A DNA stretch of 64,000 nt, from the sequence record PV435126.1; one strand, given 5' to 3'. Shown here one piece after another: positions 1 to 64,000 of the stretch. This stretch comes from Escherichia phage EPFV3-03/2025. The translations under genes and the position numbers were made by a program. The first letter of the stretch is position 1. Every line of letters starts with the position of its first letter. A model generated the notes under the pieces. The model was not told where the DNA came from. It saw nothing but the letters and a program-made list of their open reading frames with translations, and made no database searches.

Positions 1-373
1 TTGTCACGGTCCGGCGGCGAAAGGATTCGAAATCGATGGTAAACTAATTATTGTCAATGTTGACGGGGAAGAGGTTGCAGTATATCCGGTGGCAGACGTT
101 AAAAGCCGTCTACAATGCCGCATGGATGTTACCGCCTATCAGCTTGATCCGGTCCGCATAGTTGCCCTGGTCCTGGAAGAAGAAATTAAAGCAATGCACC
201 ACAGCAACAAGTTTATTGGTGACGCTCAAGATAATATGAAGGTATGCCGCCATAAAGTTAATGAAGTGCTTAAAGAATATGGCTTTAAAGATCTGATGAT
301 CAAACGTGAGGAAAAATTCCGCTACCGTAACGACCTGGCAAATCGGATTTTTGAAATATACGAATCATTATAA
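1..373 (+). CDS. hypothetical protein, 5' partial (frame open to window start)
   Basis: ORF 89..373 has no in-frame stop upstream to position 2; followed by a hairpin plus T-run terminator. Confidence 0.5.
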   Translation, partial: CHGPAAKGFEIDGKLIIVNVDGEEVAVYPVADVKSRLQCRMDVTAYQLDPVRIVALVLEEEIKAMHHSNKFIGDAQDNMKVCRHKVNEVLKEYGFKDLMIKREEKFRYRNDLANRIFEIYESL

Positions 374-391
374 TTTTTTAACTGAATTATC

Positions 392-416
392 AAGGGGCTT
401 AGGCCCCTTTCTTTTT
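392..416 (+). terminator. rho-independent terminator
   Basis: aaggggc/gcccctt stem with ttag loop followed by T-run, directly after the stop at 373. Confidence 0.6.
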
Positions 417-1167
417 GTCTGCTCTTCCCCATACCATAAACGGCCCTACCTGACAAGTGGAATAATTGACGAGCCATCAATCCCGCACACTGTACAAATA
501 TACATGTAAAATAGCTATTGCATAACCTTTCATTGTGTGGTAGCGGTGCTATTTTTACCCGTTTTCTCTCCCAAAATTGCACGTAATGCAGCTATTGCAC
601 AAAATTTAACCTGATGCACATCTTCAGTATACTGTCAACAATTAAAAATCTTTATAAGTCATACACTTACACAAACCAAAAAGCGTGTCCTACGTGAAAA
701 ATCGGGTGTAACTATAGCCGACAGATCTCAGAATCCACGTACAATCACCATTCTATAGCCTGCAAAGTATTTATTCCAACCACAGAATAACGGAATAGTC
801 AATACTTGTATAAAATAATTATTCGTGTAAACTGCATAACATAAATCTTCTCATGTGTCAACATTTTTCGTAAACAGTCCGAAATTGTCACGATAGGTTA
901 CTATAATCAGAGAAATCTTTAGTCGTCTAATGTTTACTGTACATAACTATACTGACTGGAATCATTAGATGACTAAGAGAAAGATAAGAAATAATTAACA
1001 ATGTAATTGTTTTATCTGCAACAATAAGGCAACTATGCAAACGAATGGCATGGCGCGACGGAGTCGCGACATAATATAAAAGCAGTAACCATCACCCCCG
1101 TGATAGTTTGTCTGCAATCTATTAATCAGATCATAGTTGCCTTGTATTTAGTTAATCATGACATAAC

Positions 1168-1207
1168 AAGCAGGGCAACTATAGATCTTCTAATAGTTGC
1201 CCTGCTT
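1168..1207. repeat. perfect 15-bp inverted repeat with 10-nt spacer
   Basis: aagcagggcaactat / atagttgccctgctt arms around agatcttcta; the GCAACTAT core recurs nearby in both orientations. Confidence 0.8.
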
Positions 1208-2938
1208 TTATATTATGTCATATATTATTAACTTGTCAATTGTCACCTTGCTAATTGTTTTCATGCAAACGAATGTCATGGCTTATCATCTCTGTGTAAA
1301 CTGTCAATGTGTAAACAGTCTACGCAGGAACAATCTATACGTGAACAGTGAAACATGAAATAATAACAGTCGTTATTGTGTCGAAAGTGTCGTATTGTGT
1401 GACATTGTGTCAGACAAGTTTTTCTCCTCTTTGTCAAGTGCTGCATGGAAAATTTACAATCTGGTATGGTAGCATTTTTGCGGCCCCGTTTACATGCATG
1501 AGTGTATGTATAATCCTTGTTGTGTGGGCGTTTAGACGTCTGGACGGTCAGAAGTCCGCAGGTTAATATCTAATCTATTGGTCGCTAACTATATCCACCA
1601 CAAATAATAAGAAATACAATTGTTATATTCGTAAACAGTAACCCATGTTATCAATCCCTGTATGTATCGCCAGTGGTGCGCATAATGGGTATTATGTTAA
1701 ATTGCCCGTAATGATAACGATTCTCACAATGATAAGTATTCTCATTCATCCACACAAAATAGCTTGCAAATGTTGTGCCACTGTGTGAACGGCCTCGCCT
1801 ATTAATTTGCCTCACTGCCCCGATATTTGAGAATTGTTATAAGAATGAGAAGTATTCCCATTCCGTCCGCCTGGCAGCACTCCAGTCGCTACCGGCTCCT
1901 GACAGGGTAGCACTCCTGTAGGACAAGCACAAAATCTGGGCATAACTGGACCTGTTCAGATATTTCTGGCTGACTCTTCAGGTCTGTGTGGGAAAAGCCA
2001 ACCTCTCCGGCGGGGCAGGGGGGGTCTGCATGGCAGATTTCACCTGGAGCGAAACCCTTAAGGGTAAGATGGGGTGGTATTACAGGAAAAATTGCAGGTC
2101 AATTAAAAAATTTACGTGGTGTATGAAGCCCTCTTCAGGCAGGGCGTGTATTATGGGATGAAACCCTCTTCAGGTGATGATATTTGTGGGTGTGATATTT
2201 GCTGGAAAGCCAGATATGACGGGGCTCCCGGCGGGGATGGGGTAGTACAGGCAGGGAAAATGTGGGGATGTGGTGTGGTAAATTGATCAGGCAGGTAGGA
2301 TATGGAATATGTTACAAGTATGTTAAATATGGAGGTAGGATATTTGTAAGATTTGTGTGTAAAATCAAATACTTATGTGGTGTTGTGGTATTTTCTATAA
2401 ATAATTCAAGTTTAATAGGTGATATTTGTCTCCATCTACTTTGTGTGGTAAACAGATTCTAATTGAATTGGTTTACAAGTGTATATAAAGTATACAAATT
2501 AAAGATATAAGAAACCCCCCTCCCCCCTTCGGCTACCATTCACCTTTTCCTCTGACTGGTACTTAAACACTTATTCAGACTCTTCAGGTTATCACCCATA
2601 TATCATATGGCAGTGACTGGTGTCCTCCGGCCCCTCTTTCGTCACCCGTCCGCTTCGCCATGCTAATGCCATAGCTAACTGTTCGGTTGTTCACCCTGTT
2701 CACTCAGGTGTATCTCCATACCCCTTCAAACCGAAGAGAACAGAAAACCCGAATTACTCGGTAAAAGAAAAGAGAAGAACTTAATTTTATCAGGATAGGC
2801 AAGAATGTCAAGGCATGACTGCTCACTAAACAAGCAAACAGTCATGTGTGGGAGGTAAGTGATTGTGGTGGTAGGAAATTTAGTTGAAAGATGTGTTATA
2901 GGTGCTTCCAGCACTTTAGCCTGGCAGCTAATTGTGTG

Positions 2939-3154
2939 TCAGTCCAGCGGTTCATCCTCTACTTCACTGAAATCAATGTTCATGGTCTCTTCCCAACCAT
3001 CGATCTCAGCACAAGAGTGGAGTTCTTTAGGGTTTACTCCCAAAGCCTCAGCAACAGAGTCTATATTTAACACCTCTGGCAGGTATGATTCATCGAATTC
3101 AAGGTAAATCAGGCCACGAGTGTTGTCAGCTCCACCAAATATTTCTATCTTCAT
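2939..3154 (-). CDS. hypothetical small acidic protein
   Basis: 71-aa ORF starting MKIEI; last gene of the minus-strand block. Confidence 0.45.
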   Translation of the reverse strand: MKIEIFGGADNTRGLIYLEFDESYLPEVLNIDSVAEALGVNPKELHSCAEIDGWEETMNIDFSEVEDEPLD

Positions 3155-3274
3155 AAAATCTCCTCTGGGAATGAGAGTGTGAACAGGATTATACGTTCCA
3201 ATGCACTGGAATTTATATACGTTTGCCTCTTCAGGCCATGCTTTAGCATGATAAACTTGTGTGGGCTCGGTGCT

Positions 3275-3610
3275 TCATAGTCTGCCACCTCTGAACTCTT
3301 CGTTCTCAGGCATGATAGAGAACCAGATGGCTATGATGTCCTCCCACGTCAGGTCATCAGCCTCAGGGTCCACCTGGGACGGAGATAGAGAATCCTCAGA
3401 ATTGAAGTTTTTCTCTGCGGTCGCTTCTTCAGATGTCTCTTTAGGTGCATGTGTGTTGGTCATGTTCCACCCGTGAGTATTCCGGCAACAGCCGCTATGG
3501 ACGTAATGATCATCAGGATCACCACCAAAACCTCGGACAATGTTTTCATTGCGTATTCCATATTCTTCAAACGATGTGAGGATACTATCACAGGAGCTGT
3601 AATGTGTCAA
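3275..3610 (-). CDS. hypothetical protein
   Basis: 111-aa ORF; start uncertain (a promoter-like motif overlaps the first codons). Confidence 0.4.
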   Translation of the reverse strand: MTHYSSCDSILTSFEEYGIRNENIVRGFGGDPDDHYVHSGCCRNTHGWNMTNTHAPKETSEEATAEKNFNSEDSLSPSQVDPEADDLTWEDIIAIWFSIMPENEEFRGGRL

Positions 3611-3771
3611 CAGAAACGCCGCGAGGGTTGGTTAAAATCCGAGCGTATGGTGATTTGGGTCAAAACGGACGTGCGTTCTCGCTACGCTCGAAATAGAGAG
3701 TTGTTTGTAAGCAGCTCTTAAACGCTCTGTAATGATATTAACTACCTAAGGTATGGAATCGTGCACCAGAT

Positions 3772-3797
3772 AAAGAAAAGGACGCCACAGAGCGTCC
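3772..3797 (-). terminator. rho-independent terminator (minus strand)
   Basis: ggacgc/gcgtcc hairpin with T-run on the minus strand, just downstream of the gene ending at 3823. Confidence 0.5.
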
Positions 3798-3822
3798 TAG
3801 GTGCCTTAAATTTGATATTTTG

Positions 3823-4134
3823 CTATACCCATGAGGGCTTGTCTAGGTTGGAGTAGCTGAAGGGGGTCAAAAGGTGACTGTCAAAATCTTTCAAACTGTC
3901 CAAGTCTTTTTCCTCGTCCTGACACCATCTGTGCCTGCATTTATTGTTGTAGTGCATGGAATGCATAGCGTTCTGCAACTTAACAGGTACAAGTGATTCA
4001 GGAGTAGATAGAATTGTTGGGTATGCCAGGACTATCTCAAACAATGGAAACACATCGAAACTGAAGTCTATTTCTGCTGAGGTTGCTGGCATATAGGAGT
4101 ATTTAGCTGTCGTTGTAGACATAATCCACCTCAC
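3823..4134 (-). CDS. hypothetical protein
   Basis: 103-aa ORF, abuts the next gene. Confidence 0.5.
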   Translation of the reverse strand: MRWIMSTTTAKYSYMPATSAEIDFSFDVFPLFEIVLAYPTILSTPESLVPVKLQNAMHSMHYNNKCRHRWCQDEEKDLDSLKDFDSHLLTPFSYSNLDKPSWV

Positions 4135-4457
4135 ACAGGCTTGATAATACCTTCACCGAATAACTCTTCATATTTAATCTTATCAGGATCCCACTCCTGG
4201 ATAATTTCGAAGACAATATCCAGCCCAGGGATAATCACTTCTCCGGTATCAAGTCTGGCAAGAACAAAACCGGAAGGTTGAATGGTTTCCCAGTTGCGAC
4301 GATTAGAATAGATAACTTCGAAAATATCGCCAACCGCAATCTGTTGATCAAGGTGTTCAAGATTCTCTTTCATATAAACGCAGCGTATTTTCCGTGCAGG
4401 CCACAGGCCCCCTGCATCACGTTTATTTAGCTCTTTTACAGTAATCGGCATTAGCAT
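4131..4457 (-). CDS. hypothetical protein
   Basis: 108-aa ORF. Confidence 0.55.
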   Translation of the reverse strand: MLMPITVKELNKRDAGGLWPARKIRCVYMKENLEHLDQQIAVGDIFEVIYSNRRNWETIQPSGFVLARLDTGEVIIPGLDIVFEIIQEWDPDKIKYEELFGEGIIKPV

Positions 4458-4480
4458 TTCTGATCTTCTCCATAGATAGT

Positions 4481-4503
4481 AAAAAGAGGGGCCAAGACCC
4501 CTC
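4481..4503 (-). terminator. rho-independent terminator (minus strand)
   Basis: gagggg/cccctc hairpin with T5 run on the minus strand, downstream of the gene ending at 4511. Confidence 0.6.
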
Positions 4504-4510
4504 TTCGTTG

Positions 4511-4816
4511 TTATTCTGCAGAGCGTTTGAACAGAATGTCTGCTTCAGACATGTGCTCAACCTCTTCTTCGATTTTAGCTCGACGTTTTTCAGCTTCGTA
4601 GCGGATATCGAATTCGGTAGCCACCAATGACTTGATAAACTTAGGAGAATACAGGTGATCCTGTTTCTCGACAAGAATAATATCCTTGATAGCGTCTTTC
4701 AGATCTTTAATCTGAAGCTGAAGTTCCACCAGCTCTTCAATTGTTTTACGGAGGCGATCACGCTCTGCAGTGTCAGAAGGCAGAGAGGTGAACAGTTCAA
4801 CTTTAGATTTAGCCAT
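4511..4816 (-). CDS. hypothetical coiled-coil protein
   Basis: 101-aa ORF rich in E/K/L heptad-like sequence. Confidence 0.55.
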   Translation of the reverse strand: MAKSKVELFTSLPSDTAERDRLRKTIEELVELQLQIKDLKDAIKDIILVEKQDHLYSPKFIKSLVATEFDIRYEAEKRRAKIEEEVEHMSEADILFKRSAE

Positions 4817-4844
4817 AGTAAGAGTCTCCTTATATTGTTTTAAA

Positions 4845-5096
4845 TTAACGTTCTACAAAAATACCATTCAGTTCGATAACCAGGAATTTCTGATCTTCAC
4901 TATCGTCACGTGCTAGCACCTCACAGACGTAACGGTCATCTCCGTCATCATCACAGTCAAATACAAGGCTGAGGACTTTATCATGATAAATCTTCGACAC
5001 TACTGCCTCGTAAGTATTGCCGATTGTGAATCCAAGATAATCCCCGATGCATTTGACAACAACATGGTCGCCAGCATTTAAGTCAATCTTCGTCAT
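4845..5096 (-). CDS. hypothetical small acidic protein
   Basis: ORF 4845..5162 trimmed to the internal start MTKIDL, which has an aaggag RBS. Confidence 0.55.
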   Translation of the reverse strand: MTKIDLNAGDHVVVKCIGDYLGFTIGNTYEAVVSKIYHDKVLSLVFDCDDDGDDRYVCEVLARDDSEDQKFLVIELNGIFVER

Positions 5097-5251
5097 TACT
5101 GTGCTCCTTGGGTGATAATATGGTATGTAAAACTTTAACCAGAGATGTGAATAACGCCCCAAAACACACAGATAGCGCTAAAACGGATAAGGCCATCATT
5201 AAAGCTTCAGTAAAATCAGTCATTCCTCACCTCTTGTTAGTAACTATACTA

Positions 5252-5515
5252 TCATTTATCTTCGCCGTCAAGAACTTTTTTAAATATCTCAGGAATATCT
5301 CCTGTTCTTAGATAGCTCATGACCTCCCAAGGTTTCCACTTGAACTTCTTGCACAGTAAGGCAGCCGAGATCGTCTCGTTGCGAAAAGAAAGGATATTAA
5401 TATCCCACTCTGAGAACCCCAATTTCCGAAGAGTGGCTATAGAAATCCTCACAGCAACCCAACAAGAGAGGCACGCAACAAACGCCACTGCCACAACCCA
5501 CATCAGGATGTTCAT
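5252..5515 (-). CDS. hypothetical membrane protein
   Basis: 87-aa ORF with N-terminal hydrophobic segment WVVAVAFVACLSCWVAV. Confidence 0.45.
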   Translation of the reverse strand: MNILMWVVAVAFVACLSCWVAVRISIATLRKLGFSEWDINILSFRNETISAALLCKKFKWKPWEVMSYLRTGDIPEIFKKVLDGEDK

Positions 5516-5604
5516 ACAGCCCCCTTAATGAAATACAAGGCATAGTGTTAAGGTTGCTACCCAGCAAATAATTAACAGTGCCGTTGCAACCTTGGCAAGA
5601 TTTA

Positions 5605-5892
5605 TCATAGTGTCTCTAAAATTTCATACCCTTCGGGTCGGAAAACAAGCCACTCAGGTGCTCCATTTGGTCGATACGCTTTATACAGAACAACCTGATC
5701 TCGGCACATGCACATGGCTACATAGTTTTCATCAACACCTGCCTCCTGCATTGCATCTTCTTCTCCGGCAACAGCCTTGCTTACAACTTCCTTGGTAGGC
5801 AGGTGGGCGATCAGCTCGTCACCATCGTTAATTCCAAAATGACTGAGTTCTCCATTGGTATCTTTAATCTTGATCTTAACCAAATCTTTCAT
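5605..5892 (-). CDS. hypothetical small acidic protein
   Basis: 95-aa ORF starting MKDLVKIKIK; in tandem array. Confidence 0.55.
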   Translation of the reverse strand: MKDLVKIKIKDTNGELSHFGINDGDELIAHLPTKEVVSKAVAGEEDAMQEAGVDENYVAMCMCRDQVVLYKAYRPNGAPEWLVFRPEGYEILETL

Positions 5893-6221
5893 TAGTCTTC
5901 CTCCAGGTTCAAAGGTCCTAAGATTTCATATGCTAGATTAGAAGTTACCAGAGGGTCTTCTGCATCTTTAGTATTATACCATCCGTGAATAACCAGAGTC
6001 CCACTTTGCTTCATGTCTAACTGGAACTGTTCTGCCGTTTCCTCATCCATCTCCAAGATCTCCATGAGGTATTTGATGTTAGGAAGGTATGCAGCTGTTA
6101 CAGTCCCCTCTACCAGGCCTTCAGGCCAACCTACATCCGGATGACAAGTAGGGACCAGAGAGGTCAGCTTGATAGTGTATGCTTTTTCTGCACGAGCCTT
6201 CAGTAACGGATCAATTTTCAT
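5892..6221 (-). CDS. hypothetical small acidic protein
   Basis: 109-aa ORF; start overlaps previous stop. Confidence 0.55.
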   Translation of the reverse strand: MKIDPLLKARAEKAYTIKLTSLVPTCHPDVGWPEGLVEGTVTAAYLPNIKYLMEILEMDEETAEQFQLDMKQSGTLVIHGWYNTKDAEDPLVTSNLAYEILGPLNLEED

Positions 6222-6571
6222 TATTCTTCCTCCTCTTCGGTGCCTGCTTCCAGTAGTAAGTTAAGAACATCTTCAGCAGAAGGTTCGTAGAACTCTTGGC
6301 CTTCGTTGTCGATGATGCGATAGTCATCACCCCGAATAATCAGAGGATCGTCATCAAAACCTTCAAGACCTTTAACAACGACAACACGGTCGATTGCCAT
6401 CATTGTAAGAACTTTATCGACATCTTCCTCTGCTACACCATACTGCAGCAGAATGTCTTTGGTAGGAGGGACAGCATCCACCACAACACCGTTACCAAAA
6501 CCTTCCGGAAGTTTAGCTAAAATATCTTCCGGAACCACATTCATATCAAAACCTGTGATCTCTACTTTCAT
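6221..6571 (-). CDS. hypothetical small acidic protein (MK-V/I-E/K family)
   Basis: 116-aa ORF starting MKVEITG with poly-E C-terminus. Confidence 0.55.
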   Translation of the reverse strand: MKVEITGFDMNVVPEDILAKLPEGFGNGVVVDAVPPTKDILLQYGVAEEDVDKVLTMMAIDRVVVVKGLEGFDDDPLIIRGDDYRIIDNEGQEFYEPSAEDVLNLLLEAGTEEEEE

Positions 6572-6832
6572 TTACAGAACCTCTTCGTCAACTACTTCAT
6601 AAAAATGGCTTGGGATTGCAATGGCGTTCTCGCCTTCACCTAAGAACACTGTCCCACTAACGATTAACATTAGAAGAACGTCTGCGATACCTTCCTCGGG
6701 GACGTTGCCAAAACCTTTAATCAGCTCGTAGGTTGGAAGATTTACCTCTAAGATGTCACCATCTTTGGAGCGGAAATCAACACCATCCTGAATCTCTGCC
6801 GTTTCAAGGTTTTTCAATTTAATCTTCATCAA
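6572..6832 (-). CDS. hypothetical small acidic protein (MK-V/I-K family)
   Basis: 86-aa ORF starting MMKIKL, ending YEVVDEEVL; TTGACA-N17-AATAAT promoter-like motif upstream on the minus strand. Confidence 0.55.
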   Translation of the reverse strand: MMKIKLKNLETAEIQDGVDFRSKDGDILEVNLPTYELIKGFGNVPEEGIADVLLMLIVSGTVFLGEGENAIAIPSHFYEVVDEEVL

Positions 6833-6908
6833 TCAGTCTCCTGTCTTGTTAAGATGAAGGTATTATTGCACACAGGGTTGGTGTTGTCAACACCTGTGTG
6901 GAATAAAA

Positions 6909-7304
6909 TTACTGAAACAGTGCAGATAAATTACCTTCTGGTGGGAACTTATCTGCCAAGAACGGAGTCAGAACAGTGGCCTTCTGAAGATCTGGAGTCC
7001 ACTCGTTGTTCAGAACATCCCAGTAGTACGCAATGTTGCTGTGTGGGTGCCGCATTACGAACTTTTTCCCTTCGTAGTCAGTTGAAACCTCTACAGAAGA
7101 AATAACAACAGAATCTTCAAGAGTTTCTTCATAGAAAGATCCACCCTCGAATTTCCAACGAGATGCAAGAGCTCCTGCCTTAAACGCTGCAGATAACGGA
7201 CTGTCGGCAAGAACATACATTTCTTGCACTCTGTCGCTACGATCTTTGCTTCTTACGTTGTATACAGTATCTGAGCTATACTCAACACGGTATAGACTTA
7301 CCAT
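6909..7304 (-). CDS. hypothetical protein, paralog of 9107..9505
   Basis: 131 aa; shares HPxS..YW..WTP motif with the ORF at 9107..9505. Confidence 0.6.
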   Translation of the reverse strand: MVSLYRVEYSSDTVYNVRSKDRSDRVQEMYVLADSPLSAAFKAGALASRWKFEGGSFYEETLEDSVVISSVEVSTDYEGKKFVMRHPHSNIAYYWDVLNNEWTPDLQKATVLTPFLADKFPPEGNLSALFQ

Positions 7305-7636
7305 TACCGCACCTCCTCAATAACTTCCACATCTGAACCTACCACAAATGCAAAAGGGCAGGTTTCATGAAAGACATCCGGATCGCCGCCAAGCTTGCTA
7401 ACTATTTCTCCACCACTAATAAACACAAGCTCACCGATATTCATCAGATTGCTGAAATAGTATCCATAATGATTAAAGAATGCAGCAGGGTCAGGCAGAC
7501 TAGTAGCCTCAAGCTCTACATCGGTTGAGATTACTTTCTTATCATACCCTCTGGCCTTTTGAGATGCAAGATCTGCAGAATCCTCAGGCGACCGGAGATG
7601 CACAGGAATTGTTTCACCAATAAAGCGTACTTTCAT
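7304..7636 (-). CDS. hypothetical small acidic protein
   Basis: ORF 7304..7663 trimmed to internal start MKVRFIG to avoid overlap; ends VEVIEEVR. Confidence 0.5.
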   Translation of the reverse strand: MKVRFIGETIPVHLRSPEDSADLASQKARGYDKKVISTDVELEATSLPDPAAFFNHYGYYFSNLMNIGELVFISGGEIVSKLGGDPDVFHETCPFAFVVGSDVEVIEEVR

Positions 7637-7640
7637 ATTC

Positions 7641-7904
7641 TCACCCAACAACCATAGCTTCAAAAGGGGTCATAAACGAATAAACAGCATTATCATCTGC
7701 TTCAGGAAATGCCCCCAAAGACTTCATGTCTGAGCCCTTGACAAATACAAGGTTCTGATCAAAAGCTTCTTGTGGATCAATCCGATACATATTTCGTAGG
7801 GTATCACTTACCTCATCATCAAGAGGCGAGTATGCTGTGCACGTTTTTCCAATCAAGCTTTGAGAATCAGGGTATCCACCTGAAGTTTTAAAATAAACAA
7901 TCAT
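7641..7904 (-). CDS. hypothetical small acidic protein
   Basis: 87-aa ORF. Confidence 0.5.
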   Translation of the reverse strand: MIVYFKTSGGYPDSQSLIGKTCTAYSPLDDEVSDTLRNMYRIDPQEAFDQNLVFVKGSDMKSLGAFPEADDNAVYSFMTPFEAMVVG

Positions 7905-7992
7905 ACAGTATCACCTCTGGTAAGAGATGGGGATTCCTTTCCCACAAATAATTACAAACCTTTCTTGTCGAGGAAGTATGGCTAACCCAAGA

Positions 7993-8262
7993 TTACTCCT
8001 CTACAACCTCATACACATCCGGAGTTACAATCAACTCTTCTCCGTTGCCTGGAGCAACAAACACTACCAAACCTTCCGGTGTGTGCTTTTTAGCCATCTC
8101 GATGACATCTTCTCGCAGAGCTGGCTCCATCAAATCAAAACCTTCACCCAGAGCATCACGAACCACCTTCATGTAGTCCACTGGTTGTGCTTCAACGATC
8201 ATGCCTTCAACCAGTCCGCAGTTTTTGTCTGCCAGCTCAGTTTTGAATAATTTAATTTTCAT
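7993..8262 (-). CDS. hypothetical small acidic protein (MK-V/I-K family)
   Basis: 89 aa starting MKIKLF; GMIVEA motif shared with 13415..13648; ends YEVVEE. Confidence 0.55.
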   Translation of the reverse strand: MKIKLFKTELADKNCGLVEGMIVEAQPVDYMKVVRDALGEGFDLMEPALREDVIEMAKKHTPEGLVVFVAPGNGEELIVTPDVYEVVEE

Positions 8263-8399
8263 TTAGAGGTCTCCTCAATTATTTGATATTAATAGCCGTA
8301 ACCTAACACATTAACTACAACTGCGATTGCAAACATAATTTCAAAGCATGCAATCTCTACATTTGGGACTAATTTCTTAATCATACCCATTGTAGCACC

Positions 8400-8717
8400 T
8401 CAATCCCAAAAGTCAATCTTTACTTTACCTTTTCCCTTACCTTTCTTTCCACCGCATTTAGCCAACTGGCGTGCTGCAACATCCACCATACGGTCAGTTG
8501 CCTCGTAAGCATCGCTACCTTTAGCTTTGGCGATAACTTCTTTCCCAGAATTGTCAAAAATAAAAGCCATAACTTCCTGGTGATCATTTTCAACTTTTAC
8601 ACTCACACGTGCATAGTTGGCAGATGGGTGCAAACGCTCCAGTTTGGACATTTTGTGGGAAATGAAAGACACCATACCTTCAGTGATCTCTACGTTGCCA
8701 GTGATTTCAATCTGCAT
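8400..8717 (-). CDS. ribosome hibernation promoting factor / RaiA-like protein
   Basis: MQIEITGNVEITEGM...KLERL...VKVE...RQLAK resembles the HPF/YfiA family N-terminus MQLNITGxNVEITxA..KLE and C-terminal RQL(N/T)K, as recalled from the E. coli proteins; TTGACA-N17-TATCAT promoter upstream. Confidence 0.7.
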   Translation of the reverse strand: MQIEITGNVEITEGMVSFISHKMSKLERLHPSANYARVSVKVENDHQEVMAFIFDNSGKEVIAKAKGSDAYEATDRMVDVAARQLAKCGGKKGKGKGKVKIDFWD

Positions 8718-8798
8718 AACGTGCTCCTTTTAAAGAAGAGGGAACCAAACCCTCTTTGAAAATAATGATACTAAAGATCAAATGTTGTGTCAACAGTT

Positions 8799-9089
8799 TT
8801 ACAGCTTGTCGTCGATAGTTTTTAAAATATCTACTGCAAGATCTGCCATTTTACGAACATACTCTGCAAACTCAACAGGATCCTTGATCAATGAGTTCAC
8901 AGGGTCGTACCCTAGAGCGTTCAAAATGGCTGCAGCATCTACAACCTTCTCATCATTTGCGAAGATCTCTCCGTCAAACTTGTAGGTCCATTTTGAGTCA
9001 ATCTTGGCAGGGAAGGATTGGTCAACGCTTGTTACACCATCCTTTTTAAACGCTCCGGGGTTATCAGTGTCCAGAACTAAATCCATCAT
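8799..9089 (-). CDS. hypothetical protein
   Basis: 96-aa ORF. Confidence 0.5.
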   Translation of the reverse strand: MMDLVLDTDNPGAFKKDGVTSVDQSFPAKIDSKWTYKFDGEIFANDEKVVDAAAILNALGYDPVNSLIKDPVEFAEYVRKMADLAVDILKTIDDKL

Positions 9090-9106
9090 GTTAGTACCTC
9101 ACTGTT

Positions 9107-9505
9107 TCAGTTTAGCTTTTCTTCAACAACCCCATAACTTGGGGCAGAGTCAAGAGCTTTCTGGTTTAAAAGTGGCGTAGCAGAATCTGCAAACGGTGTC
9201 CAAGTTTTTGTTCTGGCATTCCAGTAATGCTTCACTCTAGAATCTGGATGCACTATAACAAAAACTTTTTCACTTGTCAACACATTAATTTCTTCCACAC
9301 CCTTGCTGATAATTTCTCCGTCATATCCTCCGGTCTGGTATCCTTCGTACCAGGTTCTTGCATAGGCATAGCCAGCCTGCCAGCATGCAGCCTCCTCCGA
9401 GGTGGAGACTACGTAGAAGTCTTTCTCAAATTCTGGGATACGCCCTTGCTTTACGCTCCAAGCTCCGCGAATTTTCATTGTAACTTTGAACAGTTTGTTT
9501 TTCAC
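9107..9505 (-). CDS. hypothetical protein, paralog of 6909..7304
   Basis: 132 aa; VIVHPDSRVKHYWNARTKTWTP matches VMRHPHSNIAYYWDVLNNEWTP in 6909..7304. Confidence 0.6.
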   Translation of the reverse strand: MKNKLFKVTMKIRGAWSVKQGRIPEFEKDFYVVSTSEEAACWQAGYAYARTWYEGYQTGGYDGEIISKGVEEINVLTSEKVFVIVHPDSRVKHYWNARTKTWTPFADSATPLLNQKALDSAPSYGVVEEKLN

Positions 9506-9517
9506 AACGGTTACCTA

Positions 9518-9772
9518 TTACAGCTCTACAATATCTGCATCTGACCCTGCCCCAAAGGCATAATAGGACTCTTTCCCGAAATAATATTCAGGTGCACCAG
9601 CGGCGATCAGGTCTGATCCTAAGATAAACACCACGTTGTGGCCTACATAACTATGATGTTGCCGCACAGGATCATCCCACGGTAACCCTTCAAAGTATAC
9701 CGCAGGAACGACCTTTCCCTTCAGGAAGGATTGTCCCAAGTAGACGTTAGAATCAAGAATTTTAACCTTCAT
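9518..9772 (-). CDS. hypothetical small acidic protein (MKVK-L family)
   Basis: 84 aa; MKVKILDSNVYLGQ..GKVV..DLIAAGA..IVEL, paralog of 9762..9989 and 13415..13648. Confidence 0.6.
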   Translation of the reverse strand: MKVKILDSNVYLGQSFLKGKVVPAVYFEGLPWDDPVRQHHSYVGHNVVFILGSDLIAAGAPEYYFGKESYYAFGAGSDADIVEL

Positions 9773-9989
9773 GATCGTCCTCCACTATCTCTACATCCTC
9801 ACCTAGGGCAAAGTTGTAGGTCCACTGACTGTCAAAGCAGTCCTGAGATGCACCAGCGGCAATAAGATCTGCTCCTTTTATTTTTAAAAGGTCAGGGTAA
9901 TCTTCGTTAGGGACAGCAGTAAACACTTTTCCTACTAAAGGCTCCTGACCAATATAGAAGCTTGAATCTAAAACTTTAACTTTCATCAA
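9762..9989 (-). CDS. hypothetical small acidic protein (MKVK-L family)
   Basis: 75 aa; MMKVKVLDSSFYIGQ..GKVF..DLIAAGA..EIVED; overlaps neighbour by about 10 nt. Confidence 0.6.
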   Translation of the reverse strand: MMKVKVLDSSFYIGQEPLVGKVFTAVPNEDYPDLLKIKGADLIAAGASQDCFDSQWTYNFALGEDVEIVEDDHEG

Positions 9990-10273
9990 CGGTCTCCATC
10001 AGGTGGTTGTGGGACGTAAACACTGTTACGAATATCGTCCGCAGTATAGTAATAAGTGTCTCCAACCCTATCTCTGGCTGCAATGTACTCTGCTATACCA
10101 ATAAGTGCCATTGATTTGGTGGCGTATCTTCCCAACTCGTTAGCTCCCCAGTAGAATTTAGACCAATAGGGAATAAGACCGAACAAATATACCTTTTGAC
10201 GAACTTCCCAGTAAGTGCCTTTCCCGACAAGTTTAAACTCGACTTCACCACTGTTAATCTTTTTCATTATCAA
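9986..10273 (-). CDS. hypothetical protein
   Basis: 95-aa ORF, start overlaps previous stop. Confidence 0.5.
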   Translation of the reverse strand: MIMKKINSGEVEFKLVGKGTYWEVRQKVYLFGLIPYWSKFYWGANELGRYATKSMALIGIAEYIAARDRVGDTYYYTADDIRNSVYVPQPPDGDR

Positions 10274-10566
10274 TCTCCCTCCACCGTGGTCGGATTGTCA
10301 GTAAGAAATTGAGCATTAGCTGGAGGCACACCTGACATTTTCCACACAACCATAAGTTTGTAACCCGGAACCCTATTAAGTGCAGATCGAGTAGAGTTTG
10401 TGCACGTATACTTTCGCTTTCCAAACCCGTTCTCCATCATAATCCAGTACCCAGTATCTTTGTCACCAGGTATCGGTAGACCACCTTCATCAACCCACTG
10501 AATGGACCACGGCACGATGGCTACAGCTTTATATTTAAACTTTTTAAACCACTCAAAAAGTTTCAT
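10270..10566 (-). CDS. hypothetical protein
   Basis: 98-aa ORF. Confidence 0.5.
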   Translation of the reverse strand: MKLFEWFKKFKYKAVAIVPWSIQWVDEGGLPIPGDKDTGYWIMMENGFGKRKYTCTNSTRSALNRVPGYKLMVVWKMSGVPPANAQFLTDNPTTVEGD

Positions 10567-10661
10567 AATTCAGCCCCGCATAGACATAATCACTATAAAC
10601 AGGCAAATAATAAATCCGAATGCCACGCCACCCATAAACGTTAATATTGATGCAATCATAG

Positions 10662-10847
10662 TCAATCAGCCTCGCTTGGCAACTCTTCTACCTTAACATG
10701 CCGAAAAGTGTTACCGTAATGGTTGATCCATGACATCAGCTCGCTTTCTTGCTCTTCCTCTGGGATGAACTCTCGAATGCTGACAAGTTTTAAGAAAACC
10801 CAATCACAATCTGCACCCATTCTACCAGACAGGCAATAGTGCTTCAT
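10662..10847 (-). CDS. hypothetical protein
   Basis: 61-aa ORF, weak. Confidence 0.35.
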   Translation of the reverse strand: MKHYCLSGRMGADCDWVFLKLVSIREFIPEEEQESELMSWINHYGNTFRHVKVEELPSEAD

Positions 10848-10865
10848 AAAACCCTCCCGCCTGGT

Positions 10866-11060
10866 TTAGAATATTGCTTCTTCCATTGCACCTGAGAGCA
10901 ACAAAGAGGTGATCTGGCTAACATTCATCTCAGACTCTACTTCCTCCCCTTTGAAAGGTTCGCGGCAGAATAGGACTGTTTCAGGACTTTTACTTCGAAC
11001 AATATAATACAAATCATTCAATGTGTTGTAGTAATAAGTGTTAAAACGTAAGTTTTTCAT
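10866..11060 (-). CDS. hypothetical protein
   Basis: 64-aa ORF. Confidence 0.4.
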   Translation of the reverse strand: MKNLRFNTYYYNTLNDLYYIVRSKSPETVLFCREPFKGEEVESEMNVSQITSLLLSGAMEEAIF

Positions 11061-11344
11061 TTTCTAGTCCCCTTCTTAGATTTTTGTGTAGAAACGCTTT
11101 CTGCAATACGAGACAAACGTTCTTCTGAAGCCTTGCCTATTCCAGGTTTTTTGAGTGGATTATCTTTATGACCACAATCCAATTGGATATTGGATACCTC
11201 TCCAACCTTGTAAGTCAATTCTAGCAAAAGGTTGTCGTCCTTGTCAAATGTTCTTACGATAAATTTTTTATCGTTCTCCTGAACTTCATATCTGGTACCT
11301 GCAGTATACAGCATGGTGCCATCAGCATAGGATATCCAGATCAT
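11057..11344 (-). CDS. hypothetical protein
   Basis: 95-aa ORF with basic C-terminus. Confidence 0.5.
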   Translation of the reverse strand: MIWISYADGTMLYTAGTRYEVQENDKKFIVRTFDKDDNLLLELTYKVGEVSNIQLDCGHKDNPLKKPGIGKASEERLSRIAESVSTQKSKKGTRK

Positions 11345-11706
11345 TGAGCCTCCTTCTGCTGCAACAGCATTAACTCTTTGTTAGAGATCTTTACTGCTGT
11401 TTTTATTGTTCCGTCTTTACGGAACCACGACCAGAACTCTACAGTGTCCCCACTATCAAGCAAAGCATACCCGTGGTAGAAGTCTTTGTCCTTAGACAGT
11501 TTCTCATCTATGTCTGCATCGACACATTCGTGATCCATAGCATTTTGCCTGAATGCATCGGTTATGCCAATGCACGCCTTGCTCTCAAGACTGGTATATC
11601 CGGTATCTTTTAATTCGGTTTCCCAAACCCAGTATCCTGCAAAAGCTACGACAGTTACCAGCCCCATAGCAGCTACCAACTTTAATACCGATTTAATCTT
11701 TGCCAT
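11341..11706 (-). CDS. hypothetical membrane-anchored protein
   Basis: 121 aa with N-terminal hydrophobic segment LVAAMGLVTVVAFAGYWVW. Confidence 0.5.
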   Translation of the reverse strand: MAKIKSVLKLVAAMGLVTVVAFAGYWVWETELKDTGYTSLESKACIGITDAFRQNAMDHECVDADIDEKLSKDKDFYHGYALLDSGDTVEFWSWFRKDGTIKTAVKISNKELMLLQQKEAQ

Positions 11707-11766
11707 TCTCTCTACCTCTTTCTTAACTTATTTAACTATGGCACATCCTTTGTGCCTCATTGCACA

Positions 11767-12228
11767 CTACTTAAACAACAATTCAAAATAGTGAAAAATT
11801 AACAGAAGTTGAATTACGCCCAGCACAACGGCAAGTATGTTAATCTTAGAATCAAAAAACTTCTTAACTTTTACTCTAAAAGGTTCCTTAATGTCCTTTA
11901 CGATCCTATCTATAGATGACCTCATATCTCTGATTACCATCCTGAACATTAAAGACGGATGATCCTTCTCTGTAACGGAATCGAAAACATACTCTCTTTG
12001 ATCATAAGGGCCGCCAGCTCTGCGTATTAACCTCTCCACAGAGACCTCGAACGTCACACCTGTAACGTAATCATCTATGACAAGTAGTGACGGGTCTTTA
12101 CCATCAAGAGGCATCAAAGTTATCTTTCCAGATTTTGTTAAAATTTCTCCTTTTTCAAGTAAGGTGTACCAATGCTCTCTGCCAAGGCTGTTGAGGCACG
12201 TTTTTACATATTTAACAAACATCGTCAC
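11767..12228 (-). CDS. hypothetical protein with C-terminal hydrophobic segment
   Basis: 153-aa ORF; C-terminal ILAVVLGVIQLLLIF. Confidence 0.5.
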   Translation of the reverse strand: MTMFVKYVKTCLNSLGREHWYTLLEKGEILTKSGKITLMPLDGKDPSLLVIDDYVTGVTFEVSVERLIRRAGGPYDQREYVFDSVTEKDHPSLMFRMVIRDMRSSIDRIVKDIKEPFRVKVKKFFDSKINILAVVLGVIQLLLIFHYFELLFK

Positions 12229-12428
12229 CCCTCATCGCACGTCTGATATAACCACTCTATGAAATCTTGATACCATTCGCCCTCTGAGCGCTCCGTAGGC
12301 CAATAATCTTCACCCTCTCGTGCATTAAAATCTGAGTATTCAACTTTCCACTCCTTTACCAGCTCGTGGAGAAGGTTTTCAGCCTGCTCTAAAGATTTAT
12401 TTTTTACCATTGCTGTCTCCTTTTTCAA
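12225..12428 (-). CDS. hypothetical protein
   Basis: 67-aa ORF. Confidence 0.45.
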   Translation of the reverse strand: MKKETAMVKNKSLEQAENLLHELVKEWKVEYSDFNAREGEDYWPTERSEGEWYQDFIEWLYQTCDEG

Positions 12429-12629
12429 GATAGTTATACATCAGAACTGCACCACCTAAGATGGCTACCAGTAACAATATCCCAGATAGCATCTCAATAA
12501 ACATGGCTTGAAACACTGAAAGGTCTCCCTAAATTAACGCACCATTTTAAATACATGCTCTTTTCCCATAAAGGTGCCTGGCTAAGATCTGCGTAGAACG
12601 CAATCTCTTTAAGAACAGTATAGATAGTT

Positions 12630-12857
12630 TTAGGTGCGGTCTCCATCCCTACTCTCCTTCCGGATATTCTTGTAGTAATCGACTAGGCACATTATTACGA
12701 TGAAGATAACAACAGGCCAAAAAGGTGCAGCAGTGATGATGGTGATAAAATCATCAAACTTCACCCTTCGTCTGGACACGATGCATATACCTGTCAAGAA
12801 TACCGCTGTTATAACGGATATTACCAAGTAACCTATTAGCACAACATTTATACTCAT
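12630..12857 (-). CDS. hypothetical small membrane protein (two hydrophobic segments)
   Basis: 75 aa; two predicted TM stretches then a charged C-terminus, a holin-like architecture but not adjacent to lysis genes. Confidence 0.45.
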   Translation of the reverse strand: MSINVVLIGYLVISVITAVFLTGICIVSRRRVKFDDFITIITAAPFWPVVIFIVIMCLVDYYKNIRKESRDGDRT

Positions 12858-12887
12858 TAGCCCTCCCTTTGTAGGTTAAATTTTATA

Positions 12888-13418
12888 CTACAGATGGTTG
12901 CTTATGGTGTCAAGAAAATTATCCCGTTCTTTCTTGGAGTTTTCACGGGTGTAGCTGAAAAACATATCTAGAATAACCTTATTGATATATTCCAGCTCCT
13001 CTGTGTTCAGGTACTTAGCAGGATCTACAATGACATCCCAAGTCTCATACAGACCGCACTCATGATAACCCCAACGCTGCTCAATTGTCAAGCTGAGCGG
13101 CAAATCTTTACCGTCACAAACAACCTTCCATCTACAAATGCTGGTATCTGGGCACACCTGTGTACGGTATACCTGTACAAAATCCAATCTGAATTTGAGG
13201 TACTCGTCATACAATTTAAGCACAAAGCTCTCGATTTGTGGAGACACTTTTGCAGCAAACTGTGCGTATTTATACTTGCACTGGATGATCTTTCTGCGTT
13301 TTGCAGTTAAATTTTTTGCAGCCAGTTGTTCTTCAGTGTATCTCCACCGATCAACAAACGCAACAGGGTCTTTGTCCCCATAAAGGTCTTCCCAGTTAAT
13401 CAGAAGCATACCTGTCAC
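12888..13418 (-). CDS. hypothetical protein
   Basis: 176-aa ORF. Confidence 0.55.
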   Translation of the reverse strand: MTGMLLINWEDLYGDKDPVAFVDRWRYTEEQLAAKNLTAKRRKIIQCKYKYAQFAAKVSPQIESFVLKLYDEYLKFRLDFVQVYRTQVCPDTSICRWKVVCDGKDLPLSLTIEQRWGYHECGLYETWDVIVDPAKYLNTEELEYINKVILDMFFSYTRENSKKERDNFLDTISNHL

Positions 13419-13648
13419 TCCTCCACAACTTCAAGACCTTTACCGCCTCGCTCTGGCAGATTACTTAAAGACAGGTAATACGTATAGTCAGGAGAGATCC
13501 TGCCAGACTCTGCACCTGCAGATAGTAAATCTTTTCCCTTAACCATGACAACATTATCGTTTGCAGATAGTCGTTTTGCTTCCACAATTTTACCAACGCA
13601 GTCAACCAAGGAAGGGTACCCTAAATCTGTAAGAAATTTAACTTTCAT
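13415..13648 (-). CDS. hypothetical small acidic protein (MKVK-L family)
   Basis: 77 aa; MKVKFLTDLGY..GKIVEA..DLLSAGA..LEVVEE. Confidence 0.6.
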   Translation of the reverse strand: MKVKFLTDLGYPSLVDCVGKIVEAKRLSANDNVVMVKGKDLLSAGAESGRISPDYTYYLSLSNLPERGGKGLEVVEE

Positions 13649-13687
13649 GCTACCTCCTACTTCTACCGTCCCTGGTAAGATAAATTA

Positions 13688-14086
13688 TTACTGAACAAAG
13701 CGCGGAGCTGGGAAGGATAACTCTTCTAAAGAGAAGATTTCATTCCCCACAATCCATGTTGCAGGATCATCTGGGTTGACTGGATAGATAATCATCACCT
13801 CGTCAGTGTTACATACCCGCTTTTTACCTGTGGAGTCATCAGCAACCAGCATGCGCGGTTCTTCAGAAATGCACAAGTATCCTCCTCGGCCCACTGTTCC
13901 TTCCACAGGATCTTGTCCTTTGATCACGATGATTATCTTCTCTCCTGAGGCGATATTACCTTGCACACTCACCGTTTGACCAACCTTGGATGTGCCAATC
14001 TTAGTGACTTCGAACATTACATCCCGAATTACTGTTGCATAATCGCCAGACACTTTCTTACCTTCTTTAGTGATCTCAATCTTCAT
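13688..14086 (-). CDS. hypothetical protein
   Basis: 132-aa ORF starting MKIEITKEG. Confidence 0.55.
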   Translation of the reverse strand: MKIEITKEGKKVSGDYATVIRDVMFEVTKIGTSKVGQTVSVQGNIASGEKIIIVIKGQDPVEGTVGRGGYLCISEEPRMLVADDSTGKKRVCNTDEVMIIYPVNPDDPATWIVGNEIFSLEELSFPAPRFVQ

Positions 14087-14322
14087 ACACTGGGCTCCTT
14101 AAATGAATCTATGTAATCAATTAAATCCCAAGCATCCCTATGACCTGTCAGAGGGTATACTTCTCCAAGAGGGATCATAGCAATAAGTCTATCAAAAACC
14201 CAGTCTGGACGCAACATTTTATGATGATATTCCCACTCACCTTCTACAGACTTTTTCTGAGTGATCAGAATCTCTGTGTAGTGTTTTGCCTGTCTTGAGT
14301 AGATTGAAAATGACTTGTACAT
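14083..14322 (-). CDS. hypothetical protein
   Basis: 79-aa ORF. Confidence 0.5.
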   Translation of the reverse strand: MYKSFSIYSRQAKHYTEILITQKKSVEGEWEYHHKMLRPDWVFDRLIAMIPLGEVYPLTGHRDAWDLIDYIDSFKEPSV

Positions 14323-14359
14323 AGATGACCCCCCCTCTTGTTGAAAACAAAATACACTA

Positions 14360-14644
14360 CTACCAGGTTACTGTCAAGTAGGCAACCGTGTTATTTTTCT
14401 CCGGAGAGATGCCAACAACATCCACCTGCAGACCTCCTGCCCTCAAATCCCCAACGATGTGTGGGAAGTAGTCTGAGAGGTGCGATGGGAGATTTATCGA
14501 AAATCCGCATCCCAGAAAGCCTGCTAACGCTTTATTTTGTATCTCCCCTACAATCGCATCATAAATGGAGTTAAGCTCGTCAGGGAGCGTTACAGGGCGT
14601 TTTAGCGCTAACTGGTGCAACTTGTCCTTAGCACTCATTTTCAT
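14360..14644 (-). CDS. hypothetical protein
   Basis: ORF 14360..14713 trimmed to internal start MKMSAKDK, which abuts the upstream stop. Confidence 0.45.
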   Translation of the reverse strand: MKMSAKDKLHQLALKRPVTLPDELNSIYDAIVGEIQNKALAGFLGCGFSINLPSHLSDYFPHIVGDLRAGGLQVDVVGISPEKNNTVAYLTVTW

Positions 14645-15174
14645 TTCAGGTCTACCTCTGGAGGTGCCAACCACATAAATGGCGGCAGGTCTAAACGGTT
14701 CTTCTTGTCCCACACAAAATATGCATATGCTTGCCCGTCAGTTCTGCCATTTGATTGGAATGATGGACGCTTAGATATTGTGATCACAGTGGTAGGTGCA
14801 TTATCAAGCCACCATTCAAATCTGGCTTTGCTTTCCAGAAAATTAAGACGCAAAAGCATAATAACTACGTCAGCATCTTTCAACGCCTTGTCTACAAACT
14901 CACGAGCCAGGCTGTACGGTGGGTTGGTGATAATACAGTCAACATGGTTGTATTCTGTATTCAGATAGTCAACACCTTCTTGGATTTCTCCCCATGCAGA
15001 TCCTAACGGCATACGGGAGTAGAACACACCTGAGGCGCTATTTCTGCAAGGCTCTAGGTAGGTCCAGTCTTCTGGGAACGGAATAAGGTCATACAGCCCT
15101 TCTGCACACCACTCCGGTGTCACATACTCGTCGTAAGCGTTACGTTGTTCATCAGGTTTTCTAGCACAAGTCAT
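14641..15174 (-). CDS. DNA methyltransferase (amino-methyltransferase, NPPY motif)
   Basis: 177 aa containing IITNPPYS, the motif IV of N6-adenine/N4-cytosine methyltransferases. Confidence 0.7.
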   Translation of the reverse strand: MTCARKPDEQRNAYDEYVTPEWCAEGLYDLIPFPEDWTYLEPCRNSASGVFYSRMPLGSAWGEIQEGVDYLNTEYNHVDCIITNPPYSLAREFVDKALKDADVVIMLLRLNFLESKARFEWWLDNAPTTVITISKRPSFQSNGRTDGQAYAYFVWDKKNRLDLPPFMWLAPPEVDLK

Positions 15175-15190
15175 GCAAATCTCCAGATCA

Positions 15191-15214
15191 TAAAAGCCCT
15201 CCGAAGAGGGCTTT
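15191..15214 (-). terminator. hairpin terminator (minus strand)
   Basis: gccctc/gagggc stem with cgaa loop flanked by A/T runs, downstream of the gene ending at 15226. Confidence 0.5.
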
Positions 15215-15225
15215 AGAATTAATGT

Positions 15226-16275
15226 TTAAGCTTCTTCGACAATTCCTGCACCCAGGATTTTTTCATTGAGCTCTTTTGCTGTTTTAATAATATTGTCCAC
15301 CAGACGCTTGCGGGTCTTATCTTTAACCTGAACTTCTTCACCTCCGTTCAGGGTGGTTTTCAATTGGGACAAAATGTCCTGAAGCTCTACCACAGAGAAT
15401 CGCTGCAGATCTTCCGAGGTAATCTCACCAAGTGCAATCTTAACGGTCTCACCGCTCTCCATCTGTAGATTCAGGAACACAGTGTGAACATCACCTTTCA
15501 CACCATTTGCTTTTGCAGACTCAACAGCATGAACCAGCTCGTCCAGAGATGTGCATTGGTGAATCTCTGGCAGGCCTGCTTCACCTAGCACACCTTCTTC
15601 ATCACTTTTTGCCAAAAGCTTTTTCGGTTTCTGTCCATTCTGAATGCGCTGAATGTTTTCATCGTCCAGAATGATAGCACCAGTTCGAGATGCCAGCTCT
15701 TCTCCATCTAACCACACTTCGCCACCAGCTGTGATGGATGCGATTTCATCTTCTGTTAACACCCCACCGTAGTATTTTTCAATCAGGCGTTCAAAACGTT
15801 TCTTCCAGTAGTTGATCTGGGTATTCATGTTCACACCGTTACCATAGGTGCCACCTTGATAGTAGTGGAACATAAATTCTGTGTCCGGAGCTACAGTTCG
15901 TTCTTTGCAACCCAGCCATAAGATTGTTCCTGCCGAGCAGCACATCCCTTCAGCGTGTACAACAACGCTTGCCTGAGACTCGCGGAATGCCTGCAAATAC
16001 GCCATAGCAATGTGAACGCAACCACCGGGGCTGTTAATGATTACACGGATACTTTCTTCTGGCTGTGCCATACGAATTGTTTGCAAACGGGACATATGAT
16101 CCTGCAAATCTTCAAGATCGTCAATATAAAGAACGTGGTCAACAACAGGTGTTGGGTAGCTGTATGTTTCCATAATACCACCCGGCATACCAAACATTTT
16201 GTTACTCATAGGTTCGAAACCGTTCTGTTTTTCTTTCATGCCGTGTACCATGGTGCTGCGAGGTGTTAAATTCAT
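15226..16275 (-). CDS. ClpP-like serine protease with C-terminal extension
   Basis: 349 aa; INSPGGCVHIAMAYLQ...HAEGMCCSAGTILW resembles the ClpP/S14 core; about 150 extra C-terminal residues. Confidence 0.7.
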   Translation of the reverse strand: MNLTPRSTMVHGMKEKQNGFEPMSNKMFGMPGGIMETYSYPTPVVDHVLYIDDLEDLQDHMSRLQTIRMAQPEESIRVIINSPGGCVHIAMAYLQAFRESQASVVVHAEGMCCSAGTILWLGCKERTVAPDTEFMFHYYQGGTYGNGVNMNTQINYWKKRFERLIEKYYGGVLTEDEIASITAGGEVWLDGEELASRTGAIILDDENIQRIQNGQKPKKLLAKSDEEGVLGEAGLPEIHQCTSLDELVHAVESAKANGVKGDVHTVFLNLQMESGETVKIALGEITSEDLQRFSVVELQDILSQLKTTLNGGEEVQVKDKTRKRLVDNIIKTAKELNEKILGAGIVEEA

Positions 16276-16335
16276 GAGAAATCCTTAATATTGGAAGTTG
16301 AAAGCTATTTATTTAAACCTGATTCACATTTACCT

Positions 16336-16695
16336 TTATTTAGCAATCACTATAGAATACTTACGATTGTCAGAAGCATCACAGCTCAATGATTGCCAGT
16401 CTACCACATACCACGTATCATTGTCAACAATTACTTTATCGCCTGTTCTGTAGCAGGTGCTGCTTTCAATAATCCTAGACTCGATAAAGAATCTGTGTCG
16501 GCGCTCACGTAGCAACGCTAAGTTGATTATATTACCACCACTGTCCTTGGTCCACACATTCTTGGATCCTTTATTTGCCAAAATTGTCTCGCCGTTATAT
16601 ACAAACAGGCAGTATATTTTATTCAGTCTCTCTTGTATTGTAGCCATACTGTGTCCTTCTCCTTGTTTTGTCCAATAATAATATCTAAAGCTCAC
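16336..16695 (-). CDS. hypothetical protein
   Basis: 119-aa ORF; TTGACA-N17-TATTAT promoter-like motif upstream. Confidence 0.45.
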   Translation of the reverse strand: MSFRYYYWTKQGEGHSMATIQERLNKIYCLFVYNGETILANKGSKNVWTKDSGGNIINLALLRERRHRFFIESRIIESSTCYRTGDKVIVDNDTWYVVDWQSLSCDASDNRKYSIVIAK

Positions 16696-16750
16696 CTGTT
16701 TGTCAACAACTGTTTTAGATATTTAAGGGTGGAATAACCACCCTTCTGTA

Positions 16751-17539
16751 TTACTCGGAAACAGGAGTCCAAATATGATTTGCACGATCCTCAATAAGAT
16801 TGAGTGCAATCTGACGGCCTAACCCGGAACGAACGACATCGTCTGGACTATCAAAGCTAATCATTCCAACCTCAGGATCTGGATGACGCGTAAAGAAATC
16901 TGTCACCCATGCAAGGCCAGATTTACCAGGGATGTCACGTTGGCTGTTATCGCCCATAATTACAAGGGTGGCCTGATCAGAGATCCTTGTGATAATTGAC
17001 AACATTTCTTCAGGATTGGTTTGCTGTGCTTCATCAATAAGGACAAAGCATCGTTCATCAAAACTACGACCACGAATGCTTTCAACCTCACAAATCTCGA
17101 TACGGCTGTTCTGACCGTCCCCAAGCATTGCTGCAAAAGCACCTTTGCCAACACGACGACAAATCGTGTCCATCATGCTTCTAAGATAGGGCCACAGTTT
17201 CTGCATTGCATTTCCAGGTTTAAATCCTGAAGTCTTTCCTGTCTGAACGTAAGGGCGTGCAACAATGATCTTATCAATCTCGTTCTTGCGCAGAAGATCC
17301 CCCGCATATGCAGATGCCATGAATGTCTTACCGGATCCAAACACACCGTTTACAATGATAATCTTACGCGACCCTAGATAATCAAGATACTTTTGCTGCT
17401 TTTTATTCATTGGTCGGAGAGCTGGAGCGGTGTGCTCTCGTTCGTCAGCAAATTTTTCAGCAGCCTTACGCAGGCGATCAGATTTGCGAGCCTCTCTAGC
17501 TTCATCACGCATGCGTTTTGTTTCTTTAGCTCGACCCAT
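16751..17539 (-). CDS. phoH: PhoH-like ATPase
   Basis: 262 aa; Walker A GVFGSGKT and overall PhoH-like organisation. Confidence 0.85.
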   Translation of the reverse strand: MGRAKETKRMRDEAREARKSDRLRKAAEKFADEREHTAPALRPMNKKQQKYLDYLGSRKIIIVNGVFGSGKTFMASAYAGDLLRKNEIDKIIVARPYVQTGKTSGFKPGNAMQKLWPYLRSMMDTICRRVGKGAFAAMLGDGQNSRIEICEVESIRGRSFDERCFVLIDEAQQTNPEEMLSIITRISDQATLVIMGDNSQRDIPGKSGLAWVTDFFTRHPDPEVGMISFDSPDDVVRSGLGRQIALNLIEDRANHIWTPVSE

Positions 17540-17577
17540 GTTGGGACTCCTTTCAGATTGAGATGTGCCAAGTACTT

Positions 17578-17928
17578 TTACTGCAATAGTTTTTCAATAG
17601 CCGCTTCCATGCTGCTTGCAACAGCCTGAACTCGGATATTCATCTCTTCTTGGTGGATCAGCTCCTTAAGCTCTTTAATGGTAAATTCTTTAGAGAAACC
17701 TTCCACCATAATCTTGTGTAAGGCTTCTTGCGTATCTACCTGCAAGAACTTTTCCAGTTTGTTGGCAGAGGCTTCTAAATCAGCCCGAATACGAGGGTCA
17801 TCTGTGCGATTCAGCATCAGGCGTAAGCCATCAAGATTAGTAGAAATAGCGTCTGCATGTTGAGTAACTAACCGTGGCAAAATGAGATCTACAAACTTAT
17901 TAGCCAAATCGATACGTTCTTGTGTCAC
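17578..17928 (-). CDS. hypothetical protein
   Basis: 116-aa ORF, probably GTG-initiated. Confidence 0.5.
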   Translation of the reverse strand: MTQERIDLANKFVDLILPRLVTQHADAISTNLDGLRLMLNRTDDPRIRADLEASANKLEKFLQVDTQEALHKIMVEGFSKEFTIKELKELIHQEEMNIRVQAVASSMEAAIEKLLQ

Positions 17929-18038
17929 TGTTGCACCCCCTCTTCATCCTCATGATGTTTCTTTTCACGCTTGTGTTTTTTCTTAAGCTCAAGCGCAATC
18001 TCTTTTTTGTACGCCTTCTTCAAGGCCTTTTTAGCCAT
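17926..18038 (-). CDS. small lysine-rich protein (about 37 aa, below the ORF-track cutoff)
   Basis: ATG preceded by gaggagg RBS; translation MAKKALKKAYKKEIALELKKKHKREKK..; consensus TTGACA-N17-TATAAT promoter upstream on the minus strand. Confidence 0.4.
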
Positions 18039-18100
18039 TTGGCACCTCCTCTGCTTTCATTACGCTAATTATAACCAACTTAACAAGACTTTGTCAACAA

Positions 18101-18592
18101 TTAGTCAACCTGAACCCAACCGCCTGCTACCTTTTTAAACATTCTTTGGTTATCGCTGCCTCGGAATGGTTTCTTGGTTGGTAAATCTTTTACATACTTT
18201 CCATCAATGACGATATCAGCCAGTTTAAGAACATCACTAGAGATATGCTCAAATGTGAACCCAGTATACACAAGAATAGTTTTCTTGTCACCAAACTTTT
18301 CCTTAATTCTCCTCATAAGGTCAATAATACCTGGCTCATTATAAGTAGCCAAAGGCTCTCCACCAAGTAAAGAAATACCGCATACAGATTCATTGTCTAA
18401 ATCCAACAAAATTTTCTGCAAATCTTCTTCGGTGAACTCTCTTCCTTTATCTTTTGACCAAAATGCTTGATTAAAGCAACCAGGACAAGCGTGTGGGCAC
18501 CCAGATACCCACAAAGCTGTCCTAATACCTGGTCCCTCGGTGTAAGATATCTCTGTATACCCGACAATATTCATACATACTCCGCATCGCAT
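18101..18592 (-). CDS. nrdG: anaerobic ribonucleotide reductase activating protein
   Basis: 163 aa; radical-SAM-type cysteine cluster GCPHACPGC; directly downstream of nrdD. Confidence 0.8.
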   Translation of the reverse strand: MRCGVCMNIVGYTEISYTEGPGIRTALWVSGCPHACPGCFNQAFWSKDKGREFTEEDLQKILLDLDNESVCGISLLGGEPLATYNEPGIIDLMRRIKEKFGDKKTILVYTGFTFEHISSDVLKLADIVIDGKYVKDLPTKKPFRGSDNQRMFKKVAGGWVQVD

Positions 18593-18750
18593 TTAGGACA
18601 ATGCCAAATAAAATCGTCCAGTGCCTTACACCAACGAAGATTGCAATGACAACCACACTTGCAAATTTTATAAATACCTGTAGACATACTGCACCTCCTA
18701 GTTTACTGTGTAACAACAATATGCCACATCCTTGTGACTTTTGTCAAGTA

Positions 18751-19713
18751 TCAGCAACCACAACTTCCGTAGTGCTTAACCCGTTCTATAACCTCCGCTT
18801 GCTTACCTTTATTGTAAGGACGAGAGTTTGGACTGGACAGATACCCGGATACGCGTCTGATCACACTGATCGTTCCTTCTTCATGGTTTCCACATTCTGG
18901 GCATACAAAGCCTTTAGCTGTTGCACTGAACTCACCAGAGAATCCACACTTAAGACATTTATCCACAGGCTGGTTAATACCAAAATACATAATGTGTTTA
19001 TATCCGAAATCAACAAGAGCTTCCAAAGCATCTAAGTTGTTTTTCAGATTTGGTGTCTCTATGTACCCAATGTTGCCACCAGAGGAGATCATAGCAAAAC
19101 CTTCCTCATACTTCCACTTATCAAAAGGCGAGCTATTGATCCATACTGGCTGATGGAAACTGTTGGTGAGGTATTCATGCTCGTGCTTCAACACTTCTGG
19201 GTATTCACGATCCAGACAGGTTGCAGCTTTATAGCATAAACTCTCAGAAGGTGTGCCGTACAAGCTAAATGCTAGTCCACTTTCCTTCTTGTATCGCTCA
19301 CAAGCATCTTTCATGTGCTGAAGGATTCCAAGAGCTAAAGCCTTGTCACCCTCTCTGCCCAAAATCTGACAGGTTTCATACACACCAATATACCCAATAC
19401 TGATGGAAGCGTACCCGTCATAGAAGAGTTTATCGATACTCTCTTCAGGATCCAGGCGAGCAAGAGCTCCTTCACACCACATGATAGGGTTCTGCCCTGC
19501 CTTTGTTCCTTTTAGACGGTTAACCCTTACAAGGTGAGCCTCATATGCCAAATCCAAATATTCGTCAAGAACTGCAAAGAAATCAACACCTTCCGTTTTA
19601 GCTTTTGCCGCAATCATTGGTAGGTTAAGGCTAACAACACCCAAGTTGAATCTGCCAAGGTATTTCTCCTCGCCTGTTACAGGGTCGCTATATTTCGATA
19701 AGAAACTTCTACA
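18751..19713 (-). CDS. nrdD: anaerobic ribonucleotide reductase, exon 2
   Basis: Begins at CRSFLS; C-terminal glycyl-radical motif RVSGY and cysteine tail CGC. Confidence 0.8.
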   Translation of the reverse strand, partial: CRSFLSKYSDPVTGEEKYLGRFNLGVVSLNLPMIAAKAKTEGVDFFAVLDEYLDLAYEAHLVRVNRLKGTKAGQNPIMWCEGALARLDPEESIDKLFYDGYASISIGYIGVYETCQILGREGDKALALGILQHMKDACERYKKESGLAFSLYGTPSESLCYKAATCLDREYPEVLKHEHEYLTNSFHQPVWINSSPFDKWKYEEGFAMISSGGNIGYIETPNLKNNLDALEALVDFGYKHIMYFGINQPVDKCLKCGFSGEFSATAKGFVCPECGNHEEGTISVIRRVSGYLSSPNSRPYNKGKQAEVIERVKHYGSCGC

Positions 19714-20475
19714 CATTATGTTCAAGGTGGTTCGCAAGGCCACCCCCGCACCTTTACGTGCTGCTGCATGTCCCCATGCAGATCAGACTATATCTTCACA
19801 CTTAGTGTGTCTACCATTTCGAGTGTCATCAGCTTACACCCTACACCGCTACATTCATCACGGTTAGTCGTTAGGCATTTCGTAACAGAACTCGTAATCA
19901 TAGTTATTAGGTGCACCACGTTTCAGGATAGCAGATATTCTTTTTCTATCTATTCCTAAAACATCAGCACAACATCTCAGACTCTTAAAGTGAATAACCA
20001 CACCAGTTAATTTGTGGGTGGCTTTCACCCCGTGACATCTTGTGTAAAAAGCATAACAGTTGTTGTCGTATCCTTCTTGAGTATTGTCTGGGCAAGCTCC
20101 CCACTCAAGGTTGTATACGCTGTTATCTTTCCTGTTGTCACCTTTGTGCTTAACATATGGTAAATTGTCTGGATTTGGTAAAAACGCTTCAGCAACAAGT
20201 CTGTGAACCCTTAGGCAAACAGTCTTTTTGTTCTTGCGTATCCTGACAAGACGGTAACCTGTGTTTATCTCTTCCCACGAATGAATAATTCTTTCATTTT
20301 CGTATCGGGTGCAATAAACATTGCCCATCTCGTCAATTTCATAACCTTCAAAATCACGAATTTGTTTTCTCATTTCAGGACTCCTCTTAGTCAGGAGTTC
20401 TGTTACGTTTAGCACGGGATTGTCCGTTCTGGAGTTTCCCCGTTTAGATAGATTTTACATGAGCAGTTATAGTTT
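19714..20475 (-). mobile_element. candidate group I intron in nrdD carrying an HNH homing endonuclease
   Basis: nrdD reading frame is interrupted; exon 1 ends in U (..atgggt) and the intervening sequence ends in G before tgt(Cys); free-standing HNH ORF inside; same arrangement as the T4 nrdD intron. Confidence 0.6.
19864..20415 (-). CDS. HNH homing endonuclease
   Basis: 183 aa; VHRLVAEAFLPNP...KHKGDNRKDNSVYNLEWG, typical HNH_3-type motif. Confidence 0.8.
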   Translation of the reverse strand: MLNVTELLTKRSPEMRKQIRDFEGYEIDEMGNVYCTRYENERIIHSWEEINTGYRLVRIRKNKKTVCLRVHRLVAEAFLPNPDNLPYVKHKGDNRKDNSVYNLEWGACPDNTQEGYDNNCYAFYTRCHGVKATHKLTGVVIHFKSLRCCADVLGIDRKRISAILKRGAPNNYDYEFCYEMPND

Positions 20476-21636
20476 ACCCATGCTTGTTACTTTGCCGTCT
20501 GTTGAACCTGTCACTTTACGATTCAGCGGAACAGAAACAAAGTCAGGATAAATCCGCTCTGCAGAACATTCTAGAGCCAATCGTTTCAAATCGTAGTTAG
20601 GATCCCCAGGGTTCATGTTGACACCCTCCTCTAAGAAGAACAGCACTTTAGGGAACACAGGTGTGATCCGTTCTTCACCAAGACCCATTTTGTGAACTTT
20701 CAAGTAGTTTTTGGTAATCATTCTACCAAAGACCGAGGTATCTAGCCCTAAACTTAATGTGATGAATGGAGTTTGCCCGTTGACAGAAGTTAACGTATTG
20801 ATTTGGTAGAGCAAAGTTTGCATACTATCAAACACGTCTTTATCTGTCATTTGCATTGCAACAGTCTCAGCATCTGGCAACCAATGTTCCTGACAAAATT
20901 TAAGGTTCTTCTCGTAGGTTGCTTCAGCATACTGTGCCAGATAATGATCAATATGGCTCATGGTCTGACCACCATATTGAGCACTAGCTACTGCACTAGA
21001 GATTTGGCTAAGGATTGTTGTTGCAACCCCTATTGACTTCGGCTTACTGACATGGGCGTTGCCAATGTTGAATCCGTTTTCCAGCATATCCGGATAATTT
21101 ACCAAACAACAGTTTGTTAACGGACTGATCAGGTAGTCAAGATCATGCACATGGATGAAGCCTTTGTTGTGCTCTTCGGAGACACGGTCTGGCAGGATCT
21201 GTGTTGATGCAAGATGTTTGCTAAGGATTCCTGCAAGCAGGTCACGATGAGTGTGTACATGATTAGTAGGCTTATTTGCGTTTTCTTTTGTAAATTCATC
21301 ACAAGTACGATCCAAGAAGCCGCTAATATCTGCAAGCAGTTTTCCACCTGCCTCTCTGTTATTATCCCTTGTCTGTCTATACTGGATGTATTCTCTGGCT
21401 GCACATTTTAAACCCATATCCATAAGAGCATCTTCAACAAGGATATGGATATTTTTTACAGAGATCGTGCACTGGTCAGTTGGCAGATTGTTGGCAACAA
21501 CTTCATTAACCGCACAGGCAATCCGGTAAGCTTCTTCTTCAGTATGTCCAGACTCAAGTAAGGCGGACTCTGCCGCCTTGATCACCTTAATTCCGTTATA
21601 AAACTCTTCTCTACCGTCCCGTTTTACAACTTTCAC
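20476..21636 (-). CDS. nrdD: anaerobic ribonucleotide reductase, exon 1
   Basis: N-terminal ATP-cone-like start MKVVKRDGREEFYNGIKV and GFIHVHDLD region; ends ..VTSMG. Confidence 0.8.
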
Positions 21637-21911
21637 TTTTTCTCTCCAAAACCATTCTTAACAAAAGAGATGAAATCGTCAGCACCACCTATGTGGATAC
21701 TGTCAAGGTTGCTTTCCAAGAAGATCTGAGGCAACGTTCTGGGAACAAATGGGCTACACTTCTCGATAAGCTCTTCTTTTGTGTATCCTTCACCTAGCGT
21801 CTTGTATACGAAAGGTATGCCTTTACTGACTGCAAATTCTTTTGCTCTTACACAATGTGGGCAGTTATCCTTACCGTAAATGATGATGAAAAAAGATTTT
21901 TCGCAGCTCAT
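21633..21911 (-). CDS. glutaredoxin-like protein
   Basis: 92 aa with CPHC redox motif (YGKDNCPHCVRAK); adjacent to nrdB. Confidence 0.7.
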   Translation of the reverse strand: MSCEKSFFIIIYGKDNCPHCVRAKEFAVSKGIPFVYKTLGEGYTKEELIEKCSPFVPRTLPQIFLESNLDSIHIGGADDFISFVKNGFGEKK

Positions 21912-21914
21912 ATA

Positions 21915-23003
21915 TTAAAACTCCCAAATTTCTTCTTCAGCGTCGTTAACAGTTGTGTTGACGCGGTAGTCAGTGTTCGACATTTCTTGGTTCGCCGTCT
22001 GTTGCAATGAAGGTTTCATCCACACCTGCATAAACGGTAGCGGGTCCTTTGTTGGCGGCACAAAGTCTTTGTCGATGTCGTAATAATCATAAATCGGTGA
22101 GCAGTTATAGTCAACCCATTCTTTAAGCAACGGTGAATTAAGACCTATAATCGCTCTTCCTTCGCTGAAAATATAGTCACTCCAACCGTACTCCTTGGTC
22201 CGCACTTCGTCAAGAATTTCTTTTAACTCACCCTTAATCTCAAGAAAGCTTTGCTCCCATGCAGGATCATCAAGCAGGATATCGATGATAGCAAAATCAC
22301 CTTTCGAATGCAGCATTTCATCAAGCATAATTTTTTGAACAAGTTGTGCCACTTGAACAAAAATACCTTGCTCAGCTACTGCGAACGTACATGCAAAACT
22401 TGCAATAAACTCAATACTTTCTAGAGCTAAAAGTGCAAAAAGTGCTCTAAGGATACATTTCCGTACAACATCTTCTTCAACACTGGAAGGATCCAGTCGG
22501 TATTTTGCACCAATAACCTCAAGCTCTTGCATATATTTGACAATAACTCCAGATCTGCTCAGCACGTTCTGGTTTTCCTGAATCTCTTCTATAATCTCGC
22601 GAGCATTAGGAAGGCATTGTCTAACAATCTCTGAGTAAGTTAGTGCATGAAGAACCTCAATCTCAGACTGCTTCATCAACAAGGTGAAAAGCTCACTGTT
22701 GGTGATAAATGGTGAAAACAGACAAATGATAGATCTTGCTGCAACACTGTCTGCCTCCCATTGCCACATCAGTGTCTGCACCATCACATCGTAAGTTGAC
22801 TTTGAGCATGTTACGAAATCAGAAATAGACTGTGACAAATCTACTTCGTCCTCTGCCCAATCTTGTTCTTTTTGTTTTTTGTATAGTTCAAACAGCTGTG
22901 GATACTTTTTGTTAATAGAGTCGTACATCCCCATCTGCTGTCCTAGAAACAGCGGATAATCACCAGTTTTATGAGCAGTGTTCTCAGTATTAAATACGGA
23001 CAT
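21915..23003 (-). CDS. nrdB: ribonucleotide reductase small subunit
   Basis: 362 aa, ferritin-like di-iron protein directly downstream of nrdA. Confidence 0.85.
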   Translation of the reverse strand: MSVFNTENTAHKTGDYPLFLGQQMGMYDSINKKYPQLFELYKKQKEQDWAEDEVDLSQSISDFVTCSKSTYDVMVQTLMWQWEADSVAARSIICLFSPFITNSELFTLLMKQSEIEVLHALTYSEIVRQCLPNAREIIEEIQENQNVLSRSGVIVKYMQELEVIGAKYRLDPSSVEEDVVRKCILRALFALLALESIEFIASFACTFAVAEQGIFVQVAQLVQKIMLDEMLHSKGDFAIIDILLDDPAWEQSFLEIKGELKEILDEVRTKEYGWSDYIFSEGRAIIGLNSPLLKEWVDYNCSPIYDYYDIDKDFVPPTKDPLPFMQVWMKPSLQQTANQEMSNTDYRVNTTVNDAEEEIWEF

Positions 23004-23013
23004 TATTCTACCT

Positions 23014-23036
23014 CTAAAATGGGGCCGAAGCCCCTT
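23014..23036 (-). terminator. intergenic hairpin (attenuator or terminator)
   Basis: ggggc-cgaa-gcccc hairpin flanked by A/T runs between nrdA and nrdB. Confidence 0.4.
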
Positions 23037-23041
23037 TTAAA

Positions 23042-25357
23042 TTACAGTGCACAACTTTCGCAATACGGATCTTCAACTGAACTATCTGCAATCAAAGGAT
23101 AGTTCTTTCTTGTTTCATCTTCAGCCTGTTTCTTCGCGTGAAGCTCCTCTGTCAAAGAGTCACCAGCACCAACCCTAGAGTTTAAGTAATACCATGTCTT
23201 CATCCCGAATTTAGTAGCACGGATAAGATACCCAAGCTGCTCCTTCATTGAAATTTTACCATCTTTCAACTTGGTGTAATCAATATATAGGTCAGCACTG
23301 ATTGCCTGTCCTGTGAATTTTTGAATCACAGCATACATATCAATCATGTCGTTAGTATCAACGTCCCAAGCCGAGGTATAATACTCTTTCAGTTCATCAT
23401 ATTCAGGAACGATAAACAGCACCTGTCCTTGTGGCGACTTTTTAAAGATAATGTGCTCACGGACAGGATAAACCCCGTTAGTTGTGTTTGTTGCCAACGA
23501 GGAGCTTTCATTAGGCATATATGCTTCAAGAACGCTATTACGTAGTCCACCGTTTTCAATAATTTCTTTACGTAACCCTTCCCAATCCTGCTTAAGAGAA
23601 GGATCTTTCACCACACTATCGACCTCTTTGTTATAAGTGTCGATTGGTAACCAACCCTCTGGGTATTTTGTTTTATGCATCCACTCGCAGACACCACGCT
23701 CTTTTGCCAATCGTAAACTTGCCTTATGCAAGCTGTAGCTGTGAAGCTCTGCAAGATCGTGAACAAGCTGTTTACTTTCAGGAGACCCGTAAGCAACCTT
23801 GTGGCTGGCAATAAAATGTGCAATATTGGTAAGGCCAACCCCGATGGATCTGCGTTTTTTAACAGTGCTCTCCATATTTTCATACGGATATGTCATGATT
23901 TCCATAACATTGTCAATCATAAGCACAGTGTAGTATGCAACATCCTCATACTCCTCTGGGGTAACCCTTCCAGCTACAAGGGATGATAGGAAGCACAATG
24001 CAACCTCACCATCATCAGCATCGTACTTGAAGATATTACGCATATCTGAATAGCCTTTTGTCGGAAGGGCTATCTCTGCACACAGATTACTTGAATAGAT
24101 TACATCTTTAAAAGGTGTATGCCTATTCATCTCATCTGTCCAGTACACATACAGCCTGCCTACCTCGGTACGCTGCGTGATCAGTTCAACAGCAAGGTCT
24201 CTAGCACGGATCCATGTTTTAGGAATGCTGTCATCTTTAGCGATACGATCAACCTCTGCATCAAACTCCTCCATAGACATGGTGAAGATACCCTCGTGCA
24301 GTTGAGGTGCGTGCTTATAAGAAACAAGCATCCAATCTAAATTCTTAGCCACACGGTTGATAAATGATCTATTAATACCTATAGAGTAGTCCATAGTGTT
24401 GATTCTTTTTGAAGCAACAGTCATAGGGTTTCTCAAACGGATCAGTTCATCAATCTGTGGATCTAGCGCAAGGAATGATACCGTTGCCGAACCTCCACGT
24501 GATTGTTGTCTATTCTCCTTAACCCCAGCATCAATACCTCGATAATATGGAAGCTTGCCCATATGTTTAATAGTGTTACCACGAACACCATCACCTGCAG
24601 ATCTTGATGATAGATAGTAGCCAATACCTGCTTGGTTAACCGTCATTGTGTACGCAACTTCACGTGCCACACCAATAGATTTTGCTGTATCGTCAGCTTT
24701 TATTACGCAACAAGATGCATACCCTGTCTTACCTGTGCGTAGACCGTTTAAGTACGGTGTCGGGGCATTAATCTTCAAGTCCGACAGATAAGTGTATAAT
24801 TTTACAACATCGTTGATACGACGTTCTTTCGGCATATTCTTCATGACAGCCATTGCTATCCCCATAAACATCATCTGGGGAGATTCAAACAGGGTGTCTT
24901 TAAGAGTATCCTTGATCCCGTATTTGTCGCGAAACTGTTTAAGGACTGCATAGCCATAACCGAGATCTTTACTGTGATCAACAACAGCGTCTAAAGTGTT
25001 TAACTCGGTAAAGCTATAACCCATATCCTCCCAATACCCTTTATCAACCATGGTATTGTAAAATGAGGGTAAGGAAGGGATCTTTGTAAATCCTCCAAAA
25101 GCCTCTTTATAAATCTGACCGATAAGAACACGACCAGCCATACGAGAATGAGCTTCGTCTTTACGGCTAACACAGGAGTCTATGATAGCTTGGTTAACTT
25201 CTTTGGTTGTACACCCATCATACAGCCGTTTGTATGCATCAAGTGCAATATGTGACCAATTGCCGTTACCGTCGTCACCGAAAATAGCTGCCTTATTTAA
25301 ACGTTCTGGGTCGAATGCCACTTCACATCCGTTGCTTTTAATTACCTTGGTGATCAA
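23042..25357 (-). CDS. nrdA: ribonucleotide reductase large subunit (class Ia)
   Basis: 771 aa; N-terminal ATP cone, C-terminal CESCAL tail. Confidence 0.9.
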   Translation of the reverse strand: MITKVIKSNGCEVAFDPERLNKAAIFGDDGNGNWSHIALDAYKRLYDGCTTKEVNQAIIDSCVSRKDEAHSRMAGRVLIGQIYKEAFGGFTKIPSLPSFYNTMVDKGYWEDMGYSFTELNTLDAVVDHSKDLGYGYAVLKQFRDKYGIKDTLKDTLFESPQMMFMGIAMAVMKNMPKERRINDVVKLYTYLSDLKINAPTPYLNGLRTGKTGYASCCVIKADDTAKSIGVAREVAYTMTVNQAGIGYYLSSRSAGDGVRGNTIKHMGKLPYYRGIDAGVKENRQQSRGGSATVSFLALDPQIDELIRLRNPMTVASKRINTMDYSIGINRSFINRVAKNLDWMLVSYKHAPQLHEGIFTMSMEEFDAEVDRIAKDDSIPKTWIRARDLAVELITQRTEVGRLYVYWTDEMNRHTPFKDVIYSSNLCAEIALPTKGYSDMRNIFKYDADDGEVALCFLSSLVAGRVTPEEYEDVAYYTVLMIDNVMEIMTYPYENMESTVKKRRSIGVGLTNIAHFIASHKVAYGSPESKQLVHDLAELHSYSLHKASLRLAKERGVCEWMHKTKYPEGWLPIDTYNKEVDSVVKDPSLKQDWEGLRKEIIENGGLRNSVLEAYMPNESSSLATNTTNGVYPVREHIIFKKSPQGQVLFIVPEYDELKEYYTSAWDVDTNDMIDMYAVIQKFTGQAISADLYIDYTKLKDGKISMKEQLGYLIRATKFGMKTWYYLNSRVGAGDSLTEELHAKKQAEDETRKNYPLIADSSVEDPYCESCAL

Positions 25358-25584
25358 TTTGCTTCCTCCACTTCATCAACGTATTTATCAAGGCAGGTAT
25401 CAGTATCTTGTTGGATAAAGGTATCCTCTTCTACAGAGATATTTATAATTTTACCTGTATATTCATCATAATAAACATCATCATACATTTTAATATCGTT
25501 TGTCAGACCGTTGAACCAAAGCCAACCAACATACTCTGCCCGACTTGCAAAACCAAGATCCTTCCACTTGGAGTTATGACTCAT
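25354..25584 (-). CDS. hypothetical protein
   Basis: ORF 25354..25662 trimmed to internal start MSHNSK, which has an aaggtgg RBS. Confidence 0.45.
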   Translation of the reverse strand: MSHNSKWKDLGFASRAEYVGWLWFNGLTNDIKMYDDVYYDEYTGKIINISVEEDTFIQQDTDTCLDKYVDEVEEAN

Positions 25585-25594
25585 CTTCACCACC

Positions 25595-26095
25595 TTAGCT
25601 TTCAATACCGAATAATTTTTCCAGGCGATGCAGATCTTCAAAATTGAAAGGTTCATCAACAATATGAATATCTTCAGCCTTTTCAGATTGTTTTGTATAC
25701 TTTCTCACATTAACACGATCTTCTACTGGGATATCATACGGAAGATCTTGAACAAGCATTGCCTCACCGGGTGCTTTATCTACATCTAAAATATCTACAC
25801 CGTTATACATCTGCGGGTATCTAAAGTCTGCACGCATGACACCAGCAAATACATCTGCCTTTCGATAATGGGTTGGCTTATTTTTGCATCTAACGTTTTT
25901 TCCACGAAGAACATCAATATTTTTTAAATCAAACCCTACGGCGAAGAGTGCAGCTCGGAGACCGTTTCGTGTGCGAACGTTAAATCCGGGAACAGTAGAT
26001 AGGAAATCTAAAGTAACTGAAATAAATGTCTTTTTAGGAATCATAACATTACTCATATCTGTCTCCATTTCTGGCTCACCAACAAAGTGAGCCAT
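25595..26095 (-). CDS. hypothetical protein
   Basis: 166-aa ORF; TTGACT-N17-TATAAT promoter-like motif upstream. Confidence 0.5.
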   Translation of the reverse strand: MAHFVGEPEMETDMSNVMIPKKTFISVTLDFLSTVPGFNVRTRNGLRAALFAVGFDLKNIDVLRGKNVRCKNKPTHYRKADVFAGVMRADFRYPQMYNGVDILDVDKAPGEAMLVQDLPYDIPVEDRVNVRKYTKQSEKAEDIHIVDEPFNFEDLHRLEKLFGIES

Positions 26096-26154
26096 TATTA
26101 TAGATTATCTGATGCTATTAGTCAACACAAAAGTTACCTATCGCTGTGATAGGA

Positions 26155-27138
26155 TTAACCTTTCATGAAGTGGTTATTAAGCAGCTGTCTGTGCTGAACC
26201 CACCCACAAAAGTTGGCAGACCAGAATTTACCATCACGGTCTTGATGGGTTACACCTTCCTGCCAAACACAGCTGTCCTGTGTGATTTCACATGAAGACA
26301 GGTAGTAGTTTAAACGTTCCATTGCGTTATCGTGATCCATAGGTGTTGCCTGATGCTCGTAAGGGCTTGCATGAATACGATCCCCACCGATCAATTTTTT
26401 AGCCACACTGTCTGCCTTTTCAAACGTGCTGTCAATATTGCGATAAGATACTTGTGCACAGCAACTAGCACTAATAGACAGAGCTTCTCCAGTGTCGAGA
26501 ATACATAGCTTCCCTTCTGTGTCACGTACAGCATAGTTAAACTCACCGTCCAAATAAACGTGCTCCACATATGGGGTGTGCCATTGACCCGGTTTAAGGA
26601 TTTCAGGAGTGCTATTTACAAGAGCCTCCCACATACAATTAGCCAACATCTGAATCGTAGGATCCGCATCGTGCCAGCAACGGAGGTGGAAAAAATTATT
26701 CCACTCGGTGCTTGTTACAACTGTTTTCATGCGTTGAAACGGCTCTACTAGGCGGTTACATACTTGCTTATGGTAACCAGCAAGGGCGAACTTCTCTGCA
26801 TGCCAAGCGGCGTTTTTTGCAGCTTCTTTCCAAAACTCTTCAGGGGTTAGCTCCATGTCAGTGTATTCTACACGGATCTTTTGATCGTGTTCCCCTCCAT
26901 CTTCCATTCCTCGCTTATTTACACCGAAGCGAACTGGCATTGCCGGATTCTCCACAATCTGCTGCAGCATCTTGCTGACAGGCACTGCACGAGAAGACAT
27001 AGCGTTTCGGCTGAACATTCGATGTGTCATAAGCTCTGAGTGAATAATTCGAGGATATTCTAGCTCAAAAGTGGTGATACGCTTACCTTTCTCTGAAATG
27101 CTGTCGGCAATAATCTTTGCAGTGCACAGTTTTAGCAT
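26155..27138 (-). CDS. thyX: flavin-dependent thymidylate synthase
   Basis: 327 aa; ThyX signature region RIIHSELMTHRMFSRNAMSSRA. Confidence 0.8.
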   Translation of the reverse strand: MLKLCTAKIIADSISEKGKRITTFELEYPRIIHSELMTHRMFSRNAMSSRAVPVSKMLQQIVENPAMPVRFGVNKRGMEDGGEHDQKIRVEYTDMELTPEEFWKEAAKNAAWHAEKFALAGYHKQVCNRLVEPFQRMKTVVTSTEWNNFFHLRCWHDADPTIQMLANCMWEALVNSTPEILKPGQWHTPYVEHVYLDGEFNYAVRDTEGKLCILDTGEALSISASCCAQVSYRNIDSTFEKADSVAKKLIGGDRIHASPYEHQATPMDHDNAMERLNYYLSSCEITQDSCVWQEGVTHQDRDGKFWSANFCGWVQHRQLLNNHFMKG

Positions 27139-27338
27139 TATTTAGCTCTCCTTGTTTTAATTTTGGAAATTTCGTCTGGGTTTATGTTGGCCTTAAATGC
27201 GAGGTATCTGTTAAACATATCGGAGCACATATCTTGGGTGATCCTAGAGGCATACACCAGCTTACCGCCCAGATCATACACCTCTAGCCAGTCACCGTAT
27301 CTGACTACAGGATCGCCACCTTTAGAACATCTGCCCAT
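27138..27338 (-). CDS. hypothetical protein
   Basis: 66-aa ORF. Confidence 0.4.
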   Translation of the reverse strand: MGRCSKGGDPVVRYGDWLEVYDLGGKLVYASRITQDMCSDMFNRYLAFKANINPDEISKIKTRRAK

Positions 27339-27339
27339 T

Positions 27340-27933
27340 TCAAATACCTTCTAAAAACTTCCCTATTTTATACCAGCTGTTAGCGGTATAGTCAACACTA
27401 ACCTTCAACTCCTCGAATTGCTCATAAGGAGTGTCTTTTAAGATTTTAATAACTTCAGGACGTGAAGCGAATTGGTTCAGGTATTCATGCCTGTCGTCAA
27501 TTATAACATCTACAGCCACATTACCTTTGAAATGTGTGGCGTAGAAGCCGTGACCCTGGGTGTGATCGTCCAGATCCATAAAATCGCTGGTCCAACGCTT
27601 TAAGAACCTTGATTTAGATGCAAGGTGACCTTTCTTACATACAGAGATAAATGCAAGCTTGTGACCACGAGCCACCAAATCTTTCATAACCTCAATAGCC
27701 CCCTCTTCAGGCTTAAGAAAGTCGTAGAGGAACGGGTCACTCCAGAAATCAAAAGGCCCTATGATGTTTTCTTTGGGGCGATCAGGCCAATACTTTGACA
27801 GATCGTAATACATCAGTCCGTTAGAAGGTTTAGCGACTGTCTTGCTGGCTGGACCATATAAACGCTCTAGCCACTCCCACCATGCTGTTCCTGAGTCTAC
27901 CAGTGTTAAATCTACATCAATTCCGATCAGCAT
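27340..27933 (-). CDS. HAD-family 5'(3')-deoxyribonucleotidase-like phosphatase
   Basis: 197 aa; N-terminal DxDxT motif (IGIDVDLTLVD) and later IIDD. Confidence 0.65.
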   Translation of the reverse strand: MLIGIDVDLTLVDSGTAWWEWLERLYGPASKTVAKPSNGLMYYDLSKYWPDRPKENIIGPFDFWSDPFLYDFLKPEEGAIEVMKDLVARGHKLAFISVCKKGHLASKSRFLKRWTSDFMDLDDHTQGHGFYATHFKGNVAVDVIIDDRHEYLNQFASRPEVIKILKDTPYEQFEELKVSVDYTANSWYKIGKFLEGI

Positions 27934-27938
27934 TGTTC

Positions 27939-28541
27939 TCAGCCCTCTTTAGCATCAATATACTTGCACACAATCTCAGATGCGCACTCCCAAGGAGCTC
28001 CCTCAGGGTTAATAACATCAAACTCGATACCTTTTATCCCGTTCTTCTCTAGGCTAAGGTAAGTTCTGGAATCATTTCCCCAATCATATCCTGCACGGTG
28101 GATACGGAACAGTAGAAGATCGCCACCTGTGCTGTATGCGTACTCGCCAAGGCATGCCAGCTCCTCTTTGAAGCCACCATCGGAGTAAACAACAACCCCT
28201 TTACCTTCAGGGAAATCTTTCTTCAAGGATGCGACTGCGGCCTTACCGAAAGCATCTTCACCAAAGATAGGTTTAATCAGATTTTCACTACAATGGATCA
28301 TCCATTCTCGCGGAGAAACATGCTTGCCGTCTATAATTAAGAACGGGCACGGTTCTTCTTTGTAGCGGCGATCATAAAGTGCATTCCACAACTGTGGTGA
28401 AATACCAGCTGCCTTAATTGCCACACTGAATAGCATTTCCTTTACCTCGCGGTGATGCGAGTTTGGAATGGCTTCCAACAAAAGATCTGCGATATGGTCT
28501 TTTCCAGAACTTGGTGGAGCATTAAGAACAATAATATCCAT
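27939..28541 (-). CDS. P-loop kinase, possible dNMP kinase
   Basis: 200 aa; P-loop LNAPPSSGKD near the N-terminus; sits among nucleotide metabolism genes. Confidence 0.5.
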   Translation of the reverse strand: MDIIVLNAPPSSGKDHIADLLLEAIPNSHHREVKEMLFSVAIKAAGISPQLWNALYDRRYKEEPCPFLIIDGKHVSPREWMIHCSENLIKPIFGEDAFGKAAVASLKKDFPEGKGVVVYSDGGFKEELACLGEYAYSTGGDLLLFRIHRAGYDWGNDSRTYLSLEKNGIKGIEFDVINPEGAPWECASEIVCKYIDAKEG

Positions 28542-28744
28542 TAAAAACCTCCGTGGTATTCTTCAACTGCATCAATAATACTTTTACACTTATCTACCAG
28601 CTCGTTAGCTACTACAGCATCGTCTTCCCAAACAGCCTCCTCAATCTGATCAAGCAATGATCGCATCTTATTCATCATTTCTGGGATAAAGCTTTCTGAA
28701 AAGCTGTCTGGAATTGTTAACTCTGGTGTCATTGCGGTCTCCAA
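28541..28744 (-). CDS. hypothetical acidic protein
   Basis: 67-aa ORF. Confidence 0.4.
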   Translation of the reverse strand: METAMTPELTIPDSFSESFIPEMMNKMRSLLDQIEEAVWEDDAVVANELVDKCKSIIDAVEEYHGGF

Positions 28745-28759
28745 TCATACTGTGCGTTA

Positions 28760-29218
28760 TTAGAAGTTTGTTTTTACACGTCCCTTTTCATCTACTTCGT
28801 TGTTAGCTAAAAGCGTTACAAAGTCTGTAAAACGAACATGAAGAACTCTTTTCTTATCCAGGTATCCTAAAGCCACACCTGAGAAATTTACCATCAAAGG
28901 TGCTAAAGAAGCTCTAGCACTGAAATGCTGCTGTTCCACTCTTCCAACACCCTTAGTATAAGAAGGGTTGAGATTGTAAGTTCTGAATCCAAGTTTTGTT
29001 GGGGCTTTAGAATTAAAAACAACTTTATAACGTTTCTTACTCAACTTATGTTCCAGAATAAGCATACCCTTTTCACCACGGATAAGCTGAAAATCTGTAA
29101 AATGCTCTTTTAAGACAAAAGGTAGTGCCAGCCCCATAGCCTGTCCCCTTTGCACGGCTGTTTCACCAAAAGCCTTTGCATCAGTAAGCTCTTTAGTCAA
29201 GTCTATACTTTTGATCAT
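28760..29218 (-). CDS. hypothetical protein
   Basis: 152-aa ORF. Confidence 0.5.
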   Translation of the reverse strand: MIKSIDLTKELTDAKAFGETAVQRGQAMGLALPFVLKEHFTDFQLIRGEKGMLILEHKLSKKRYKVVFNSKAPTKLGFRTYNLNPSYTKGVGRVEQQHFSARASLAPLMVNFSGVALGYLDKKRVLHVRFTDFVTLLANNEVDEKGRVKTNF

Positions 29219-29999
29219 ACCTGGTCTCCAAAATGTATTGTAGTTCTTTCTTGCCTATACTCTTCATTCCAGCAGTCTTACCTGCTTCTTCTTGAAAAGA
29301 AGAATAGCATTCAGCAAACACTCTGTCAACACCCTCAACTAAAGATTTTATGAAATATGTTGATTCTTCAGATTTTGGGTCATCATCTCCCAATACTTTT
29401 CCAGCATTATACCCAACACGTCTTATGCAGAAGTCGTAGTCATCCGGTGTGCTAAAAGAAAATAGCTTATTCTCTCCAATCTCTACAGGATCCCTATTGC
29501 ACACCTTTTTCTCCCAAATTTGGAAAACACATGGCACGTCATAAGGTTTGTCGTTAAGTAAAAACGAGTTCTTGGGGCACCTTTCGCTGTAGATAAGGTG
29601 CATTGACATGTCCAACTTGTTTGCAAAAAATATTTTTTCAAATGTCCGTGGCAAGATGAAGGCTATAGCCCCGCCAGGCTCTAGCAATGATGCACAGTGG
29701 TTAAAGAACTTGCAAGCTAAAGACGAATTTTTGCCGAATGGAGGATTACCTATGAAGACATCAGCCTTAGGGTACACCTCTAAGAAGTTTGCCTTAATAC
29801 ACGGTGTTGGGCCTTCAAATTCAGGATCTGGTACCAAATCGTACGACAGTATCTCTGAAAATAGTTTTGAAAAAGAACCCTTTCCAGCAGAAGGCTCAAC
29901 GTATGCACAATTCCCATACCTAGCTTTTACTTTACCAACAAGATATTCTGCATACTCAGGGTCTGTGTAATATTTGTCGTTGGACTCTTTCTTGCTCAA
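29193..29999 (-). CDS. DNA methyltransferase (NPPF motif)
   Basis: 268 aa containing VFIGNPPFGK, amino-methyltransferase motif IV. Confidence 0.65.
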   Translation of the reverse strand: MSKKESNDKYYTDPEYAEYLVGKVKARYGNCAYVEPSAGKGSFSKLFSEILSYDLVPDPEFEGPTPCIKANFLEVYPKADVFIGNPPFGKNSSLACKFFNHCASLLEPGGAIAFILPRTFEKIFFANKLDMSMHLIYSERCPKNSFLLNDKPYDVPCVFQIWEKKVCNRDPVEIGENKLFSFSTPDDYDFCIRRVGYNAGKVLGDDDPKSEESTYFIKSLVEGVDRVFAECYSSFQEEAGKTAGMKSIGKKELQYILETRYDQKYRLD

Positions 30000-30045
30000 G
30001 GTGCCTCCAAAATGAAAAGGGGAGGCGCAAGCCTCCCTCTACTTG

Positions 30046-31029
30046 TCAGATTATCTGAATCAGGGTGTTTTTCATCTCTTCTCGGGTACGGATGTTGTTA
30101 CGATCACGAACAACAGATCCACAACCTTCGCAGCGGTAGGTTTTAAATGCACTCAGTTGAGTATACGCCAAAGCCTCTTCCTCGTGAAGGTGTTCTCCAC
30201 CACAACGTGGGCAACGAACTTTTGACTCCTCATCTTGGTAGTACAACGACATGTTGGGGTGCTGCTTAGCAAACGGACGCGCCAGCAAATACAGACCTTC
30301 CAGAGACAAGATGTCCCCAACATTATACTCCCGCATCTGTTTAAACGCCTCAAGATCACCATGAACACACTTGATCCACATTTCAAATGTGTGGTCAATT
30401 AGTTTCTGTCGGGCCAGCTGGAAGTATTTACATGCATACTCTAACGTGTTTGCATTCAAACGGAATGCCTTTTTAATCATCTTGAGGGTGTCAACCTCTT
30501 TGTATGGGCTTGTTGGCGGCAAACCGTGAAATGCAAATCGTTGGTTGGCCCACCCACAGTCAAAACCAGAGTTGTGTGCTACTGCGACATCACATTTATC
30601 CAGATAATACCACAAATCTTGAATCAGCTCAAGATCGTTGTGGATATCCTCGCCCCACATTTTGTAATCAGGAAGAGCACAGTCAACCACACTGGGGCTG
30701 TCTAACCATTTACCTGCGAAAGTTAGCATATAGGGCATAATTTCAATACCGCAGGTTTGAATGTTGGTCTTATAATGCCCAAAGAACCAGCCGTTTGTTG
30801 GGGATGTCTCTGTATCATACACCCAAACTTTAGCACCTTTGTGTTCTTCAAGGAAGCGCTCCGTTGCCTCTCCTACAATCTCTGACATATTCTCTTGTGC
30901 ACGTTTAAGCTGTAGCCGGATCCAGCTCTCACGTGACTCACGACCTAGAAATTCACGAGCAATTTGTCTATTGGTGTATCCTTGTTGCTTTAGTGTTAAA
31001 ATTTGCTCAAGAGTTAACTTTGTCATCAT
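30046..31029 (-). CDS. DEDD-type 3'-5' exonuclease with N-terminal HTH and C-terminal zinc ribbon
   Basis: 327 aa; exo motifs VYDTETS, AHNSGFD, YNVGDI; N-terminal LEQILTLKQQGYTNRQIA; C-terminal CPRCGG..CEGCG. Confidence 0.6.
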   Translation of the reverse strand: MMTKLTLEQILTLKQQGYTNRQIAREFLGRESRESWIRLQLKRAQENMSEIVGEATERFLEEHKGAKVWVYDTETSPTNGWFFGHYKTNIQTCGIEIMPYMLTFAGKWLDSPSVVDCALPDYKMWGEDIHNDLELIQDLWYYLDKCDVAVAHNSGFDCGWANQRFAFHGLPPTSPYKEVDTLKMIKKAFRLNANTLEYACKYFQLARQKLIDHTFEMWIKCVHGDLEAFKQMREYNVGDILSLEGLYLLARPFAKQHPNMSLYYQDEESKVRCPRCGGEHLHEEEALAYTQLSAFKTYRCEGCGSVVRDRNNIRTREEMKNTLIQII

Positions 31030-31041
31030 CGTTAAGATTCC

Positions 31042-31263
31042 TTAGTAAAACTGAAGAATGTCTTTTAAAGCGAAGTCACGATATTCGCCCTTGTCTACAT
31101 CAAATGCATGCATCAACCACTGCTCTTCTTTATGATACTCTGTAGATCCAAACCATAAACTAGGCTCAGTAACGCAGCGATCTGCAACAACACCTTTCCA
31201 GTTACGGTATTTCATTCTGATCAGAACTGAATCGCAAGGATTGAATACCTTTTTCATCCCCAT
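31042..31263 (-). CDS. hypothetical protein
   Basis: 73-aa ORF. Confidence 0.4.
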   Translation of the reverse strand: MGMKKVFNPCDSVLIRMKYRNWKGVVADRCVTEPSLWFGSTEYHKEEQWLMHAFDVDKGEYRDFALKDILQFY

Positions 31264-31807
31264 AGAAATCTCTCTCCTCAGTTTTCTTTATAAACTCCTG
31301 CATGTATGCCTCAATAGCCTCATGCTTGGTGTACTCTGAATTAATGACAAGATCGAGATCCGATTCTGCCCGTGCAATAATCGTAGCCTTAGAGCATCTC
31401 CTCAAGAACTTTGTCATATCATCTCTGTAGTTTTTGTGGAGCGGGAAGTCGCTGTAGTCTTTCTCCAGATAGTCAGCCATCCGGCGCAACGCCTCTGATA
31501 AACTGCAATCTGTATACTCGTTACAGTATTTCATCCAGTATTTAAGCACATACCCCTCAAAGGTATTAGTGCATTGGGACAAAACACCTCTACAACGACC
31601 AGTCAGATGATCATGATCTAAACAAGGCTTACGAAGTGGTTCGCACAAGATCGGATCAAGACCATCCTGCTCTTCTGACAATTCTTTCCGAAAGTTGGCT
31701 ATGTCCTTAGAATCTTTTAGCCACCCTCTATTAACGGGGGCTTTGACAGCTTTCTTTCTTATTTTACGCTTTGCGATAATCCCTCCAGATGCGCCCTGCC
31801 TATCCAA
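31202..31807 (-). CDS. endonuclease VII-like junction-resolving enzyme
   Basis: CEPLRKPCLDHDHLTGRCRGVLSQCTN matches the T4 gp49 zinc/HLDHDH core; start uncertain because the ORF overlaps both neighbours. Confidence 0.7.
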   Translation of the reverse strand: MDRQGASGGIIAKRKIRKKAVKAPVNRGWLKDSKDIANFRKELSEEQDGLDPILCEPLRKPCLDHDHLTGRCRGVLSQCTNTFEGYVLKYWMKYCNEYTDCSLSEALRRMADYLEKDYSDFPLHKNYRDDMTKFLRRCSKATIIARAESDLDLVINSEYTKHEAIEAYMQEFIKKTEERDFYGDEKGIQSLRFSSDQNEIP

Positions 31808-32388
31808 TAAGCATCTGCGAGATCGGCCTTACCTTGTACCAAATTGATCCCATCTAGGAACCCAGGTTCAGATACTTCACAGGCCTTAACCATCAACTTT
31901 TTATCCATCGTAACAGGCTTCTTCACAGTATGCTCTTTACCCGTCCTTTTGTCAAGCTTTTTCTTCTCCTCAAAAGCAAGTTCTTCAGGAAGATGACTAC
32001 GAGCAAACTTTTTGGCAGTTGTTGGTGTCACTGTGTGGACCTTAAACAGGCCGTCATTTTCACAATCAGCTAAGGCATCCCAAAGCATAACTTCAAGACC
32101 GTAAAACAACCCAGCCAGTTCACGTGTGGCATCCCCGCGTGATCCAAAGGAAAGCCCTTCCATAACTACGGTGTCAACGCCGTGCGTGTGGATATAATAT
32201 CTGACCTGTTTGCAGATCCAGTCAATACGCTCAGCAGCTGTTGCAAAAGAAACCGTCCCTGGTTTCTTCTCTTTTGCAGATGAGCTTTGAGTTCGTAACA
32301 CAACCTTATGAACAGGCTTTCCATCGTCCCATACAACGCAAGCTGTGTGTGTCAACGACTGGTCTATGGATAATAGACGCTCTCTCAT
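31759..32388 (-). CDS. RuvC-like Holliday junction resolvase
   Basis: 209 aa; LSIDQSLTHTA, VVMEGLSFGSRGD and KADLADAYWIG resemble RNase H-fold resolvase catalytic motifs. Confidence 0.55.
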   Translation of the reverse strand: MRERLLSIDQSLTHTACVVWDDGKPVHKVVLRTQSSSAKEKKPGTVSFATAAERIDWICKQVRYYIHTHGVDTVVMEGLSFGSRGDATRELAGLFYGLEVMLWDALADCENDGLFKVHTVTPTTAKKFARSHLPEELAFEEKKKLDKRTGKEHTVKKPVTMDKKLMVKACEVSEPGFLDGINLVQGKADLADAYWIGRAHLEGLSQSVK

Positions 32389-32720
32389 GCTTCCTCATCC
32401 TCCTCTCCTTCATCAGGAGCATAAGCCTTATCTTTGAACAAGACGAGAGAGCAAAGCTTAACATCTGTTTCCACACTGGTGAACATGCATAACCGCTCGC
32501 CCTCAATCAGCTCACAATCCTCTTTTAAAACAGCAGACCATACACGGTCATCTGCGTAATCATCAGTGTACAGGATGTATGAAATGGTGTCATCTTCATA
32601 CAACCGCCACATACCTGTGGCAACAACGAATGTGTTTTTTGTTTTAAGTGTCCCTGTTGTATGATCATCCTCAAAAACAGCTTCCATAATTGCGTTATCT
32701 ACAGCATTTTTAGTCATCAA
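32385..32720 (-). CDS. hypothetical protein
   Basis: 111-aa ORF. Confidence 0.45.
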   Translation of the reverse strand: MMTKNAVDNAIMEAVFEDDHTTGTLKTKNTFVVATGMWRLYEDDTISYILYTDDYADDRVWSAVLKEDCELIEGERLCMFTSVETDVKLCSLVLFKDKAYAPDEGEEDEEA

Positions 32721-33856
32721 ATTGCTCCAACATTTCTAAGAACGTTAACAAGTTTTGTTTGATCATTGAATGTTCGCTTCATATACAAACAGTCAAAAAT
32801 TATACTCATCCATTGACCTACGGAAATTCTGCGATCAATACCATTGAAGTCAGTATACTTAACAACACCTTTCGGGAACCACTTCTTGTACTGATCAATA
32901 ATAGCCACCCACATCTCCTTTGGAGTGCTGCACTGAGACAGTAGGTAGAATGCTGAGGCATCCCCGAACTTACCCTTACCGATAAGTCCTTGATACGGCT
33001 TGATATTGTCAGCAGAGTCACCACACAGCATTTGGTATCCGAAGAACAGCATCCCGTAACCACCAACCTCTCCATTAGGCTTCATGAAGATGTTCCCCAT
33101 ACCGTTATCGATCAGCATAGGGGTTTCCCTTACAAAATCTCCCTTATCGTTTCGCATGGGATCGAACACAAGCCCCGGTAGTGTTCTTTGGTCCTTATCA
33201 ATAGAGATAATAAACTTGTTGAACTTACCCGTTTTTTGGTAGTGGTTCCAACCTTCAAATTGCTGGATAGCTAACCAGTCGTCAGCCTCGATACCGTTGA
33301 TCACTTGAGCATTATACTGCTTTTGGAGATACTGTCTTGCATCTCCAAGCAGCAGTGGTCGAAGAGTATTGTTACGGTTGGCTTTATATCTTTCCGGCAT
33401 GGGAAGATCTAGTCTGAAATTACCTGTGCCTCCAAGTACCCCCACGCACCGATCTTCCGGAATACCGAGATAATTAAGGACTGCATTAGCTTTACACTTA
33501 ATTGTGTGCAAGCAGTTCTCTACAGGATCAGGGGTTTGGATATCCAAGACATCGAAATCTTCTCGTGTCCACGGAATAAACTCCTTGCCAGCCTTTTTAC
33601 ATGCAGCTTCACGGTTGGTATTCTCAGCTTTTAACCAACCACCAACGGTGTTCTTCTGCCGCCCCCAGAACTCTGTTCGTGTTTTAAACATCTTCTTACG
33701 TCCGGAGGCTTTGTGTGTTACCTCAATTGTCCTTTTTTCACAACTTGCTGCAGCTTGATATGCAACCTGATCGAAGTCATAATAAACTATAGCGTCAGGT
33801 TCAAGAAGATCAGCCAGACAATCTATGGACTCAATAAGTGGATATTCTCTACTCAA
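32717..33856 (-). CDS. 5'-3' exonuclease / flap endonuclease (T4 RNase H-like)
   Basis: 379 aa; VYYDFDQVAYQAAAS parallels T4 RNase H CLIDFSQIALSTA; GDSADNI matches the FEN GDxxDNI motif. Confidence 0.75.
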   Translation of the reverse strand: MSREYPLIESIDCLADLLEPDAIVYYDFDQVAYQAAASCEKRTIEVTHKASGRKKMFKTRTEFWGRQKNTVGGWLKAENTNREAACKKAGKEFIPWTREDFDVLDIQTPDPVENCLHTIKCKANAVLNYLGIPEDRCVGVLGGTGNFRLDLPMPERYKANRNNTLRPLLLGDARQYLQKQYNAQVINGIEADDWLAIQQFEGWNHYQKTGKFNKFIISIDKDQRTLPGLVFDPMRNDKGDFVRETPMLIDNGMGNIFMKPNGEVGGYGMLFFGYQMLCGDSADNIKPYQGLIGKGKFGDASAFYLLSQCSTPKEMWVAIIDQYKKWFPKGVVKYTDFNGIDRRISVGQWMSIIFDCLYMKRTFNDQTKLVNVLRNVGAI

Positions 33857-34157
33857 AGACCCTCCTGTTAGTTATTCTGCAAGATGGTTGGATGCTGTAA
33901 TGGAATGCATCATCACTCTCTGCAATAAGTGACTCAACATCCCAATACTTTTCAAAAAGGAACGGATTAGACCCCCAGTGGTGGGTTATTTTCATCAAGG
34001 AGTCTGGTATCATATAACCACAGATCTTAATTACATCGCCAGGTTGAATTGTGTTTTCATGAAGGTTGCTTGCCTTCTTCAGAATCATACCTTTATGATT
34101 CTCGTTTGCATACAACTGGACAATATCTTTATCTTCAACAATAAAAATTTTAAGCAT
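33849..34157 (-). CDS. hypothetical protein
   Basis: 102-aa ORF. Confidence 0.45.
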   Translation of the reverse strand: MLKIFIVEDKDIVQLYANENHKGMILKKASNLHENTIQPGDVIKICGYMIPDSLMKITHHWGSNPFLFEKYWDVESLIAESDDAFHYSIQPSCRITNRRVFE

Positions 34158-34216
34158 ATCTAGTTCTCCTAGTTTATAGATATCTGACCGATAATATCAG
34201 ATTAATAACACTTTTG

Positions 34217-34510
34217 TCAAGACTTTTTAGTCTTTCTTGGAGAGCTTTTTGTTGATCTTTTCCTTTTGTGGTAGATTCCAAGTGCAGCGTTTTCTTGGGC
34301 GCACGTTTTAACAGTTCTCAGACAAGAACTTTCAGCTTTAGGCAGGTTTAACTCCCACCAACCAAGCCAGTAAAGTTCTGATTCAGACAACTGCTCAGAT
34401 TCAGCCTTACGATACAAGGCTTGCATACCTCTGATGATATCGTCCAGAGGTGTATCGAATACAAAAGCTGTCTTATCGAATTTCTCTTTTACAGGTTTCT
34501 TAGCCATCAA
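34217..34510 (-). CDS. hypothetical protein
   Basis: 97-aa ORF with basic C-terminus. Confidence 0.45.
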   Translation of the reverse strand: MMAKKPVKEKFDKTAFVFDTPLDDIIRGMQALYRKAESEQLSESELYWLGWWELNLPKAESSCLRTVKTCAQENAALGIYHKRKRSTKSSPRKTKKS

Positions 34511-34964
34511 GGTAACCCTCTATCCACGAAAAGTCAGTCTTCCATTCTGGAACTTTACTAAGCTCGCGCCACTCTGCAAAGCAGTCTCGGTAATACGCCT
34601 CTGCCATACCTCTGGTGATCTTATTCACCTTAGCCAACTGATTAACTGCCTGAGCATACTTTCCACGGATATTTGCTAACCCAGGATGCACCGATGTGTG
34701 ACAATCTGGGCACAACGCTATCAGTCCGACAAGCCGGATCACTCCCTCTTCGAAAGTGTAAAGTTCATGACACTCCACTGGGTGTTTGCTGCCTTTACCG
34801 CCGCACACCTCACAAGTGTAGTTGGCTTCTCTATAGCACTTCTTGCGGATCTTATCCCACTCACTCTTCTTCACAGCGTTTCGGAGGTTATTATACCAAG
34901 CTGTTTCTGGGATCAGTTGTACGATAAGCCTGCGTTCAGACTTCATTAAACGTCCGTCTTCCAC
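34500..34964 (-). CDS. HNH-like zinc-finger nuclease
   Basis: 154 aa; CEVCGG..HPVECHE..CPDCH. Confidence 0.5.
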   Translation of the reverse strand: MEDGRLMKSERRLIVQLIPETAWYNNLRNAVKKSEWDKIRKKCYREANYTCEVCGGKGSKHPVECHELYTFEEGVIRLVGLIALCPDCHTSVHPGLANIRGKYAQAVNQLAKVNKITRGMAEAYYRDCFAEWRELSKVPEWKTDFSWIEGYLDG

Positions 34965-34973
34965 GTATCCTCC

Positions 34974-35180
34974 TCATTCAAAGAAATGGGTGCGAGGGCA
35001 GGAACCTGCCTCACCTTGTTTCACAAGCTCATATAGCTCACCTTGGCTTGTCTCATAAAGGCAAATACGTTTACCATTGTCCCGATATACATCCACAAGA
35101 TACGCTGTTTCACCTGCAAACACGACACCACAGACAAGGCATGCTGCCATGAACAAAATTGCCAACAGAAAATCTTTCAT
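34974..35180 (-). CDS. small secreted or lipoprotein-like protein
   Basis: 68 aa; N-terminal signal-like LLAILFMAACLVCGVVFA; immediately downstream of the endolysin gene. Confidence 0.45.
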   Translation of the reverse strand: MKDFLLAILFMAACLVCGVVFAGETAYLVDVYRDNGKRICLYETSQGELYELVKQGEAGSCPRTHFFE

Positions 35181-35243
35181 GGTTAAACCCTCCTGAACAT
35201 TCTATGAGGCAACAATACCACGTCCGTGTGGTTATGTCAATGA

Positions 35244-35714
35244 TTAATCCAGGACAACGCCGCCTGACTTTTTGAACACCTCGATCAACTTTTCAATCTT
35301 CTGTTCGTGCTGACCGTACCCTGCACCTGGAAGGCTTGCCCATCGGGATCGGCAAAGATGGATGGCCTGGTGAATACGACCTTCATCAATATCATCGAGC
35401 GCCTTACACTCACGGATCAGTTGCAACGCAATCTTGTCCTGACTGGTAGGGCCAAAATCTGGTAATCCTAACTGCTCCATATAGTGTTTAGCAAACTTCT
35501 CCAAAATCTGGTAACGCCCAGCAGCAGAGGAGGTAAGTTTAGCATTTAACTTAACGTAAACACCTGGATGCTTACTGTAATCGCTAAACAGCTTGCCACC
35601 GACTATGACATCATAGCCCCGATCCTTGGTAGGTTGTCTACCGTTATCTGTACCTTCTGAATATGCGATCATATCCAAGAAAGCTTTTCGTTGAACATTT
35701 TTATCAAGTTTCAT
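35244..35714 (-). CDS. endolysin (lambda R-like lytic transglycosylase)
   Basis: 156 aa; QRKAFLDMIAYSEGTDNGRQ...YDVIVGG...AGRYQ...WASLPGAGYGQ closely parallels lambda R. Confidence 0.9.
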   Translation of the reverse strand: MKLDKNVQRKAFLDMIAYSEGTDNGRQPTKDRGYDVIVGGKLFSDYSKHPGVYVKLNAKLTSSAAGRYQILEKFAKHYMEQLGLPDFGPTSQDKIALQLIRECKALDDIDEGRIHQAIHLCRSRWASLPGAGYGQHEQKIEKLIEVFKKSGGVVLD

Positions 35715-35865
35715 TTTTCATACTCTCCAGTTCACTCATAACGAGCCCGATCAGCACCACTACATAGTGTGGCTATGTTGCACAGTGCATACATCAGAGC
35801 ATATGTAGGTGCCAATTGAAAACACTCATTCAATTGGCTACCGTTATCTACTAAACATACCTACA

Positions 35866-37149
35866 CTATTCCAGAACCTCCCAAGTGTCTGGATTAACAT
35901 TTCGGACGCAGATACCGACAGGGAATTGGTAGTTGTTGTCTTCTGTCCTTGCTTGATATTTAAAGGTGACAAACTTGCCGATCATTTCCTGCATCCTGCC
36001 ATAGCTACGCTCCTCGTGCGTGCCTTTCATCTTCATTTTAACAACGATGCCTTCCTTGTCAACGCAGATAAGAACACCCTCATCATTCTTATCTTTCTCA
36101 ACGTCAATAACTTTCACCTCTGCGTCGTTGAACTTTTTCCATTTCAATGCTTCAGATGTTCGCTGACCGTATTCGTATTTACCACAGAAGTTACGCATGA
36201 TAGTACCTTCATACCCTTCGGACATGAATACACCAACAGATTCTTCGCAATGATCAACTGTGTACGCAATCTCTGCGTCAACAACCCTGATATGGTCAAG
36301 CATCAGAGTGGTAATGGTATCTTCTGCATCCATAAGATCCTTGCAGCGTCCAGACTCTGTTTCTGGATCCCACCACACCTTGTCACTAGGGATATCAAAA
36401 ATGTGATACTCTAAGTCATAGCTACAGTACCCTCCGTAACGCAAATCATCACGAACAGGCTCAACATCAACAGGAATATCTACCTTATTGAAGTTTTTGT
36501 ATGTTGATAAGCCTGCCTTAATTGCGGCATGACGGCGTTTTTTATCTGCCTCGTAGTCTTTATCGATCTCGGCCTGAATCTCTTCCTGTGTGCGCCACCG
36601 TTTAGCAAGAGACACTATTTTCTGCAGAGGCAGACCATGAATATAGATCTCTCCGTCGAGCTGTTTAATCCCGGTGGTGAAGTGGAAAGAACGAAGTTGC
36701 TCCAGAAGCTTTCCTTGAATAGGGTAGGACTTATTACCACGGGAAATAAATTTAGGCTCCCCATTTTGGAAAACAACAAGTAGACGAAGGCCATCTAACT
36801 TACGCAAGATCCAGCAAGGTAATTTAAGTGCCTTTCCACGCTTCAGGTAGTCATGCACCAGCATGGGTAAAAGGTCAACGCCCTGCTCGCAATCTTCCAT
36901 ATTTTCAACATACCCCAGACGGACTTGTTTTTCCCACTTACTGATCGCTTCCAGCTCAGCCTGTTGCTCAGCTGTAGTTTCATTGGCACGACCCACGTTC
37001 TTAGGTGTGCAGATCGTCTCTTTGTATTGCAGTTTACCATCAAGCTTGCCAAACTCTACGATAACCTTATCACCATCCGTGAATACTTTCCACTGTTGGT
37101 AGCTGTCATCTTTGTTCAGTGCGTACAGTGTTGTTTTGATCTGATGCAT
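35866..37149 (-). CDS. ATP-dependent DNA ligase
   Basis: 427 aa; adenylation motif KLDGLR, EGTIMR and KWKKF-type downstream motifs. Confidence 0.75.
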   Translation of the reverse strand: MHQIKTTLYALNKDDSYQQWKVFTDGDKVIVEFGKLDGKLQYKETICTPKNVGRANETTAEQQAELEAISKWEKQVRLGYVENMEDCEQGVDLLPMLVHDYLKRGKALKLPCWILRKLDGLRLLVVFQNGEPKFISRGNKSYPIQGKLLEQLRSFHFTTGIKQLDGEIYIHGLPLQKIVSLAKRWRTQEEIQAEIDKDYEADKKRRHAAIKAGLSTYKNFNKVDIPVDVEPVRDDLRYGGYCSYDLEYHIFDIPSDKVWWDPETESGRCKDLMDAEDTITTLMLDHIRVVDAEIAYTVDHCEESVGVFMSEGYEGTIMRNFCGKYEYGQRTSEALKWKKFNDAEVKVIDVEKDKNDEGVLICVDKEGIVVKMKMKGTHEERSYGRMQEMIGKFVTFKYQARTEDNNYQFPVGICVRNVNPDTWEVLE

Positions 37150-37418
37150 TACTCAGCCTCTTCCTTAAAAATTTTAAACATCTCTTCTTTGCTCATTACC
37201 AACCAGTCTCCCATAAAGTCAACTAACCAATCCCCTTGGTACAAGACCAGGTTACCAAACGGCTCGACAAGCTCACACATGCGAAGAATATCTCTGGTTC
37301 GAACAGGTGACGATGTAAACACACCTGTATCAATCCACCGTTGCAGATCAGATACTGATGAAGAGCTTCCGTCAAACTGGTGTGCTTCTACAGGTTTAGC
37401 AAGATTAAATAACGGCAT
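37149..37418 (-). CDS. hypothetical protein
   Basis: 89-aa ORF. Confidence 0.45.
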   Translation of the reverse strand: MPLFNLAKPVEAHQFDGSSSSVSDLQRWIDTGVFTSSPVRTRDILRMCELVEPFGNLVLYQGDWLVDFMGDWLVMSKEEMFKIFKEEAE

Positions 37419-37713
37419 TGCAGTCCTCCTTCTCTAATAGGTCTTTTATCGGGTAAACAAGCAGGTGCGGATCGTAATAACTTATAGTCTTATTCTGCCA
37501 CACTATGAACTTAATTACAACTAAATTTACCACATCTTTATCCCCATGTAGTCCAACACACAAATTTGTCCATATTTTGTGGTTGAATACTTTGCTGTCG
37601 ATGTAGATCTTAGTGTCAAACTTATCCTCTATCCTACCTATAAGTTTAACCAATTCTTTCATCTGATCACCAAACACAGCATCGTTTTCAAGATCTCTAG
37701 AGTGCTTGTACAT
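37405..37713 (-). CDS. hypothetical protein
   Basis: 102-aa ORF. Confidence 0.45.
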   Translation of the reverse strand: MYKHSRDLENDAVFGDQMKELVKLIGRIEDKFDTKIYIDSKVFNHKIWTNLCVGLHGDKDVVNLVVIKFIVWQNKTISYYDPHLLVYPIKDLLEKEDCNAVI

Positions 37714-37777
37714 AACTTTCTACCTCACTTGCATACTTTCCGAAACAAGTAAAGCCGGGATCGCCCCGGCTATGTTA

Positions 37778-38491
37778 TTAAATATATTCTGTTACATCCT
37801 TGAAGCTCGAAGGCTTCATAATCTTACCTTTACTGTCGAGGAATATGATAACTTTATTTCCGTTGTAGAATTCTTCTTTAGCAACAAAACCTTCATAGCG
37901 ACCATCAAAGCGTCGCTCAAGATCTTTAATCTCCAACTCGATGAGTTGTTCAGCAGGCATATCTGCACTGGCACCGTGTGAATACCGCAGATGGTTGACG
38001 CGTGCAAACTTGCTGTCATTAGATTTTAGAACCTTCCGCATCATCCCGCACACATCACCGCGAAGCTGGAACAGCAAAGCTGTTGACAACTCTGCTAAGC
38101 GGTAAGCAGACGCTCTTTGCTTAGAGGTATTTTTCGCAGCGATCAGTGTATCATAAAATTCACCGATCTTAAACTTAAGACCTCGCGGATTATCAAACAG
38201 GTTTGACCACTTTTCATGGTTATCGTTAACAAGATAAGCGGCATAACTTGTGACAACGTGAAGATCGCAGGCCTCTTTTAGGAGATGATCCCCACCATCA
38301 CCTTTCTCCAACTCTTCCAAAACTTCATTGAACTCTTCCTCAATGAAACTCAGCTGAAGTTCGAATGGTGTGTATGATTTTTTCACTTTAGCTGCTACAC
38401 GGTTCCAATTTTCCACCCAGTTGGCAGACCAAAGGTAGTTTTCAGGCTGAGACAGTTTTTCCAGGTTGTCGATCAGTTTAGTATTCAGCAT
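37778..38491 (-). CDS. MazG-like nucleotide pyrophosphohydrolase domain protein
   Basis: 237 aa; EEEFNEVLEELEKGD...HLLKEACDLHVV resembles the MazG helical core; C-terminal domain unknown. Confidence 0.5.
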   Translation of the reverse strand: MLNTKLIDNLEKLSQPENYLWSANWVENWNRVAAKVKKSYTPFELQLSFIEEEFNEVLEELEKGDGGDHLLKEACDLHVVTSYAAYLVNDNHEKWSNLFDNPRGLKFKIGEFYDTLIAAKNTSKQRASAYRLAELSTALLFQLRGDVCGMMRKVLKSNDSKFARVNHLRYSHGASADMPAEQLIELEIKDLERRFDGRYEGFVAKEEFYNGNKVIIFLDSKGKIMKPSSFKDVTEYI

Positions 38492-38505
38492 TAAAAGGCC
38501 TCCGC

Positions 38506-39267
38506 TTACAGTTCCATAAAGTTTTCTACGATGTCAATAAATGTTTTATCAGAGAAAGCGTCAACCGCCCCGTTAAACCAAACTGGGATGCCGCGATCCT
38601 CATACTGGTAAATGTCACTACGTGAAATGCCATTCTCCCCTAAATGCTGTGAGTCGTATTTGTTAACGATCAGTAGTTTAGTCCCCTTATTACAGGCAGG
38701 GAATAGCTCCCAGTTAAAATTGATAACTGTGTTGGAGCACCCTACAAGGATAACCATATCATTGCTCGTCAGAGAAGTCAACAGGTCATACATGTCTACA
38801 TACTTTGGAGCTACTTCTCCGAAGAACACTACATTAGGCTTGACCCAAGTATACTCGCTTGCATCTACCTCAGAGTATCCAATGTCTTTAATTACGTCAT
38901 TCCCTTCATCATCCTCATAAACTATTTCTGGCAAATACCCGTGGACATGCAAAATATCTTCATGTTTTACACCAGCACGCTCCAGCAAATCATCTACATT
39001 GGTGGTCAGGTTGATCACACGACCAGACCAGCGGGAATACCACTCAGCGATCCGGAGATGTGCAAGGTTAGGCTCAACACTCCCCAAAGCTACACGCCGT
39101 GCATTGTAAAAGTCATGTACCTTATAGTAGTTCTTGGCAAAGGTGTGGATGTTACACACCTCATCGATGCTGAAATTCTCCCACATTGCAGTGCCACCAG
39201 ATCGGAAAGTTGGGATACCAGATTCAGCGCTCAAACCAGCACCGGAGATAATGATCAGTCGTCGCAT
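38506..39267 (-). CDS. Sir2-family (sirtuin-like) NAD-dependent protein
   Basis: 253 aa; GAGLSAESGIPTFRS, NLTTNVDDLLERAG..HVHG and KPNVVFFGE match the three Sir2 signature regions; no CxxC zinc module seen. Confidence 0.75.
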   Translation of the reverse strand: MRRLIIISGAGLSAESGIPTFRSGGTAMWENFSIDEVCNIHTFAKNYYKVHDFYNARRVALGSVEPNLAHLRIAEWYSRWSGRVINLTTNVDDLLERAGVKHEDILHVHGYLPEIVYEDDEGNDVIKDIGYSEVDASEYTWVKPNVVFFGEVAPKYVDMYDLLTSLTSNDMVILVGCSNTVINFNWELFPACNKGTKLLIVNKYDSQHLGENGISRSDIYQYEDRGIPVWFNGAVDAFSDKTFIDIVENFMEL

Positions 39268-39275
39268 AAGTGTCC

Positions 39276-39626
39276 TCAGTAGATGTTTTGTTTAATCTCT
39301 ATTCCAAACTTTTTAAACGAGTCAGCAGCAAGCATGAATTTACGAGCCGCTGATGGGTTAGAAGTATGCACGAAAATCTTCACGTTGTCAACTACAGGAG
39401 GCTTACCAAATACAAATTTTTCTTCCAGCATAGATAGGCAATCGTACCCTTCAAATACCTCTCCAAGGTCGTTGTCCATGTGCCACTCAGAAACGCGCCT
39501 GTAGAGCTTTCCCTTATCGTTAATAAAATCAATAAACTCAGAGGAATTCTTTAGCCAAAGAGCATCTGGGAGCCCATAATTTGACGGATCTCTCAAGTCA
39601 TCCAGCCACACAATCAACTTCTTCAT
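39276..39626 (-). CDS. hypothetical protein, possible receiver-like RNA-repair accessory domain
   Basis: 116 aa; N-terminal KLIVWLDDLRDP strand-loop; translationally coupled to the RNA ligase gene. Confidence 0.4.
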   Translation of the reverse strand: MKKLIVWLDDLRDPSNYGLPDALWLKNSSEFIDFINDKGKLYRRVSEWHMDNDLGEVFEGYDCLSMLEEKFVFGKPPVVDNVKIFVHTSNPSAARKFMLAADSFKKFGIEIKQNIY

Positions 39627-40558
39627 TGCATATAGTCCTCGTTGTGGAAATAGCAGTCAAGTATCTCACGGCGTTCCTGCTCCAGGAGGCAATTCCACAC
39701 ATCTTCTGTGTAGTTTCTACGAATGAAGTTTACCATGCCGTAAAACTCTTCGTCAACACGTTTAAAGATATCATCATCCCAAATCTTCCAAGCTCTACCC
39801 CTCATTACGACCTTCCGTGCCAGATAGTAGGGAGACTTGATCTTTAGTTGCAGGTCATAAGGGTAGTAAGACTTACGGATCATATACCCTTCGCCCCTTG
39901 TTTCTGCAGCCAACTCTTTTGCATAGCTGAACGGAATTTCACGCACAGTGTGAGGACGTTTTGCACCAAGGTATTTGGCAATACCGTCTAAAGCTGCTTC
40001 TGGTAGCATTATTCCAGAATCATTGTATCGGCAACCGATCAAATAGGCACCATGATCTTCCTGAACAATATGCGGGTCTGAAGGGTGACAAATTTCAAAC
40101 ATGAATGTCATGTTTTCATGGCCCATAACCTTCTTGATAAGATCTAAATTACCACATTGCTCCTGGATTGTTTCCTTTGCGAGGTTACAATATGGAGAAT
40201 CAAGAGACCCTGTTGTTGAGAACAACAGTTCACCTTTGTGAGATGATACCACACCAAGGAATCCGTTCTTTTTCTCTACCGCCGTCACAAGTTTATTGTC
40301 AGGCAGGTTGGTGGAATTTTCTCCCAAGTTAAATACTTTTGTGAAGGGCCATGCCACAACATTTCCTTCATTACCGACAACAATTCCTCGGCACTCTAGT
40401 AAACGCGGAGACAAATGCCATAGATTGTTGTAAAATACTTTTCTGGCATATTTATAGATCTTTAACCCAAGATCTGGATAATACCGACTGGTTACAAGAC
40501 CTTTATCCACTAAATCATCTGCATTAAAATACTTCATCATACATTCCTCGTTTGTCAT
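39623..40558 (-). CDS. RNA ligase-like nucleotidyltransferase
   Basis: 311 aa; candidate motif I KKNG, motif IV EGYMIRK, motif V LKIK; separate from the DNA ligase; next to the Pnkp-like genes. Confidence 0.6.
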   Translation of the reverse strand: MTNEECMMKYFNADDLVDKGLVTSRYYPDLGLKIYKYARKVFYNNLWHLSPRLLECRGIVVGNEGNVVAWPFTKVFNLGENSTNLPDNKLVTAVEKKNGFLGVVSSHKGELLFSTTGSLDSPYCNLAKETIQEQCGNLDLIKKVMGHENMTFMFEICHPSDPHIVQEDHGAYLIGCRYNDSGIMLPEAALDGIAKYLGAKRPHTVREIPFSYAKELAAETRGEGYMIRKSYYPYDLQLKIKSPYYLARKVVMRGRAWKIWDDDIFKRVDEEFYGMVNFIRRNYTEDVWNCLLEQERREILDCYFHNEDYMQ

Positions 40559-40601
40559 TTTGTCACTCTATCTTGCCACACAAATAAACTAGTGTCAACA
40601 C

Positions 40602-40630
40602 TTGAAATGAACAAAAGAGTTATGTATACT
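40602..40630 (+). promoter_or_regulatory. sigma70-like promoter
   Basis: TTGAAA-N17-TGTATACT upstream of the first plus-strand gene. Confidence 0.5.
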
Positions 40631-40658
40631 ACCATTAAAATTAAAACGGAGGATTACT

Positions 40659-41069
40659 ATGTCTAAAATGCTGTATATCGTGCGTGGTCTACCAGGTTCT
40701 GGCAAATCAACACTGGCAAATGCACTATCTTTAGAGGGGCTGTACCCACATTTTGAGAACGACATGTTCTGGTACGACGACGATGGAAATTACAACTGGG
40801 ATGCAAGTAAAGTAACACTTGCAGCAAAATGGTGCAAAGATAACGTAGAAGATATGATGCGTATGGGATACGACCGTGTCGTGGTAAGTAATACGTTTAC
40901 AAAAGAAAAACATGTGCAAGAATATGTTGACATGGCAATCAGTCATGGGTATAGTTATACTGTGATCGTGGTTGAAAACCGCCACGGTAATAAGAGCATT
41001 CATGATGTTCCAGATAGGGTTGTGGACCGTATGGAGCGTGAGCTTAAAAACTGCATTAAACTAAAATGA
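40659..41069 (+). CDS. polynucleotide 5'-kinase (Pnkp kinase-domain-like)
   Basis: 136 aa; P-loop GLPGSGKST and VSNT resemble the T4 Pnkp kinase domain. Confidence 0.7.
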   Translation: MSKMLYIVRGLPGSGKSTLANALSLEGLYPHFENDMFWYDDDGNYNWDASKVTLAAKWCKDNVEDMMRMGYDRVVVSNTFTKEKHVQEYVDMAISHGYSYTVIVVENRHGNKSIHDVPDRVVDRMERELKNCIKLK

Positions 41070-41076
41070 GGGATGT

Positions 41077-41631
41077 ATGAAATATTTTGTAACAAGCGAT
41101 ACACACTTTCTCCACCAGCGAGTCATGGAGTTTGATTCATGTCAAAAACACAGATCTCAGTATGATCACAATCTTGACAGTATGAACGAAGGAATCATTG
41201 CAGAGTGGAACTCTGTTGTATCACCAGAAGACACTGTGTTTCACTTGGGCGATATTGCATGCACTAAGGATAAGAATATCAACAACTTATTTCCAGATAT
41301 TCTAAATATGTTGAACGGACATATTATTCTTGTTCGTGGTAACCATGACACAAGGACGACTGTCAGAATTATGAAAGAGTTCGGTCATGAGGTTGTAGAT
41401 TATTACGAGCTTCGCCACAACAAGAATTTGATCTGTATGAGCCATTACCAGTTTGCAAAGTGGAACAGAAAGCCTCACGGATCAGTCCAACTGTTCGGTC
41501 ATGCTCACGGAACCACACAGCAGTTGTTTGGCAGGCAGTTTGATGTCGGTTGGGATGTGTGGGGGAGACTCTTACCATTAGAAGAGGCATACCGTATTGC
41601 AATGAGTCTTGCTATTGACAGCGGGGAGTAA
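41077..41631 (+). CDS. calcineurin-like metallophosphoesterase (candidate 2',3' end-healing phosphatase)
   Basis: 184 aa; SDTHF, GDI, GNHD, GHAH motifs. Confidence 0.8.
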   Translation: MKYFVTSDTHFLHQRVMEFDSCQKHRSQYDHNLDSMNEGIIAEWNSVVSPEDTVFHLGDIACTKDKNINNLFPDILNMLNGHIILVRGNHDTRTTVRIMKEFGHEVVDYYELRHNKNLICMSHYQFAKWNRKPHGSVQLFGHAHGTTQQLFGRQFDVGWDVWGRLLPLEEAYRIAMSLAIDSGE

Positions 41632-41678
41632 TCCCTGCTATTTTAAAGAAAATTGCCACACAAGGAGAATCAGGAGAT

Positions 41679-42029
41679 ATGAAAGAGGAGGATAAGCTGC
41701 CATACCTTAAAGTCCCATTTGGAATACTGTCTATGTCAAAAGTTTTGAATGATACAACTGGAGAGGTTGTTGTTCTTGACTTGTATGACAAGATCGTATA
41801 CTGCTACCTGCACAACTGGTATAAGCTTGGAGGAAATTCACGCTTCACACCCAGCACAAGGAAAATTGCAGCAGATGTTGGGATAAAGAAAACAAAAGCA
41901 GCAGCGTGCGTTAAAACTTTAGAATGTGCAGGCGTGGTTGAAATATCCACACAAGGGAGAGGTAAAAGATGCACATTTTCCAAAGTTTTGCCACCAGAAG
42001 AGGTTATTCGAATGTCAACAACTGGTTAG
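41679..42029 (+). CDS. winged-helix DNA-binding protein, candidate initiator or repressor
   Basis: 116 aa; STRKIAADVGIKKTKAAACVKTLECAGVV helix-turn-helix-like segment; followed by an iteron array. Confidence 0.5.
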   Translation: MKEEDKLPYLKVPFGILSMSKVLNDTTGEVVVLDLYDKIVYCYLHNWYKLGGNSRFTPSTRKIAADVGIKKTKAAACVKTLECAGVVEISTQGRGKRCTFSKVLPPEEVIRMSTTG

Positions 42030-42090
42030 ACCAGTAAAAACTTAAATATCTGTACTATAAGGATTCGTATGTTTTATGTCCATCCAAGAG

Positions 42091-42176
42091 CAGAGGGTAG
42101 TAACTGTCCGTAATACGGACACTACTGCCCGTCACGCGGACACATCTGCCCGTAATACGGACACTAACTGTCCGCA
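42091..42176. repeat. four tandem 21-22 bp repeats each containing the dyad GyCCG-N5-CGGAC
   Basis: taactgtccgtaatacggacac / tactgcccgtcacgcggacac / atctgcccgtaatacggacac / taactgtccgcaatacggacac, directly abutting. Confidence 0.85.
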
Positions 42177-42690
42177 ATACGGACACATAAAGAATATAAC
42201 TAAAATAACTAAATAATAAAAAATAAAAGATCTAGTACTTATGGTACTAAAGTACATATACTTAACTTATGTAGAATATACTAGATCCTAAGTACCATGT
42301 TTTAAATTTATTACTTACTATTGGTAGTGTCGGCCCTTCATTGGCACTCGCCTACGAGGGGCGAGATGCCGGGCCTCCATAGTGCACACAATAACAGGAG
42401 TGCATACATGCAGGACTGTTAACATGTGTGGGAGCGAAGCGATAGCGCAGGCCAAAGGCCGAGCACTAATGTGGACCACCGACGAAAGCTTGCCAGCGCC
42501 GTAAGGAGTCGGTTGAGAGCCTCCCGCGAGAGTTTAGTTAAAGTTTATGTGTGGAAACGGACAGGAAGGCCCCTAAATCGCCACACAGCTGCGTAAACTA
42601 TACCAAGTAAGGCAATCGCACCAGTTTGATAGAAAAGCTCGTTACAAAGCGATACAGTGAGTTTTTCTATAACTTGAAGAGGAGGCAGTT

Positions 42691-43269
42691 ATGAGTTCAC
42701 GCAAAGATGACCGCGAAAAGATTGCAAAACGTTATCAGAATGAAGAACAGATGGAGAAAACTTTCAAGTGGAAGCCAGGTTTCCAGCGTAATCATTCTAA
42801 CGCTCGTGATCGTAAGCATCCGGATAAGTGGCTAACACCGCCAAATGATGGCATGCAGGTTGGTGATGAGAAGGAGCTATCGCCTGGAAAAGATGGCAAC
42901 TACATTCGCACTAAGGACGCTGGTCCAAAGGATGACAGCTATCTTGTAGATAAGGTTCTTGATGGTATTGATGTAGATGTTGACACCACACGGAACTTTT
43001 TTCTTGGGTGGTATCGCACAGGTTTTTTCGACATCAAGGCCATTCGTCGTGTTTGTGATATTAAAAAGTCTGCATATGATGACGACTCGTTACATCGCAC
43101 CCTGAGGCAATATTCAGAAAGATATGGTCATCCGGTTATCACTCTTGACGATGTTGACGAAGTGATGTATCATGCAGAGGTTGTTGCAGGCAGATTTGGT
43201 GATGCATATCTTGATATCCTTTCTGCAAACGATGAGGTAATGTTGAATAAGATTTACTACGAACGTTGA
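42691..43269 (+). CDS. hypothetical protein
   Basis: 192-aa ORF with ggagg RBS. Confidence 0.5.
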   Translation: MSSRKDDREKIAKRYQNEEQMEKTFKWKPGFQRNHSNARDRKHPDKWLTPPNDGMQVGDEKELSPGKDGNYIRTKDAGPKDDSYLVDKVLDGIDVDVDTTRNFFLGWYRTGFFDIKAIRRVCDIKKSAYDDDSLHRTLRQYSERYGHPVITLDDVDEVMYHAEVVAGRFGDAYLDILSANDEVMLNKIYYER

Positions 43270-43279
43270 GGAGAGCTTA

Positions 43280-43468
43280 ATGAACAATCCGGTAGCAAAG
43301 AACTGTAATAAGTTCAACAAGTCTGCAATTCACACTGACAGGAAAAAGAGCTGGTCACCGGACATTGACGAGGAGCTTGAGAATTACTTTGAAGATCTGG
43401 TTACCAATGCAGGTGAGGTTGCGATTAAAGAATACGCAGACAGGAGGGATAAGGCCGGAATCTGTTGA
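43280..43468 (+). CDS. hypothetical protein
   Basis: 62-aa ORF. Confidence 0.4.
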   Translation: MNNPVAKNCNKFNKSAIHTDRKKSWSPDIDEELENYFEDLVTNAGEVAIKEYADRRDKAGIC

Positions 43469-43493
43469 CAAAAATAATGTTACCTGATAAGAT
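43465..43493 (+). promoter_or_regulatory. sigma70-like promoter
   Basis: TTGACA-N17-TAAGAT. Confidence 0.5.
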
Positions 43494-43544
43494 CTGCAAT
43501 ATGATGTGATACAATTTTAACTTACGAGGTCTACAGGTAATGCT

Positions 43545-43787
43545 ATGTTTAAGGTTAAGCTCGTTTTCCGTTCCATGAATGAGGATTATTTAGAAGATGA
43601 AGGTGAATTTCGTGCACTAGATGATGCAATAGATTTTGCCAACGACTTAGCTTGTATGAACACGGGTTATGGGTTGTGTTGTTGGGACGGTGGTATTCAG
43701 ATCGGTGATAGCAAAATCTTCTACTTCTACCCTGAGCCGGATAACAAACAAATTAAGTATGTTTTATTTATTTGTGCTTTACAATGA
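43545..43787 (+). CDS. hypothetical acidic protein
   Basis: 80-aa ORF. Confidence 0.45.
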   Translation: MFKVKLVFRSMNEDYLEDEGEFRALDDAIDFANDLACMNTGYGLCCWDGGIQIGDSKIFYFYPEPDNKQIKYVLFICALQ

Positions 43788-44074
43788 GGTTGTTTTCGTG
43801 TATCATGATGAATATCCAATTTAAAGATGAATTTGATGGCTTTATCTCCGGATGCTTTGAAACAGGGTTCGGAGAATGCTGAGTTCCCCTTAGAGGGCTT
43901 GATAGTGCACCACACTTAAAATGGTAGGGGCAGCCAGCACATGACGATGTGACCCCAGCCAACCTGTAATAAGGTCGAGCCAAAGCGCGGTAATGGGTCT
44001 CTGGTAACCCACTTGTTGGGTCTTGTGGTCCAGGACGCTGGGCAAGTCGCAGGGAATACCACCCTGCGGCGAAC

Positions 44075-44103
44075 TTGACAATCAGTATTTGCCGTGATAA
44101 AAT
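44075..44103 (+). promoter_or_regulatory. sigma70-like promoter
   Basis: TTGACA-N17-TAAAAT upstream of the gene at 44132. Confidence 0.5.
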
Positions 44104-44131
44104 CCACCTATCACGTGATAATGGAGGAAAC

Positions 44132-44470
44132 ATGGCGGATACAACTAAAAAGCGTCGCCGTAGAGGCAGACCTCTGAAAGAGGAGTCCAACGCCATTCAG
44201 CTAGAGAAGAACATTCTTGATATGAAGGAATCTTTTATAGCGATGGTTCCAGAAGCTCACAAAGTTTTAAGAGAGCTGATGTTGGATCCGAAAACCAAGC
44301 AAAATATTCGTCAAAGCATTGCAGAGTATGTCCTTGATAAGGCAGACCGAATGCAGGAAGAATATGATGAGATGTTTGGTGAAGAGGAAGAGGTAGTAGT
44401 AGAAGAGGCTGAAAAACCAGCACCTTTTATGCCATTTACCACAGAGATACAGCCTGTTGGCAATAGTTAA
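44132..44470 (+). CDS. hypothetical DNA-binding-like protein (basic KKRRRRGRP N-terminus, acidic C-terminus)
   Basis: ORF 44075..44470 trimmed to MADTTKKRRRRGRP, which has a ggagg RBS. Confidence 0.5.
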   Translation: MADTTKKRRRRGRPLKEESNAIQLEKNILDMKESFIAMVPEAHKVLRELMLDPKTKQNIRQSIAEYVLDKADRMQEEYDEMFGEEEEVVVEEAEKPAPFMPFTTEIQPVGNS

Positions 44471-44479
44471 AATATTTTC

Positions 44480-44508
44480 TTGACAAACTTTGCTTAACAG
44501 TGTAATAT
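44480..44508 (+). promoter_or_regulatory. sigma70-like promoter for the tRNA cluster
   Basis: TTGACA-N17-TAATAT about 60 bp upstream of the first tRNA. Confidence 0.55.
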
Positions 44509-44566
44509 TGTAAACATGGTCTCCCACCTTTTCTGGCGGCTCAGGTGTAAAAGAAAGCCACCCAGT

Positions 44567-44641
44567 GCCCTGTTAGCTTAGTGGATAAAGCAGCGGCCTT
44601 CTAAGCCGTTGACACTGGTTCGAGTCCAGTACGGGGTGCCA
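44567..44641 (+). tRNA. tRNA-Arg (anticodon UCU)
   Basis: Cloverleaf by eye: acceptor gccctgt/acggggt, anticodon loop cttctaa, T-loop ttcgagt, encoded CCA. Confidence 0.75.
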
Positions 44642-44645
44642 AATT

Positions 44646-44732
44646 GGGGAGTTATCCCGTAGAGGTAGCGGTGTAGACTGTAAATCTATTGTCATTGCGA
44701 CTCGGGTGGTTCGACTCCACCACTCCCCACCA
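44646..44732 (+). tRNA. tRNA-Tyr (anticodon GUA)
   Basis: Acceptor ggggagt/actcccc, anticodon loop ctgtaaa, long variable arm, T-loop ttcgact, CCA. Confidence 0.75.
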
Positions 44733-44856
44733 AATTTATATTTTTAAATGCATAAATCATACAGATAATGACATTGATATTTATCGTCGTTTATACTAGT
44801 CACTAACTGCTCGAAAATCAGTGTCATTATCAGTGTAATTTATAAAGGAGGGTAGG

Positions 44857-44947
44857 GAGCAATGGTGCTCAAGCGGTCTTGAAAACCGTCCCGTTGAGGA
44901 TGACTCGATGATGGTTCGATTCCATTACTCTCCGCCACATTGTTGAC
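44857..44947 (+). tRNA. tRNA-Ser (anticodon UGA)
   Basis: Acceptor ggagggt/actctcc, anticodon stem-loop gcggt-cttgaaa-accgt, long variable arm, T-loop ttcgatt, CCA; exact 5' end uncertain. Confidence 0.6.
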
Positions 44948-45035
44948 CTTGTAATTAAGCGAAAGCCGGAAGCAGAACCGGATTATCAAATGTTACAGTC
45001 GTCATCGCCGACTAGCCACATGGTCAACATATTGC

Positions 45036-45134
45036 GCTAGGTAAGCCCTTTGGCAAGGGCGAGGATTTTTAATCCTGAAAATAGACGAGGTAGTCGTTGA
45101 ATACATAGGTGGTTCGATTCCATCACCTAGCACC
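45036..45134 (+). tRNA. atypical oversized tRNA-like element (about 99 nt; anticodon uncertain, loop candidate tttttaa)
   Basis: Perfect 7-bp acceptor pairing gctaggt/acctagc, D-arm gccc-tttggcaa-gggc, T-arm ggtgg-ttcgatt-ccatc, but about 30 nt between anticodon arm and T-arm. Confidence 0.4.
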
Positions 45135-45139
45135 TTTTT

Positions 45140-45215
45140 GCTGATGTAGCACAATTGGCAGTGCAATTGATTTGTAATCAATAGGTTGCAGGTTCGAGTC
45201 CTGCCATCAGCACCA
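45140..45215 (+). tRNA. tRNA-Thr (anticodon UGU)
   Basis: Acceptor gctgatg/catcagc, anticodon stem-loop attga-tttgtaa-tcaat, T-loop ttcgagt, CCA. Confidence 0.75.
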
Positions 45216-45216
45216 T

Positions 45217-45291
45217 GGCCCTGTAGCTGGAAGGTTCAAGCAAGCGACTCATAATCGCCAGACGGTGGTTCAATTCCACCCAGGGCCACCA
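45217..45291 (+). tRNA. tRNA-Met or Ile2 (anticodon CAU)
   Basis: Acceptor ggccctg/cagggcc, anticodon loop ctcataa, T-loop ttcaatt, CCA. Confidence 0.7.
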
Positions 45292-45303
45292 AATAATAAA
45301 TAC

Positions 45304-45379
45304 TCCGCGTAGCTCAGCTTGGTAGAGCGCCTGATTTGGGATCAGGAGGTCGAGTGTTCGAATCACTCCGTGGAGACCA
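45304..45379 (+). tRNA. tRNA-Pro (anticodon UGG)
   Basis: Acceptor ctccgcg/cgtggag with C1-G72, anticodon stem-loop cctga-tttggga-tcagg, T-loop ttcgaat, CCA. Confidence 0.7.
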
Positions 45380-45425
45380 CCTTTAGTTATACTTTAAATA
45401 TATACACACAAAAGGAACCTTTAAA

Positions 45426-45695
45426 ATGTATACACTTAAAATTGTAGAGCGTGTAAATCCAACCCATACTGTAGATTTTCGTGACGATTTCAACCCTCTT
45501 GCTGTAAATCTTCGAGAGTCGTATCATGAACTAAGCTGCGATGCAGTTGTGGTCTTCTTTGAAGACAACTCTGAAGGGGCAGTGGCTTGTGTTGTTGATA
45601 GCGAGCAGAAGTTTTATATTTACAGAGATGTGGATGCTTACTTGATGAATGAGAATGCGGTTACTGTCAGAATCATCCACCGAGTGCCTCGATAA
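45426..45695 (+). CDS. hypothetical protein
   Basis: 89-aa ORF after the tRNA cluster. Confidence 0.45.
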   Translation: MYTLKIVERVNPTHTVDFRDDFNPLAVNLRESYHELSCDAVVVFFEDNSEGAVACVVDSEQKFYIYRDVDAYLMNENAVTVRIIHRVPR

Positions 45696-45751
45696 GTATT
45701 AGTCTCCTTTTAGTTAGTTTCGATCTATTTAGGTTACTCAATTTTAACCCG

Positions 45752-45783
45752 CCCCGTTAGCTGTATAGCTGCGGGGTTTTTTC
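45752..45783 (+). terminator. rho-independent terminator
   Basis: GC-rich hairpin ccccg..cgggg followed by TTTTTT. Confidence 0.6.
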
Positions 45784-45800
45784 GTTTCTGGAGCCTTAAA

Positions 45801-46199
45801 ATGATTTCAGTTTTAACATTGATGAGTAAATACAGAGGGATCATAAAAGGTTTAGTTTTTGCAGCTGCTCTAGGCACAGCATACTTGGGGGCCGTGTATT
45901 GGTTTAACTCTAAGCTCAACGCTGCTTATCAGGAAGGCGTAACAGCAACAGAGTTAAAGTGGGAACGGATCCTTGACCAGCAACAAAAGCAGGCCGACAA
46001 AATTAAAATGGGCCACGCAGAGGAGGTTAAAAACCTTGAAAAATCTCTTTCTGACCTACAGGATAAATTAAATATGGCTGAGAAGGCAGGTAAAGAAAAG
46101 CAGATTATCTACCTCCAATCACCTGAAGGTAAGAAGTCAACACTCCCTGACCAGCTTATAGATATCTATAATGAGAGCATTAATCAGGAGGGCAGATGA
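45801..46199 (+). CDS. i-spanin (Rz-like)
   Basis: 132 aa; N-terminal TM LVFAAALGTAYLGAVYWF followed by coiled-coil-like region; stop overlaps the o-spanin start. Confidence 0.6.
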   Translation: MISVLTLMSKYRGIIKGLVFAAALGTAYLGAVYWFNSKLNAAYQEGVTATELKWERILDQQQKQADKIKMGHAEEVKNLEKSLSDLQDKLNMAEKAGKEKQIIYLQSPEGKKSTLPDQLIDIYNESINQEGR

Positions 46200-46483
46200 G
46201 AGCCACCGTATTATTAGTTGCTTGCTTGCTGCTGTGCGGGTGTGCGACAAGTGTCGAAAAAGAATACAAGATTGACCCTCCGGATGTAGGAAGGTTGATT
46301 GTTAAACCTCCCGAGGGTGCTATGAAACCACCTGCTAAAGCTATCCCTTTGAAGAAAGGTGCGCCAGATGCGGTGAATTCTGGCATTATGAGGGATAATA
46401 ACCTGTCTTGTAGTAATGATAGAGCTAAATTGATCATTTTGCAAGACTATATAAGAACACTGTTTCCAAAGGAGAGAGGTTAA
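46196..46483 (+). CDS. o-spanin (Rz1-like lipoprotein)
   Basis: 95 aa; signal plus lipobox-like LLLCGCA, proline-rich mature region. Confidence 0.65.
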   Translation: MRATVLLVACLLLCGCATSVEKEYKIDPPDVGRLIVKPPEGAMKPPAKAIPLKKGAPDAVNSGIMRDNNLSCSNDRAKLIILQDYIRTLFPKERG

Positions 46484-48030
46484 TGTCTAAGATTTACGGA
46501 CCGTGTTCTGAAAAGCAGAAGATGATCCTTGAGAACGATGCAGATATTTTGGTGATCGGAGGTGCAGCAGGTTCTGGCAAGTCGTTCCTCTTGCAGCTAA
46601 TGCCACTTAAAATTATTGATGACCCACACAGCTCTGTGGTTATGTTCCGAAGAACAACTCCACAGTTGGAAGGTGAGGGTGGGCTATGGCCTAAAGCAGT
46701 AGCTATTTACAGTGATCTGCCTGAAAACATTAAACCAAAGTTCAGAGAGAAGGATCATAAGTTTATTTTTCCACGGTTTGATCCGAGCACTGGCAAGTGG
46801 GACAGGAGCAAAAAAGGGGCCGTTGTAAAATACTGCCACATGGAGTATGTCCAAGATAAGCTTAACCATCAAGGCCTTGAGTACACCATGGTTTGCTTCG
46901 ATGAAGGCACGCAATTCGAATGGGAGCAGATAGACTATTTGATGTCTCGTCTGCGATCTCAGTCAAAGTATCCATCAAGAATGGTTATCAGTTGTAACCC
47001 CGACTCAGAACACATGCTTGCCAAACTGGTTAGGTGGTGGTTGGACGATGAAGGGTATCCAGATCCGGAGAAATGTGGTAAGAAAAGATATTTTATCCGA
47101 CGCGACGGTGAGTTTATCTGGGGAGACTCTAAAGAGGAGTTAATAGAGAAATACACCACGGTTAACGGACTGGGTGTGGAGATCAAGCCAAGACCGTTGT
47201 CATTCTCGTTTATAGGTGCAACAATTTTCGATAATCCTGTCTGCTTGAGAGACAACCCAGAATACCTTGCTTTCCTTGAAGGTCTACCAGAGCTTGAAAA
47301 AGCCCAGCTTCTTCATGGCAACTGGTTTGCCAAACCTGAGGGTGCAAACTATTTCCAAAGATCTTTCCTTCGTGATGCCGATAGAGTACCTCTTGGATCA
47401 GTATCTTGCAGGGCATGGGATAAGGCAGGAACCGAGAGAACTTCCGGTAATAAATTTCCTGACTTTACTGCCAGTGTTAAGGTAAGTAAAGATAGCGACG
47501 GTTTTTATTACCTGTCCGGGGATTATTGTCCTGAGAACGTGGATGACGGTAGGTATTCCACAGGTCTGGAAGGTAAGTTCTGTAAAAAGGCTGGGGAACG
47601 AGATGTGATCATCAGGAAACAGGCGCAGTTTGATGGAGATGATTGCATAATCGTATTTTCTGTGGACCCCGGTCAGGCAGGTAAGAGTGAGTTCTTAACC
47701 TCGTCCAGATCCTTGCTCGCCGAAGGGTTCAGGGTTGAAGAAGATCCGATGCCTTCCAACAAATCTAAACTGACAAGGTTCTCACCTTTTGCCAATCTTG
47801 CCCAACAAGGAATGGTGAGGATTGTAAAATCCAGTTTCCATCCTGACACTCTGGAAGCATTTCTGACTGAACTTGAAAAGTTCAACGGGGAAAGATCAAC
47901 ATTTAACAGAAAAGACGACTGGGCCGACTGTGTAGCTTCTGCGATTAATTTCTTGGAGAAAGAGGAGGTAGCACTGCCTTGTGTGATTCCATCAATCTCA
48001 TCACCTTCTATGTTCAAGCGTTTTATCTAA
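46483..48030 (+). CDS. terminase large subunit
   Basis: 515 aa; Walker A VIGGAAGSGKS, Walker B-like MVCFDEG; followed by the portal gene. Confidence 0.85.
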   Translation: MSKIYGPCSEKQKMILENDADILVIGGAAGSGKSFLLQLMPLKIIDDPHSSVVMFRRTTPQLEGEGGLWPKAVAIYSDLPENIKPKFREKDHKFIFPRFDPSTGKWDRSKKGAVVKYCHMEYVQDKLNHQGLEYTMVCFDEGTQFEWEQIDYLMSRLRSQSKYPSRMVISCNPDSEHMLAKLVRWWLDDEGYPDPEKCGKKRYFIRRDGEFIWGDSKEELIEKYTTVNGLGVEIKPRPLSFSFIGATIFDNPVCLRDNPEYLAFLEGLPELEKAQLLHGNWFAKPEGANYFQRSFLRDADRVPLGSVSCRAWDKAGTERTSGNKFPDFTASVKVSKDSDGFYYLSGDYCPENVDDGRYSTGLEGKFCKKAGERDVIIRKQAQFDGDDCIIVFSVDPGQAGKSEFLTSSRSLLAEGFRVEEDPMPSNKSKLTRFSPFANLAQQGMVRIVKSSFHPDTLEAFLTELEKFNGERSTFNRKDDWADCVASAINFLEKEEVALPCVIPSISSPSMFKRFI

Positions 48031-48033
48031 GTG

Positions 48034-48062
48034 TTGCCAATCTTAATTAGATGTGGTAGAAT
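48034..48062 (+). promoter_or_regulatory. sigma70-like promoter
   Basis: TTGCCA-N17-TGgTAGAAT upstream of the portal gene. Confidence 0.45.
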
Positions 48063-48132
48063 AGAGTAATCGGAGATACTAGCCCTCTGACACGAGGGCT
48101 ATTTTGTTATACTGTTTTGAGGGGTAAAGCTT

Positions 48133-49689
48133 GTGTCCAAAAAGAACCGCAGGAAACACAACGCCACAGCCAAAACTGTGAATAAATCTGGGAACGCAGG
48201 CGCACCAACTCATAATGTTCGTATGAGTGAGATCGGTTCTGGCGCACTTTCCCAAATTATGGCAGAATCACAATCTATGATGGTTGAGGAATTGCGTTGG
48301 CCTCAGCTGATTGCCACAGTGGAGACTATGAAATGTGATTCCACAGTTGCTACTGCCTTAGATACAAAATATGTTTTCATCACGAAAGCATTTAATGATT
48401 TTAAGATCCTTTATAATGTTAAAAGTGAAGACTCTAAGAAAGCTGCCGAGCTTATAGAGTATTCTTTGCGTAATTTGGCAAACCAGCAAACTCTTCGAGA
48501 TATTGCAAGAAGCGCAGCTACCTTTAACGAGTATGGTTTTTCACTGTTTGAGAAAGTATACCGCAGAGAGAAAGAAGGTAAATATGCCGGGATGCTTCTT
48601 ATTGATAAAATTGCATTCCGACCTCAGGCCAGTTTGTCCAGATCAGAGCCGTTTGTCTTTGACAAGAATAGTAGAACACTGACAGGTATTTATCAATCAC
48701 CTAATGCATTTCTAAACACGCAGAATGCACGCTGGGCTGGCCCTCTTGCTGCAATGCCTTCAAAAGGCTTTAATGAGCCTGAAATTTTCATCCCTGCCAA
48801 GAAGCTTATGCTCATGACCTTGTCAGGAACAGAGTCTAATCCTGCAGGTGTGTCACCGATGATAGGTTGCTACAGATCTTTCCGTGAGAAAGTTCTGATT
48901 GAAAACCTTGAGGTTGTTGGCTGCTCCAAAGACCTTGGTGGTGTGCTTGAGCTGAAAATTCCTTCCAATATTCTGAACAAGGCCAGCATTGACCCGAATT
49001 CAATGGAAGGGAGAATGGTTGCAGATCTTATGCTTGACGCAGCAAATGCCCACAGTGGGGAGCAAAGTTTCTTTATACTTCCGTCTGATAGAGATAAGTC
49101 TGGTAAAGAGCTTTACTCCATGACCCTGAAGGGGGTTGACGGCATGGGTAAGCAGTATTCCACTAAAGATTTGATTGATGCCCGTAAGAAGGCGATTCTT
49201 GACCGTTTCGGTGCTGGCTTTATTAACCTCGGTAACGATAACGTTGGATCCTTCTCTCTGTCTGAGTCAAAACAATCTATCCATGGTCATTTTGTTCAGC
49301 GTGATATAGATATTATCACTGAGGCCTTCAATAAAGATCTTATTCCACAGCTTCTGGCATTGAATGGTATCATCCTTGAAGATGATGATATGCCTAAACT
49401 GAAACCTGGTCTGATTGAAGAAGTGGACATGGAGAGCTTCTCCAAGTTTGTCCAGAGGATCGGTGCTGTAGGTTACTTGCCAAAAACTCCTGCAGTAATT
49501 AATAAGATTCTTGAAGTAGGCGGGTTTGATGAAAGATTTGACGAAGACATGGATCAGGAAGAGCTGATGAAGCTCTTGGGCCAGGATATCAGCAGGGCTG
49601 GTGATGGTATGGCTGCAGGATCCACTGGCAACGGCACTTCTAAGATGTCATCAACCAGAGATAATTCCATATCTAACATGGAAAATTAA
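48133..49689 (+). CDS. portal protein (by position and size)
   Basis: 518-aa ORF, GTG start, immediately after the large terminase. Confidence 0.6.
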   Translation: MSKKNRRKHNATAKTVNKSGNAGAPTHNVRMSEIGSGALSQIMAESQSMMVEELRWPQLIATVETMKCDSTVATALDTKYVFITKAFNDFKILYNVKSEDSKKAAELIEYSLRNLANQQTLRDIARSAATFNEYGFSLFEKVYRREKEGKYAGMLLIDKIAFRPQASLSRSEPFVFDKNSRTLTGIYQSPNAFLNTQNARWAGPLAAMPSKGFNEPEIFIPAKKLMLMTLSGTESNPAGVSPMIGCYRSFREKVLIENLEVVGCSKDLGGVLELKIPSNILNKASIDPNSMEGRMVADLMLDAANAHSGEQSFFILPSDRDKSGKELYSMTLKGVDGMGKQYSTKDLIDARKKAILDRFGAGFINLGNDNVGSFSLSESKQSIHGHFVQRDIDIITEAFNKDLIPQLLALNGIILEDDDMPKLKPGLIEEVDMESFSKFVQRIGAVGYLPKTPAVINKILEVGGFDERFDEDMDQEELMKLLGQDISRAGDGMAAGSTGNGTSKMSSTRDNSISNMEN

Positions 49690-49744
49690 AAATTATCAAC
49701 ACAGGGGGTTGCAAAACCTCCTTTGGCGTGATAAAATAATCCAC

Positions 49745-50176
49745 ATGGGGAATAAGATGCCACAGGAAGAAATGATTTCCTACGAAATCATCTACGAACC
49801 TGACACTAAAGATGCTCACGGTGAGTGGATGAGTAAAGACACCATCAAAAAGGCTAAAGATAACTGGGACGCAGCATACGCCGCAGGCCTAGTTTCTGAA
49901 AACCTTTTTCACTTGACCTCTACAGATGCTTTCACCATTGAAAAGACGTGGATTCAAGAAGAGTTTGATGTTGTAGTGATTGGCACTGAGCAGGTCATCA
50001 AGGCTGGCTCTTGGGTTGCTAAAGTTAAATACAATAATCCTGAATTATGGGAAGCTAAGAAGGCTGGCATTGTTGGTGGCCTAAGCATTCAGGCAACAGG
50101 TAATGTTGATGAAGAGACTGGTGAAATTACCAACGTAAACTTCGGAATCAGTGTTGTAGAAGAGGGCAATGAATAA
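49745..50176 (+). CDS. hypothetical head-module protein
   Basis: ORF 49601..50176 trimmed to a start beyond the portal stop. Confidence 0.4.
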   Translation: MGNKMPQEEMISYEIIYEPDTKDAHGEWMSKDTIKKAKDNWDAAYAAGLVSENLFHLTSTDAFTIEKTWIQEEFDVVVIGTEQVIKAGSWVAKVKYNNPELWEAKKAGIVGGLSIQATGNVDEETGEITNVNFGISVVEEGNE

Positions 50177-51153
50177 TGTCTGAAAAAACGATTACTATTA
50201 AAGAGAAGGGGATTGCCCTGTGCCATAAGGCGCAAGGCTATAGCGCTAACAACAGACCTGTATCTCTTTTGATGAAGAGTGATCTTCAGCCTGAGCAGTT
50301 AACAGAAGATATTGTTAAGGCACTTCGCCAAGTTACTGTGGAGCTTAGTTTTGAAGAATACCTGCGTCGTTTCTTCGATATGTGGTATGACGATGCCAAG
50401 GCACTTGCACACATGCTTGGTTTTGAGGTTGAAGAGGAAGCTTGGGCTAAAGAGCATCCTGATTGGGAATGGGCGCAAGCTGACGCAGAGTCTTGTATTG
50501 CATGGCTGGAAGAGCGTTGTGATAACGTGACCATTCATAAAGCTGCAAAAGAAGGCAAGCAGCTTAGTGTGGTAGATCAGTACAGCCTGTTAAAAACACA
50601 ACAGATTTTTGAACAAGTAACCGCTGATCTCTTCGATAAAGAAGGGAACCTGATCAAGGCGGTACAGGAACCTACTGAGGTAGATAAAACTACCGAGGTG
50701 GATGATGTTGCAAAATCCGCAAATACCGAGGAGAATCCGGTGGACGTAACCAAAACTAAAGAGTATCTGGATCTGCTGAAGCAAGTAGAAGAGCTGAAAG
50801 CAACCCAGAGTAAAGCTGAAGAAATCATCAAGGCCCAGGTTGAAGTTGAAAAAGCTAAAATGCTGACTAAAGCTCAAGCTTTAAGCTTTGTTGGTGAAGA
50901 AGATCATGCAACCCTGGTTGACTTCATGCTGGAAAAAGCTAACGAACCTATTGTAGCTATGCTGGAGAAAGCTCAAGCCAAAATTGAAGAGCTGGAAGCA
51001 GAGGTGCATAAAACCAAAGAAGAGTTTGCCACCACTGAACATGGTAATGATGGCGAACCTGTTGTGGATGATATTGCAAAATCCGCAGAAGAAATTCTTG
51101 CTGAAAACGTTGCAAAAGCACTTGCTCGTGCACGTGCAGAATCTACCAAATAA
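50176..51153 (+). CDS. putative scaffolding protein
   Basis: 325 aa, acidic and helix-rich (EELKATQSKAEEIIKAQVEVEKAK); between portal and capsid genes. Confidence 0.5.
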   Translation: MSEKTITIKEKGIALCHKAQGYSANNRPVSLLMKSDLQPEQLTEDIVKALRQVTVELSFEEYLRRFFDMWYDDAKALAHMLGFEVEEEAWAKEHPDWEWAQADAESCIAWLEERCDNVTIHKAAKEGKQLSVVDQYSLLKTQQIFEQVTADLFDKEGNLIKAVQEPTEVDKTTEVDDVAKSANTEENPVDVTKTKEYLDLLKQVEELKATQSKAEEIIKAQVEVEKAKMLTKAQALSFVGEEDHATLVDFMLEKANEPIVAMLEKAQAKIEELEAEVHKTKEEFATTEHGNDGEPVVDDIAKSAEEILAENVAKALARARAESTK

Positions 51154-51173
51154 GACATTAACGGGGGAAATAA

Positions 51174-51563
51174 ATGATTACCGCTCAATATTCTGATATC
51201 GTGCTCGGCAAAGTTGATTCTAGCGATGCTGGCTACAATTTTAAAGAGATGGAAATTACACTGACAGAGCATCACCACGCTGGCACGGTTGTGACCAAAG
51301 ATGGTAGCATTGCCAATCAGGACGGTTCAGACGCTTACGGCGTTCTGGTGGATCGTGCTTTAATTCCAGACTCTGCTGGTAAAGTGCATATCGCTGAACC
51401 TCTTGGCACAAAGAAATATAAACTGGTTGTTGCCGTGCGTGGTGTTACTTTTGCCAAGGATAAATTGCTGGCAACTGGTGGCGCTAAAGCAGCACAGGCT
51501 GTGTTAGACAAGCTTGAGGCTCTGGGTAACAAGGTTCAAGTCCAGACCCTTGGTGATGAGTAA
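51174..51563 (+). CDS. putative head decoration protein
   Basis: 129-aa ORF directly upstream of the putative major capsid gene, as with lambda D before E. Confidence 0.4.
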   Translation: MITAQYSDIVLGKVDSSDAGYNFKEMEITLTEHHHAGTVVTKDGSIANQDGSDAYGVLVDRALIPDSAGKVHIAEPLGTKKYKLVVAVRGVTFAKDKLLATGGAKAAQAVLDKLEALGNKVQVQTLGDE

Positions 51564-51611
51564 GCCCTAAATTGTTCGGGAAAATATTTAAGTTTTACTT
51601 TGGAGAAATAA

Positions 51612-52622
51612 ATGATTACTCGTAAAGATGAATTTGGCATTGTTGATTTAGGTGCTACTCTGGACCTTGTTCCGCGTCAATTTCGCCTGATCACTGGTAT
51701 GGATCTGTTCGAAACCCGTCTCGGCACCTCAACAATTGCTCAGATCGAGCGTGTTGATGAAGTTGTAACCGACATTCCGGCACGCCGTCGTGGTGGTGAG
51801 CGTAACTACGTTGGTAGTGAACGTGCTCAGGTTAAAAACCTGAACATCCCGTTCTTCCCTCTGGACAAAGGCATCACTGCCGCAGATGTTCAGAACTTCC
51901 GTCGTTACTTCACCCCTGATGCTCCGAAAACTGTTCAGGACGTAGTAACCCGCGTTGTTCGCCGTATCCGTGTTTCTCATGAAGCACTGCGTGAGAAAGC
52001 GCTGTTCCAGGCTATTCTGGGTAAATCCTATGCACCGGGTGACACAACCTGTCAGTATGACTATTACACTCTGTGGGGTGTGACTCAGAAGTCTGTTGAG
52101 ATTGACCCTGCAAAAGCAGATCAGGATCCTATGGAGGTTCTGGAAGAAGCTCGTCTGCACATCGCACTGCAAGCTGGTGATAACGCAGCTGGCTATCGTA
52201 TTGTAGCTCTGTGCTCACCAGAGTTCTTCAGCGCTATTACCCATCACCCGCTGGTAGAACTGGCATACACCTACTACGGCTCTGCTCAGGAACCTCTGCG
52301 TCGCCGTCTGGGTGCTGGCGGTCAAGACAGCGTATACCGTGTGTTTGAACATAAAGGTATCACCTTTATCGAAGATATCTCTGGCAATATTCCTAAGAAA
52401 GAAGCTCGCATTCTGCCGATGGGTATTGATCAGATGTTCCAGCTGCACTTTGCTCCGGCAGATGATGTTAACGAAGCAAACACCCCAGCACAGGAACTGT
52501 ACATGTGGTATAAACACTCTGCATACCTGCGTGAAGAGAAGATTGAATCTGAAACTTCCATGCTGGCAGTTAACACCCGTCCAGAGCTGGTTGTTAAAGT
52601 AACTCTGAAAAACGGTGGCTAA
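51612..52622 (+). CDS. putative major capsid protein
   Basis: 336 aa; position in head module; codon usage strongly biased (ctg, cgt, ggt); followed by a strong terminator. Confidence 0.6.
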   Translation: MITRKDEFGIVDLGATLDLVPRQFRLITGMDLFETRLGTSTIAQIERVDEVVTDIPARRRGGERNYVGSERAQVKNLNIPFFPLDKGITAADVQNFRRYFTPDAPKTVQDVVTRVVRRIRVSHEALREKALFQAILGKSYAPGDTTCQYDYYTLWGVTQKSVEIDPAKADQDPMEVLEEARLHIALQAGDNAAGYRIVALCSPEFFSAITHHPLVELAYTYYGSAQEPLRRRLGAGGQDSVYRVFEHKGITFIEDISGNIPKKEARILPMGIDQMFQLHFAPADDVNEANTPAQELYMWYKHSAYLREEKIESETSMLAVNTRPELVVKVTLKNGG

Positions 52623-52646
52623 TCACTAAGGTGATTCATCCCATAT

Positions 52647-52679
52647 GGGGAGGGGGTTCTCCCCCTCCCCTTTTTATTT
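52647..52679 (+). terminator. rho-independent terminator
   Basis: Perfect 10-bp stem ggggaggggg/ccccctcccc with ttct loop, then TTTTT. Confidence 0.75.
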
Positions 52680-52703
52680 ATTAGGGTTTAACAGGAGTGT
52701 CCC

Positions 52704-53519
52704 GTGAAGAGAGCCGTATATCCAGTTGAGTATGATCCTCTATTAAGAGTTTTCAACAATCAGTTAAGTTTCTATCAATTTTTAGCACAATATAACCCAG
52801 AAATCAATGTTGGTTTATCAGCCCTGCTGCCACCAACAGAATTCGTTATTGGCAGTGTTCACTATCCGTGCAGAACTATTGTAGACTTCTTCGAGAAGAT
52901 TGCAAAACATACAGGCCTGCCAATTGATACTGGTATTTCAACTATCCGTATGGGTGTTATTCTTCTGTTCTTCACAGAGAACCTTGATGAAAGCACTTTA
53001 ACACTGCAAAGCGGGGATGTCAATATCACACTCACTCCGTCAGTGTTTAAAGAGGTAGATGCTGCTTTCAAAGTTTCCGTGGCAGAGGGACATCTGTGGG
53101 ACCCTGTAGGGATGCCTAAAAAAGTGACCATAAACGATGAGCAATGCAGCATTGTTTATGAAGAAGATACTCAAACTTTCACTATTGAGTGGCCTAAGAA
53201 ACGTTCTCAGGTTGTAAATCTTGGACTGACCTCTACAGTGGCTCCAGAGCCTGAACCTGAAGTGCCGGAACCACCTCTTGAGGGTGACAGTGAAGGTCCT
53301 GTAGCAGATCCACAAGATGTGGCTGTAGCCTCTTTCGCATCTGCAGCTGTTGAGAATAAGGATGAAATCCTTAAACAGGCCGCAGCTCTTAACAACGAAG
53401 ATGACAAAAGTGGTTCAAAAGATGCACTCCAAACCTTTGCTAAAGAGTACGGTGTTACCTTAAGTAAGGCAAAAACTTTCCAAAATATGATGAAAGATTT
53501 TGAGGCTGCACTGGCATAA
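52704..53519 (+). CDS. hypothetical structural protein
   Basis: 271-aa ORF with proline/glutamate-rich linker (PEPEPEVPEPP). Confidence 0.5.
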   Translation: MKRAVYPVEYDPLLRVFNNQLSFYQFLAQYNPEINVGLSALLPPTEFVIGSVHYPCRTIVDFFEKIAKHTGLPIDTGISTIRMGVILLFFTENLDESTLTLQSGDVNITLTPSVFKEVDAAFKVSVAEGHLWDPVGMPKKVTINDEQCSIVYEEDTQTFTIEWPKKRSQVVNLGLTSTVAPEPEPEVPEPPLEGDSEGPVADPQDVAVASFASAAVENKDEILKQAAALNNEDDKSGSKDALQTFAKEYGVTLSKAKTFQNMMKDFEAALA

Positions 53520-53578
53520 TTTTGTTAAGGCCCCTTCCAAATCAGGAATGGGGCTTTATTTTTACGAGGTATTTTCAA

Positions 53579-54199
53579 ATGGCATGGTATGAAGATGAAG
53601 AGATTATCCCGTCCCCGCCTAACCAGGATGGTGTAGTCGATACCCCAGAAGAACCACCAAAAGAAGATCCTGCACCTTCTGAACCTGATCCAGACCAACC
53701 TCTTATTGATATTATGAGGTTATTGCTTGGCAATGTTGATGAGGAAACACTTCCTGATGAGGTAATTAAAACATTCCTTGACATGGAGAAGCTGAAACTA
53801 AATTATCCGGCAGATCCTGATAAGCTACCTCTTCTTAAATACAATGTGCTTGTGCAGCTTGTGCGGTGGCTGATGATGCAGGAAGTGTCCAGCGGTAATG
53901 CAAGTATAACTTCTCGTCTGGAAAAAATAGGTGATGAGACCATAGAGATTCGTGGCGGGTCTTCTTACGCCCAGTGGAAAGATTTCCTTGATTGGCTGCT
54001 GGCACATCCGGATTATGTAGACTCTGAGCTAGACGCTTACAGCAGAATGATTATCATCGGTGGTGTTCGTGTAGACGAAGGTATTCGGGTTAAATTTAAT
54101 GAAAACAGTAACGGCCCGTTCGATGTTCAGGGAATTACACCTATCAGTGGTCTAAATAATCAACCTCCTCGCCACCCAAGACGCAAACGCAGTTTTTAA
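53579..54199 (+). CDS. hypothetical head-tail connector protein
   Basis: ORF 53522..54199 trimmed to internal start MAWYEDEE. Confidence 0.45.
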   Translation: MAWYEDEEIIPSPPNQDGVVDTPEEPPKEDPAPSEPDPDQPLIDIMRLLLGNVDEETLPDEVIKTFLDMEKLKLNYPADPDKLPLLKYNVLVQLVRWLMMQEVSSGNASITSRLEKIGDETIEIRGGSSYAQWKDFLDWLLAHPDYVDSELDAYSRMIIIGGVRVDEGIRVKFNENSNGPFDVQGITPISGLNNQPPRHPRRKRSF

Positions 54200-54205
54200 A
54201 AATTG

Positions 54206-54234
54206 TTGCTTTTGATGTATCTTTGTGGTAAAAT
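54206..54234 (+). promoter_or_regulatory. sigma70-like promoter
   Basis: TTGCTT-N17-TGgTAAAAT; the -10 context tggtaaaatac is shared with the promoter at 57727. Confidence 0.45.
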
Positions 54235-54252
54235 ACATTAGTGAGGAATATA

Positions 54253-54717
54253 ATGCTAAAGGTTAAATGTCAAACCAGGTTCAACCTAAAGCGTTTAGAT
54301 CGCTTTTACAAAGACCTTGTGAAACTCGAAAGCAAAACAATAACCTACGGCTTTTATGATGAACCTCACCCGTCAGGCTTAAATATGGCAACATTGGCAG
54401 CTATTCACAACTTCGGTTGGAACGGACTGCCTGTTCGCAATTTCATGGAGACGGCCTTTGCATTTCACAGCACGCAACTGCAGACCTTGACAGAAAAATT
54501 GTTGAGAGCTATGGCTAGAGGATCAAGTGCAGAGGCTGTTCTTAAGCAGATGGGAGACACAGGGGCCAAAGCTATCCAGTTTGTTATTGAGGCTGGGCAG
54601 TTTAGTAACCCTACTGTTAGTGAGCAGTGGGCACAAGAGAAGGGCTTCAACGAGGCTATGCGGCATTACGATGTGCTGCTGGAATCTGCAACCTTTAAAA
54701 TTGGACAGCAAAAATAA
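54253..54717 (+). CDS. hypothetical virion morphogenesis protein
   Basis: ORF 54241..54717, start probably MLKVKCQ. Confidence 0.5.
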   Translation: MLKVKCQTRFNLKRLDRFYKDLVKLESKTITYGFYDEPHPSGLNMATLAAIHNFGWNGLPVRNFMETAFAFHSTQLQTLTEKLLRAMARGSSAEAVLKQMGDTGAKAIQFVIEAGQFSNPTVSEQWAQEKGFNEAMRHYDVLLESATFKIGQQK

Positions 54718-54726
54718 GGGGGTTGA

Positions 54727-55152
54727 GTGGCAGCAGGTTATAAGCTGATAGGAAAGAACAGGCTAATACCCCGTAAAACATTCAAAGGTCGCCACAGAGT
54801 GTATAACAAAACAGTTGGTGGTCCTTTTGCTAACGAGGGGTTAGAACTTGAGTATGAAGAGTTTGATGTCTTAGAGTGTGTTGTGCAGCCGTTGACAGGA
54901 AGGGCAGCTAAAGACTACTCCTCTCAAATAAATCCTGAAGGTGACAGACAGTACGAGGCTTTTACGGTTTACTCCTCAACCAAGTTGTATAGTCCAGATG
55001 AAGGAACATATGCAATGGCTGATCAAATTCAACTACCTGACATCCGTGGTGACTTGAAATGGTTTACCGTTTTAAAATGCGATGCATATGTCACGTCTGG
55101 TGGTGGAAGATATAGATTTTTTGTGGTAGAAGAGCCTGAAGGAGAAAACTGA
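54727..55152 (+). CDS. hypothetical structural protein
   Basis: 141-aa ORF, GTG start. Confidence 0.5.
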   Translation: MAAGYKLIGKNRLIPRKTFKGRHRVYNKTVGGPFANEGLELEYEEFDVLECVVQPLTGRAAKDYSSQINPEGDRQYEAFTVYSSTKLYSPDEGTYAMADQIQLPDIRGDLKWFTVLKCDAYVTSGGGRYRFFVVEEPEGEN

Positions 55153-55703
55153 TGGAAGCTTTCGAAAAAGTTTTTTCTGATCTTGAAACAACCATTGCTA
55201 AGCTTGTCAAGGTTGCCACAGGAAGAACTGTAGTTCTGGCAGAAAGCTCTACCATACCGAAGCCGGAAGGTGAGTTTGTACTTTTACAAACCTTGGCGAT
55301 CAATCCCACCACTTGGGAAGATAATGAGTTTCAAGATGCGGAGGGTAATGCTTACGTAACACACAGTTACACTGTTACCTATCTGTTAACAGCTTATCGT
55401 GGCAGGGCACATGCTGCACTTAGCAGAGTATTGCAAGCAATAAATCTTCCAATGTTTTATGACAAGTATTTCCCTCTGGGATCGTGCTTTGCTTACTCTA
55501 ACAATTCAACAATCTCCCCTCAAAGGGTGCCGTTGAATAAGCAGACGTATGAAAATAGAGCCACGGTAATGCTGACATTTAACGTAAGGTTTGTTGAGAC
55601 AGACATTGGGGCTTTTGAGGATCTTCAGGGAATTAAGGCTGAAATAACCACGCACTTCCCTTCACCCAATTCTGATAAATCGGTTACAGACAGTGGTCAG
55701 TAA
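55152..55703 (+). CDS. hypothetical structural protein
   Basis: 183-aa ORF, start overlaps previous stop. Confidence 0.5.
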   Translation: MEAFEKVFSDLETTIAKLVKVATGRTVVLAESSTIPKPEGEFVLLQTLAINPTTWEDNEFQDAEGNAYVTHSYTVTYLLTAYRGRAHAALSRVLQAINLPMFYDKYFPLGSCFAYSNNSTISPQRVPLNKQTYENRATVMLTFNVRFVETDIGAFEDLQGIKAEITTHFPSPNSDKSVTDSGQ

Positions 55704-55775
55704 TCGTTATAATTGTGTAGTGTAATGATTACACTGCGTGTTTGATATCCGTGCACAGATATTAAGAGGAAACAA

Positions 55776-57152
55776 ATGCCATATTTAGATAAAGTGGTAG
55801 ATGTTACAGTTAACCTCGGAACCCAGCCTATTGACACTGTAGGTTTCGAAACCCCGCTGTTCATCGCTATCCACAACAACTTTACTGAGCGAGCTCGCGT
55901 ATATGCTGAGCTGGATCAGATGGTGGAAGACGGTTTCGCACAAGGCTCTGCAGCGTATGAGTTTGCAGCAAAAGCTTTTGGTGGTGTATTCCCTCCACAA
56001 TACGTTATAATCGGCAGACAGGCTAAAGAAAAAACCACTGTAGATTTTAAAGGTATTGCTGCCGCAGCTGATACCGATGTCGTAATGACTATTGCAAAAG
56101 GTAGCTACAATACTTCTCTGATAGTGCCTATCTCTGGTGGAACAGGTGCAACTCAGATTGCAGAGTCAATGAAGACTAAAATTGAAGCAGATGATAGCTT
56201 GAACGATATCACTGTAGCGGCTGAAGACGGTGTTCTCACCATCACGGGTGACTGTACTGTTGGTTATCATACTGGTAACTATACAATCAAAAATATCGCA
56301 AATGCTGAAAAACCTTCTACAGTAGTTGATAAGATCAATGCTGAGCGTGACAATTGGTACTTCCTGTGCCATGAAGACCACACCGACATTGAAGCATGTG
56401 CGAAGTGGGCTCAGGCTAACTACAAGCTGCATGTCTACTCTACTGCAGAAGATGTTACTGGTAAAGATAATAACATCGCCACCAAACTAATGGCTGCACA
56501 ATATGACAGTGTTGGCATGTACGATCCTCGTGCTGATAAAGATTTTCCAGAGGGTGGTATCGTAGGCGCTATGGCATCCAACGATCCGTCTTACGGTGAC
56601 AGCTTGCATTTAAAACAGATGCCAGGTGTGATTGCACCGTCTCTGACTTTAACTCAGCGTATGGCTATTTGGGAAAACCACGTTAACTTCTACAGAATGA
56701 TTAACGGTGTTGGCGCTTTCTGGGAAGGTAAGTGTGCTTCAGGTCAGTATGCAGACGCTATTCGTTTTGCACACTGGATCAAGTTCAGATCTGAAGAATC
56801 TATGTTTGGGTACATGCATCGTCGCTCCAACATGGGTTTAAGCATGAAGATGTCTGATGATGATCTTCCGGTTATCAAGTCTGTCCTGATGAACAACCCG
56901 ATCAACACTGGCATTAAGAATGGCGCGATCCTGACAGGTTTTGACGAAGACAACAATGTGTTCTACGACCCGATCATCACAGTTCCTAAACGTGCAGAGA
57001 TCCCAACCAATCAGCTGGCTGCTCGTGTTCTGGAAGGTGTGAAAGTAGAACTGGTGTATAACAACGCCCTGCACTTCGTTCGTATCCGGATCAACGTCCT
57101 CTTGGACAAAGTTGGTTCTAAATCCACCAATGCTGTTGCAATGACTGAATAA
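55776..57152 (+). CDS. putative tail sheath protein
   Basis: 458-aa ORF immediately upstream of a 157-aa tube-sized ORF, chaperone pair and tape measure. Confidence 0.55.
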   Translation: MPYLDKVVDVTVNLGTQPIDTVGFETPLFIAIHNNFTERARVYAELDQMVEDGFAQGSAAYEFAAKAFGGVFPPQYVIIGRQAKEKTTVDFKGIAAAADTDVVMTIAKGSYNTSLIVPISGGTGATQIAESMKTKIEADDSLNDITVAAEDGVLTITGDCTVGYHTGNYTIKNIANAEKPSTVVDKINAERDNWYFLCHEDHTDIEACAKWAQANYKLHVYSTAEDVTGKDNNIATKLMAAQYDSVGMYDPRADKDFPEGGIVGAMASNDPSYGDSLHLKQMPGVIAPSLTLTQRMAIWENHVNFYRMINGVGAFWEGKCASGQYADAIRFAHWIKFRSEESMFGYMHRRSNMGLSMKMSDDDLPVIKSVLMNNPINTGIKNGAILTGFDEDNNVFYDPIITVPKRAEIPTNQLAARVLEGVKVELVYNNALHFVRIRINVLLDKVGSKSTNAVAMTE

Positions 57153-57162
57153 GGAAGACTAG

Positions 57163-57636
57163 ATGGAAACTCAAATTTTAACTCCTTATGCGTATGACCC
57201 TAAAAAGGTCAAACTGTATCTGATGCAGCAGCGTGTCACTGGCTTCGCTGCTGACACCAAGATCGTTGTTTCAAGAAACGAAGACAACATCTACCCTCAC
57301 GTTGGTGTGGATGGTGAAATGTCTGCGGCACTGTCTCGTAACCAATCTGGTGTTATGACTGTATCCTTGCAGAACACTTCTGTATGGAACGCTTACCTTT
57401 CTGACTGGCAGAAACAGGCATCGATTACTGGTCTGGTATTCTTCCCGGTTCTGCTGGAAGGTAGCCAAGGCCCTGGTATTTCTACAATCGGTTGGATCCA
57501 GAAACAGCCTGACCTGACTTACGGAACCGAAGTAGGTCAGTTGGACTGGGATATCGGTATTCTGGATGCATGGCTCAACCGTGACAACATCACTGGTGCT
57601 CTCACTGGCCTCGCAGGTCTTGCAGGTATTATCTAA
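57163..57636 (+). CDS. putative tail tube protein
   Basis: 157-aa ORF between sheath-sized gene and chaperones. Confidence 0.55.
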   Translation: METQILTPYAYDPKKVKLYLMQQRVTGFAADTKIVVSRNEDNIYPHVGVDGEMSAALSRNQSGVMTVSLQNTSVWNAYLSDWQKQASITGLVFFPVLLEGSQGPGISTIGWIQKQPDLTYGTEVGQLDWDIGILDAWLNRDNITGALTGLAGLAGII

Positions 57637-57654
57637 GGGCACACTCTAGCATAG

Positions 57655-57685
57655 GCCTCACCTTCGGGTGGGGCTTTTTGCTTTT
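57655..57685 (+). terminator. rho-independent terminator
   Basis: gcctcacc-ttcg-ggtggggc hairpin then TTTTT. Confidence 0.7.
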
Positions 57686-57726
57686 AGGGTTTTGACACAC
57701 GTTCTTGAATTGCTTGAAAGGTTAAA

Positions 57727-57755
57727 TTGACAATGCACCATAATCATGGTAAAAT
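57727..57755 (+). promoter_or_regulatory. sigma70-like promoter with extended -10
   Basis: TTGACA-N17-TGgTAAAAT. Confidence 0.55.
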
Positions 57756-57798
57756 ACACAAATATGGTGCACAACATGACTAATAAGGATGCTATAAA

Positions 57799-58272
57799 AT
57801 GGCTATAAACTTTAGACCTACAACAGAGATTGATTTAGCAGGGCACAACTTTGTGATCACCCACTGGGGACCGATGAAAGCAATGAAAAACATGCCTAAA
57901 ATCGGTAAGATTGTAGCTGTCCCGCTAGGTGCTATCGGTGGATCTATTCTCTCAGGCGGTCAGAATATGGCAGAGGTCCTTCCTACAGCCCTGGCTTACC
58001 TGTTCCAAGAACTTGATGATAACTCTATCGAAGAGTTATTTAAAATCTTGTTCGAAGATATTACCGTGGATGGTGTGGATAAGCTTAACCCTGATGTTGT
58101 GTTTGCAGGGCATCTGCTGGAGATGATTAAGCTGGCAGGTAAGGTTCTGGAGGTTAACTACGGCTGTTTTTTCACACAAGACGGTTTAGGAAGCCTTCTG
58201 GAGATGTTACAGCAGATGGGTATGATTCAGCAGGTGAACAATCTGGATCAGACTCCGGAAGAGCAGGAATAA
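57799..58272 (+). CDS. tail assembly chaperone
   Basis: 157-aa ORF immediately upstream of the tape measure gene; contains slippery heptamer T_TTT_TTC at 58167-58173. Confidence 0.6.
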   Translation: MAINFRPTTEIDLAGHNFVITHWGPMKAMKNMPKIGKIVAVPLGAIGGSILSGGQNMAEVLPTALAYLFQELDDNSIEELFKILFEDITVDGVDKLNPDVVFAGHLLEMIKLAGKVLEVNYGCFFTQDGLGSLLEMLQQMGMIQQVNNLDQTPEEQE

Positions 58273-58532
58273 GCAAGGTTGTTGTGAGGGCCAGTGAGTG
58301 GGCAGCCAAGAACAGTTCACTCAACTGGTTCGACTTTCTTTGGTGCAGGGTGCTCAAGAATTTCAAAGGGGAAAATTTTGAATCGCTAAATCTTGCAGAT
58401 ATGGCGTATTTCCTGAAGCTCTGTGAGTATCTTGATATCGAAGAATTCCTAGATACCGTCCAAAACAGGGAAATGGAGCGGGAGCAGAAGGCTGCCGCAG
58501 CTGCTGCGAAAGCTAAGCGCAGGAGAGGATAA
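58158..58532 (+). CDS. -1 frame extension of the tail assembly chaperone (frameshift product C-terminal part)
   Basis: The -1 frame is open from 58158 to 58532 and overlaps the chaperone 3' end; slippery site 58167-58173 lies in the overlap. Confidence 0.55.
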   Translation, partial: LRLFFHTRRFRKPSGDVTADGYDSAGEQSGSDSGRAGISKVVVRASEWAAKNSSLNWFDFLWCRVLKNFKGENFESLNLADMAYFLKLCEYLDIEEFLDTVQNREMEREQKAAAAAAKAKRRRG

Positions 58533-58537
58533 TCTAA

Positions 58538-58573
58538 GGGCCGGATTCCTTTTCTGGGATCTGGCCCTTTTTA
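58538..58573 (+). terminator. hairpin terminator
   Basis: gggccggat..atctggccc hairpin then TTTTT. Confidence 0.55.
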
Positions 58574-58586
58574 TTATGAGGAAAGC

Positions 58587-60926
58587 ATGGCTACAAACAA
58601 AATAGTTGCCACAACAGTCAACAAGATTGGCTTTGAGATAGAGAACTCCTCCTACAAAAAAGCTGTAGAGAAAATTCGCAGTATTGGGAGGGAGTTCAGA
58701 AAACTGGGCGAGGATTTTAACTCAGCCAACCCAATGAGTAGATGGCAGGCAGTGGCTGTTAAAACCCAGCAAACAATGCAGCGGGTTGCCAGACAGCAAT
58801 CTCAGGCAAATGCTAAACTGCACAGGGAGAGCGTAGCACAAGCCAAGAAAGAGGCTGCAGTAAGGGCTGCAATAGAACGTAGGGAGAACGCAAGACGTAA
58901 ACAAGCTGTGGGTAATCTTACCGCTAAAAATCCAGAAATGGCTAGGATGCGTAAGTTCTACCAGCAGCAAGCTAAAGAGGCCAAAAAGGCTGCCAAATCT
59001 GCACCAGTGTCTTACGGCGGTTATAAGGCACCCAAGGCAAGAGTTTTGGCTAATGCCAAATCTTTCAAGTATATCCCTGGTAACCCTAATATGGGTGGTG
59101 TGGCTTCCGACCCTAACCTTGTGAAAGCTCAGACAGCTGCTATGAATCGTTATCATAGACAGCTAAGAAGAGACAGTAAAGCTGGTATGGATAATAAGCT
59201 TATGTCTGATCGTGAGGCAAGGAGAACCCACCTCTACAACTCTGCGATAAGACTTTCTGCCAAGTATGGAGCCGGATTCCGTGGAAGCTTGCCAGGATAC
59301 TCAGAGTTAGAGTCCAGGTTTGCTCGCGGAGAGATGAAAAAGTCAACCTTTAACGCCCACCTGTCAGCTCTGCAGTCTGGATTTAAAAGCGCCACCAGCC
59401 AAACGCTTACACTAGGCGATGCCATGAGAGACTTACGTAGATCTGTTATTAATGCAACAGCTGCGTATACGGCTTTCTCTGGATTTACTGCTGTGAACAG
59501 ATCTGGTCACATGATGGAGGGGGCAAGTGCTGCTCTTACTGCTGTTACTGGAGATCCAAACAAAGCCAACAGTGAGGTTGCGTTTGTCCAGCAAGAGGCT
59601 ATGCGTCTTGGTTTTGATCTCAAATCTGGTCTTCAAGGTTACGCCCAGATGGCGGTAAACGCCAAAAACCAGATGACAAATCAGGAAGTGCATGAGCTAT
59701 TCTCTGCATACTCACAGTATGCTGCTGCTTATGGTGCGGATGAGGTAAAATACCAGCGCGGTATTATGGCAATCCAGCAAATGCTTGGTAAAGGACAGGT
59801 AATGTCCGAAGAACTGAAGCAACAACTTGCTGAAGCATTGCCCGGTGCATACGAACCTTTTATCAAAGCCACCAAAGAGGCTTTTGGTCTTTCTGAACTA
59901 TCCATGGATCAGTTCATGGACATGATGAAGAAAGGTGAGGTTAAGACAGCCAAGATCATGAAGTATGTAGCTAAGTACATGAACGAGGCATCTGCAGCTG
60001 GTTATGAAAGAATGCAGAAGTCTAACGTACTGGCAGAAAACAGACTGAAAACCTTCATCGAACTATCTCGTCAGAAGCTGTTCACCCGTTGGGCTGATGA
60101 ATTAACAGAGTTCTATTATACACTGATTCGCACAGGTGAGACTTTGCAATTTGTGTGGGATGCCTCTGGTGATTTTGTTAGCGGTTTTGTGAGAGGTCTC
60201 AACTGGGTAGTTGGCGAACTAAACAATACCATAGTCAAGATCCGCATGTTTTTCCTTGAATGGGGGATTAAATGGGGATTCATAACAGCTAAGACGAAGG
60301 AATATTCTGAAGAGCTTAATGACACCTTTAGCTATGCTAAATGGGCAGGGTTTGCTGCTGCCATCATGCTGGTAGTGAACGCCCTGACAAAAGGTTTTGT
60401 CATGGCATCTATGCTTGTAAAAACCTTCAAATTCCTTAGTTCTATAAGAGGCGCAGCTGGAGCAGCAGGTGCAGGTGCAGCTACCACAGAAGGATCTGGT
60501 GGTGGTGCGGCAGGAAAAGGGGGAGGTGGCCTCAAGACACCTGGTGGTAAAGTTGGCCTGCTTGGGAAGCTTGGTATTATCGGTACAATATTAAGTGCCG
60601 GGGAGTTATTTAATGACCGTTTCAACCCGCTAAGTGAGAGAAATCAGCAACTGGATACTATCAGTGATATGATTCGCAAAGATATCATATCGGGAGGTAA
60701 CGGATTTGTTGATCCTTTGGACACCTTGCCGGGAGGAACTCTTCCGTTGCCGGGTGGTCCTGGTTTTGCTTCTCAATTAAGAACTATGGAAATGCTACCT
60801 TTAGAGATCAGCGATGGGAAAATCACGATTTCAATAGATGAGGGTGAGTTTAGCAAAATACTTGATGCAAAACTTGAGTGGGAGAATAACAAAGATATTA
60901 ACTTTATGTCAACAGATCTTTGGTAA
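58587..60926 (+). CDS. tail tape measure protein
   Basis: 779 aa; long helical N-terminal half, Gly/Ala-rich segment and hydrophobic segments in the C-terminal half; follows the chaperone pair. Confidence 0.75.
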   Translation: MATNKIVATTVNKIGFEIENSSYKKAVEKIRSIGREFRKLGEDFNSANPMSRWQAVAVKTQQTMQRVARQQSQANAKLHRESVAQAKKEAAVRAAIERRENARRKQAVGNLTAKNPEMARMRKFYQQQAKEAKKAAKSAPVSYGGYKAPKARVLANAKSFKYIPGNPNMGGVASDPNLVKAQTAAMNRYHRQLRRDSKAGMDNKLMSDREARRTHLYNSAIRLSAKYGAGFRGSLPGYSELESRFARGEMKKSTFNAHLSALQSGFKSATSQTLTLGDAMRDLRRSVINATAAYTAFSGFTAVNRSGHMMEGASAALTAVTGDPNKANSEVAFVQQEAMRLGFDLKSGLQGYAQMAVNAKNQMTNQEVHELFSAYSQYAAAYGADEVKYQRGIMAIQQMLGKGQVMSEELKQQLAEALPGAYEPFIKATKEAFGLSELSMDQFMDMMKKGEVKTAKIMKYVAKYMNEASAAGYERMQKSNVLAENRLKTFIELSRQKLFTRWADELTEFYYTLIRTGETLQFVWDASGDFVSGFVRGLNWVVGELNNTIVKIRMFFLEWGIKWGFITAKTKEYSEELNDTFSYAKWAGFAAAIMLVVNALTKGFVMASMLVKTFKFLSSIRGAAGAAGAGAATTEGSGGGAAGKGGGGLKTPGGKVGLLGKLGIIGTILSAGELFNDRFNPLSERNQQLDTISDMIRKDIISGGNGFVDPLDTLPGGTLPLPGGPGFASQLRTMEMLPLEISDGKITISIDEGEFSKILDAKLEWENNKDINFMSTDLW

Positions 60927-60939
60927 TAAACAGCACACA

Positions 60940-60965
60940 GGGGGCTCCGGCCCCCTTTATTTTAT
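60940..60965 (+). terminator. rho-independent terminator
   Basis: gggggc-tccg-gccccc hairpin then T-rich run. Confidence 0.6.
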
Positions 60966-61032
60966 CGGTGTTGTAAAAACGGCTATTTTATGATACAATA
61001 TTTAGATGGTATCGGAGTGTCCTGGAGAGGTT

Positions 61033-61917
61033 ATGCCAAGCAATATAGTTGATGAAAAAGACCTGTACAAGCCTCAAGAGGTTAAATCTCCAAAGGCTGA
61101 AAAGGCAGAGCAGCAAGCTGAAAGCGATGTAAAATACACTATGTTTGTCAGCGGTCTTAACTATGGTGGTCGCAATACGGAGATGAAGGGTAAAAACTTT
61201 ACTAACGATCTTGCCATCATCTTCGATCAGATTGAGAACTACTCTTTCAAACATACGGTTGATAAGACTGATTTTGCGGTGGAAGATAAATCTACCCTGT
61301 CAGACCACGCTGTAATTAAAGATGGTGTATTTTCTTTTACTGGTAGGGTAAATACATCACCACATATAATCTATGAGCAAAACTACATTGACAGGAATAC
61401 TGACTCTAAAAACCCTGCAGCATCTATGCGACCAGGCGCTGCACTAGAGGCTTTGACTGAGATCATTAATAAGCGCCAGTTGGTTTCTTTGGTTACCGAG
61501 GAGAGACTCCTTGAGAACTACATCATAACCAGCCTTTCTGCCAACAAGTCTGTTGGTGAAGGTGCTGCGATGGTGTTTGATGTAGAACTTACAGAGTTCC
61601 GCACATTCTACTTGAACAAGGTTGTTAATGCAACTGTATACAGCAACCCTAAGAAAGTAGGCAAGACCCAGCAAAAAGGTGCTGTCAACGACTGTAAGAA
61701 TGGCAGCAACGTAGGTAACAAGAGGGACACAGGGGCATTTGCAGACACTGCATCCACAAATGCCGCAGAAGAGTGGCAGCCATACAAATCTATGATGTGG
61801 ACGGATGAAAACGGTGTTACTCAATCTGCTGCGGATTGGTATTATCAGGAATATGGAAGACCTTCTACCATAGTCCCATCTGAGCAGGGAAACTACAACA
61901 AAGTTAACGGAAAATAA
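61033..61917 (+). CDS. hypothetical tail or baseplate protein
   Basis: ORF 61006..61917, start probably MPSNIV. Confidence 0.5.
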   Translation: MPSNIVDEKDLYKPQEVKSPKAEKAEQQAESDVKYTMFVSGLNYGGRNTEMKGKNFTNDLAIIFDQIENYSFKHTVDKTDFAVEDKSTLSDHAVIKDGVFSFTGRVNTSPHIIYEQNYIDRNTDSKNPAASMRPGAALEALTEIINKRQLVSLVTEERLLENYIITSLSANKSVGEGAAMVFDVELTEFRTFYLNKVVNATVYSNPKKVGKTQQKGAVNDCKNGSNVGNKRDTGAFADTASTNAAEEWQPYKSMMWTDENGVTQSAADWYYQEYGRPSTIVPSEQGNYNKVNGK

Positions 61918-61932
61918 TAAGGGGAGCGTGTA

Positions 61933-62313
61933 ATGGAACTTAAAGATTGGTGCATAATCACCTTTGTGTGGGACATTGACGGCTTTCCTGATCAAACCAT
62001 GCGTGTTGTTTTAGACAATGAGACGTATGAAATGCGTATGCAATGGAATGAGAGGGATGAGTCCTGGTGGTTATCTCTTGGTCCGGTAGGTGACAGCCCT
62101 TTAGTAACCAGAAAAGTAACAGCCTGTCAAGATATTTTAGACGGACTGCATTACAGAGACGATTTACCGAAAGGTAGATTGATGGCGCTGTCGTTTAAAG
62201 ACGATCAATATTGGGGAAGGGTTGGAAGATACAACCTTGGAGCAAGATCTGAGCTGCAACTTGTATACGGCACCCCAGTTGATCTTTACAAGGAACAGCA
62301 AGGGTTAGAGTAA
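61933..62313 (+). CDS. hypothetical tail or baseplate protein
   Basis: 126-aa ORF. Confidence 0.5.
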   Translation: MELKDWCIITFVWDIDGFPDQTMRVVLDNETYEMRMQWNERDESWWLSLGPVGDSPLVTRKVTACQDILDGLHYRDDLPKGRLMALSFKDDQYWGRVGRYNLGARSELQLVYGTPVDLYKEQQGLE

Positions 62314-63311
62314 TGGCAGAGTACAGACGTAGAACATGGCGATTGCTATTTGGTCGTCCTGTAGAGCATGGCGGTAAATCAAAAACCAATATCCCAAAAT
62401 CTGTTGAAAAGAAAGGAGAGAGTGATTCCGGAGTTTATGAGATTAGCTCGGACACTGGTGCTGCCAATATAGAGTTTGACATACAAAAGGACAATACCAA
62501 AGAGCCAAACAAAGGCTATGTGACAGTTTACAACCTGTCTGACGATACAGTTAACTATCTGGATATGCATCAAGCTGATGCTCTTGCAGTTATGTTTGAG
62601 GCTGGCTATGATAATGAGAACCAGTTAATATTCTCCGGAACTGTAGAGTTTGTTGAGGACAGATGGGAAGGCCCGACCAGAAAAACTAAGTTCATCTTTG
62701 GGGATGGCACTGAGAACATTATTAAGTGCCAAAGCACAAGATCTTATCAGAAAGGTACACCTCTGAACTCTGTGCTTAATGACCTGCTGAAGGATATGAA
62801 CTTGCCAAAAGGTAGGGTTGTTGGTTTTGGAAACCAGACTTTGCAATACTCTATGGCTTTCTCCGGAAACACCGCAGAAAACCTCCGCAGGTTTGCAAGG
62901 CTGACAAACTCAACATTCAGCGTTCAGGACGGTGCTTTATATTGGACCAAGGTTGGAAAAAGGTTCAAGGACTCTGTGTTTGAAATAAGTGCAGAGTCTG
63001 GGATGCACGGATCACCTACCCCTAAAAACCCAGAACCTGCTAAAAAGCGAAAAGCTAAAGCTGCTGCGAAAGGCGGCACAAGTAAGAAAAAGAAAAACCC
63101 GAGAGAGGATGTTGGTCTTACTGTAACCACATGTCTTAACGGGGCTATCCTCCCAGAGTCCACCATTTATCTTAAAAGCAGGCAATACACAGGCTTCTAT
63201 AAGGTGATCACAGTGCATCATAAGGGCACCATAGAAGGTGGTGATTACACTACGGAGCTTGGCCTTGGGGAAACAGTGGGTGGAGTTGTTGACAAAACTG
63301 AGGAGGTATAA
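62313..63311 (+). CDS. hypothetical baseplate or tail protein
   Basis: 332-aa ORF, start overlaps previous stop. Confidence 0.5.
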   Translation: MAEYRRRTWRLLFGRPVEHGGKSKTNIPKSVEKKGESDSGVYEISSDTGAANIEFDIQKDNTKEPNKGYVTVYNLSDDTVNYLDMHQADALAVMFEAGYDNENQLIFSGTVEFVEDRWEGPTRKTKFIFGDGTENIIKCQSTRSYQKGTPLNSVLNDLLKDMNLPKGRVVGFGNQTLQYSMAFSGNTAENLRRFARLTNSTFSVQDGALYWTKVGKRFKDSVFEISAESGMHGSPTPKNPEPAKKRKAKAAAKGGTSKKKKNPREDVGLTVTTCLNGAILPESTIYLKSRQYTGFYKVITVHHKGTIEGGDYTTELGLGETVGGVVDKTEEV

Positions 63312-63988
63312 TGGCAATAAATAGGAAAGATGCTGCTGTAAGATCCTTTATAGAAAAAATAATGAGGGACTACCACACCAGTATCAGGGCCAGAGTTGTC
63401 AGTGTAGATTACAGTATCCCCTCCGCAGCAGTGCAGCCAATAGCTGAAACCACGTTTGATGACGGGGATGTTGAGAGGTACCCTCTTATTTATGACGTTC
63501 CGATCCAGGTAATGTCTGCAAACAGCGGGAAGGCAAGGTTAACACTCCCTATTAAGGCTGGTGATGTTGTAGGGTTGCAGTTTTCAGAGAGAAATGAAAA
63601 CAATAACGACGATCAACAAACTCACGGCCTGTTTCCAGGGTGGGCAATAACCTCTGTTCATTCAGACTCGAACGCTCTGCAGATCGATCCTGATAATGTA
63701 GAGTTATGGAATGATAGGGTTTATTTTAAACTGACACCTTCTGGTGATTTTGAGCTTCAAACACCTGGTGGGACATTACGGTGCGACAGTAGCGGGGAGT
63801 TTTCTTTCACTAACGGGGCTGCCAATTTACGAGCTGCTGTGGATGGGAATATTAGAATGAATGGTGCCACAATAGACCCATCGGGTAGAATCATAACTGC
63901 TGCTGGTGTGGATTTGGACTCATTCTATGCAGAATATAAAGGTCATACCCACTCTTGCCCTGATGGTGAGACAAGTGGACCGCACTAA
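63311..63988 (+). CDS. putative baseplate spike/assembly protein
   Basis: 225-aa ORF in baseplate position. Confidence 0.45.
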   Translation: MAINRKDAAVRSFIEKIMRDYHTSIRARVVSVDYSIPSAAVQPIAETTFDDGDVERYPLIYDVPIQVMSANSGKARLTLPIKAGDVVGLQFSERNENNNDDQQTHGLFPGWAITSVHSDSNALQIDPDNVELWNDRVYFKLTPSGDFELQTPGGTLRCDSSGEFSFTNGAANLRAAVDGNIRMNGATIDPSGRIITAAGVDLDSFYAEYKGHTHSCPDGETSGPH

Positions 63989-64000
63989 TAGAGGGCTTGC

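Follow-up and report, generated by a model that had tools for sequence, protein, structure and literature searches.

Two parts of the chromosome-end region of rV5-like phages have been described, each on its own. The 2013 rV5 paper reported a 'non-coding' box that holds no ORFs and lies between convergent transcription units, and Korf 2019 gave terminal redundancies of 458 bp for EdH4 and HdK5; the other 2 kb was given no function in the published sources. In two further genera, repeats of 443 bp (PBES 02) and 514 bp (KPP-1) were mapped by sequencing reads to a convergent gap. The short terminal repeats of T7 and T3 have fixed ends, and their repeat of a few hundred bp is present as a single copy in the concatemer and is duplicated by staggered nicks and 3′ extension. 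T7 also has a promoter reading toward the junction and a secondary origin near its ends, and the short-repeat arrays SRL and SRR, reportedly described by Dunn and Studier, flank its terminal repeat. In T5, a kilobase-scale ORF-free zone rich in repeats and palindromes lies near the chromosome end and contains the injection stop signal.

We analysed a 64-kb stretch (64,000 nucleotides, hereafter the window) of Escherichia phage EPFV3-03/2025 (PV435126.1). A first-pass annotation had singled out 400–2900 as ORF-poor, repeat-rich DNA between convergent transcription units, with a packaging site or terminal repeat, a second origin, a landing pad for host factors, and small RNAs or micro-ORFs as candidate explanations. 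The region is very probably the chromosome-end region of a Vequintavirus (rV5-like myovirus), shown in the form it takes on a circular or concatemer map. It matched 121 phage records, nearly all Vequintavirus; the rV5 box and the redundancy of EdH4, HdK5 and Gotham occupy the same locus, with 86–96% identity, the same convergent clusters, no ORFs and the same repeat. The identity of the locus, its 'non-coding' box and its terminal repeat are already known. The papers on the rV5 box and on the repeat make no mention of the nick motif, the cross-genus islands, the dyads or the ultra-conserved block described below.

The scarcity of ORFs was confirmed: 374–3274 (2901 nt) is the longest stretch in the window without an ORF of at least 90 aa in any frame. 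At a 75-aa threshold the longest is 583–2858, and the next longest ORF-free stretch in the window, 1.3 kb, is the tRNA cluster. The units on either side are indeed convergent, with the + strand gene ending at 373 and the − strand genes beginning with 2939..3154; every large ORF between 2939 and ~40.5 kb is on the − strand. The region is laid out as follows.

392–417, + strand: intrinsic terminator closing the left (+ strand) gene cluster, a GC-rich 7-bp stem followed by a T-run
430–1126, unstranded: conserved non-coding left arm, C-skewed on the + strand (pairwise identity 0.86–0.98)
1026–1282, unstranded: hairpin and dyad cluster, from repeats and folding energy
1290–1412, + strand: hypervariable short direct-repeat array, adjoining the left edge of the terminal repeat
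1413–1871, unstranded: direct terminal repeat, 459 bp, one copy (Gotham annotation, record ends, Korf 2019)
1872–2514, + strand: right arm, a G-skewed array of one-strand motifs
2515–2778, − strand: ultra-conserved block, a putative untranslated transcript of ~265 nt (conservation, promoter)

The terminator at 392–417 is annotated as such in the records of Alma, Murica and Gotham. That the region has lost genes, or encodes small proteins, is extremely improbable, even though many small 'hypothetical proteins' are called at this locus in some GenBank records. Column variation and ORF intactness were counted in 15 related genomes. The two small ORFs flagged earlier as possible conserved proteins, 1348..1566 and 2262..2462, are each intact in one of the 15, and other ORFs outside the invariant block in about 1–8, compared with 14–15 of the 15 for the flanking genes. 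Pfam and PHROG searches with six ORFs of the region, including these two, returned no match, and the micro-ORF candidate, whose ORFs are neither conserved nor assigned to a family, found no support. The ORFs within the invariant block do remain open, and one of them (2584..2703, − strand) has GGAG 10 nt upstream of a GTG start; they are open because nothing there varies, with one variable third position against ~20 expected and a variable patch that alters amino acids. Among the best-matching records listed, from the 121, the locus holds no ordinary genes and is mostly unannotated under the match, and the gene-free gap is present in three genera. Structured RNAs of known type were likewise absent: a tRNA/tmRNA scan found none in the region, Rfam 15 at gathering threshold gave only tRNAs at 44.5–45.4 kb and nothing in the region, and with the E-value relaxed to 10 it gave chance-level matches in the region and none in 2500–2800.

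Variation in the flanking genes follows the codon, with variable fractions of 0.14, 0.09 and 0.52 at positions 1, 2 and 3. No such concentration at synonymous positions was seen in the region across the 15 genomes, and 22–25% of the flank columns vary as against 52% at third codon positions. We infer that the ~1 kb on each side of the repeat is non-coding cis-acting or regulatory DNA and not decayed genes.

The 'packaging site or terminal repeat' candidate was borne out, as the 459-bp direct terminal repeat of vequintaviruses maps to 1413–1871. The Gotham record annotates identical 459-bp repeats at 1–459 and 136567–137025, both aligning to 1413–1871, and the ECP2309 record also carries two copies. 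At least seven GenBank records from several laboratories start or end exactly at one of the two edges. Five do so at the left edge, 1413, including HdK5, ECP2309, YN3 and Pr121LW; the right edge, 1871, is the start of the bov11CS3 and bov25_3 records and the point where the Gotham repeat ends. The CM1 record points to a left edge 64 nt further out, and its duplication junction falls at the right cutting site. Consistently, nearly all of 119 records align to the repeat with no indels, and at exactly 1413 pairwise identity in the 15 genomes rises from a maximum of 0.42 to 0.94. The start of the repeat was found at a single place in the window, and all but four of the 60 records listed among the 119 matching ones carry a single copy. 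These record ends and annotations of other groups, together with published statements and sequence conservation, are the basis for the termini. Judged from them, 1413–1871 is the lone copy of the terminal repeat, and the packaged genome, in the orientation of the window, would run from 1413 rightward round the whole genome to end at 1871. Both neighbouring gene clusters would therefore be transcribed toward the chromosome ends.

Each edge of the repeat coincides with a putative cutting site.

1408–1416, + strand: left cutting site TGTCA^GACA, presumed nick between 1412 and 1413
1867–1876, − strand: right cutting site TGCCA^GGCG (GCC|TGGCA on the + strand), presumed nick between 1872 and 1871

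The left site, TGTCA|GACAAG, is invariant in the 15 genomes, and variation at the right site, GCC|TGGCAGCA, is limited to two positions beside the cut. PBES 02 has the identical GCC|TGGCAGCA at its right end, as mapped by PhageTerm, and KPP-1 shares the right-edge sequence GTCCGYC|TRGCASC. The nick motif is present at both edges on opposite strands, as it is at the read-mapped termini of PBES 02 and KPP-1. The pattern 5′-TGYYW^RRC fits all six ends of the three genera, on the strand whose 5′ end is created; it was derived from these same six ends, with KPP-1 as only a partial hold-out.

Similarities to PBES 02 and KPP-1 go beyond the motif. In all three, a convergent gene-free gap contains the repeat with TGYYW^RRC ends, and the first ~26 nt of the repeat align across the genera, as do the right edge and a 27-nt island; Fur-box-like dyads are shared as well, and so is a G-skewed arm with GATATTT and CTTCAGG. 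The matching arm of PBES 02 and KPP-1 differs in being only ~335 nt long and in lacking the ultra-conserved block, and elsewhere the regions cannot be aligned. A DsbA-like gene was tried as a synteny anchor and proved unusable, lying 36 kb from the repeat in KPP-1.

From the symmetry of the two sites on opposite strands we propose that the terminase, while packaging, nicks the + strand at one edge and the − strand at the other, within the conserved motif 5′-TGYYW^RRC. The nicks would fall at TGTCA^GAC (+ strand, 1412/1413) and TGCCA^GGC (− strand, 1872/1871), and extension of the 3′ ends through the repeat would then provide a copy for both daughter genomes. This scheme corresponds to the staggered nicks described for short terminal repeats of the T7 type. 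The phages differ in other respects: here the phage is a myovirus of ~137 kb that uses host RNA polymerase, its repeat is three times longer than in T7 and T3, its non-coding flanks measure ~1 kb each, and there is no sequence similarity.

Headful packaging offers a different account of the same locus: it would be a pac site, the genome would be circularly permuted with terminal redundancy, and submitters would have taken over the shared record ends from one another as a convention. The 2013 rV5 paper did call the genome circularly permuted, and in a 2026 paper PhageTerm assigned a vequintavirus to headful packaging with partial permutation, although CheckV found a terminal repeat in its genome. 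Against this, several laboratories have deposited records stopping at two complementary positions that are exactly 459 bp from each other, the repeat is annotated at both ends of one record (Gotham), and Korf 2019 measured 458 bp. The edges also carry the nick motif of the exact, read-mapped ends in two other genera, and conservation shifts exactly at the repeat edge. Most GenBank records open at arbitrary points, as a permuted genome would suggest; arbitrary starts are equally expected for repeat-ended phages because assemblers pick the first base at random. A headful genome would have no fixed right end and ends spread around the genome, and the record ends are not distributed in this way. 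We regard the headful account as highly unlikely and retain the fixed 459-bp terminal repeat.

Two features stand out inside the repeat.

1676–1702, unstranded: 27-nt island, GTGCGCATAATGGGTATTATGTTAAAT, from local alignments to the PBES 02 and KPP-1 repeats
1712–1744, unstranded: two adjacent Fur-box-like dyads, TGATAA-N3-TTCTCA, 18 bp apart, from matching to TGATAATNATTATCA

No other internal stretch of the repeat can be aligned across the three genera, which makes the island a candidate terminase-recognition site or promoter core. The dyads (1712–1726 and 1730–1744) have two mismatches each to TGATAATNATTATCA and are the only matches in the window with at most two mismatches; weaker copies lie at 1828–1857. 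The half-sites are the same in every genome of the 15 but the most divergent one (L006), and the centres vary.

The host-factor landing pad of the first-pass annotation may be sought here: host Fur, or a phage protein of similar specificity, would bind the dyads and either control a promoter inside the repeat or provide the terminase with bent DNA, which would be compatible with the terminal-repeat reading. The only close matches to the Fur 7-1-7 box in the window form this adjacent pair within the repeat, and their half-sites are kept in 14 of 15 genomes while the centres drift. Supporting this idea, the terminal gap of KPP-1 has 5 matches versus 0.13 expected, and PBES 02 has 13 matches of at least 14/19 versus 0.2 expected, including GATAATGATAATCATT. 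By sequence, 13 of 15 positions of the dyads agree with the Fur consensus in this phage, and 16 of 16 in PBES 02. However, the Fur-like motif is AT-rich and modestly enriched over the whole 64-kb window (12 versus 3.2), the Vequintavirus dyads have a fixed mismatch (TTCTCA instead of TTATCA), and some PBES 02 copies fall outside the terminal gap. IHF bends DNA at lambda cos, and together with the Fur boxes of enterobacterial iron regulons this gives a likeness of host-protein sites within a packaging signal, putative in the present case. We are aware of no case in which Fur acts at the ends of a phage chromosome, and consider binding of this kind possible but rather unlikely.

The flanks of the terminal repeat are dense in short sequence elements. 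In the left arm, 25% of the columns of 430–1126 vary, about half the third-codon-position rate, no ORF is conserved, and 1029–1126 is an especially conserved segment. The hairpins noted before are real: there is a perfect 15-bp stem at 1168–1207 and an 18-nt inverted repeat at 1068–1085/1202–1219. A T-run follows the 15-bp hairpin, which the Alma and Murica records list as a terminator. Folding z-scores are −5 to −9 for 1100–1260 and unremarkable elsewhere in the region. Four GGCAACTAT/ATAGTTGCC sites lie in the hairpin cluster, at 1028, 1133, 1174 and 1193. The duplicated motif of the first-pass annotation was found as a 20-mer, ATGCAAACGAATG[G/T]CATGGC, at 1035 and 1263; it forms the dyad CATGC-N9-GCATG, and both copies are conserved in relatives, the second despite hypervariable surroundings. 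A second near-consensus promoter at 1239–1212 was rejected as a general feature, since its −35 element exists only in this phage, and with it a possible 128-nt small RNA running from that promoter to a hairpin at 1108–1087.

The array at 1290–1412 consists of GTRAACAGT units followed by ATTGTGTC/ATTATGTCA units whose copy number varies between genomes; pairwise identity is 0.15–0.42, with many indels. Expected motif counts were derived from how densely each motif occurs in the remainder of the window. On this basis the recurrent motifs reported earlier are genuinely enriched, GTRAACAG about 30-fold (6 copies versus 0.2 expected) and TGTCAA less so (6 versus 1.7, none as TTGACA on the + strand). 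Further enriched motifs, absent from the first-pass annotation, are CTCTTCAGG (four copies, P ~3e-5) and GATATTTG (five copies, P ~1e-9), and GTAAACAG occurs four times in the region and nowhere else in the window.

The right arm, which would lie just within the left end of the packaged chromosome, opens with a short variable repeat zone (1885–1960), has an indel at 2026–2096 and ends in an AT-rich variable spacer (2408–2514). Its one-strand motifs are CTCTTCAGG (three copies), GATATTT (five), CCGGCGGG (two) and a G7 run at 2018. The G-rich section noted earlier appears as a GC skew of +0.3 to +0.6 over 2000–2500, turning to −0.37 over 2500–2700, and the corresponding arm of PBES 02 and KPP-1 has the same strand skew and the same one-strand motifs. 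Neither a T4-like late promoter, TATAAATA at 2396, nor the rV5 late motif showed enrichment or positional logic, and both were set aside. As a whole, the region recalls T5 in having an ORF-free, repeat-rich zone near the end of a terminal-repeat phage; the T5 repeat differs in being ~10 kb long and carrying genes, and two-step DNA transfer is not known for vequintaviruses.

The new part of the region is the ultra-conserved block. Over 2531–2778, 9 of 248 columns vary (3.6%), compared with 52% of third and 9% of second codon positions in the flanking genes (Fisher P = 2e-41), which makes the block more conserved than any neighbouring gene; all 117 full-length matches in GenBank have 97.8–99.6% identity. 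On the − strand it has a pyrimidine tract at its start and G6AG6 followed by UUUCUU at its end. Two conserved elements lie at its upstream border.

2784–2811, − strand: near-consensus sigma-70 promoter, TTGACA-N16-TGaTAAAAT, reading leftward into the ultra-conserved block
2813–2843, unstranded: 8-bp inverted repeat, CATGACTG...CAGTCATG, immediately upstream of the promoter; conserved

The promoter matches the hexamers at 11 of 12 positions, has an extended −10 TG and occurs in each of the 15 genomes; the most divergent genome retains both hexamers and the TG, with a spacer that has diverged and grown to 18 nt. All 13 other promoter sites of such quality in the window are co-oriented with their genes. 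The inverted repeat may serve as an operator, or may terminate the − strand gene cluster.

The unit of ~265 nt driven by this promoter would be an untranslated transcript of host RNA polymerase, for which a trans-acting RNA, a replication primer or R-loop, and a packaging or entry signal are candidate roles. We suggest, as a tentative reading compatible with the terminal repeat, that 2515–2778 might specify a separate non-coding RNA of ~265 nt that acts in trans and has paired ends; host RNA polymerase would transcribe it from the 2811–2784 promoter once that chromosome end enters the cell. Several observations favour an RNA: the promoter is held in 15 of 15 genomes while its spacer drifts, the invariance spans the predicted start site to the G6AG6-UUUCUU tract, and every nucleotide of the block is constrained, beyond second codon positions. 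The predicted fold pairs the 5′ and 3′ ends, closing one onto the other. Substitutions at predicted paired sites are mostly pair-preserving (5 of 6 on the − strand versus 1 of 3 on the + strand), with no double change and with only nine variable columns in all. However, the folding energy is ordinary (z ~−1), Rfam has no family for the block, and no canonical or clean hairpin terminator is found at it; a search for antisense targets in the window gave only two 12-mers, which is chance level.

The ultra-conserved unit was found in Vequintavirus alone. Relaxed blastn against phages gave no homolog outside the genus; nhmmer found none in the KPP-1 terminal gap, and a blastn search of 5,426 E. coli genomes was negative too. 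In IMG/VR and in metagenomes, exact words of the block hit vequintavirus contigs only, and a protein-anchored IMG/VR scan yielded only 3 loci. A targeted literature query found no transcriptome study of Vequintavirus.

The same elements can also be read as the second origin proposed earlier, this time an RNA-primed one in the right arm, again compatible with the terminal repeat: the 2811 promoter would give RNAs that finish in a G-run and form a persistent RNA–DNA hybrid beside the AT-rich stretch 2408–2514. RNA-primed initiation of a comparable kind is known from ColE1 RNA II, the T7 origins and mitochondrial CSB II. An origin-type order of promoter, transcript G-run and AT-rich unwinding stretch is present, with the promoter at 2811–2784, a 250-nt invariant leader, G6AG6 at 2527–2515 on the − strand (C6TC6 on the + strand) and then the AT-rich stretch, GC being 26–35% over 2300–2600. 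Three of the four runs of at least six G or C in the window lie here. The replication proteins are T7-like according to the rV5 paper (a Pol A polymerase and a gp4-type primase-helicase), which found no origin; in the same phage, however, changes in GC skew track the direction of transcription. PBES 02 and KPP-1 lack the block despite homologous replication genes, and the resemblance to ColE1 and CSB II is a putative analogy. An origin at this place is unlikely in our judgement.

Returning to the transcript, the block could be a genus-specific RNA element, acting as an immediate-early trans-acting RNA or as an R-loop primer, with Fur or a mimic recruited to the repeat across the Vequintavirinae; this combination is conceivable, though on balance we lean against it. 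If it is true, the promoter of the block would lie 1.1–1.4 kb from a chromosome end and be used by host RNA polymerase, and recruitment of Fur would tie packaging or end-proximal transcription to the iron status of the host.

Vequintaviruses are common components of cocktails for phage therapy and biocontrol. Most of the ~120 GenBank vequintavirus records open arbitrarily, with the region unannotated or filled with spurious small ORFs. Taking 1413 and 1871 as the physical ends, with TGYYW^RRC in three genera, would allow consistent genome orientation and correct annotation, and would help engineers to tell non-coding DNA that is probably required in cis from stretches where insertions are safe. 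The region offers a compact system for asking how a large myovirus makes exact terminal repeats, and the conservation of the block points to an element that is probably essential.

The ORF-poor region corresponds to the non-coding box already described for vequintaviruses and includes the genus's known terminal repeat. It was similar to 121 phage records at ~86–96% identity, 97 of which covered at least 80% of the 2.5 kb; almost all belong to Escherichia phages in the genus Vequintavirus (rV5-like myoviruses). Among the best-matching records listed, most had no annotation beneath the match, and a few matching records carried small "hypothetical proteins" there. For rV5, the 2013 genome paper drew a grey "non-coding" box that "contained no ORFs", between convergent transcription units whose last genes are 163 and 164; it assigned the box no function, and a bidirectional terminator was not found in it. 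Window 400–2940 was matched, at ~87–94% identity, by 19 GenBank records under the name "Campylobacter phage" (UNVERIFIED), MG065644 among them; their taxonomy line reads Vequintavirus, and mislabelling or a contaminant phage is the probable explanation.

The first-pass annotation had described a long gene-poor, motif-rich stretch between convergent units, and this description held. Positions 374–3274 form the longest stretch without an ORF of at least 90 aa in the 64 kb, the runner-up being a tRNA cluster. The plus-strand gene stops at 373 and is followed by a terminator at 392–417, and the first minus-strand gene is 2939..3154. TGTCAA occurs six times, always in a single orientation; its density elsewhere in the window predicts 1.7 copies. 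The gtaaacag-type motif GTAAACAG was found four times in the region and nowhere else in the window, and its degenerate form GTRAACAG six times (0.2 expected). The reported 18-mer duplication was recovered as a 20-mer at 1035 and 1263, the hairpins at 1168–1207 and between 1068–1085 and 1202–1219, and the G-rich section as a GC skew of up to +0.6. The first-pass annotation's refuting condition that the small ORFs 1348..1566 and 2262..2462 are conserved proteins failed, each being intact in only one of 15 aligned vequintavirus loci, our comparison set, and lacking any Pfam or PHROG match. Other ORFs outside the invariant block were intact in 3–8 of the 15 genomes, compared with 14–15 for the flanking genes, and searches of six ORFs against Pfam and PHROG gave no match. 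The region's ORFs are not genes.

The leading candidate of the first-pass annotation, a packaging site or terminal repeat, proved correct, as the known repeat maps to 1413–1871. Each end of the Gotham record is annotated with a 459-bp repeat_region, which aligned to exactly this interval. For EdH4 and HdK5, Korf et al. (2019) gave terminal redundancies of 458 bp. Two papers mention circular permutation or headful packaging, which is unlikely here; the several GenBank records that start or end inside the region use just two positions, 1413 (Gotham, HdK5, ECP2309, YN3 and Pr121LW) or 1871 (bov11CS3 and bov25_3), as placed by shifting the BLAST query coordinate by the query's start position. Read-mapped terminal repeats have been reported in two other Vequintavirinae genera, of 514 bp in KPP-1 (PhageTerm class T7-type) and 443 bp in PBES 02 (positions 200–642), and in both phages the repeat lies within a gene-free gap with convergent clusters on either side. 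Among the 15 loci, pairwise identity was at most 0.42 over the 120 nt preceding 1413 and 0.94 from 1413 on, and the repeat alignment was indel-free in nearly all of 119 records. Such cross-genome comparison provides independent support for the predicted termini at 1413 and 1871. In the record of Shigella phage CM1, a 523-bp tandem duplication (3502–4024; window about 1349–1871) has a first copy whose end coincides with the right edge of the repeat (...CGTCCGCC); the sequence then resumes 64 nt ahead of the left edge. The arrangement suggests either that chromosome ends were joined in assembly or that CM1 has a longer repeat.

We then compared the six ends of the three genera, from which the putative nick motif TGYYW^RRC was derived.

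End motifs, each given for the strand that gains the new 5′ end
Window: left end TGTCA^GAC, right end TGCCA^GGC
PBES 02: left end TGCCT^GGC, right end TGCCA^GGC
KPP-1: left end TGCTA^GAC, right end TGCTA^AAC

At the right edge, the window and PBES 02 share GCC/TGGCAGCA exactly, and with KPP-1 flipped the edge reads GTCCGYC/TRGCASC. The opening ~26 nt of the repeat, a pyrimidine run followed by TGTCAAG, could be aligned in all three genera. The staggered-nick and 3′-extension scheme for repeat-ended phages needs opposite-strand nicks one repeat-length apart, a requirement that the opposite-strand motifs at this spacing fit. During packaging, the same motif would be nicked on opposite strands, one repeat-length apart, followed by 3′ extension.

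Of the repeat's interior, only a 27-nt island (GTGCGCATAATGGGTATTATGTTAAAT, 1676–1702) could be aligned across Vequintavirus, Certrevirus and Mydovirus. Fur-box-like dyads lie beside it and further right:

1712–1744: two dyads TGATAA-N3-TTCTCA, adjoining the 27-nt island
1828–1857: further, weaker Fur-box-like dyads within the repeat

Apart from the pair at 1712–1744, the 64 kb contains no close match to the Fur 7-1-7 box. The half-sites of this pair do not vary in 14 of 15 genomes (the most divergent, L006, differs), and the centres are variable. The terminal gap of KPP-1 has five Fur-box-like matches (0.13 expected) and that of PBES 02 has 13 (0.2 expected), including GATAATGATAATCATT, a 16/16 match to the Fur consensus core. 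Such dyads cluster in or beside the terminal repeat in three Vequintavirinae genera (outside the window, at 5216–5958 of compared locus L018 and in the PBES 02 loci L024 and L025). Candidate binders would be host Fur or a phage protein.

Neighbouring genes varied at 52% of third and 9% of second codon positions. Variable columns made up 25% of the left arm (430–1126), 22% of the terminal repeat and 25% of 2097–2407, rising to 49–76% in the indel-rich zones adjoining the repeat; on this alignment, the flanks are constrained. Left of the repeat, the variable zone consists of arrayed short direct repeats, first GTRAACAGT and then ATTRTGTC units, with genome-dependent copy number. It resembles the short-repeat arrays that lie on both sides of the T7 terminal repeat. 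GC-rich hairpin-forming inserts have been gained or lost in this zone among the 15 loci, at window 1164/1165 and 1223; one is 33 nt long (rV5, LL12 and A147) and the other ~33 nt (AAACACCCGAAGGGGTGACCAAAGGTCACC..., eight of 15 genomes). A second near-consensus sigma-70 promoter, TTGACA-N16-TGaCATAAT (1212–1239, minus strand), is directed at the hairpin cluster; only this phage has its −35 element, and its extended −10 owes its conservation to the 18-nt inverted repeat that contains it.

The right arm is G-skewed on the plus strand and carries the strand-specific motifs GATATTT (five copies), CTTCAGG (three) and CCGGCGGG (two). The corresponding arm in PBES 02 and KPP-1 shares both this skew and the one-strand motifs, which therefore point to chromosome-end features rather than genus-specific filler. 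A 70-nt segment at 2026–2096, including the palindrome AAACCCTTAAGGGT, is present in this phage and L006 only, and absent in the other 13 genomes. Three of the window's four runs of at least six G or C fall within the region, as G7 (2018–2024) and C6TC6 (2515–2527). The latter differs in length by one base among genomes, and KPP-1 has a comparable C6TTC5 ~140 nt from its repeat.

The block at 2531–2778 is ultra-conserved, with nine of 248 columns variable (0.036), below second codon positions and far below third positions (Fisher P = 2e-41); all 117 full-length GenBank copies are 97.8–99.6% identical. It is preceded by a promoter:

2811–2784, minus strand: TTGACA-N16-TGaTAAAAT, directed into the block, in 15 of 15 genomes

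The most divergent genome has an altered spacer lengthened to 18 nt and retains both hexamers and the TG. The window contains 15 sites matching this promoter in quality, and all 13 outside the region are co-oriented with their genes. The invariant stretch begins at the predicted start, near 2777, and reaches a G6AG6-UUUCUU tract (2527–2508), and in the predicted fold the pyrimidine-rich 5′ end pairs with G6AG6. We read the block as a putative untranslated transcript unit. Its ordinary folding energy and the lack of an Rfam family match count against a classic structured RNA, and no homologs were found outside Vequintavirus. It could be a trans-acting RNA, a cis signal, or a primer or R-loop for replication, the last suggested by the order of promoter, G-run and AT-rich stretch.

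Elsewhere in the window, the seven-tRNA cluster occupies 44567–45379; at 45036–45134, ARAGORN reports a "tRNA-???" of 99 nt whose anticodon has four bases (atcc); Rfam gives it just 35.5 bits. A DsbA-like "transcriptional regulator" (4511–4816, minus strand) is 99–100% identical as protein in >110 vequintaviruses, with DNA variation at the usual rate. Its relatives in other genera are 42–60% identical, and in KPP-1 the homolog and the repeat are 36 kb apart.

The vequintavirus non-coding box and terminal repeat were already known. New here, as leads rather than demonstrated functions, are the exact mapping of the repeat in this window, the nick motif and edge homology common to three genera, the dyads and motif arm that recur across genera, and the ultra-conserved block with its conserved promoter.

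Follow-up and report, generated by a model that had tools for sequence, protein, structure and literature searches.

A covariation-supported branched fold lies beside the terminal repeat of rV5-like phages and may halt transcription

A perfect 15-bp hairpin in the large noncoding gap of an rV5-like phage (Vequintavirus) is one arm, P4, of a branched fold some 165 nt in length, located at positions 1054-1218 of the window (the whole 64,000-nucleotide stretch of DNA that we analyzed), and is no stand-alone site. Judged from the aligned sequences, this fold is conserved through compensatory substitutions across Vequintavirus and Stephanstirmvirinae. We infer that it acts as a single-stranded nucleic acid, most likely RNA, and its best reading, which we put forward tentatively, is that of an RNA-level fold that halts transcription ahead of the terminal repeat. 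The element appears to be undescribed (we found no description of this fold in the literature searched), and its function is one that we infer.

Results

The assignment of the window to an rV5-like phage is based on 121 rV5-like phage records that match it at 90-95% identity. The element sits in a 2.5-kb noncoding gap that was drawn, without explanation, by Kropinski et al. in 2013 (PMC3606486). The start and the end of each of two independent GenBank records, EdH4 and ECP2309, are 100% identical over 459 bp, an exact direct terminal repeat with the same boundaries in both. Because the terminal repeat of these two records maps to 1403-1871 of the window, we place the physical genome ends in the noncoding gap.

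The fold lies in unique DNA, 185 bp to the left (inboard) of one copy of the terminal repeat, whose boundary is at 1403. Among the sister lineages, the terminal repeat could be placed in the phi92-like one only: in the phi92-like phage EmilieFrey, the element occupies 1516-1699 and the terminal repeat approximately 2008-2349, such that the two are about 310 bp apart, with the fold again on the left. Short terminal repeats have been reported for these phages (PMC6563267, PMC12210895, PMC12695924). The EmilieFrey repeat was taken from the annotation of BME3; since the end of the BME3 record is oddly laid out, we used its repeat coordinates alone. The orientation of the downstream genes differs between lineages, while the position of the element beside the terminal repeat holds. 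An inverted repeat in unique DNA adjoining a terminal repeat, which is what we find here, is the arrangement of a T7-type concatemer junction or pac site.

Table 1. Window coordinates of the fold, its component helices, and neighboring features
Feature	Position	Strand	Basis or remark
Motif copy 1, 11-mer AAGGCAACTAT	1026-1036	+	Outside conserved fold; perfect complement of 1132-1143
12-bp inverted repeat	1026-1037 / 1132-1143		Repeat search
20-bp direct repeat ATGCAAACGAATGNCATGGC, left copy (DR1)	1035-1054	+	2 matches versus 0.01 expected
GC hairpin CGCGAC-GGA-GTCGCG	1054-1068		Abuts P1; 5 of 7 model pairs of homologous helix covary in relatives
18-bp perfect inverted repeat GACATAATATAAAAGCAG	1068-1085 / 1202-1219		Repeat search
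Closing stem P1, 5' arm	1069-1084		Lies in the 18-bp perfect inverted repeat (1068-1085); compensatory changes at 8 of 16 pairs
Arm P2	1085-1140		1085-1089 pairs with 1136-1140
Second hairpin	1087-1108		Repeat search
Motif copy 2	1133-1143	-	Within arm P2 region
Arm P3	1141-1170		1141-1145 pairs with 1166-1170; loop 20 nt
15-bp perfect hairpin	1168-1207		Core (1174-1182 with 1193-1201) is arm P4, carrying motif copies 3 and 4; AGATCT in loop
Closing stem P1, 3' arm	1203-1218		Inverted-repeat arm 1202-1219; within invariant run 1191-1221
Sigma-70-like promoter match TTGACA-16-CATAAT with TG, 11/12	1212-1239	-	-10 conserved; -35 not conserved in relatives, owing to indels
20-bp direct repeat ATGCAAACGAATGNCATGGC, right copy (DR2)	1263-1282	+	Repeat search
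Hypervariable spacer, degenerate GTGTAAACAGTC-like repeats	1283-1402		Between element and terminal repeat
Homologue of 459-bp direct terminal repeat	1403-1871		EdH4 and ECP2309 record ends

The fold consists of a GC hairpin, a closing stem P1 (16-18 bp), and the arms P2/P2a, P3, and P4 (Table 1), with P1 clamping a junction of three arms, about 120 nt in all. P1 is A/T only in its outer part and GC-rich in its inner part. P2 encloses an unpaired C-rich run (CACCCCC) and the hairpin P2a (1103-1110 with 1115-1122); an alternative local hairpin, H1, pairs 1087-1095 with 1100-1108 and is lengthened by pairing of 1082-1085 with 1112-1115. The loop of P3 carries a 33-bp insertion in rV5, LL12, and phita32. 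The 3' arm of P1 reads on the plus strand as the T-run that comes after the 15-bp hairpin and on the minus strand as TGaCATAAT, an extended -10-like sequence.

Several lines of evidence support this structure. Variable columns make up 12% of positions 1020-1222, compared with 30% in the left flank, 36% in the neighboring gene, and approximately 97% immediately to its right. A covariance model derived from nine Stephanstirmvirinae sequences only (phAPEC8-like and phi92-like) recovered 1041-1223 of the window (44.5 bits, E ~3e-8) as its single match in the whole 64 kb. In the Stephanstirmvirinae set taken by itself, compensatory changes occur at 15 of 50 pairs and 97.1% of the cells are paired, a result reached by 0 of 500 shuffles, with slid controls at 1-3. 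When Vequintavirus was added (24 distinct sequences), the count rose to 29 of 50, with 97.9% of cells pairing and slid controls at 4-7, although this larger alignment was fitted to the model, which favors the count. Five of the six helices covary, and insertions in relatives are confined to loops or to positions just outside P1. Between the close relatives KP13-26 and KP2025, one hairpin is entirely different in sequence, yet its stem is kept. The motif and the loops are invariant within Vequintavirus; in L006 and Stephanstirmvirinae, the motif is replaced and the pairing retained. The stem equivalent to P3 (helix 5) is sequence-invariant across Stephanstirmvirinae. Departures from Watson-Crick pairing in the nine Stephanstirmvirinae sequences comprise 9 A.C cells versus 5 G.T cells, and across lineages both types are fixed, in different helices and at about equal frequency, with no strand favored. 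Rfam 15, searched with E up to 1, gave no relevant match in window positions 300-3100 or in L066, L068, and L070, a result that excludes known families only, and ARAGORN found no tRNA or tmRNA.

The element is common to rV5-like, phAPEC8-like, and phi92-like phages and is syntenic across subfamilies. It is present in one copy per genome (120 places in 119 GenBank records), and more than 250 GenBank records carry it, 119 from one search and 133 from another. A metagenome scan with an 18-mer returned mostly single chance matches and only three rV5-like contigs, and IMG/VR scans returned two to four contigs each. Phage FV3 lacks exactly the 228 bp that separate the direct repeats DR1 and DR2 and yet was propagated, although an assembly or PCR artifact is possible. 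Two other origins were considered and rejected. Host mimicry gave no match among 5,426 Escherichia coli genomes, and a miniature transposable element is at odds with one syntenic copy per genome, a unique covariance-model match, and direct repeats that do not abut the inverted-repeat arms.

A search of both strands placed GCAACTAT at 1029-1036 and 1175-1182 (plus strand) and its complement, ATAGTTGC, at 1133-1140 and 1193-1200, so that all four copies listed in the initial annotation are present. Four of the six both-strand occurrences of GCAACTAT in 64 kb are clustered inside 172 bp, with 2.4 expected for the whole window. The repeated unit is in fact an 11-mer, A(A/G)GGCAACTAT, for which we found 6 matches with at most one mismatch versus 1.35 expected, a number reached by 0 of 100 shuffles. 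Four copies of the 11-mer, in both orientations, lie inside 180 bp. Two are the strands of P4 and a third is the 3' strand of P2, while copy 1 is the sole copy outside the fold, which does not account for it.

The arms of the hairpin, AAGCAGGGCAACTAT (1168-1182) and ATAGTTGCCCTGCTT (1193-1207), are complementary at 15 of 15 positions across a 10-nt spacer, AGATCTTCTA, that includes AGATCT, as originally described. Folded as RNA with short flanks, the hairpin reaches -32.3 kcal/mol (z = -9.5). The TTTTAT that was said to follow it is indeed there, but its first two T's still belong to the stem, as its final two bases; the sequence reads CTGCTT to the end of the stem and TTATATTAT thereafter. 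The perfect pairing is unique to this phage: position 1173 is A in 17 of 17 aligned relatives that retain the element, which produces an A.C mismatch. The lower 6 bp of the hairpin compete with P3 and the inner part of P1; the bases concerned can form either the 15-bp hairpin or the P1/P3 pairings, not both.

Near the hairpin, we also observed features that the initial annotation had not listed, namely two further inverted repeats, two hairpins, and one direct repeat. The sequence of DR1 and DR2 occurs at these two places only within 64 kb. The direct repeats stand 13 and 43 bp away from the inverted-repeat arms, and direct repeats bracket the element in Vequintavirus, L006, and two Phapecoctavirus. 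The degenerate 15-bp repeats to the right of the element were not detected by TRF, and their 12-mer showed no window-wide enrichment. Pfam and PHROG searches with the flanking proteins returned PHROGs of unknown function and no significant Pfam domain.

We then considered transcription signals. Upstream genes have an existing terminator at 392-409. With TTTTATATTAT after it, the 15-bp hairpin is built like an intrinsic terminator for rightward transcription (a GC-containing 15-bp stem and then UUUUAUAUUAU on the plus strand), the GenBank record of Alma annotates it as a terminator, and a simple terminator scan missed it purely on account of its 10-nt loop. On the minus strand, the hairpin at 1082-1115 (-17.1 kcal/mol) is followed by an identical 18-nt tail. 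In this phage, a stable GC-containing stem-loop with a U-rich tract is therefore found on both strands. The U-tract of the 15-bp hairpin itself is on the plus strand only, and its minus strand continues with GUUAUGUCAUG, whereas the P1 arms form an A-tract/U-tract pair around the whole fold. The earlier suggestion of a bidirectional terminator survives in part: a rightward terminator is anatomically plausible in this phage, but the arrangement looks more like two separate, interdigitated one-way terminators than like one bidirectional hairpin. In the homologous regions of four relatives (L008, L066, L006, and L070), the simple scan found no terminator-like site, with only the U-rich 3' arm of P1 kept, and there was no strong sigma-70 promoter at the homologous positions.

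Two candidates for transcription from within the element were rejected. A minus-strand small RNA (1205 to approximately 1075) with its own promoter (1239-1212) and terminator was first suggested by plus-strand A.C mismatches in two local hairpins; it was withdrawn since the -35 is not conserved, the RNA would be without the 5' arm of P1, and G.T and A.C are balanced under the homologous consensus structure. A phage-specific promoter in the inverted-repeat arm was also discarded, as CATAATATAAAAGCAG occurs nowhere else in 64 kb, even at three mismatches.

Discussion

How might such a fold halt transcription? Transcription would enter the region from both sides: rightward out of the plus-strand genes that lie upstream, and leftward out of promoters located toward the terminal repeat. 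P1 pairs an A-tract with a U-tract around a GC-rich clamp, and for this reason the fold would read on either strand as a stable structure and then a U-rich tail, so that transcription would stop before the terminal repeat, or concatemer junction. What remains could be an RNA 3' end that is structured and stable, or else a discrete small RNA. In this phage, two ordinary terminators would be embedded in the fold, 1168-1207 with TTTTATATTAT acting rightward and 1082-1115 with the identical tail acting leftward.

Several observations weigh against a transcription stop at the RNA level. The -10 of the one promoter-like match that recurs falls within the outer P1 arm, and RNA started there would be without the P1 5' arm. 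The balanced G.T and A.C departures are unlike the prediction for a single-stranded RNA under selection. The three internal arms, the GC hairpin, and the direct repeats are superfluous for a plain terminator. The upstream genes already possess one terminator, at 392-409. Finally, neither a strong promoter nor a canonical terminator was seen at the homologous sites in L008, L066, L006, and L070.

The main rival is a DNA-level role in end processing or packaging, which we consider somewhat unlikely. Here the element would belong to genome-end biology in cis, with the fold forming in single-stranded DNA (resected ends, displaced strands, or the lagging-strand template) and serving terminal-repeat duplication, concatemer processing, terminase recognition, or replication priming, and with the direct repeats as protein sites. 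Its position beside the terminal repeat is kept wherever that repeat could be placed (185 bp in Vequintavirus, about 310 bp in the phi92-like lineage) despite the differing orientation of the downstream genes, although the distance to the repeat boundary is variable and is filled by hypervariable DNA. Balanced G.T and A.C mismatches are expected if DNA, or both strands, matter; yet multihelix covariation is common in RNA and rare for DNA in double-stranded phages. The A/T-only outer part of P1 would suit a DNA element, but duplex DNA would not extrude stems as short as 5-9 bp. The absence of conserved transcription signals in the four scanned relatives and the flanking of the element by direct repeats in Vequintavirus, L006, and two Phapecoctavirus also fit, and for T7, PMC4281155 reports, citing Chung and Hinkle 1990, a DNA intermediate with a hairpin that includes the terminal repeat. 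FV3, if its record is correct and not an assembly or PCR artifact, argues against necessity.

A broader proposal, and a slightly less probable one, is that the fold is a dedicated genome-maturation component of large short-terminal-repeat myoviruses, whether as a packaging or processing RNA that is specified next to the genome end and works like the phi29 pRNA, or as a single-stranded DNA cloverleaf that duplicates or delimits the terminal repeat. Such a cloverleaf might act as primer, mark a nick site, or halt the resection of ends.

We regard as improbable that the element encodes a structured small RNA that acts in trans and has nothing to do with termination, such as a packaging-motor RNA like the phi29 pRNA, a decoy for host or defense factors, or a regulator. 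A length of approximately 150-165 nt, a closing helix formed from both ends, a multiway junction, and strong covariation all fit such a gene, as do its single copy per genome, its apparent dispensability in FV3, and the example of the phi29 pRNA, which is also near a genome end and conserved in structure over sequence. However, we saw no promoter from which both P1 arms would be transcribed and no preference for either strand, and a match in Rfam, which speaks to known families only, is absent.

The initial annotation proposed binding sites for a dimeric DNA-binding protein; such an array of operators or iterons, recognized by sequence, is very unlikely. In its favor are the four 11-mer copies in both orientations, the genus-wide invariance of the block with its loops, copy 1 outside the fold, and the invariant P3-equivalent stem of Stephanstirmvirinae. 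Base pairing, however, explains the copies better than protein half-sites do: the pairing covaries (29 of 50), the model finds the fold, and sister lineages keep the pairing and not the motif. The KP13-26 and KP2025 hairpins keep a stem with wholly different sequences, no further copies lie upstream of genes in the 64 kb, the flanking proteins are without a known DNA-binding domain, and covariation in five of six helices would need several different coevolving dimeric proteins.

The phages concerned (rV5-like, phAPEC8-like, and phi92-like) are widely isolated and used in phage-therapy collections, and their large noncoding gap has been left blank since 2013. Our analysis supplies the placement of the genome ends in that gap, a single-copy, covariation-supported fold beside the terminal repeat, and its coordinates and covariance model. 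Should the element serve in end processing or packaging, terminal-repeat phages would have in it a cis or trans element of a new kind; to our knowledge, no description exists of such a structured subterminal element in tailed phages that use a terminase. A terminator or insulator, in turn, would explain how right-arm transcription is kept off the concatemer junction, and would supply a terminator between genes 163 and 164, where Kropinski et al. (PMC3606486) expected one and did not find it.

Among known systems, the closest likeness to intrinsic terminators is in this phage's 15-bp stem and U-run and in the second, minus-strand hairpin with its identical tail, and the element resembles bidirectional terminators in that the P1 arms are an A-tract and a U-tract able to pair. 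In contrast to intrinsic terminators, the clamp here closes a three-arm junction of about 120 nt and not a simple loop, five helices covary, which is far beyond the needs of termination, and the sister homologues are unmatched in a simple scan. The right end of T7 (inverted repeats, pacB) is comparable in that T7 also has a genome with short terminal repeats and carries inverted repeats in the unique DNA left of the right-hand repeat, and in our analysis T7 shows short imperfect inverted repeats 50-160 bp left of its terminal repeat. The T7 repeats, however, are 10-12 bp and imperfect, without a branched fold, and T7 processing relies on transcription by T7 RNA polymerase; moreover, FV3 is without the present element.

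The phi29 pRNA is a structured RNA encoded near the genome end, its own ends pair in a closing helix, and its structure is conserved over its sequence. The fold shares with it a comparable size, a closing helix from the 5' and 3' ends, a multiway junction, and a location near the genome end. Nevertheless, phi29 is a podovirus with protein-primed replication and a pRNA-dependent motor, while rV5-like myoviruses have an ordinary terminase; the pRNA has no sequence or Rfam similarity to the fold, at which no promoter is known. As in lambda cosB and iteron clusters, one motif is present in several copies and both orientations, here over about 180 bp and a few hundred base pairs from a terminase cut site, but the copies in our element are explained by base pairing, and pairing is conserved where the motif is not.

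A branched fold shared with sister lineages

The 139-aa protein encoded upstream is 88-93% identical between the window and two comparison sequences, the IMG/VR phage L006 and the phAPEC8-like contig L008, and the DNA downstream of its gene in both gave no alignment to the window. At the same distance from this gene as in the window, L006 and L008 carry an inverted repeat of like design (see the table), and the L008 version recurs in 133 records (Phapecoctavirus, Justusliebigvirus and Klebsiella relatives). For nine L008-type sequences, RNAalifold returned a structure in which a GC hairpin precedes a closing stem of 16 bp around three arms, with compensatory changes in 15 of 50 pairs and 97.1% of cells paired; none of 500 shuffles reached the observed values, and slid controls gave 1-3 compensatory pairs.

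A covariance model built from these nine sequences only, without the window, matched the window at 1041-1223 on the plus strand (44.5 bits, E about 3e-8), its sole match within the 64 kb. The same model scored 37-49 bits at all other Vequintavirus loci and gave a weak match to L006 (18.5 bits). When 24 distinct sequences were fitted to the model in a combined alignment, compensatory changes appeared in 29 of 50 pairs, against 4-7 in slid controls, and the share of paired cells was 97.9%. In the window phage, several alternative pairings are possible within the element.

Insertions in relatives fall within loops or just outside P1. They include a 33-bp insertion in the P3 loop (rV5, LL12 and phita32), hairpins of about 20 nt in the P4-equivalent loop (Justusliebigvirus and KP2025) and, in some relatives, inserts directly after position 1222. 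Five comparison sequences (L009, L013, L020, L002 and L019) have small inserts rich in short hairpins at window-equivalent 1164/1165 and 1222/1223, such as TAAACTCAGGCATAGCCTTCGTCTCGAGGATGT in the P3 loop and GAAACACCCGAAGGGGTGACC...CCTGGCATAGCCAG just outside P1; these resemble small hairpin cassettes of mobile or slippage-derived origin.

Where the terminal repeat could be placed, the position of the element is conserved as well as its fold. Short terminal repeats have been described in Stephanstirmvirinae, the phAPEC8-like and phi92-like phages, at 328 bp (PMC6563267), at 342 bp (PMC12210895) and in a general statement (PMC12695924). In EmilieFrey the element occupies 1516-1699, and the BME3 terminal repeat maps to about 2008-2349. 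The BME3 record itself ends (PP239276, 145600-147371) with about 415 bp present a second time, placed after a breakpoint inside the element, and the "DTR-L" feature is located at the record's right end; as deposited, the arrangement looks unlike a simple terminal repeat.

Features of the element and its surroundings. The first five rows are repeats that the initial annotation had missed; variable columns refer to an alignment of 16 genomes.
Feature	Left or 5' part	Right or 3' part	Remark
Inverted repeat, 18 bp	1068-1085	1202-1219	perfect
Inverted repeat, 12 bp	1026-1037	1132-1143	
Hairpin	1087-1108		
GC hairpin (1054-1068)	1054-1059	1063-1068	abuts P1
Direct repeat, 20 bp	1035-1054	1263-1282	
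P1	1069-1084	1203-1218	closing stem
P2	1085-1089	1136-1140	encloses P2a
P2a	1103-1110	1115-1122	one T.T in window; perfect in relatives with A1118
P3	1141-1145	1166-1170	20-nt loop
P4	1174-1182	1193-1201	core of the 15-bp hairpin
Inverted repeat, window	GACATAATATAAAAGCAG	CTGCTTTTATATTATGTC	
Inverted repeat, L006	GACATAATAACGCTGAG	CTCAGCGTTATTATGTC	
Inverted repeat, L008	GCTAATAATAAGCCA	TGGCTTATTATTAGC	
Element	1020-1222		12% variable columns
Left part of gap			30% variable columns
Neighbouring gene			36% variable columns
Right of element	1223-1262		about 97% variable columns
Right of direct repeat	1283-1400		about 97% variable columns
Plus-strand genes, left of gap	end at 373		own terminator at 392-409
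Minus-strand genes, right of gap		end at 2939	

Motif copies and the 15-bp hairpin

The initial annotation had reported a motif, GCAACTAT, in both orientations around a perfect 15-bp hairpin, and both observations hold. Plus-strand copies start at 1029 and 1175 and the complement at 1133 and 1193; a search over the 64 kb found six occurrences, four of them crowded within 172 bp. The repeat unit is the 11-mer A(A/G)GGCAACTAT, with 6 matches against 1.35 expected (at most one mismatch), a count reached in 0 of 100 shuffles. The hairpin arms (1168-1182 and 1193-1207) are complementary at 15 of 15 positions around a 10-nt loop that includes AGATCT, and with short flanks the folding energy is -32.3 kcal/mol (z = -9.5). 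The G at 1173 is found only in the window phage; A occupies this position in all 17 aligned relatives retaining the element, and the hairpin that is perfect here therefore carries an A.C mismatch elsewhere.

On the helix map, this hairpin is P4 plus 6 bp below it, formed at the cost of P3 and inner P1. P4 is formed by motif copies 3 and 4 pairing with each other, the 3' strand of P2 comes from copy 2, and copy 1 is not part of the fold. The ORF164 coding sequence contains a fifth copy of AGGGCAACTAT, at 158-168 on the minus strand (codons R-I-V-A-L), which is probably a coding coincidence, since sister lineages encode R-V-V-A-L.

Conservation and genomic setting

The window phage is rV5-like, of the genus Vequintavirus, and 400-2900 has matches in 121 phage records at 90-95% identity. 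About 19 records labelled "Campylobacter phage" (MG0656xx, UNVERIFIED, with C. jejuni as host) match rV5-like or phAPEC8-like phages of E. coli at 90-95% identity in the element region and are probably mislabelled or contaminant genomes. The longest invariant runs, 1049-1089 and 1191-1221, span both arms of the 18-bp inverted repeat. Phage FV3 has a clean deletion of exactly 228 bp between the direct repeats (its 1836-1856 corresponds to window 1035-1282), with one repeat copy left. Among about 119 Vequintavirus records FV3 alone has this deletion; it may reflect genuine recombination, or else an artefact that arose when a highly structured template was sequenced or amplified by PCR.

The element lies inside a gene-free gap of about 2.5 kb, drawn as a "non-coding" box by Kropinski et al. 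(PMC3606486), who did not find the bidirectional terminator that they expected to separate genes 163 and 164. An exact 459-bp sequence stands at both the start and the end of two records from different laboratories, EdH4 and ECP2309, and maps to window 1403-1871 with identical boundaries (GACAAGTTTTTCTCC... to ...CCGTCCGCC); the physical genome ends are therefore placed inside the gap, as a direct terminal repeat. Headful packaging was inferred instead for a Vequintavirus in a 2026 paper (PMC13211470). In window orientation, the element sits in unique DNA 185 bp left of the terminal repeat; the right end of the virion DNA is about 650-820 bp away.

Several other features of the gap were observed. 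Its most variable DNA directly flanks the terminal repeat on both sides (1223-1400, 1880-1940 and 2020-2100), with indels and degenerate GTGTAAACAGTC-like repeats. The stretch at 2020-2100 has identity of 0.03-0.16 to the other 16 genomes, almost nothing in common, which suggests a replacement or insertion in the window phage or a few phages. Inside the terminal repeat, 1710-1744 holds 1.9 copies of an 18-bp unit, AATGATAACGATTCTCAC, which the nomo and Alma annotations list as a repeat_region. Window 1-373 is the C-terminal part of the rV5 ORF164 homologue (139 aa, function unassigned, phrog_12277), the last gene before the genome end, with its L006 and L008 counterpart at 3833-4252; given the unalignable non-coding DNA beside it, its conservation is either unusually strong or reflects recent exchange. 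A 360-bp block at 2500-2860 is almost invariant in 16 genomes (invariant runs of 71, 45 and 60 bp) with no conserved ORF evident. It contains the gap's strongest promoter-like match, at 2811-2784, and is a candidate for a further non-coding RNA or for a region of early promoters.

Possible functions of the element

Five of the six helices covary, and only base pairing within a single-stranded nucleic acid accounts for this. We tentatively favor, at somewhat short of an even chance, a fold that acts in RNA and halts transcription ahead of the terminal repeat. Covariation of this kind most often stems from RNA, by a wide margin; plus-strand genes lie upstream of the region in all lineages; and the P1 arms are an A-tract and a U-tract flanking a GC-rich clamp, an arrangement seen in bidirectional terminators. 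In addition, the strongest promoter-like match of the gap (2811-2784, minus strand, TTGACA-16-TAAAAT with TG, 11/12) is aimed at the terminal repeat and element. The terminator reading of the initial annotation is plausible for the window phage, in which both strands have a stable hairpin and then an identical U-rich tail. Three observations count against RNA: sister lineages have no conserved promoter or canonical terminator at homologous positions; departures from pairing are balanced between G.T and A.C, so that neither strand is preferred; and the fold is more elaborate than termination needs. Convergent transcription is not a conserved context, given that the flanking genes on both sides share one strand in Stephanstirmvirinae.

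A DNA-level signal for end processing, packaging or replication is the main alternative, though less probable, since the element lies near the terminal repeat, direct repeats flank it, and T7 offers the precedent of a hairpin intermediate (PMC4281155). However, FV3 lacks the element, and the distance from the element to the repeat boundary varies, both of which argue against an essential DNA role. Another trans-acting RNA is unlikely. The cluster of sites for a dimeric DNA-binding protein, as initially suggested, is very improbable, as it leaves the covariation of the helices unaccounted for.

The element had no match in Rfam, in a tRNA/tmRNA search or in a host similarity search, and we found no description of it in the literature searched. 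The most suitable classification is a new, well-supported family of structured non-coding elements within a known phage class, and there is a real possibility of something more unusual, linked to genome ends. The inverted repeats left of the T7 terminal repeat, by comparison, are short and imperfect.

Follow-up and report, generated by a model that had tools for sequence, protein, structure and literature searches.

Why should the genome of an rV5-like phage carry, in DNA that holds no genes, a cluster of G-runs and short degenerate repeats? The question is raised by Escherichia phage EPFV3-03/2025 (PV435126.1), of which a stretch of 64,000 nucleotides (here termed 'the window') was analysed and found to be a Vequintavirus (rV5-like) genome; phages of this kind are widely isolated therapy candidates against E. 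coli, Klebsiella, Salmonella and Cronobacter. A first-pass annotation of the window had described two copies of a degenerate unit within positions 1860-2300, and had proposed that their G-runs could form quadruplexes. The region lies in a gap that contains no gene in most annotated relatives, and that the published map of rV5 shows as a 'non-coding' box (PMC3606486). What that annotation missed, and what constitutes the decisive context, is that the direct terminal repeat (DTR) ends just where the region begins. The features concerned are as follows (a bar within a motif marks the cut):

89-373, plus strand: gene with a terminator at 392-409, the left flank of the gene-free gap.
375-2938: gene-free gap of 2.5 kb between convergent genes, from the open reading frame list and a terminator scan.
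1413-1871: DTR of 459 bp, placed by homology to relatives with known ends.
1667-1695, plus strand: promoter-like site, its -10 hexamer lying within a 25-mer conserved across the subfamily.
1822-1828, plus strand: GATATTT box, 50 nt before the predicted cut and identical in 13 of 13 Vequintavirus.
1865-1880, plus strand: predicted motif of the cut that forms the DNA end, GTCCGCC|TGGCAGCAC, cut at 1871|1872.
1873-1919, plus strand: 33-bp local duplication, GGCAGCACTCCAGT / GGTAGCACTCCTGT, just past the cut (repeat family D19).
1959-2024 (1972-2024 without GATATTT), plus strand: unit 1, GACTCTTCAGGT..TGTGGG..AAAGCCA..CTCCGGCGGGGCAGGGGGGG, composed of GATATTT at 1959 (+87), CTCTTCAGG at 1974-1982, TGTGGG, AAAGCCA and CTCCGGCGGGG-CA-GGGGGGG (G-run box, 2009-2024).
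2026-2080, plus strand: private insertion with extra TGGCAG and GGGGTGG words, missing from 13 of 13 aligned relatives.
2131-2139, plus strand: second copy of CTCTTCAGG, a partial unit, identical in 11 of 13 relatives.
2164-2267 (core 2164-2243), plus strand: unit 2, CCCTCTTCAGGT..TGTGGG..GAAAGCCA..CTCCCGGCGGGGATGGGG, composed of CTCTTCAGG at 2166-2174, two GATATTTG boxes (2179 and 2194), GAAAGCCA, CTCCCGGCGGGG-AT-GGGG and further GGG and GGGG runs.
2515-2528, minus strand: G6-A-G6 run (a C-run on the plus strand), length polymorphic among relatives, G4Hunter -2.0.
2550-2900, minus strand: block almost invariant across the genus, holding the fourth copy of CTCTTCAGG (2580-2588) and a promoter-like site.
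2784-2811, minus strand: predicted sigma-70-like promoter (TTGACA, 16 nt, TAAAAT, with a TG) that aims at the cut and has no open reading frame downstream.
2939-3154, minus strand: gene, the right flank of the gene-free gap.

The degenerate direct repeats are real: all of the sequence features that had been listed for them are present, and their component words occur at counts far above chance. CTCTTCAGG is found eight times in the window against 0.62 expected, always on the plus strand, with four of the copies inside 615 bp, and none of 100 shuffles reached that number; CCGGCGGGG is found twice against 0.04 expected, and GATATTTG four times in 1872-2940 against 0.01 expected, with zero reverse-complement copies. 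The box words are all confined to one strand, and the three distant copies of CTCTTCAGG (at 19441, 26836 and 27703) lie within minus-strand open reading frames. Of the further copies of this word that the first-pass annotation had noted, the one at 2580 was correctly placed, but the first begins at 2131 rather than at 2130. The unusual composition that it had remarked upon is also borne out, the G-run cluster being the compositional extreme of the window: positions 1860-2300 are 51.9% GC and 32% G, against 43% GC in the whole window, and the GC skew of 0.416 in 1975-2374 is about the strongest of any 400-bp window (the highest elsewhere being 0.375, and the few windows of this size that reach 0.416 all overlapping the region).

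Conservation in related phages had been suggested as a check on the repeats, and their absence from relatives, together with G-runs that form no stable structures, as what would refute the idea. In the phage collection 120 records match the region; the 13 Vequintavirus that were aligned all conserve the units, whose components recur in other genera. Copies 1, 3 and 4 of CTCTTCAGG and the GATATTT boxes at 1959, 2179 and 2194 are identical in 13 of 13 aligned Vequintavirus, so that both the GATATTT and CTCTTCAGG boxes of unit 1 and the boxes of unit 2 are invariant. The repeats are therefore not absent from relatives, but the G-run of unit 1 differs in length in almost every lineage; that of unit 2 has one common form in 10 of the 13. 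The contrast within the genus is nevertheless small (conservation of 0.92 in box columns versus 0.88 in other columns, with the zones of large indels excluded), and for that reason the argument that follows rests on the arrangement of the boxes across genera.

Genomes with a DTR are cut precisely from concatemers by terminase, by a mechanism that is poorly understood (PMC13595956, PMC10438801). Among the rV5-like phages, rV5 itself was reported to be circularly permuted (PMC3606486), many database records open at arbitrary positions or are called permuted, and the records of nomo and naswa carry an annotated 34-bp repeat_region inside what is the terminal repeat. Published terminal repeat sizes include 458 and 459 bp (PMC6563267, PMC7471380) and also 514 bp. 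The DTR of EPFV3-03/2025 was placed by means of three relatives whose records begin or end at physical DNA ends: HdK5 has an exact 459-bp repeat at both ends of its record, mapping to 1413-1871, and the end of the Gotham record and the start of the Aya record fall on the same boundaries. Homology to these three relatives puts the predicted mature DNA end at 1871|1872. Because this cut would be the edge of the DTR, the G-rich repeat region would start at the end-forming cut itself, with unit 1 beginning 87-104 nt and unit 2 ~295 nt past it.

All 13 aligned Vequintavirus share an identical left half of the cut motif, and 11 of them an identical right half. To follow the motif into other genera, flanking proteins were of little use as anchors: a 101-aa protein (4511-4816) is conserved but lies 35 kb from the repeat in KPP-1, an 87-aa protein (110-373) is common only to Phapecoctavirus and its relatives, and the genes that flank the gap in the window and in KPP-1 have no homology to one another. 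Those genera were instead reached by DNA searches seeded from KPP-1 and PVP-SE1. The cut motif takes the form GTCCGTC|TA(G/A)C in Mydovirus, Seunavirus, Avunavirus and Henunavirus, with GATATT at -50, and GCC(G/A)TGCC|TGGCAGCA in W70 and CR8, with GATATT at -51; in the Phapecoctavirus Schickermooser GATATT stands at -52. The general motif GTCCGYC|TRRCA is found in eight genera alongside GATATT at -50 to -52, and in all eight this spacing between box and cut is kept despite differing intervening sequence. Mydovirus cuts have been measured or annotated (KPP-1 from coverage and PhageTerm; DP from an annotated repeat_region, 1-514, that ends exactly at GTCCGTC|; KP12 from the start of its record), as has that of Schickermooser, which was measured and has an exact 329-bp repeat; those of Seunavirus, Certrevirus, Avunavirus, Henunavirus and W70 were placed solely by motif homology. 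An exact 29-mer from the repeat edge gave zero matches in IMG/VR.

Beyond the cut itself, an ordered set of boxes is common to seven genera of the Vequintavirinae with little or no BLAST similarity in this segment. This 'syntax' opens with GATATT (at -50/-51) and the cut motif GTCCGYC|TRRCA; downstream of these come further GATATT boxes, a G-run box of the form CTCC..GGCGGGG-N-GGGG, and CTTCAG(G), the last of which has same-strand copies in most genera. Five genera have the G-run box, at +77 to +170, and two have a C-run box inside the DTR (in W70 and CR8 at -31 to -15, on the other strand); for the G-run and CTCTTCAGG boxes order and strand are kept, but distance from the cut is not. In Vequintavirus the outer module is duplicated, and units 1 and 2 are its two copies. 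None of the rV5 paper, the nomo and naswa records or the published repeat sizes describes the boxes, the fixed distance that they keep from the cut or the G-run module. With such a syntax, sequence by itself suffices to predict physical ends throughout the subfamily, and short DNA targets are named for packaging studies in DTR phages.

The reading that we favor, and to which we would give about an even chance, is that the repeats form an array that acts in cis at the concatemer junction, just outside the DTR, where it would serve to form the ends and to package the DNA. The region has three properties of T7-type junctions: an exact DTR (by homology), a junction position next to the cut, and conserved cut-flanking sequence with fixed spacing. 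The boxes would be putative binding sites for protein, of which terminase is the likeliest (a recognition factor resembling a small subunit, together with the large-subunit nuclease), and would set the cut at a fixed distance and mark the start or end of packaging on the concatemer. The G-run box may serve as one such binding site or, alternatively, may be a structure-prone stretch that stalls replication or transcription during duplication of the repeat. The conserved promoter without a downstream gene (2811 to 2784, minus strand) would fire toward the cut, and may open or clear the DNA there. In T7 a role like this belongs to the phiOR promoter, which lies close to the right end.

Several observations count against a packaging array: the G-run box varies in its distance from the cut, the run box of W70 and CR8 lies on the other strand and inside the repeat, and the length of the unit-1 G-run drifts. 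Schickermooser has no G-run box, so that the cutting mechanism which these phages share must be able to work without one. The fixed spacing at -50 is stronger support for the GATATT box and cut motif than for units 1 and 2.

The proposed arrangement can be compared with packaging signals in other systems. Like the junction signals of T7 and T3, it combines a short, exact terminal repeat that is cut by terminase from concatemers (PMC13595956, PMC10438801) with arrays of short, degenerate, same-strand repeats in the unique DNA by the repeat and a gene-less promoter that points at the repeat. There is no sequence similarity to T7 or T3, and the myovirus lineage is unrelated; here the boxes are GATATT, CTCTTCAGG and G-runs, and the promoter is of the host sigma-70 type rather than one for a phage polymerase. 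The short-repeat arrays of T7, the pacB site of T3 and the phiOR promoter of T7 are reportedly treated by Dunn & Studier 1983, Chung & Hinkle 1990 and Fujisawa & Morita 1997. Short recognition repeats beside a nuclease cut are also shared with lambda cosB and with the pac sites of SPP1 and P22, where the small subunit recognises the repeats and the large subunit cuts nearby (PMC13595956). Those systems, however, make cohesive ends or headful, permuted genomes and not exact terminal repeats, and their recognition sequences are unrelated.

A further comparison concerns the herpesviruses, whose large terminase subunit is homologous to that of phages. Their pac1 signal is a T-rich element flanked by G-rich runs, and pac2 a CGCGGCG motif by a T-rich stretch; both adjoin the terminal repeats, and the DNA is cleaved a set distance away. 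In EPFV3-03/2025, similarly, GATATTT boxes adjoin CCGGCGGGG-N-GGGG runs by the repeat, and one box keeps a constant distance of 50 nt to the cut. The likeness is solely one of layout, without DNA alignment or homology, and it is imperfect: here GATATTT is flanked by G-runs on a single side, the G-run box is outside the repeat and its position varies by genus (+77 to +170), and quadruplex potential, which pac1 possesses according to a source that cites Biswas 2018 (PMC13595911), is weak.

Quadruplex prediction, which the first-pass annotation had proposed as a check, gave a divided answer. In 64 kb only four stretches have a G4Hunter score of 1.5 or more in absolute value, and all lie within 2003-2542 (+1.96, +1.68, +1.76 and -2.0); the peaks are 1.96 at 2008-2036, 1.76 at 2233-2257 and -2.0 at 2503-2540, with unit 2 at 1.68-1.76. 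The region thus holds the top G4Hunter peaks of the window, but a canonical quadruplex motif (four tracts of at least three Gs with loops of 1-7 nt) occurs on neither strand of the 64-kb window, and the sole relaxed motif (loops up to 12) is at 2221-2256. Even when quadruplexes were allowed, the minimum-energy folds of units 1 and 2 were still hairpins, unlike those of the boxes of other genera (folded with RNA parameters as single strands). Boxes of G-runs on the same strand, scoring 1.9-2.5 and placed +77 to +170 from the cut, are present in Mydovirus, Seunavirus, Henunavirus and Avunavirus; such same-strand peaks near the cut are found in KPP-1, PVP-SE1, 4MG, FENT2, pEp_SNUABM_01 and Av-05, and PVP-SE1 and 4MG have the canonical GGGCGGGGGAGGGGTGGG. 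Predicted quadruplex potential may be conserved in relatives, although the unit-1 G-run shrinks in close ones, and it is weakest in EPFV3-03/2025. It seems unlikely that the packaging signal includes, in the G-run box by the cut across the Vequintavirinae, a part that folds into a structure (a quadruplex, or a hairpin of the C-rich half-site with the G-run) and is so a tailed-phage counterpart of pac1; if true, non-B DNA beside the cleavage site could be an ancient or recurrent feature of substrate recognition by terminase. The region offers in any event a concrete case for asking whether G-run or quadruplex-prone DNA aids end formation in phages, as has been proposed for pac1.

The same G-richness can be read as a transcription boundary. 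As the plus strand is G-rich, an RNA made from the minus strand, by read-through from the last operon or from the promoter at 2811 to 2784, would be C-rich and G-poor and could load Rho, with transcription stopping before the DTR and the convergent genes. The GC skew of +0.62 in 2175-2374 is the strongest in the window, corresponding to a C/G ratio of ~4 in the minus-strand RNA; the terminator scan found no intrinsic terminator after the last minus-strand gene, where the authors of the rV5 study had expected a bidirectional terminator and found none (PMC3606486); and three genera retain promoter-like sites that point into the region. The predicted promoter matches the consensus at 11 of 12 positions, its two hexamers are identical in 13 of 13 relatives, and PVP-SE1 and KPP-1 have promoter-like sites in the same direction and relative place. 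A stop by Rho would, however, leave GATATT at -50 and the cut motif unexplained, and the sense of the run box is reversed in W70 and CR8. To our knowledge, Rho loading sites need a composition rather than invariant words of 7-9 bp or a fixed order relative to a DNA end. We regard this reading as doubtful, though it is compatible with the packaging model and the two need not exclude one another.

Transcription into the G-runs might alternatively leave a quadruplex, or a stable hybrid of RNA and DNA, from which DNA synthesis is primed, making the region a replication origin or primer-forming element. Mitochondrial CSBII (a G6AG8 block) and the R-loop origins of T4 prime in this way. The promoter-like sites at 1667-1695 (plus) and 2811 to 2784 (minus) converge on the region, and a minus-strand transcript would meet GGGGGGAGGGGGGTTTC (2531-2512), a run predicted to fold as a quadruplex when quadruplexes are allowed, ~250 nt after its start; but a G6AG6 run was not found at that place in other genera, and the better-supported of the two promoters would give C-rich RNA over units 1 and 2, which is unfavorable for R-loops. 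The sign of the GC skew changes in the region, but it does so where the genes reverse their orientation, as was remarked in the rV5 study (PMC3606486). An origin of the iteron type, with several direct repeats of 17-22 bp at regular spacing by an AT-rich unwinding element, fares no better, the repeated words here being of 7-9 bp and irregularly spaced: a regular iteron array and tandem repeats were not found, Tandem Repeats Finder giving nothing in 1872-2940 and, as its sole match, an 18-bp repeat at 1710-1744, within the terminal repeat. An origin here is accordingly quite improbable.

It might also be supposed that selection acts only on the cut site and the GATATT box, and that the units are functionless, being tolerated local duplications and slippage-prone homopolymers in a terminal region that lacks genes and is prone to recombination. 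Indels and lineage-specific inserts do abound: the copy number of the 33-bp duplication differs among relatives (one copy in HdK5, FV3 and rV5), JeffSchatz and APCEc02 have an extra insert of ~50 bp past the cut, the 55-bp insertion is private, and W70 has an HNH endonuclease gene at the corresponding place; the variable unit-1 G-run and the lack of a G-run box in Schickermooser point the same way. Yet the CTCTTCAGG and GATATTT cores are invariant though the spacers between them change, the components are found again, with order and strand preserved, in genera without detectable DNA similarity in the segment, and the strict one-strand polarity of the enriched words is not expected of neutral sequence. 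We consider it rather improbable that the units have no function; should they prove dispensable, the result would still fix the genome ends and explain the 'non-coding box' of rV5.

Least probable, despite automated calls such as 'structural protein' FDG86_gp065 in APCEc02 and many open reading frames in PMBT16, and despite a nearly invariant block with a promoter and a minus-strand RNA fold of z = -1.98 (plus strand, z = -0.31), is that the region encodes a non-coding RNA or small proteins: it is not protein-coding, because indels of 1 bp, 33 bp, ~50 bp and 55-77 bp fall between the boxes of relatives, with the small open reading frames of 1986-2462 cut in close relatives by a frame-breaking 1-bp indel at ~2263 and by non-triplet indels of 55-77 bp; the gap is left empty in careful annotations; an Rfam scan of 1-5000 (E of 1 or below) gave zero matches in 375-2938; and the invariant block lies outside 1860-2300 and offers no covariation.

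That block, 2550-2900, has an identity to the window of 0.95-1.00 across 14 sequences, against ~0.9 in neighbouring genes, and searches with blastn and nhmmer found no homologs of 2480-2940 outside the genus. Rfam gave a single match in 1-5000, a weak one to sraA that falls beyond the region (4474-4566), and a tRNA scan placed tRNAs at 44.5-45.4 kb, with none close to the repeats. A candidate intrinsic terminator at the second copy of CTCTTCAGG, GCCCTCTTCAGGCAGGGC (2128-2145), was rejected because substitutions in relatives break its small hairpin stem without compensation. The GTGG-rich words were considered as Chi sites and set aside: they are not GCTGGTGG, and the G-rich strand runs the wrong way to protect the nearby end. 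Finally, AATGATAANNATTCTCATTC matched 112 stretches in IMG/VR, on many different metagenome contigs, and was judged to be a generic, Fur-box-like operator word, its loci being set aside as unrelated.

Vequintaviruses carry short direct terminal repeats (458 bp in EdH4 and HdK5, 459 bp in Gotham; PMC6563267, PMC7471380), and the boundaries of the exact 459-bp repeat in the HdK5 record, which begins and ends at the physical ends, correspond to positions 1413 and 1871 of the window. The same boundaries are reached from the end of the Gotham record and from the start of the Aya record, so that the mature end would lie between 1871 and 1872 (the 'cut', from which distances are counted below). The interval singled out in the first-pass annotation (1860-2300) starts at this cut, and its two degenerate G-rich direct repeats (unit 1, 1959-2024; unit 2, 2164-2267; plus strand) sit in unique DNA immediately outside the terminal repeat, in the junction region of the replicative concatemer. 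Flanking motifs differ between the two repeat ends. Three ATTGTGT(C/G) repeats (1340-1412) directly precede the other boundary (1412|1413), and the words TTGTCAAG and CTTGACAA, just within the repeat at that end, are shared with phages KPP-1 and DP.

No credible gene is present in the 2.5 kb that contain the finding, and the flanking genes, judged by their ends, converge on this gap:

373, plus strand: gene end, followed by a terminator at 392-409
375-2938: stretch without credible genes
1974, 2131, 2166 and 2580, plus strand: four copies of CTCTTCAGG, with a fifth at 3227
2811..2784, minus strand: sigma-70-like promoter directed at the cut, without a gene downstream, invariant in 13 relatives
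2939, minus strand: gene end bounding the gap on the other side

In the paper on the rV5 genome, the stretch appears as a 'non-coding' box without explanation, in which a bidirectional terminator was expected and none was found; circular permutation of the genome was assumed there (PMC3606486). A 2.6-kb region surrounding the finding matches 121 phage records, mostly at 90-95% identity, nearly all of them rV5-like E. coli myoviruses of the genus Vequintavirus. Nineteen GenBank 'Campylobacter phage' records (MG0656xx) match at ~90% identity; mislabelling or contamination by an E. coli phage is the probable explanation, and the one examined, A135, is flagged UNVERIFIED and has Vequintavirus in its taxonomy line. 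An 87-aa protein adjoining the gap (110-373, plus strand) is 88-90% identical in Phapecoctavirus, a genus that belongs to another subfamily and in which the protein is likewise found 1.2-1.5 kb from record ends; its label in some records, 'DNA translocase FtsK', looks like an unsupported carry-over.

The repeats first noticed from the sequence alone are real, non-random and conserved. All of the words originally listed are present, and CTCTTCAGG occurs eight times in 64 kb (0.62 expected), always on the plus strand; the three remaining, distant copies lie within minus-strand ORFs and are interpreted as ordinary codon combinations; CCTGAAGAG, the complement, encodes Pro-Glu-Glu in one frame. 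Two copies of CCGGCGGGG are present (0.04 expected). A word-enrichment count added the one-strand words GATATTTG (four copies, 0.01 expected), CAGGCAGG, GGTAGGA and TGTGGT, no reverse-complement copy of which occurs in 1872-2940. In composition, the G-runs mark the extreme of the window, and the remark on unusual composition was borne out: GC skew in 1975-2374 is about as strong as in any 400-bp window.

When the window was aligned with 13 Vequintavirus genomes, the first, third and fourth copies of CTCTTCAGG and the GATATTT boxes at 1822, 1959, 2179 and 2194 proved identical in 13/13. One form of the unit-2 G-run is common to 10 of the 13, and the length of the unit-1 G-run differs in nearly every lineage. 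The spacers are rich in indels, including a 33-bp duplication beside the cut, inserts of ~50 bp, a 1-bp indel near 2263 and a 55-bp insertion (2026-2080) that is private to the window phage and missing in all 13 relatives. This private insert separates unit 1 from the next CTCTTCAGG and brings its own TGGCAG and GGGGTGG words. Column conservation is slightly higher in the boxes than elsewhere (0.92 versus 0.88), and footprinting within the genus is thus weak evidence by itself.

The main evidence is conservation across genera. BLAST matched the junction segment in Vequintavirus only, and different means were therefore used to locate it in other genera. For KPP-1 (Mydovirus) a repeat of 514 bp has been measured (PMC9862379); in phage DP the annotation places the repeat at 1-514, with its end exactly at GTCCGTC|TAGCAC, and this boundary is also where the KP12 record begins. 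Searches seeded with KPP-1 and PVP-SE1 reached Seunavirus (PVP-SE1, 4MG, FENT2), Certrevirus (CR8), Avunavirus (Av-05) and Henunavirus (pEp_SNUABM_01), and the W70 locus was reached through a flanking-protein match; in these phages the putative cut is placed by motif homology. Schickermooser (Phapecoctavirus) has an exact 329-bp repeat. An ordered, one-strand syntax is common to all located genera, with exceptions in W70, CR8 and Schickermooser:

Inside the repeat (window 1673-1707): 25-mer GTGCGYATAAnGKGTATTATGTTAAAT, at -226 +/- 2 in five genera, -213 in W70 and -182 in Vequintavirus; also in L130 (W70), L005 (KPP-1) and the loci L131-L137 of other phages; absent in Schickermooser
-50: GATATT box (-51 in W70 and CR8, -52 in Schickermooser)
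Cut: GTCCGYC|T(A/G)(G/A)CA; in W70 and CR8, GCC(G/A)TGCC|TGGCAGCA
+23 to +136: one to three further GATATT boxes
+77 to +170: G-run box, CTCC..GG(G)CGGGG-N-GGGG, in Vequintavirus, Mydovirus, Seunavirus, Henunavirus and Avunavirus (G4Hunter 1.9-2.5)
Same strand: CTTCAG(G) copies in most located phages, none in FENT2, pEp_SNUABM_01 or Schickermooser

The DNA between the GATATT box and the cut is not alignable among genera. Av-05 has three CTTCAG(G) copies right after the cut, and CR8 has the full CCTCTTCAGG. In W70 and CR8 the G-run box is replaced by a C-run box lying within the repeat (-31 to -15); Schickermooser keeps the GATATT boxes and has no G-run box. This recurrence identifies the 'degenerate unit' of the first-pass annotation as a subfamily-wide module, carried twice in Vequintavirus and Av-05. 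No word in the terminal region is as conserved as the 25-mer (7/7 Vequintavirinae genera examined), and a promoter-scan -10 hexamer (TATTAT, 1690-1695) falls within the window's copy. An ORF of W70 with an HNH endonuclease-like motif in translation (L130 2162-2644) sits ~110 bp past the putative cut, in the place where Vequintavirus has units 1 and 2, and pEp_SNUABM_01 likewise has an annotated endonuclease gene near the junction.

In phages with exact terminal repeats, the terminase excises the repeats from concatemers and a second repeat copy is synthesised, and how packaging starts and ends is poorly understood (PMC13595956, PMC10438801). A conserved box spaced a fixed 50 nt from the cut, conservation of the cut motif itself, and short boxes arrayed with one polarity in the unique DNA look like what is expected of a recognition-and-cleavage site, and on these grounds 1822-2267 is read as an end-formation and packaging signal region. 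A cis-acting terminal signal array is the best explanation, held at about even odds in our judgement, and a directly testable one; the GATATT box and cut motif would form its core, with an accessory role in recognition or structure for units 1 and 2. Promoter-like sites that match 2811..2784 in relative position and orientation occur in PVP-SE1 and KPP-1. The closest likeness in function is to the junction signals of T7/T3-type phages. The T7 phiOR promoter, directed at the right-end repeat, offers a parallel to the window promoter. In layout the closest likeness is to herpesvirus pac1/pac2, where T-rich elements lie by G-runs and a CGCGGCG motif at a fixed cleavage distance, pac1 being able to form quadruplexes (PMC13595911). 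No sequence is common to the window array and either system, and the array does not conform to the pac1 layout. Earlier publications cover the terminal repeats of these phages and the 'non-coding box'; in the searchable literature, no account of the box syntax, of the -50 rule or of the G-run module was found.

For the proposal that the G-runs could form quadruplexes, the case in the window phage is modest: the only four G4Hunter peaks of at least 1.5 in the window all lie at 2003-2542, no canonical motif is present, a single motif with loops of up to 12 occurs (2221-2256), and the unit-1 run is variable. Folded as single strands with RNA parameters and quadruplexes allowed, units 1 and 2 still form hairpins with C-rich half-sites. 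The boxes of other genera are much better candidates (GGGCGGGGGAGGGGTGGG, with 1-nt loops, in PVP-SE1 and 4MG; GGGGGCGGGGGTGGGTTTCTGGGG in pEp_SNUABM_01), so that quadruplex potential near the cut recurs in the subfamily, though it is not strictly retained; the quadruplex reading, under which a structure would form in double-stranded phage DNA, is a minority possibility.

Among other explanations, a boundary that halts minus-strand transcription in a Rho-type manner is improbable, if the least so: it accounts for the skew, since minus-strand RNA over 2175-2374 would have a C/G ratio of ~4, resembling Rho loading sites, but leaves the invariant words and their spacing to the cut unexplained. 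Such a boundary could coexist with packaging signals. A replication origin or primer-forming element beside the genome end, slightly less probable again, would fit the converging promoter-like sites and a G6AG6 run (2531-2512), but that run is confined to the genus, no iterons were found and the skew switch follows gene orientation. Equally doubtful is the idea that the units are neutral repeats, which suits an indel-rich region and the missing G-run box of Schickermooser, and is opposed by the invariant cores and by order and polarity kept across genera. RNA or protein genes are least likely, as Rfam has no match in the gap region and spacer indels among the 13 aligned genomes break the frames of small ORFs.

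The block 2550-2900, which holds the strong sigma-70-like promoter at 2811..2784, is almost 100% identical in 14 Vequintavirus genomes (neighbouring genes differ by ~5-10%), and no homolog of it was found outside the genus; its minus-strand RNA folds with z = -1.98, and the block is a candidate for a non-coding RNA or for a DNA site. In the tRNA cluster, ARAGORN reported a tRNA-like gene of 99 nt whose anticodon has four bases (atcc; 45036-45134, plus strand). It may be a false positive, or else a tRNA that is unusual or carries an intron. Finally, Vequintavirus, KPP-1 and Schickermooser all have recurrent Fur-box-like words in their terminal regions (for example AATGATAAGTATTCTCATT, 14/19 against GATAATGATAATCATTATC by hand count):

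Window, within the repeat: 1712-1747 and 1828-1863
L005 (KPP-1) ~3700-3790, 4240-4330 and 4440-4480
Schickermooser: at the junction

They overlap weak promoter-like hexamers, read by eye, and could reflect iron-responsive control at the genome end; the first is annotated 'repeat_region' in nomo and naswa.
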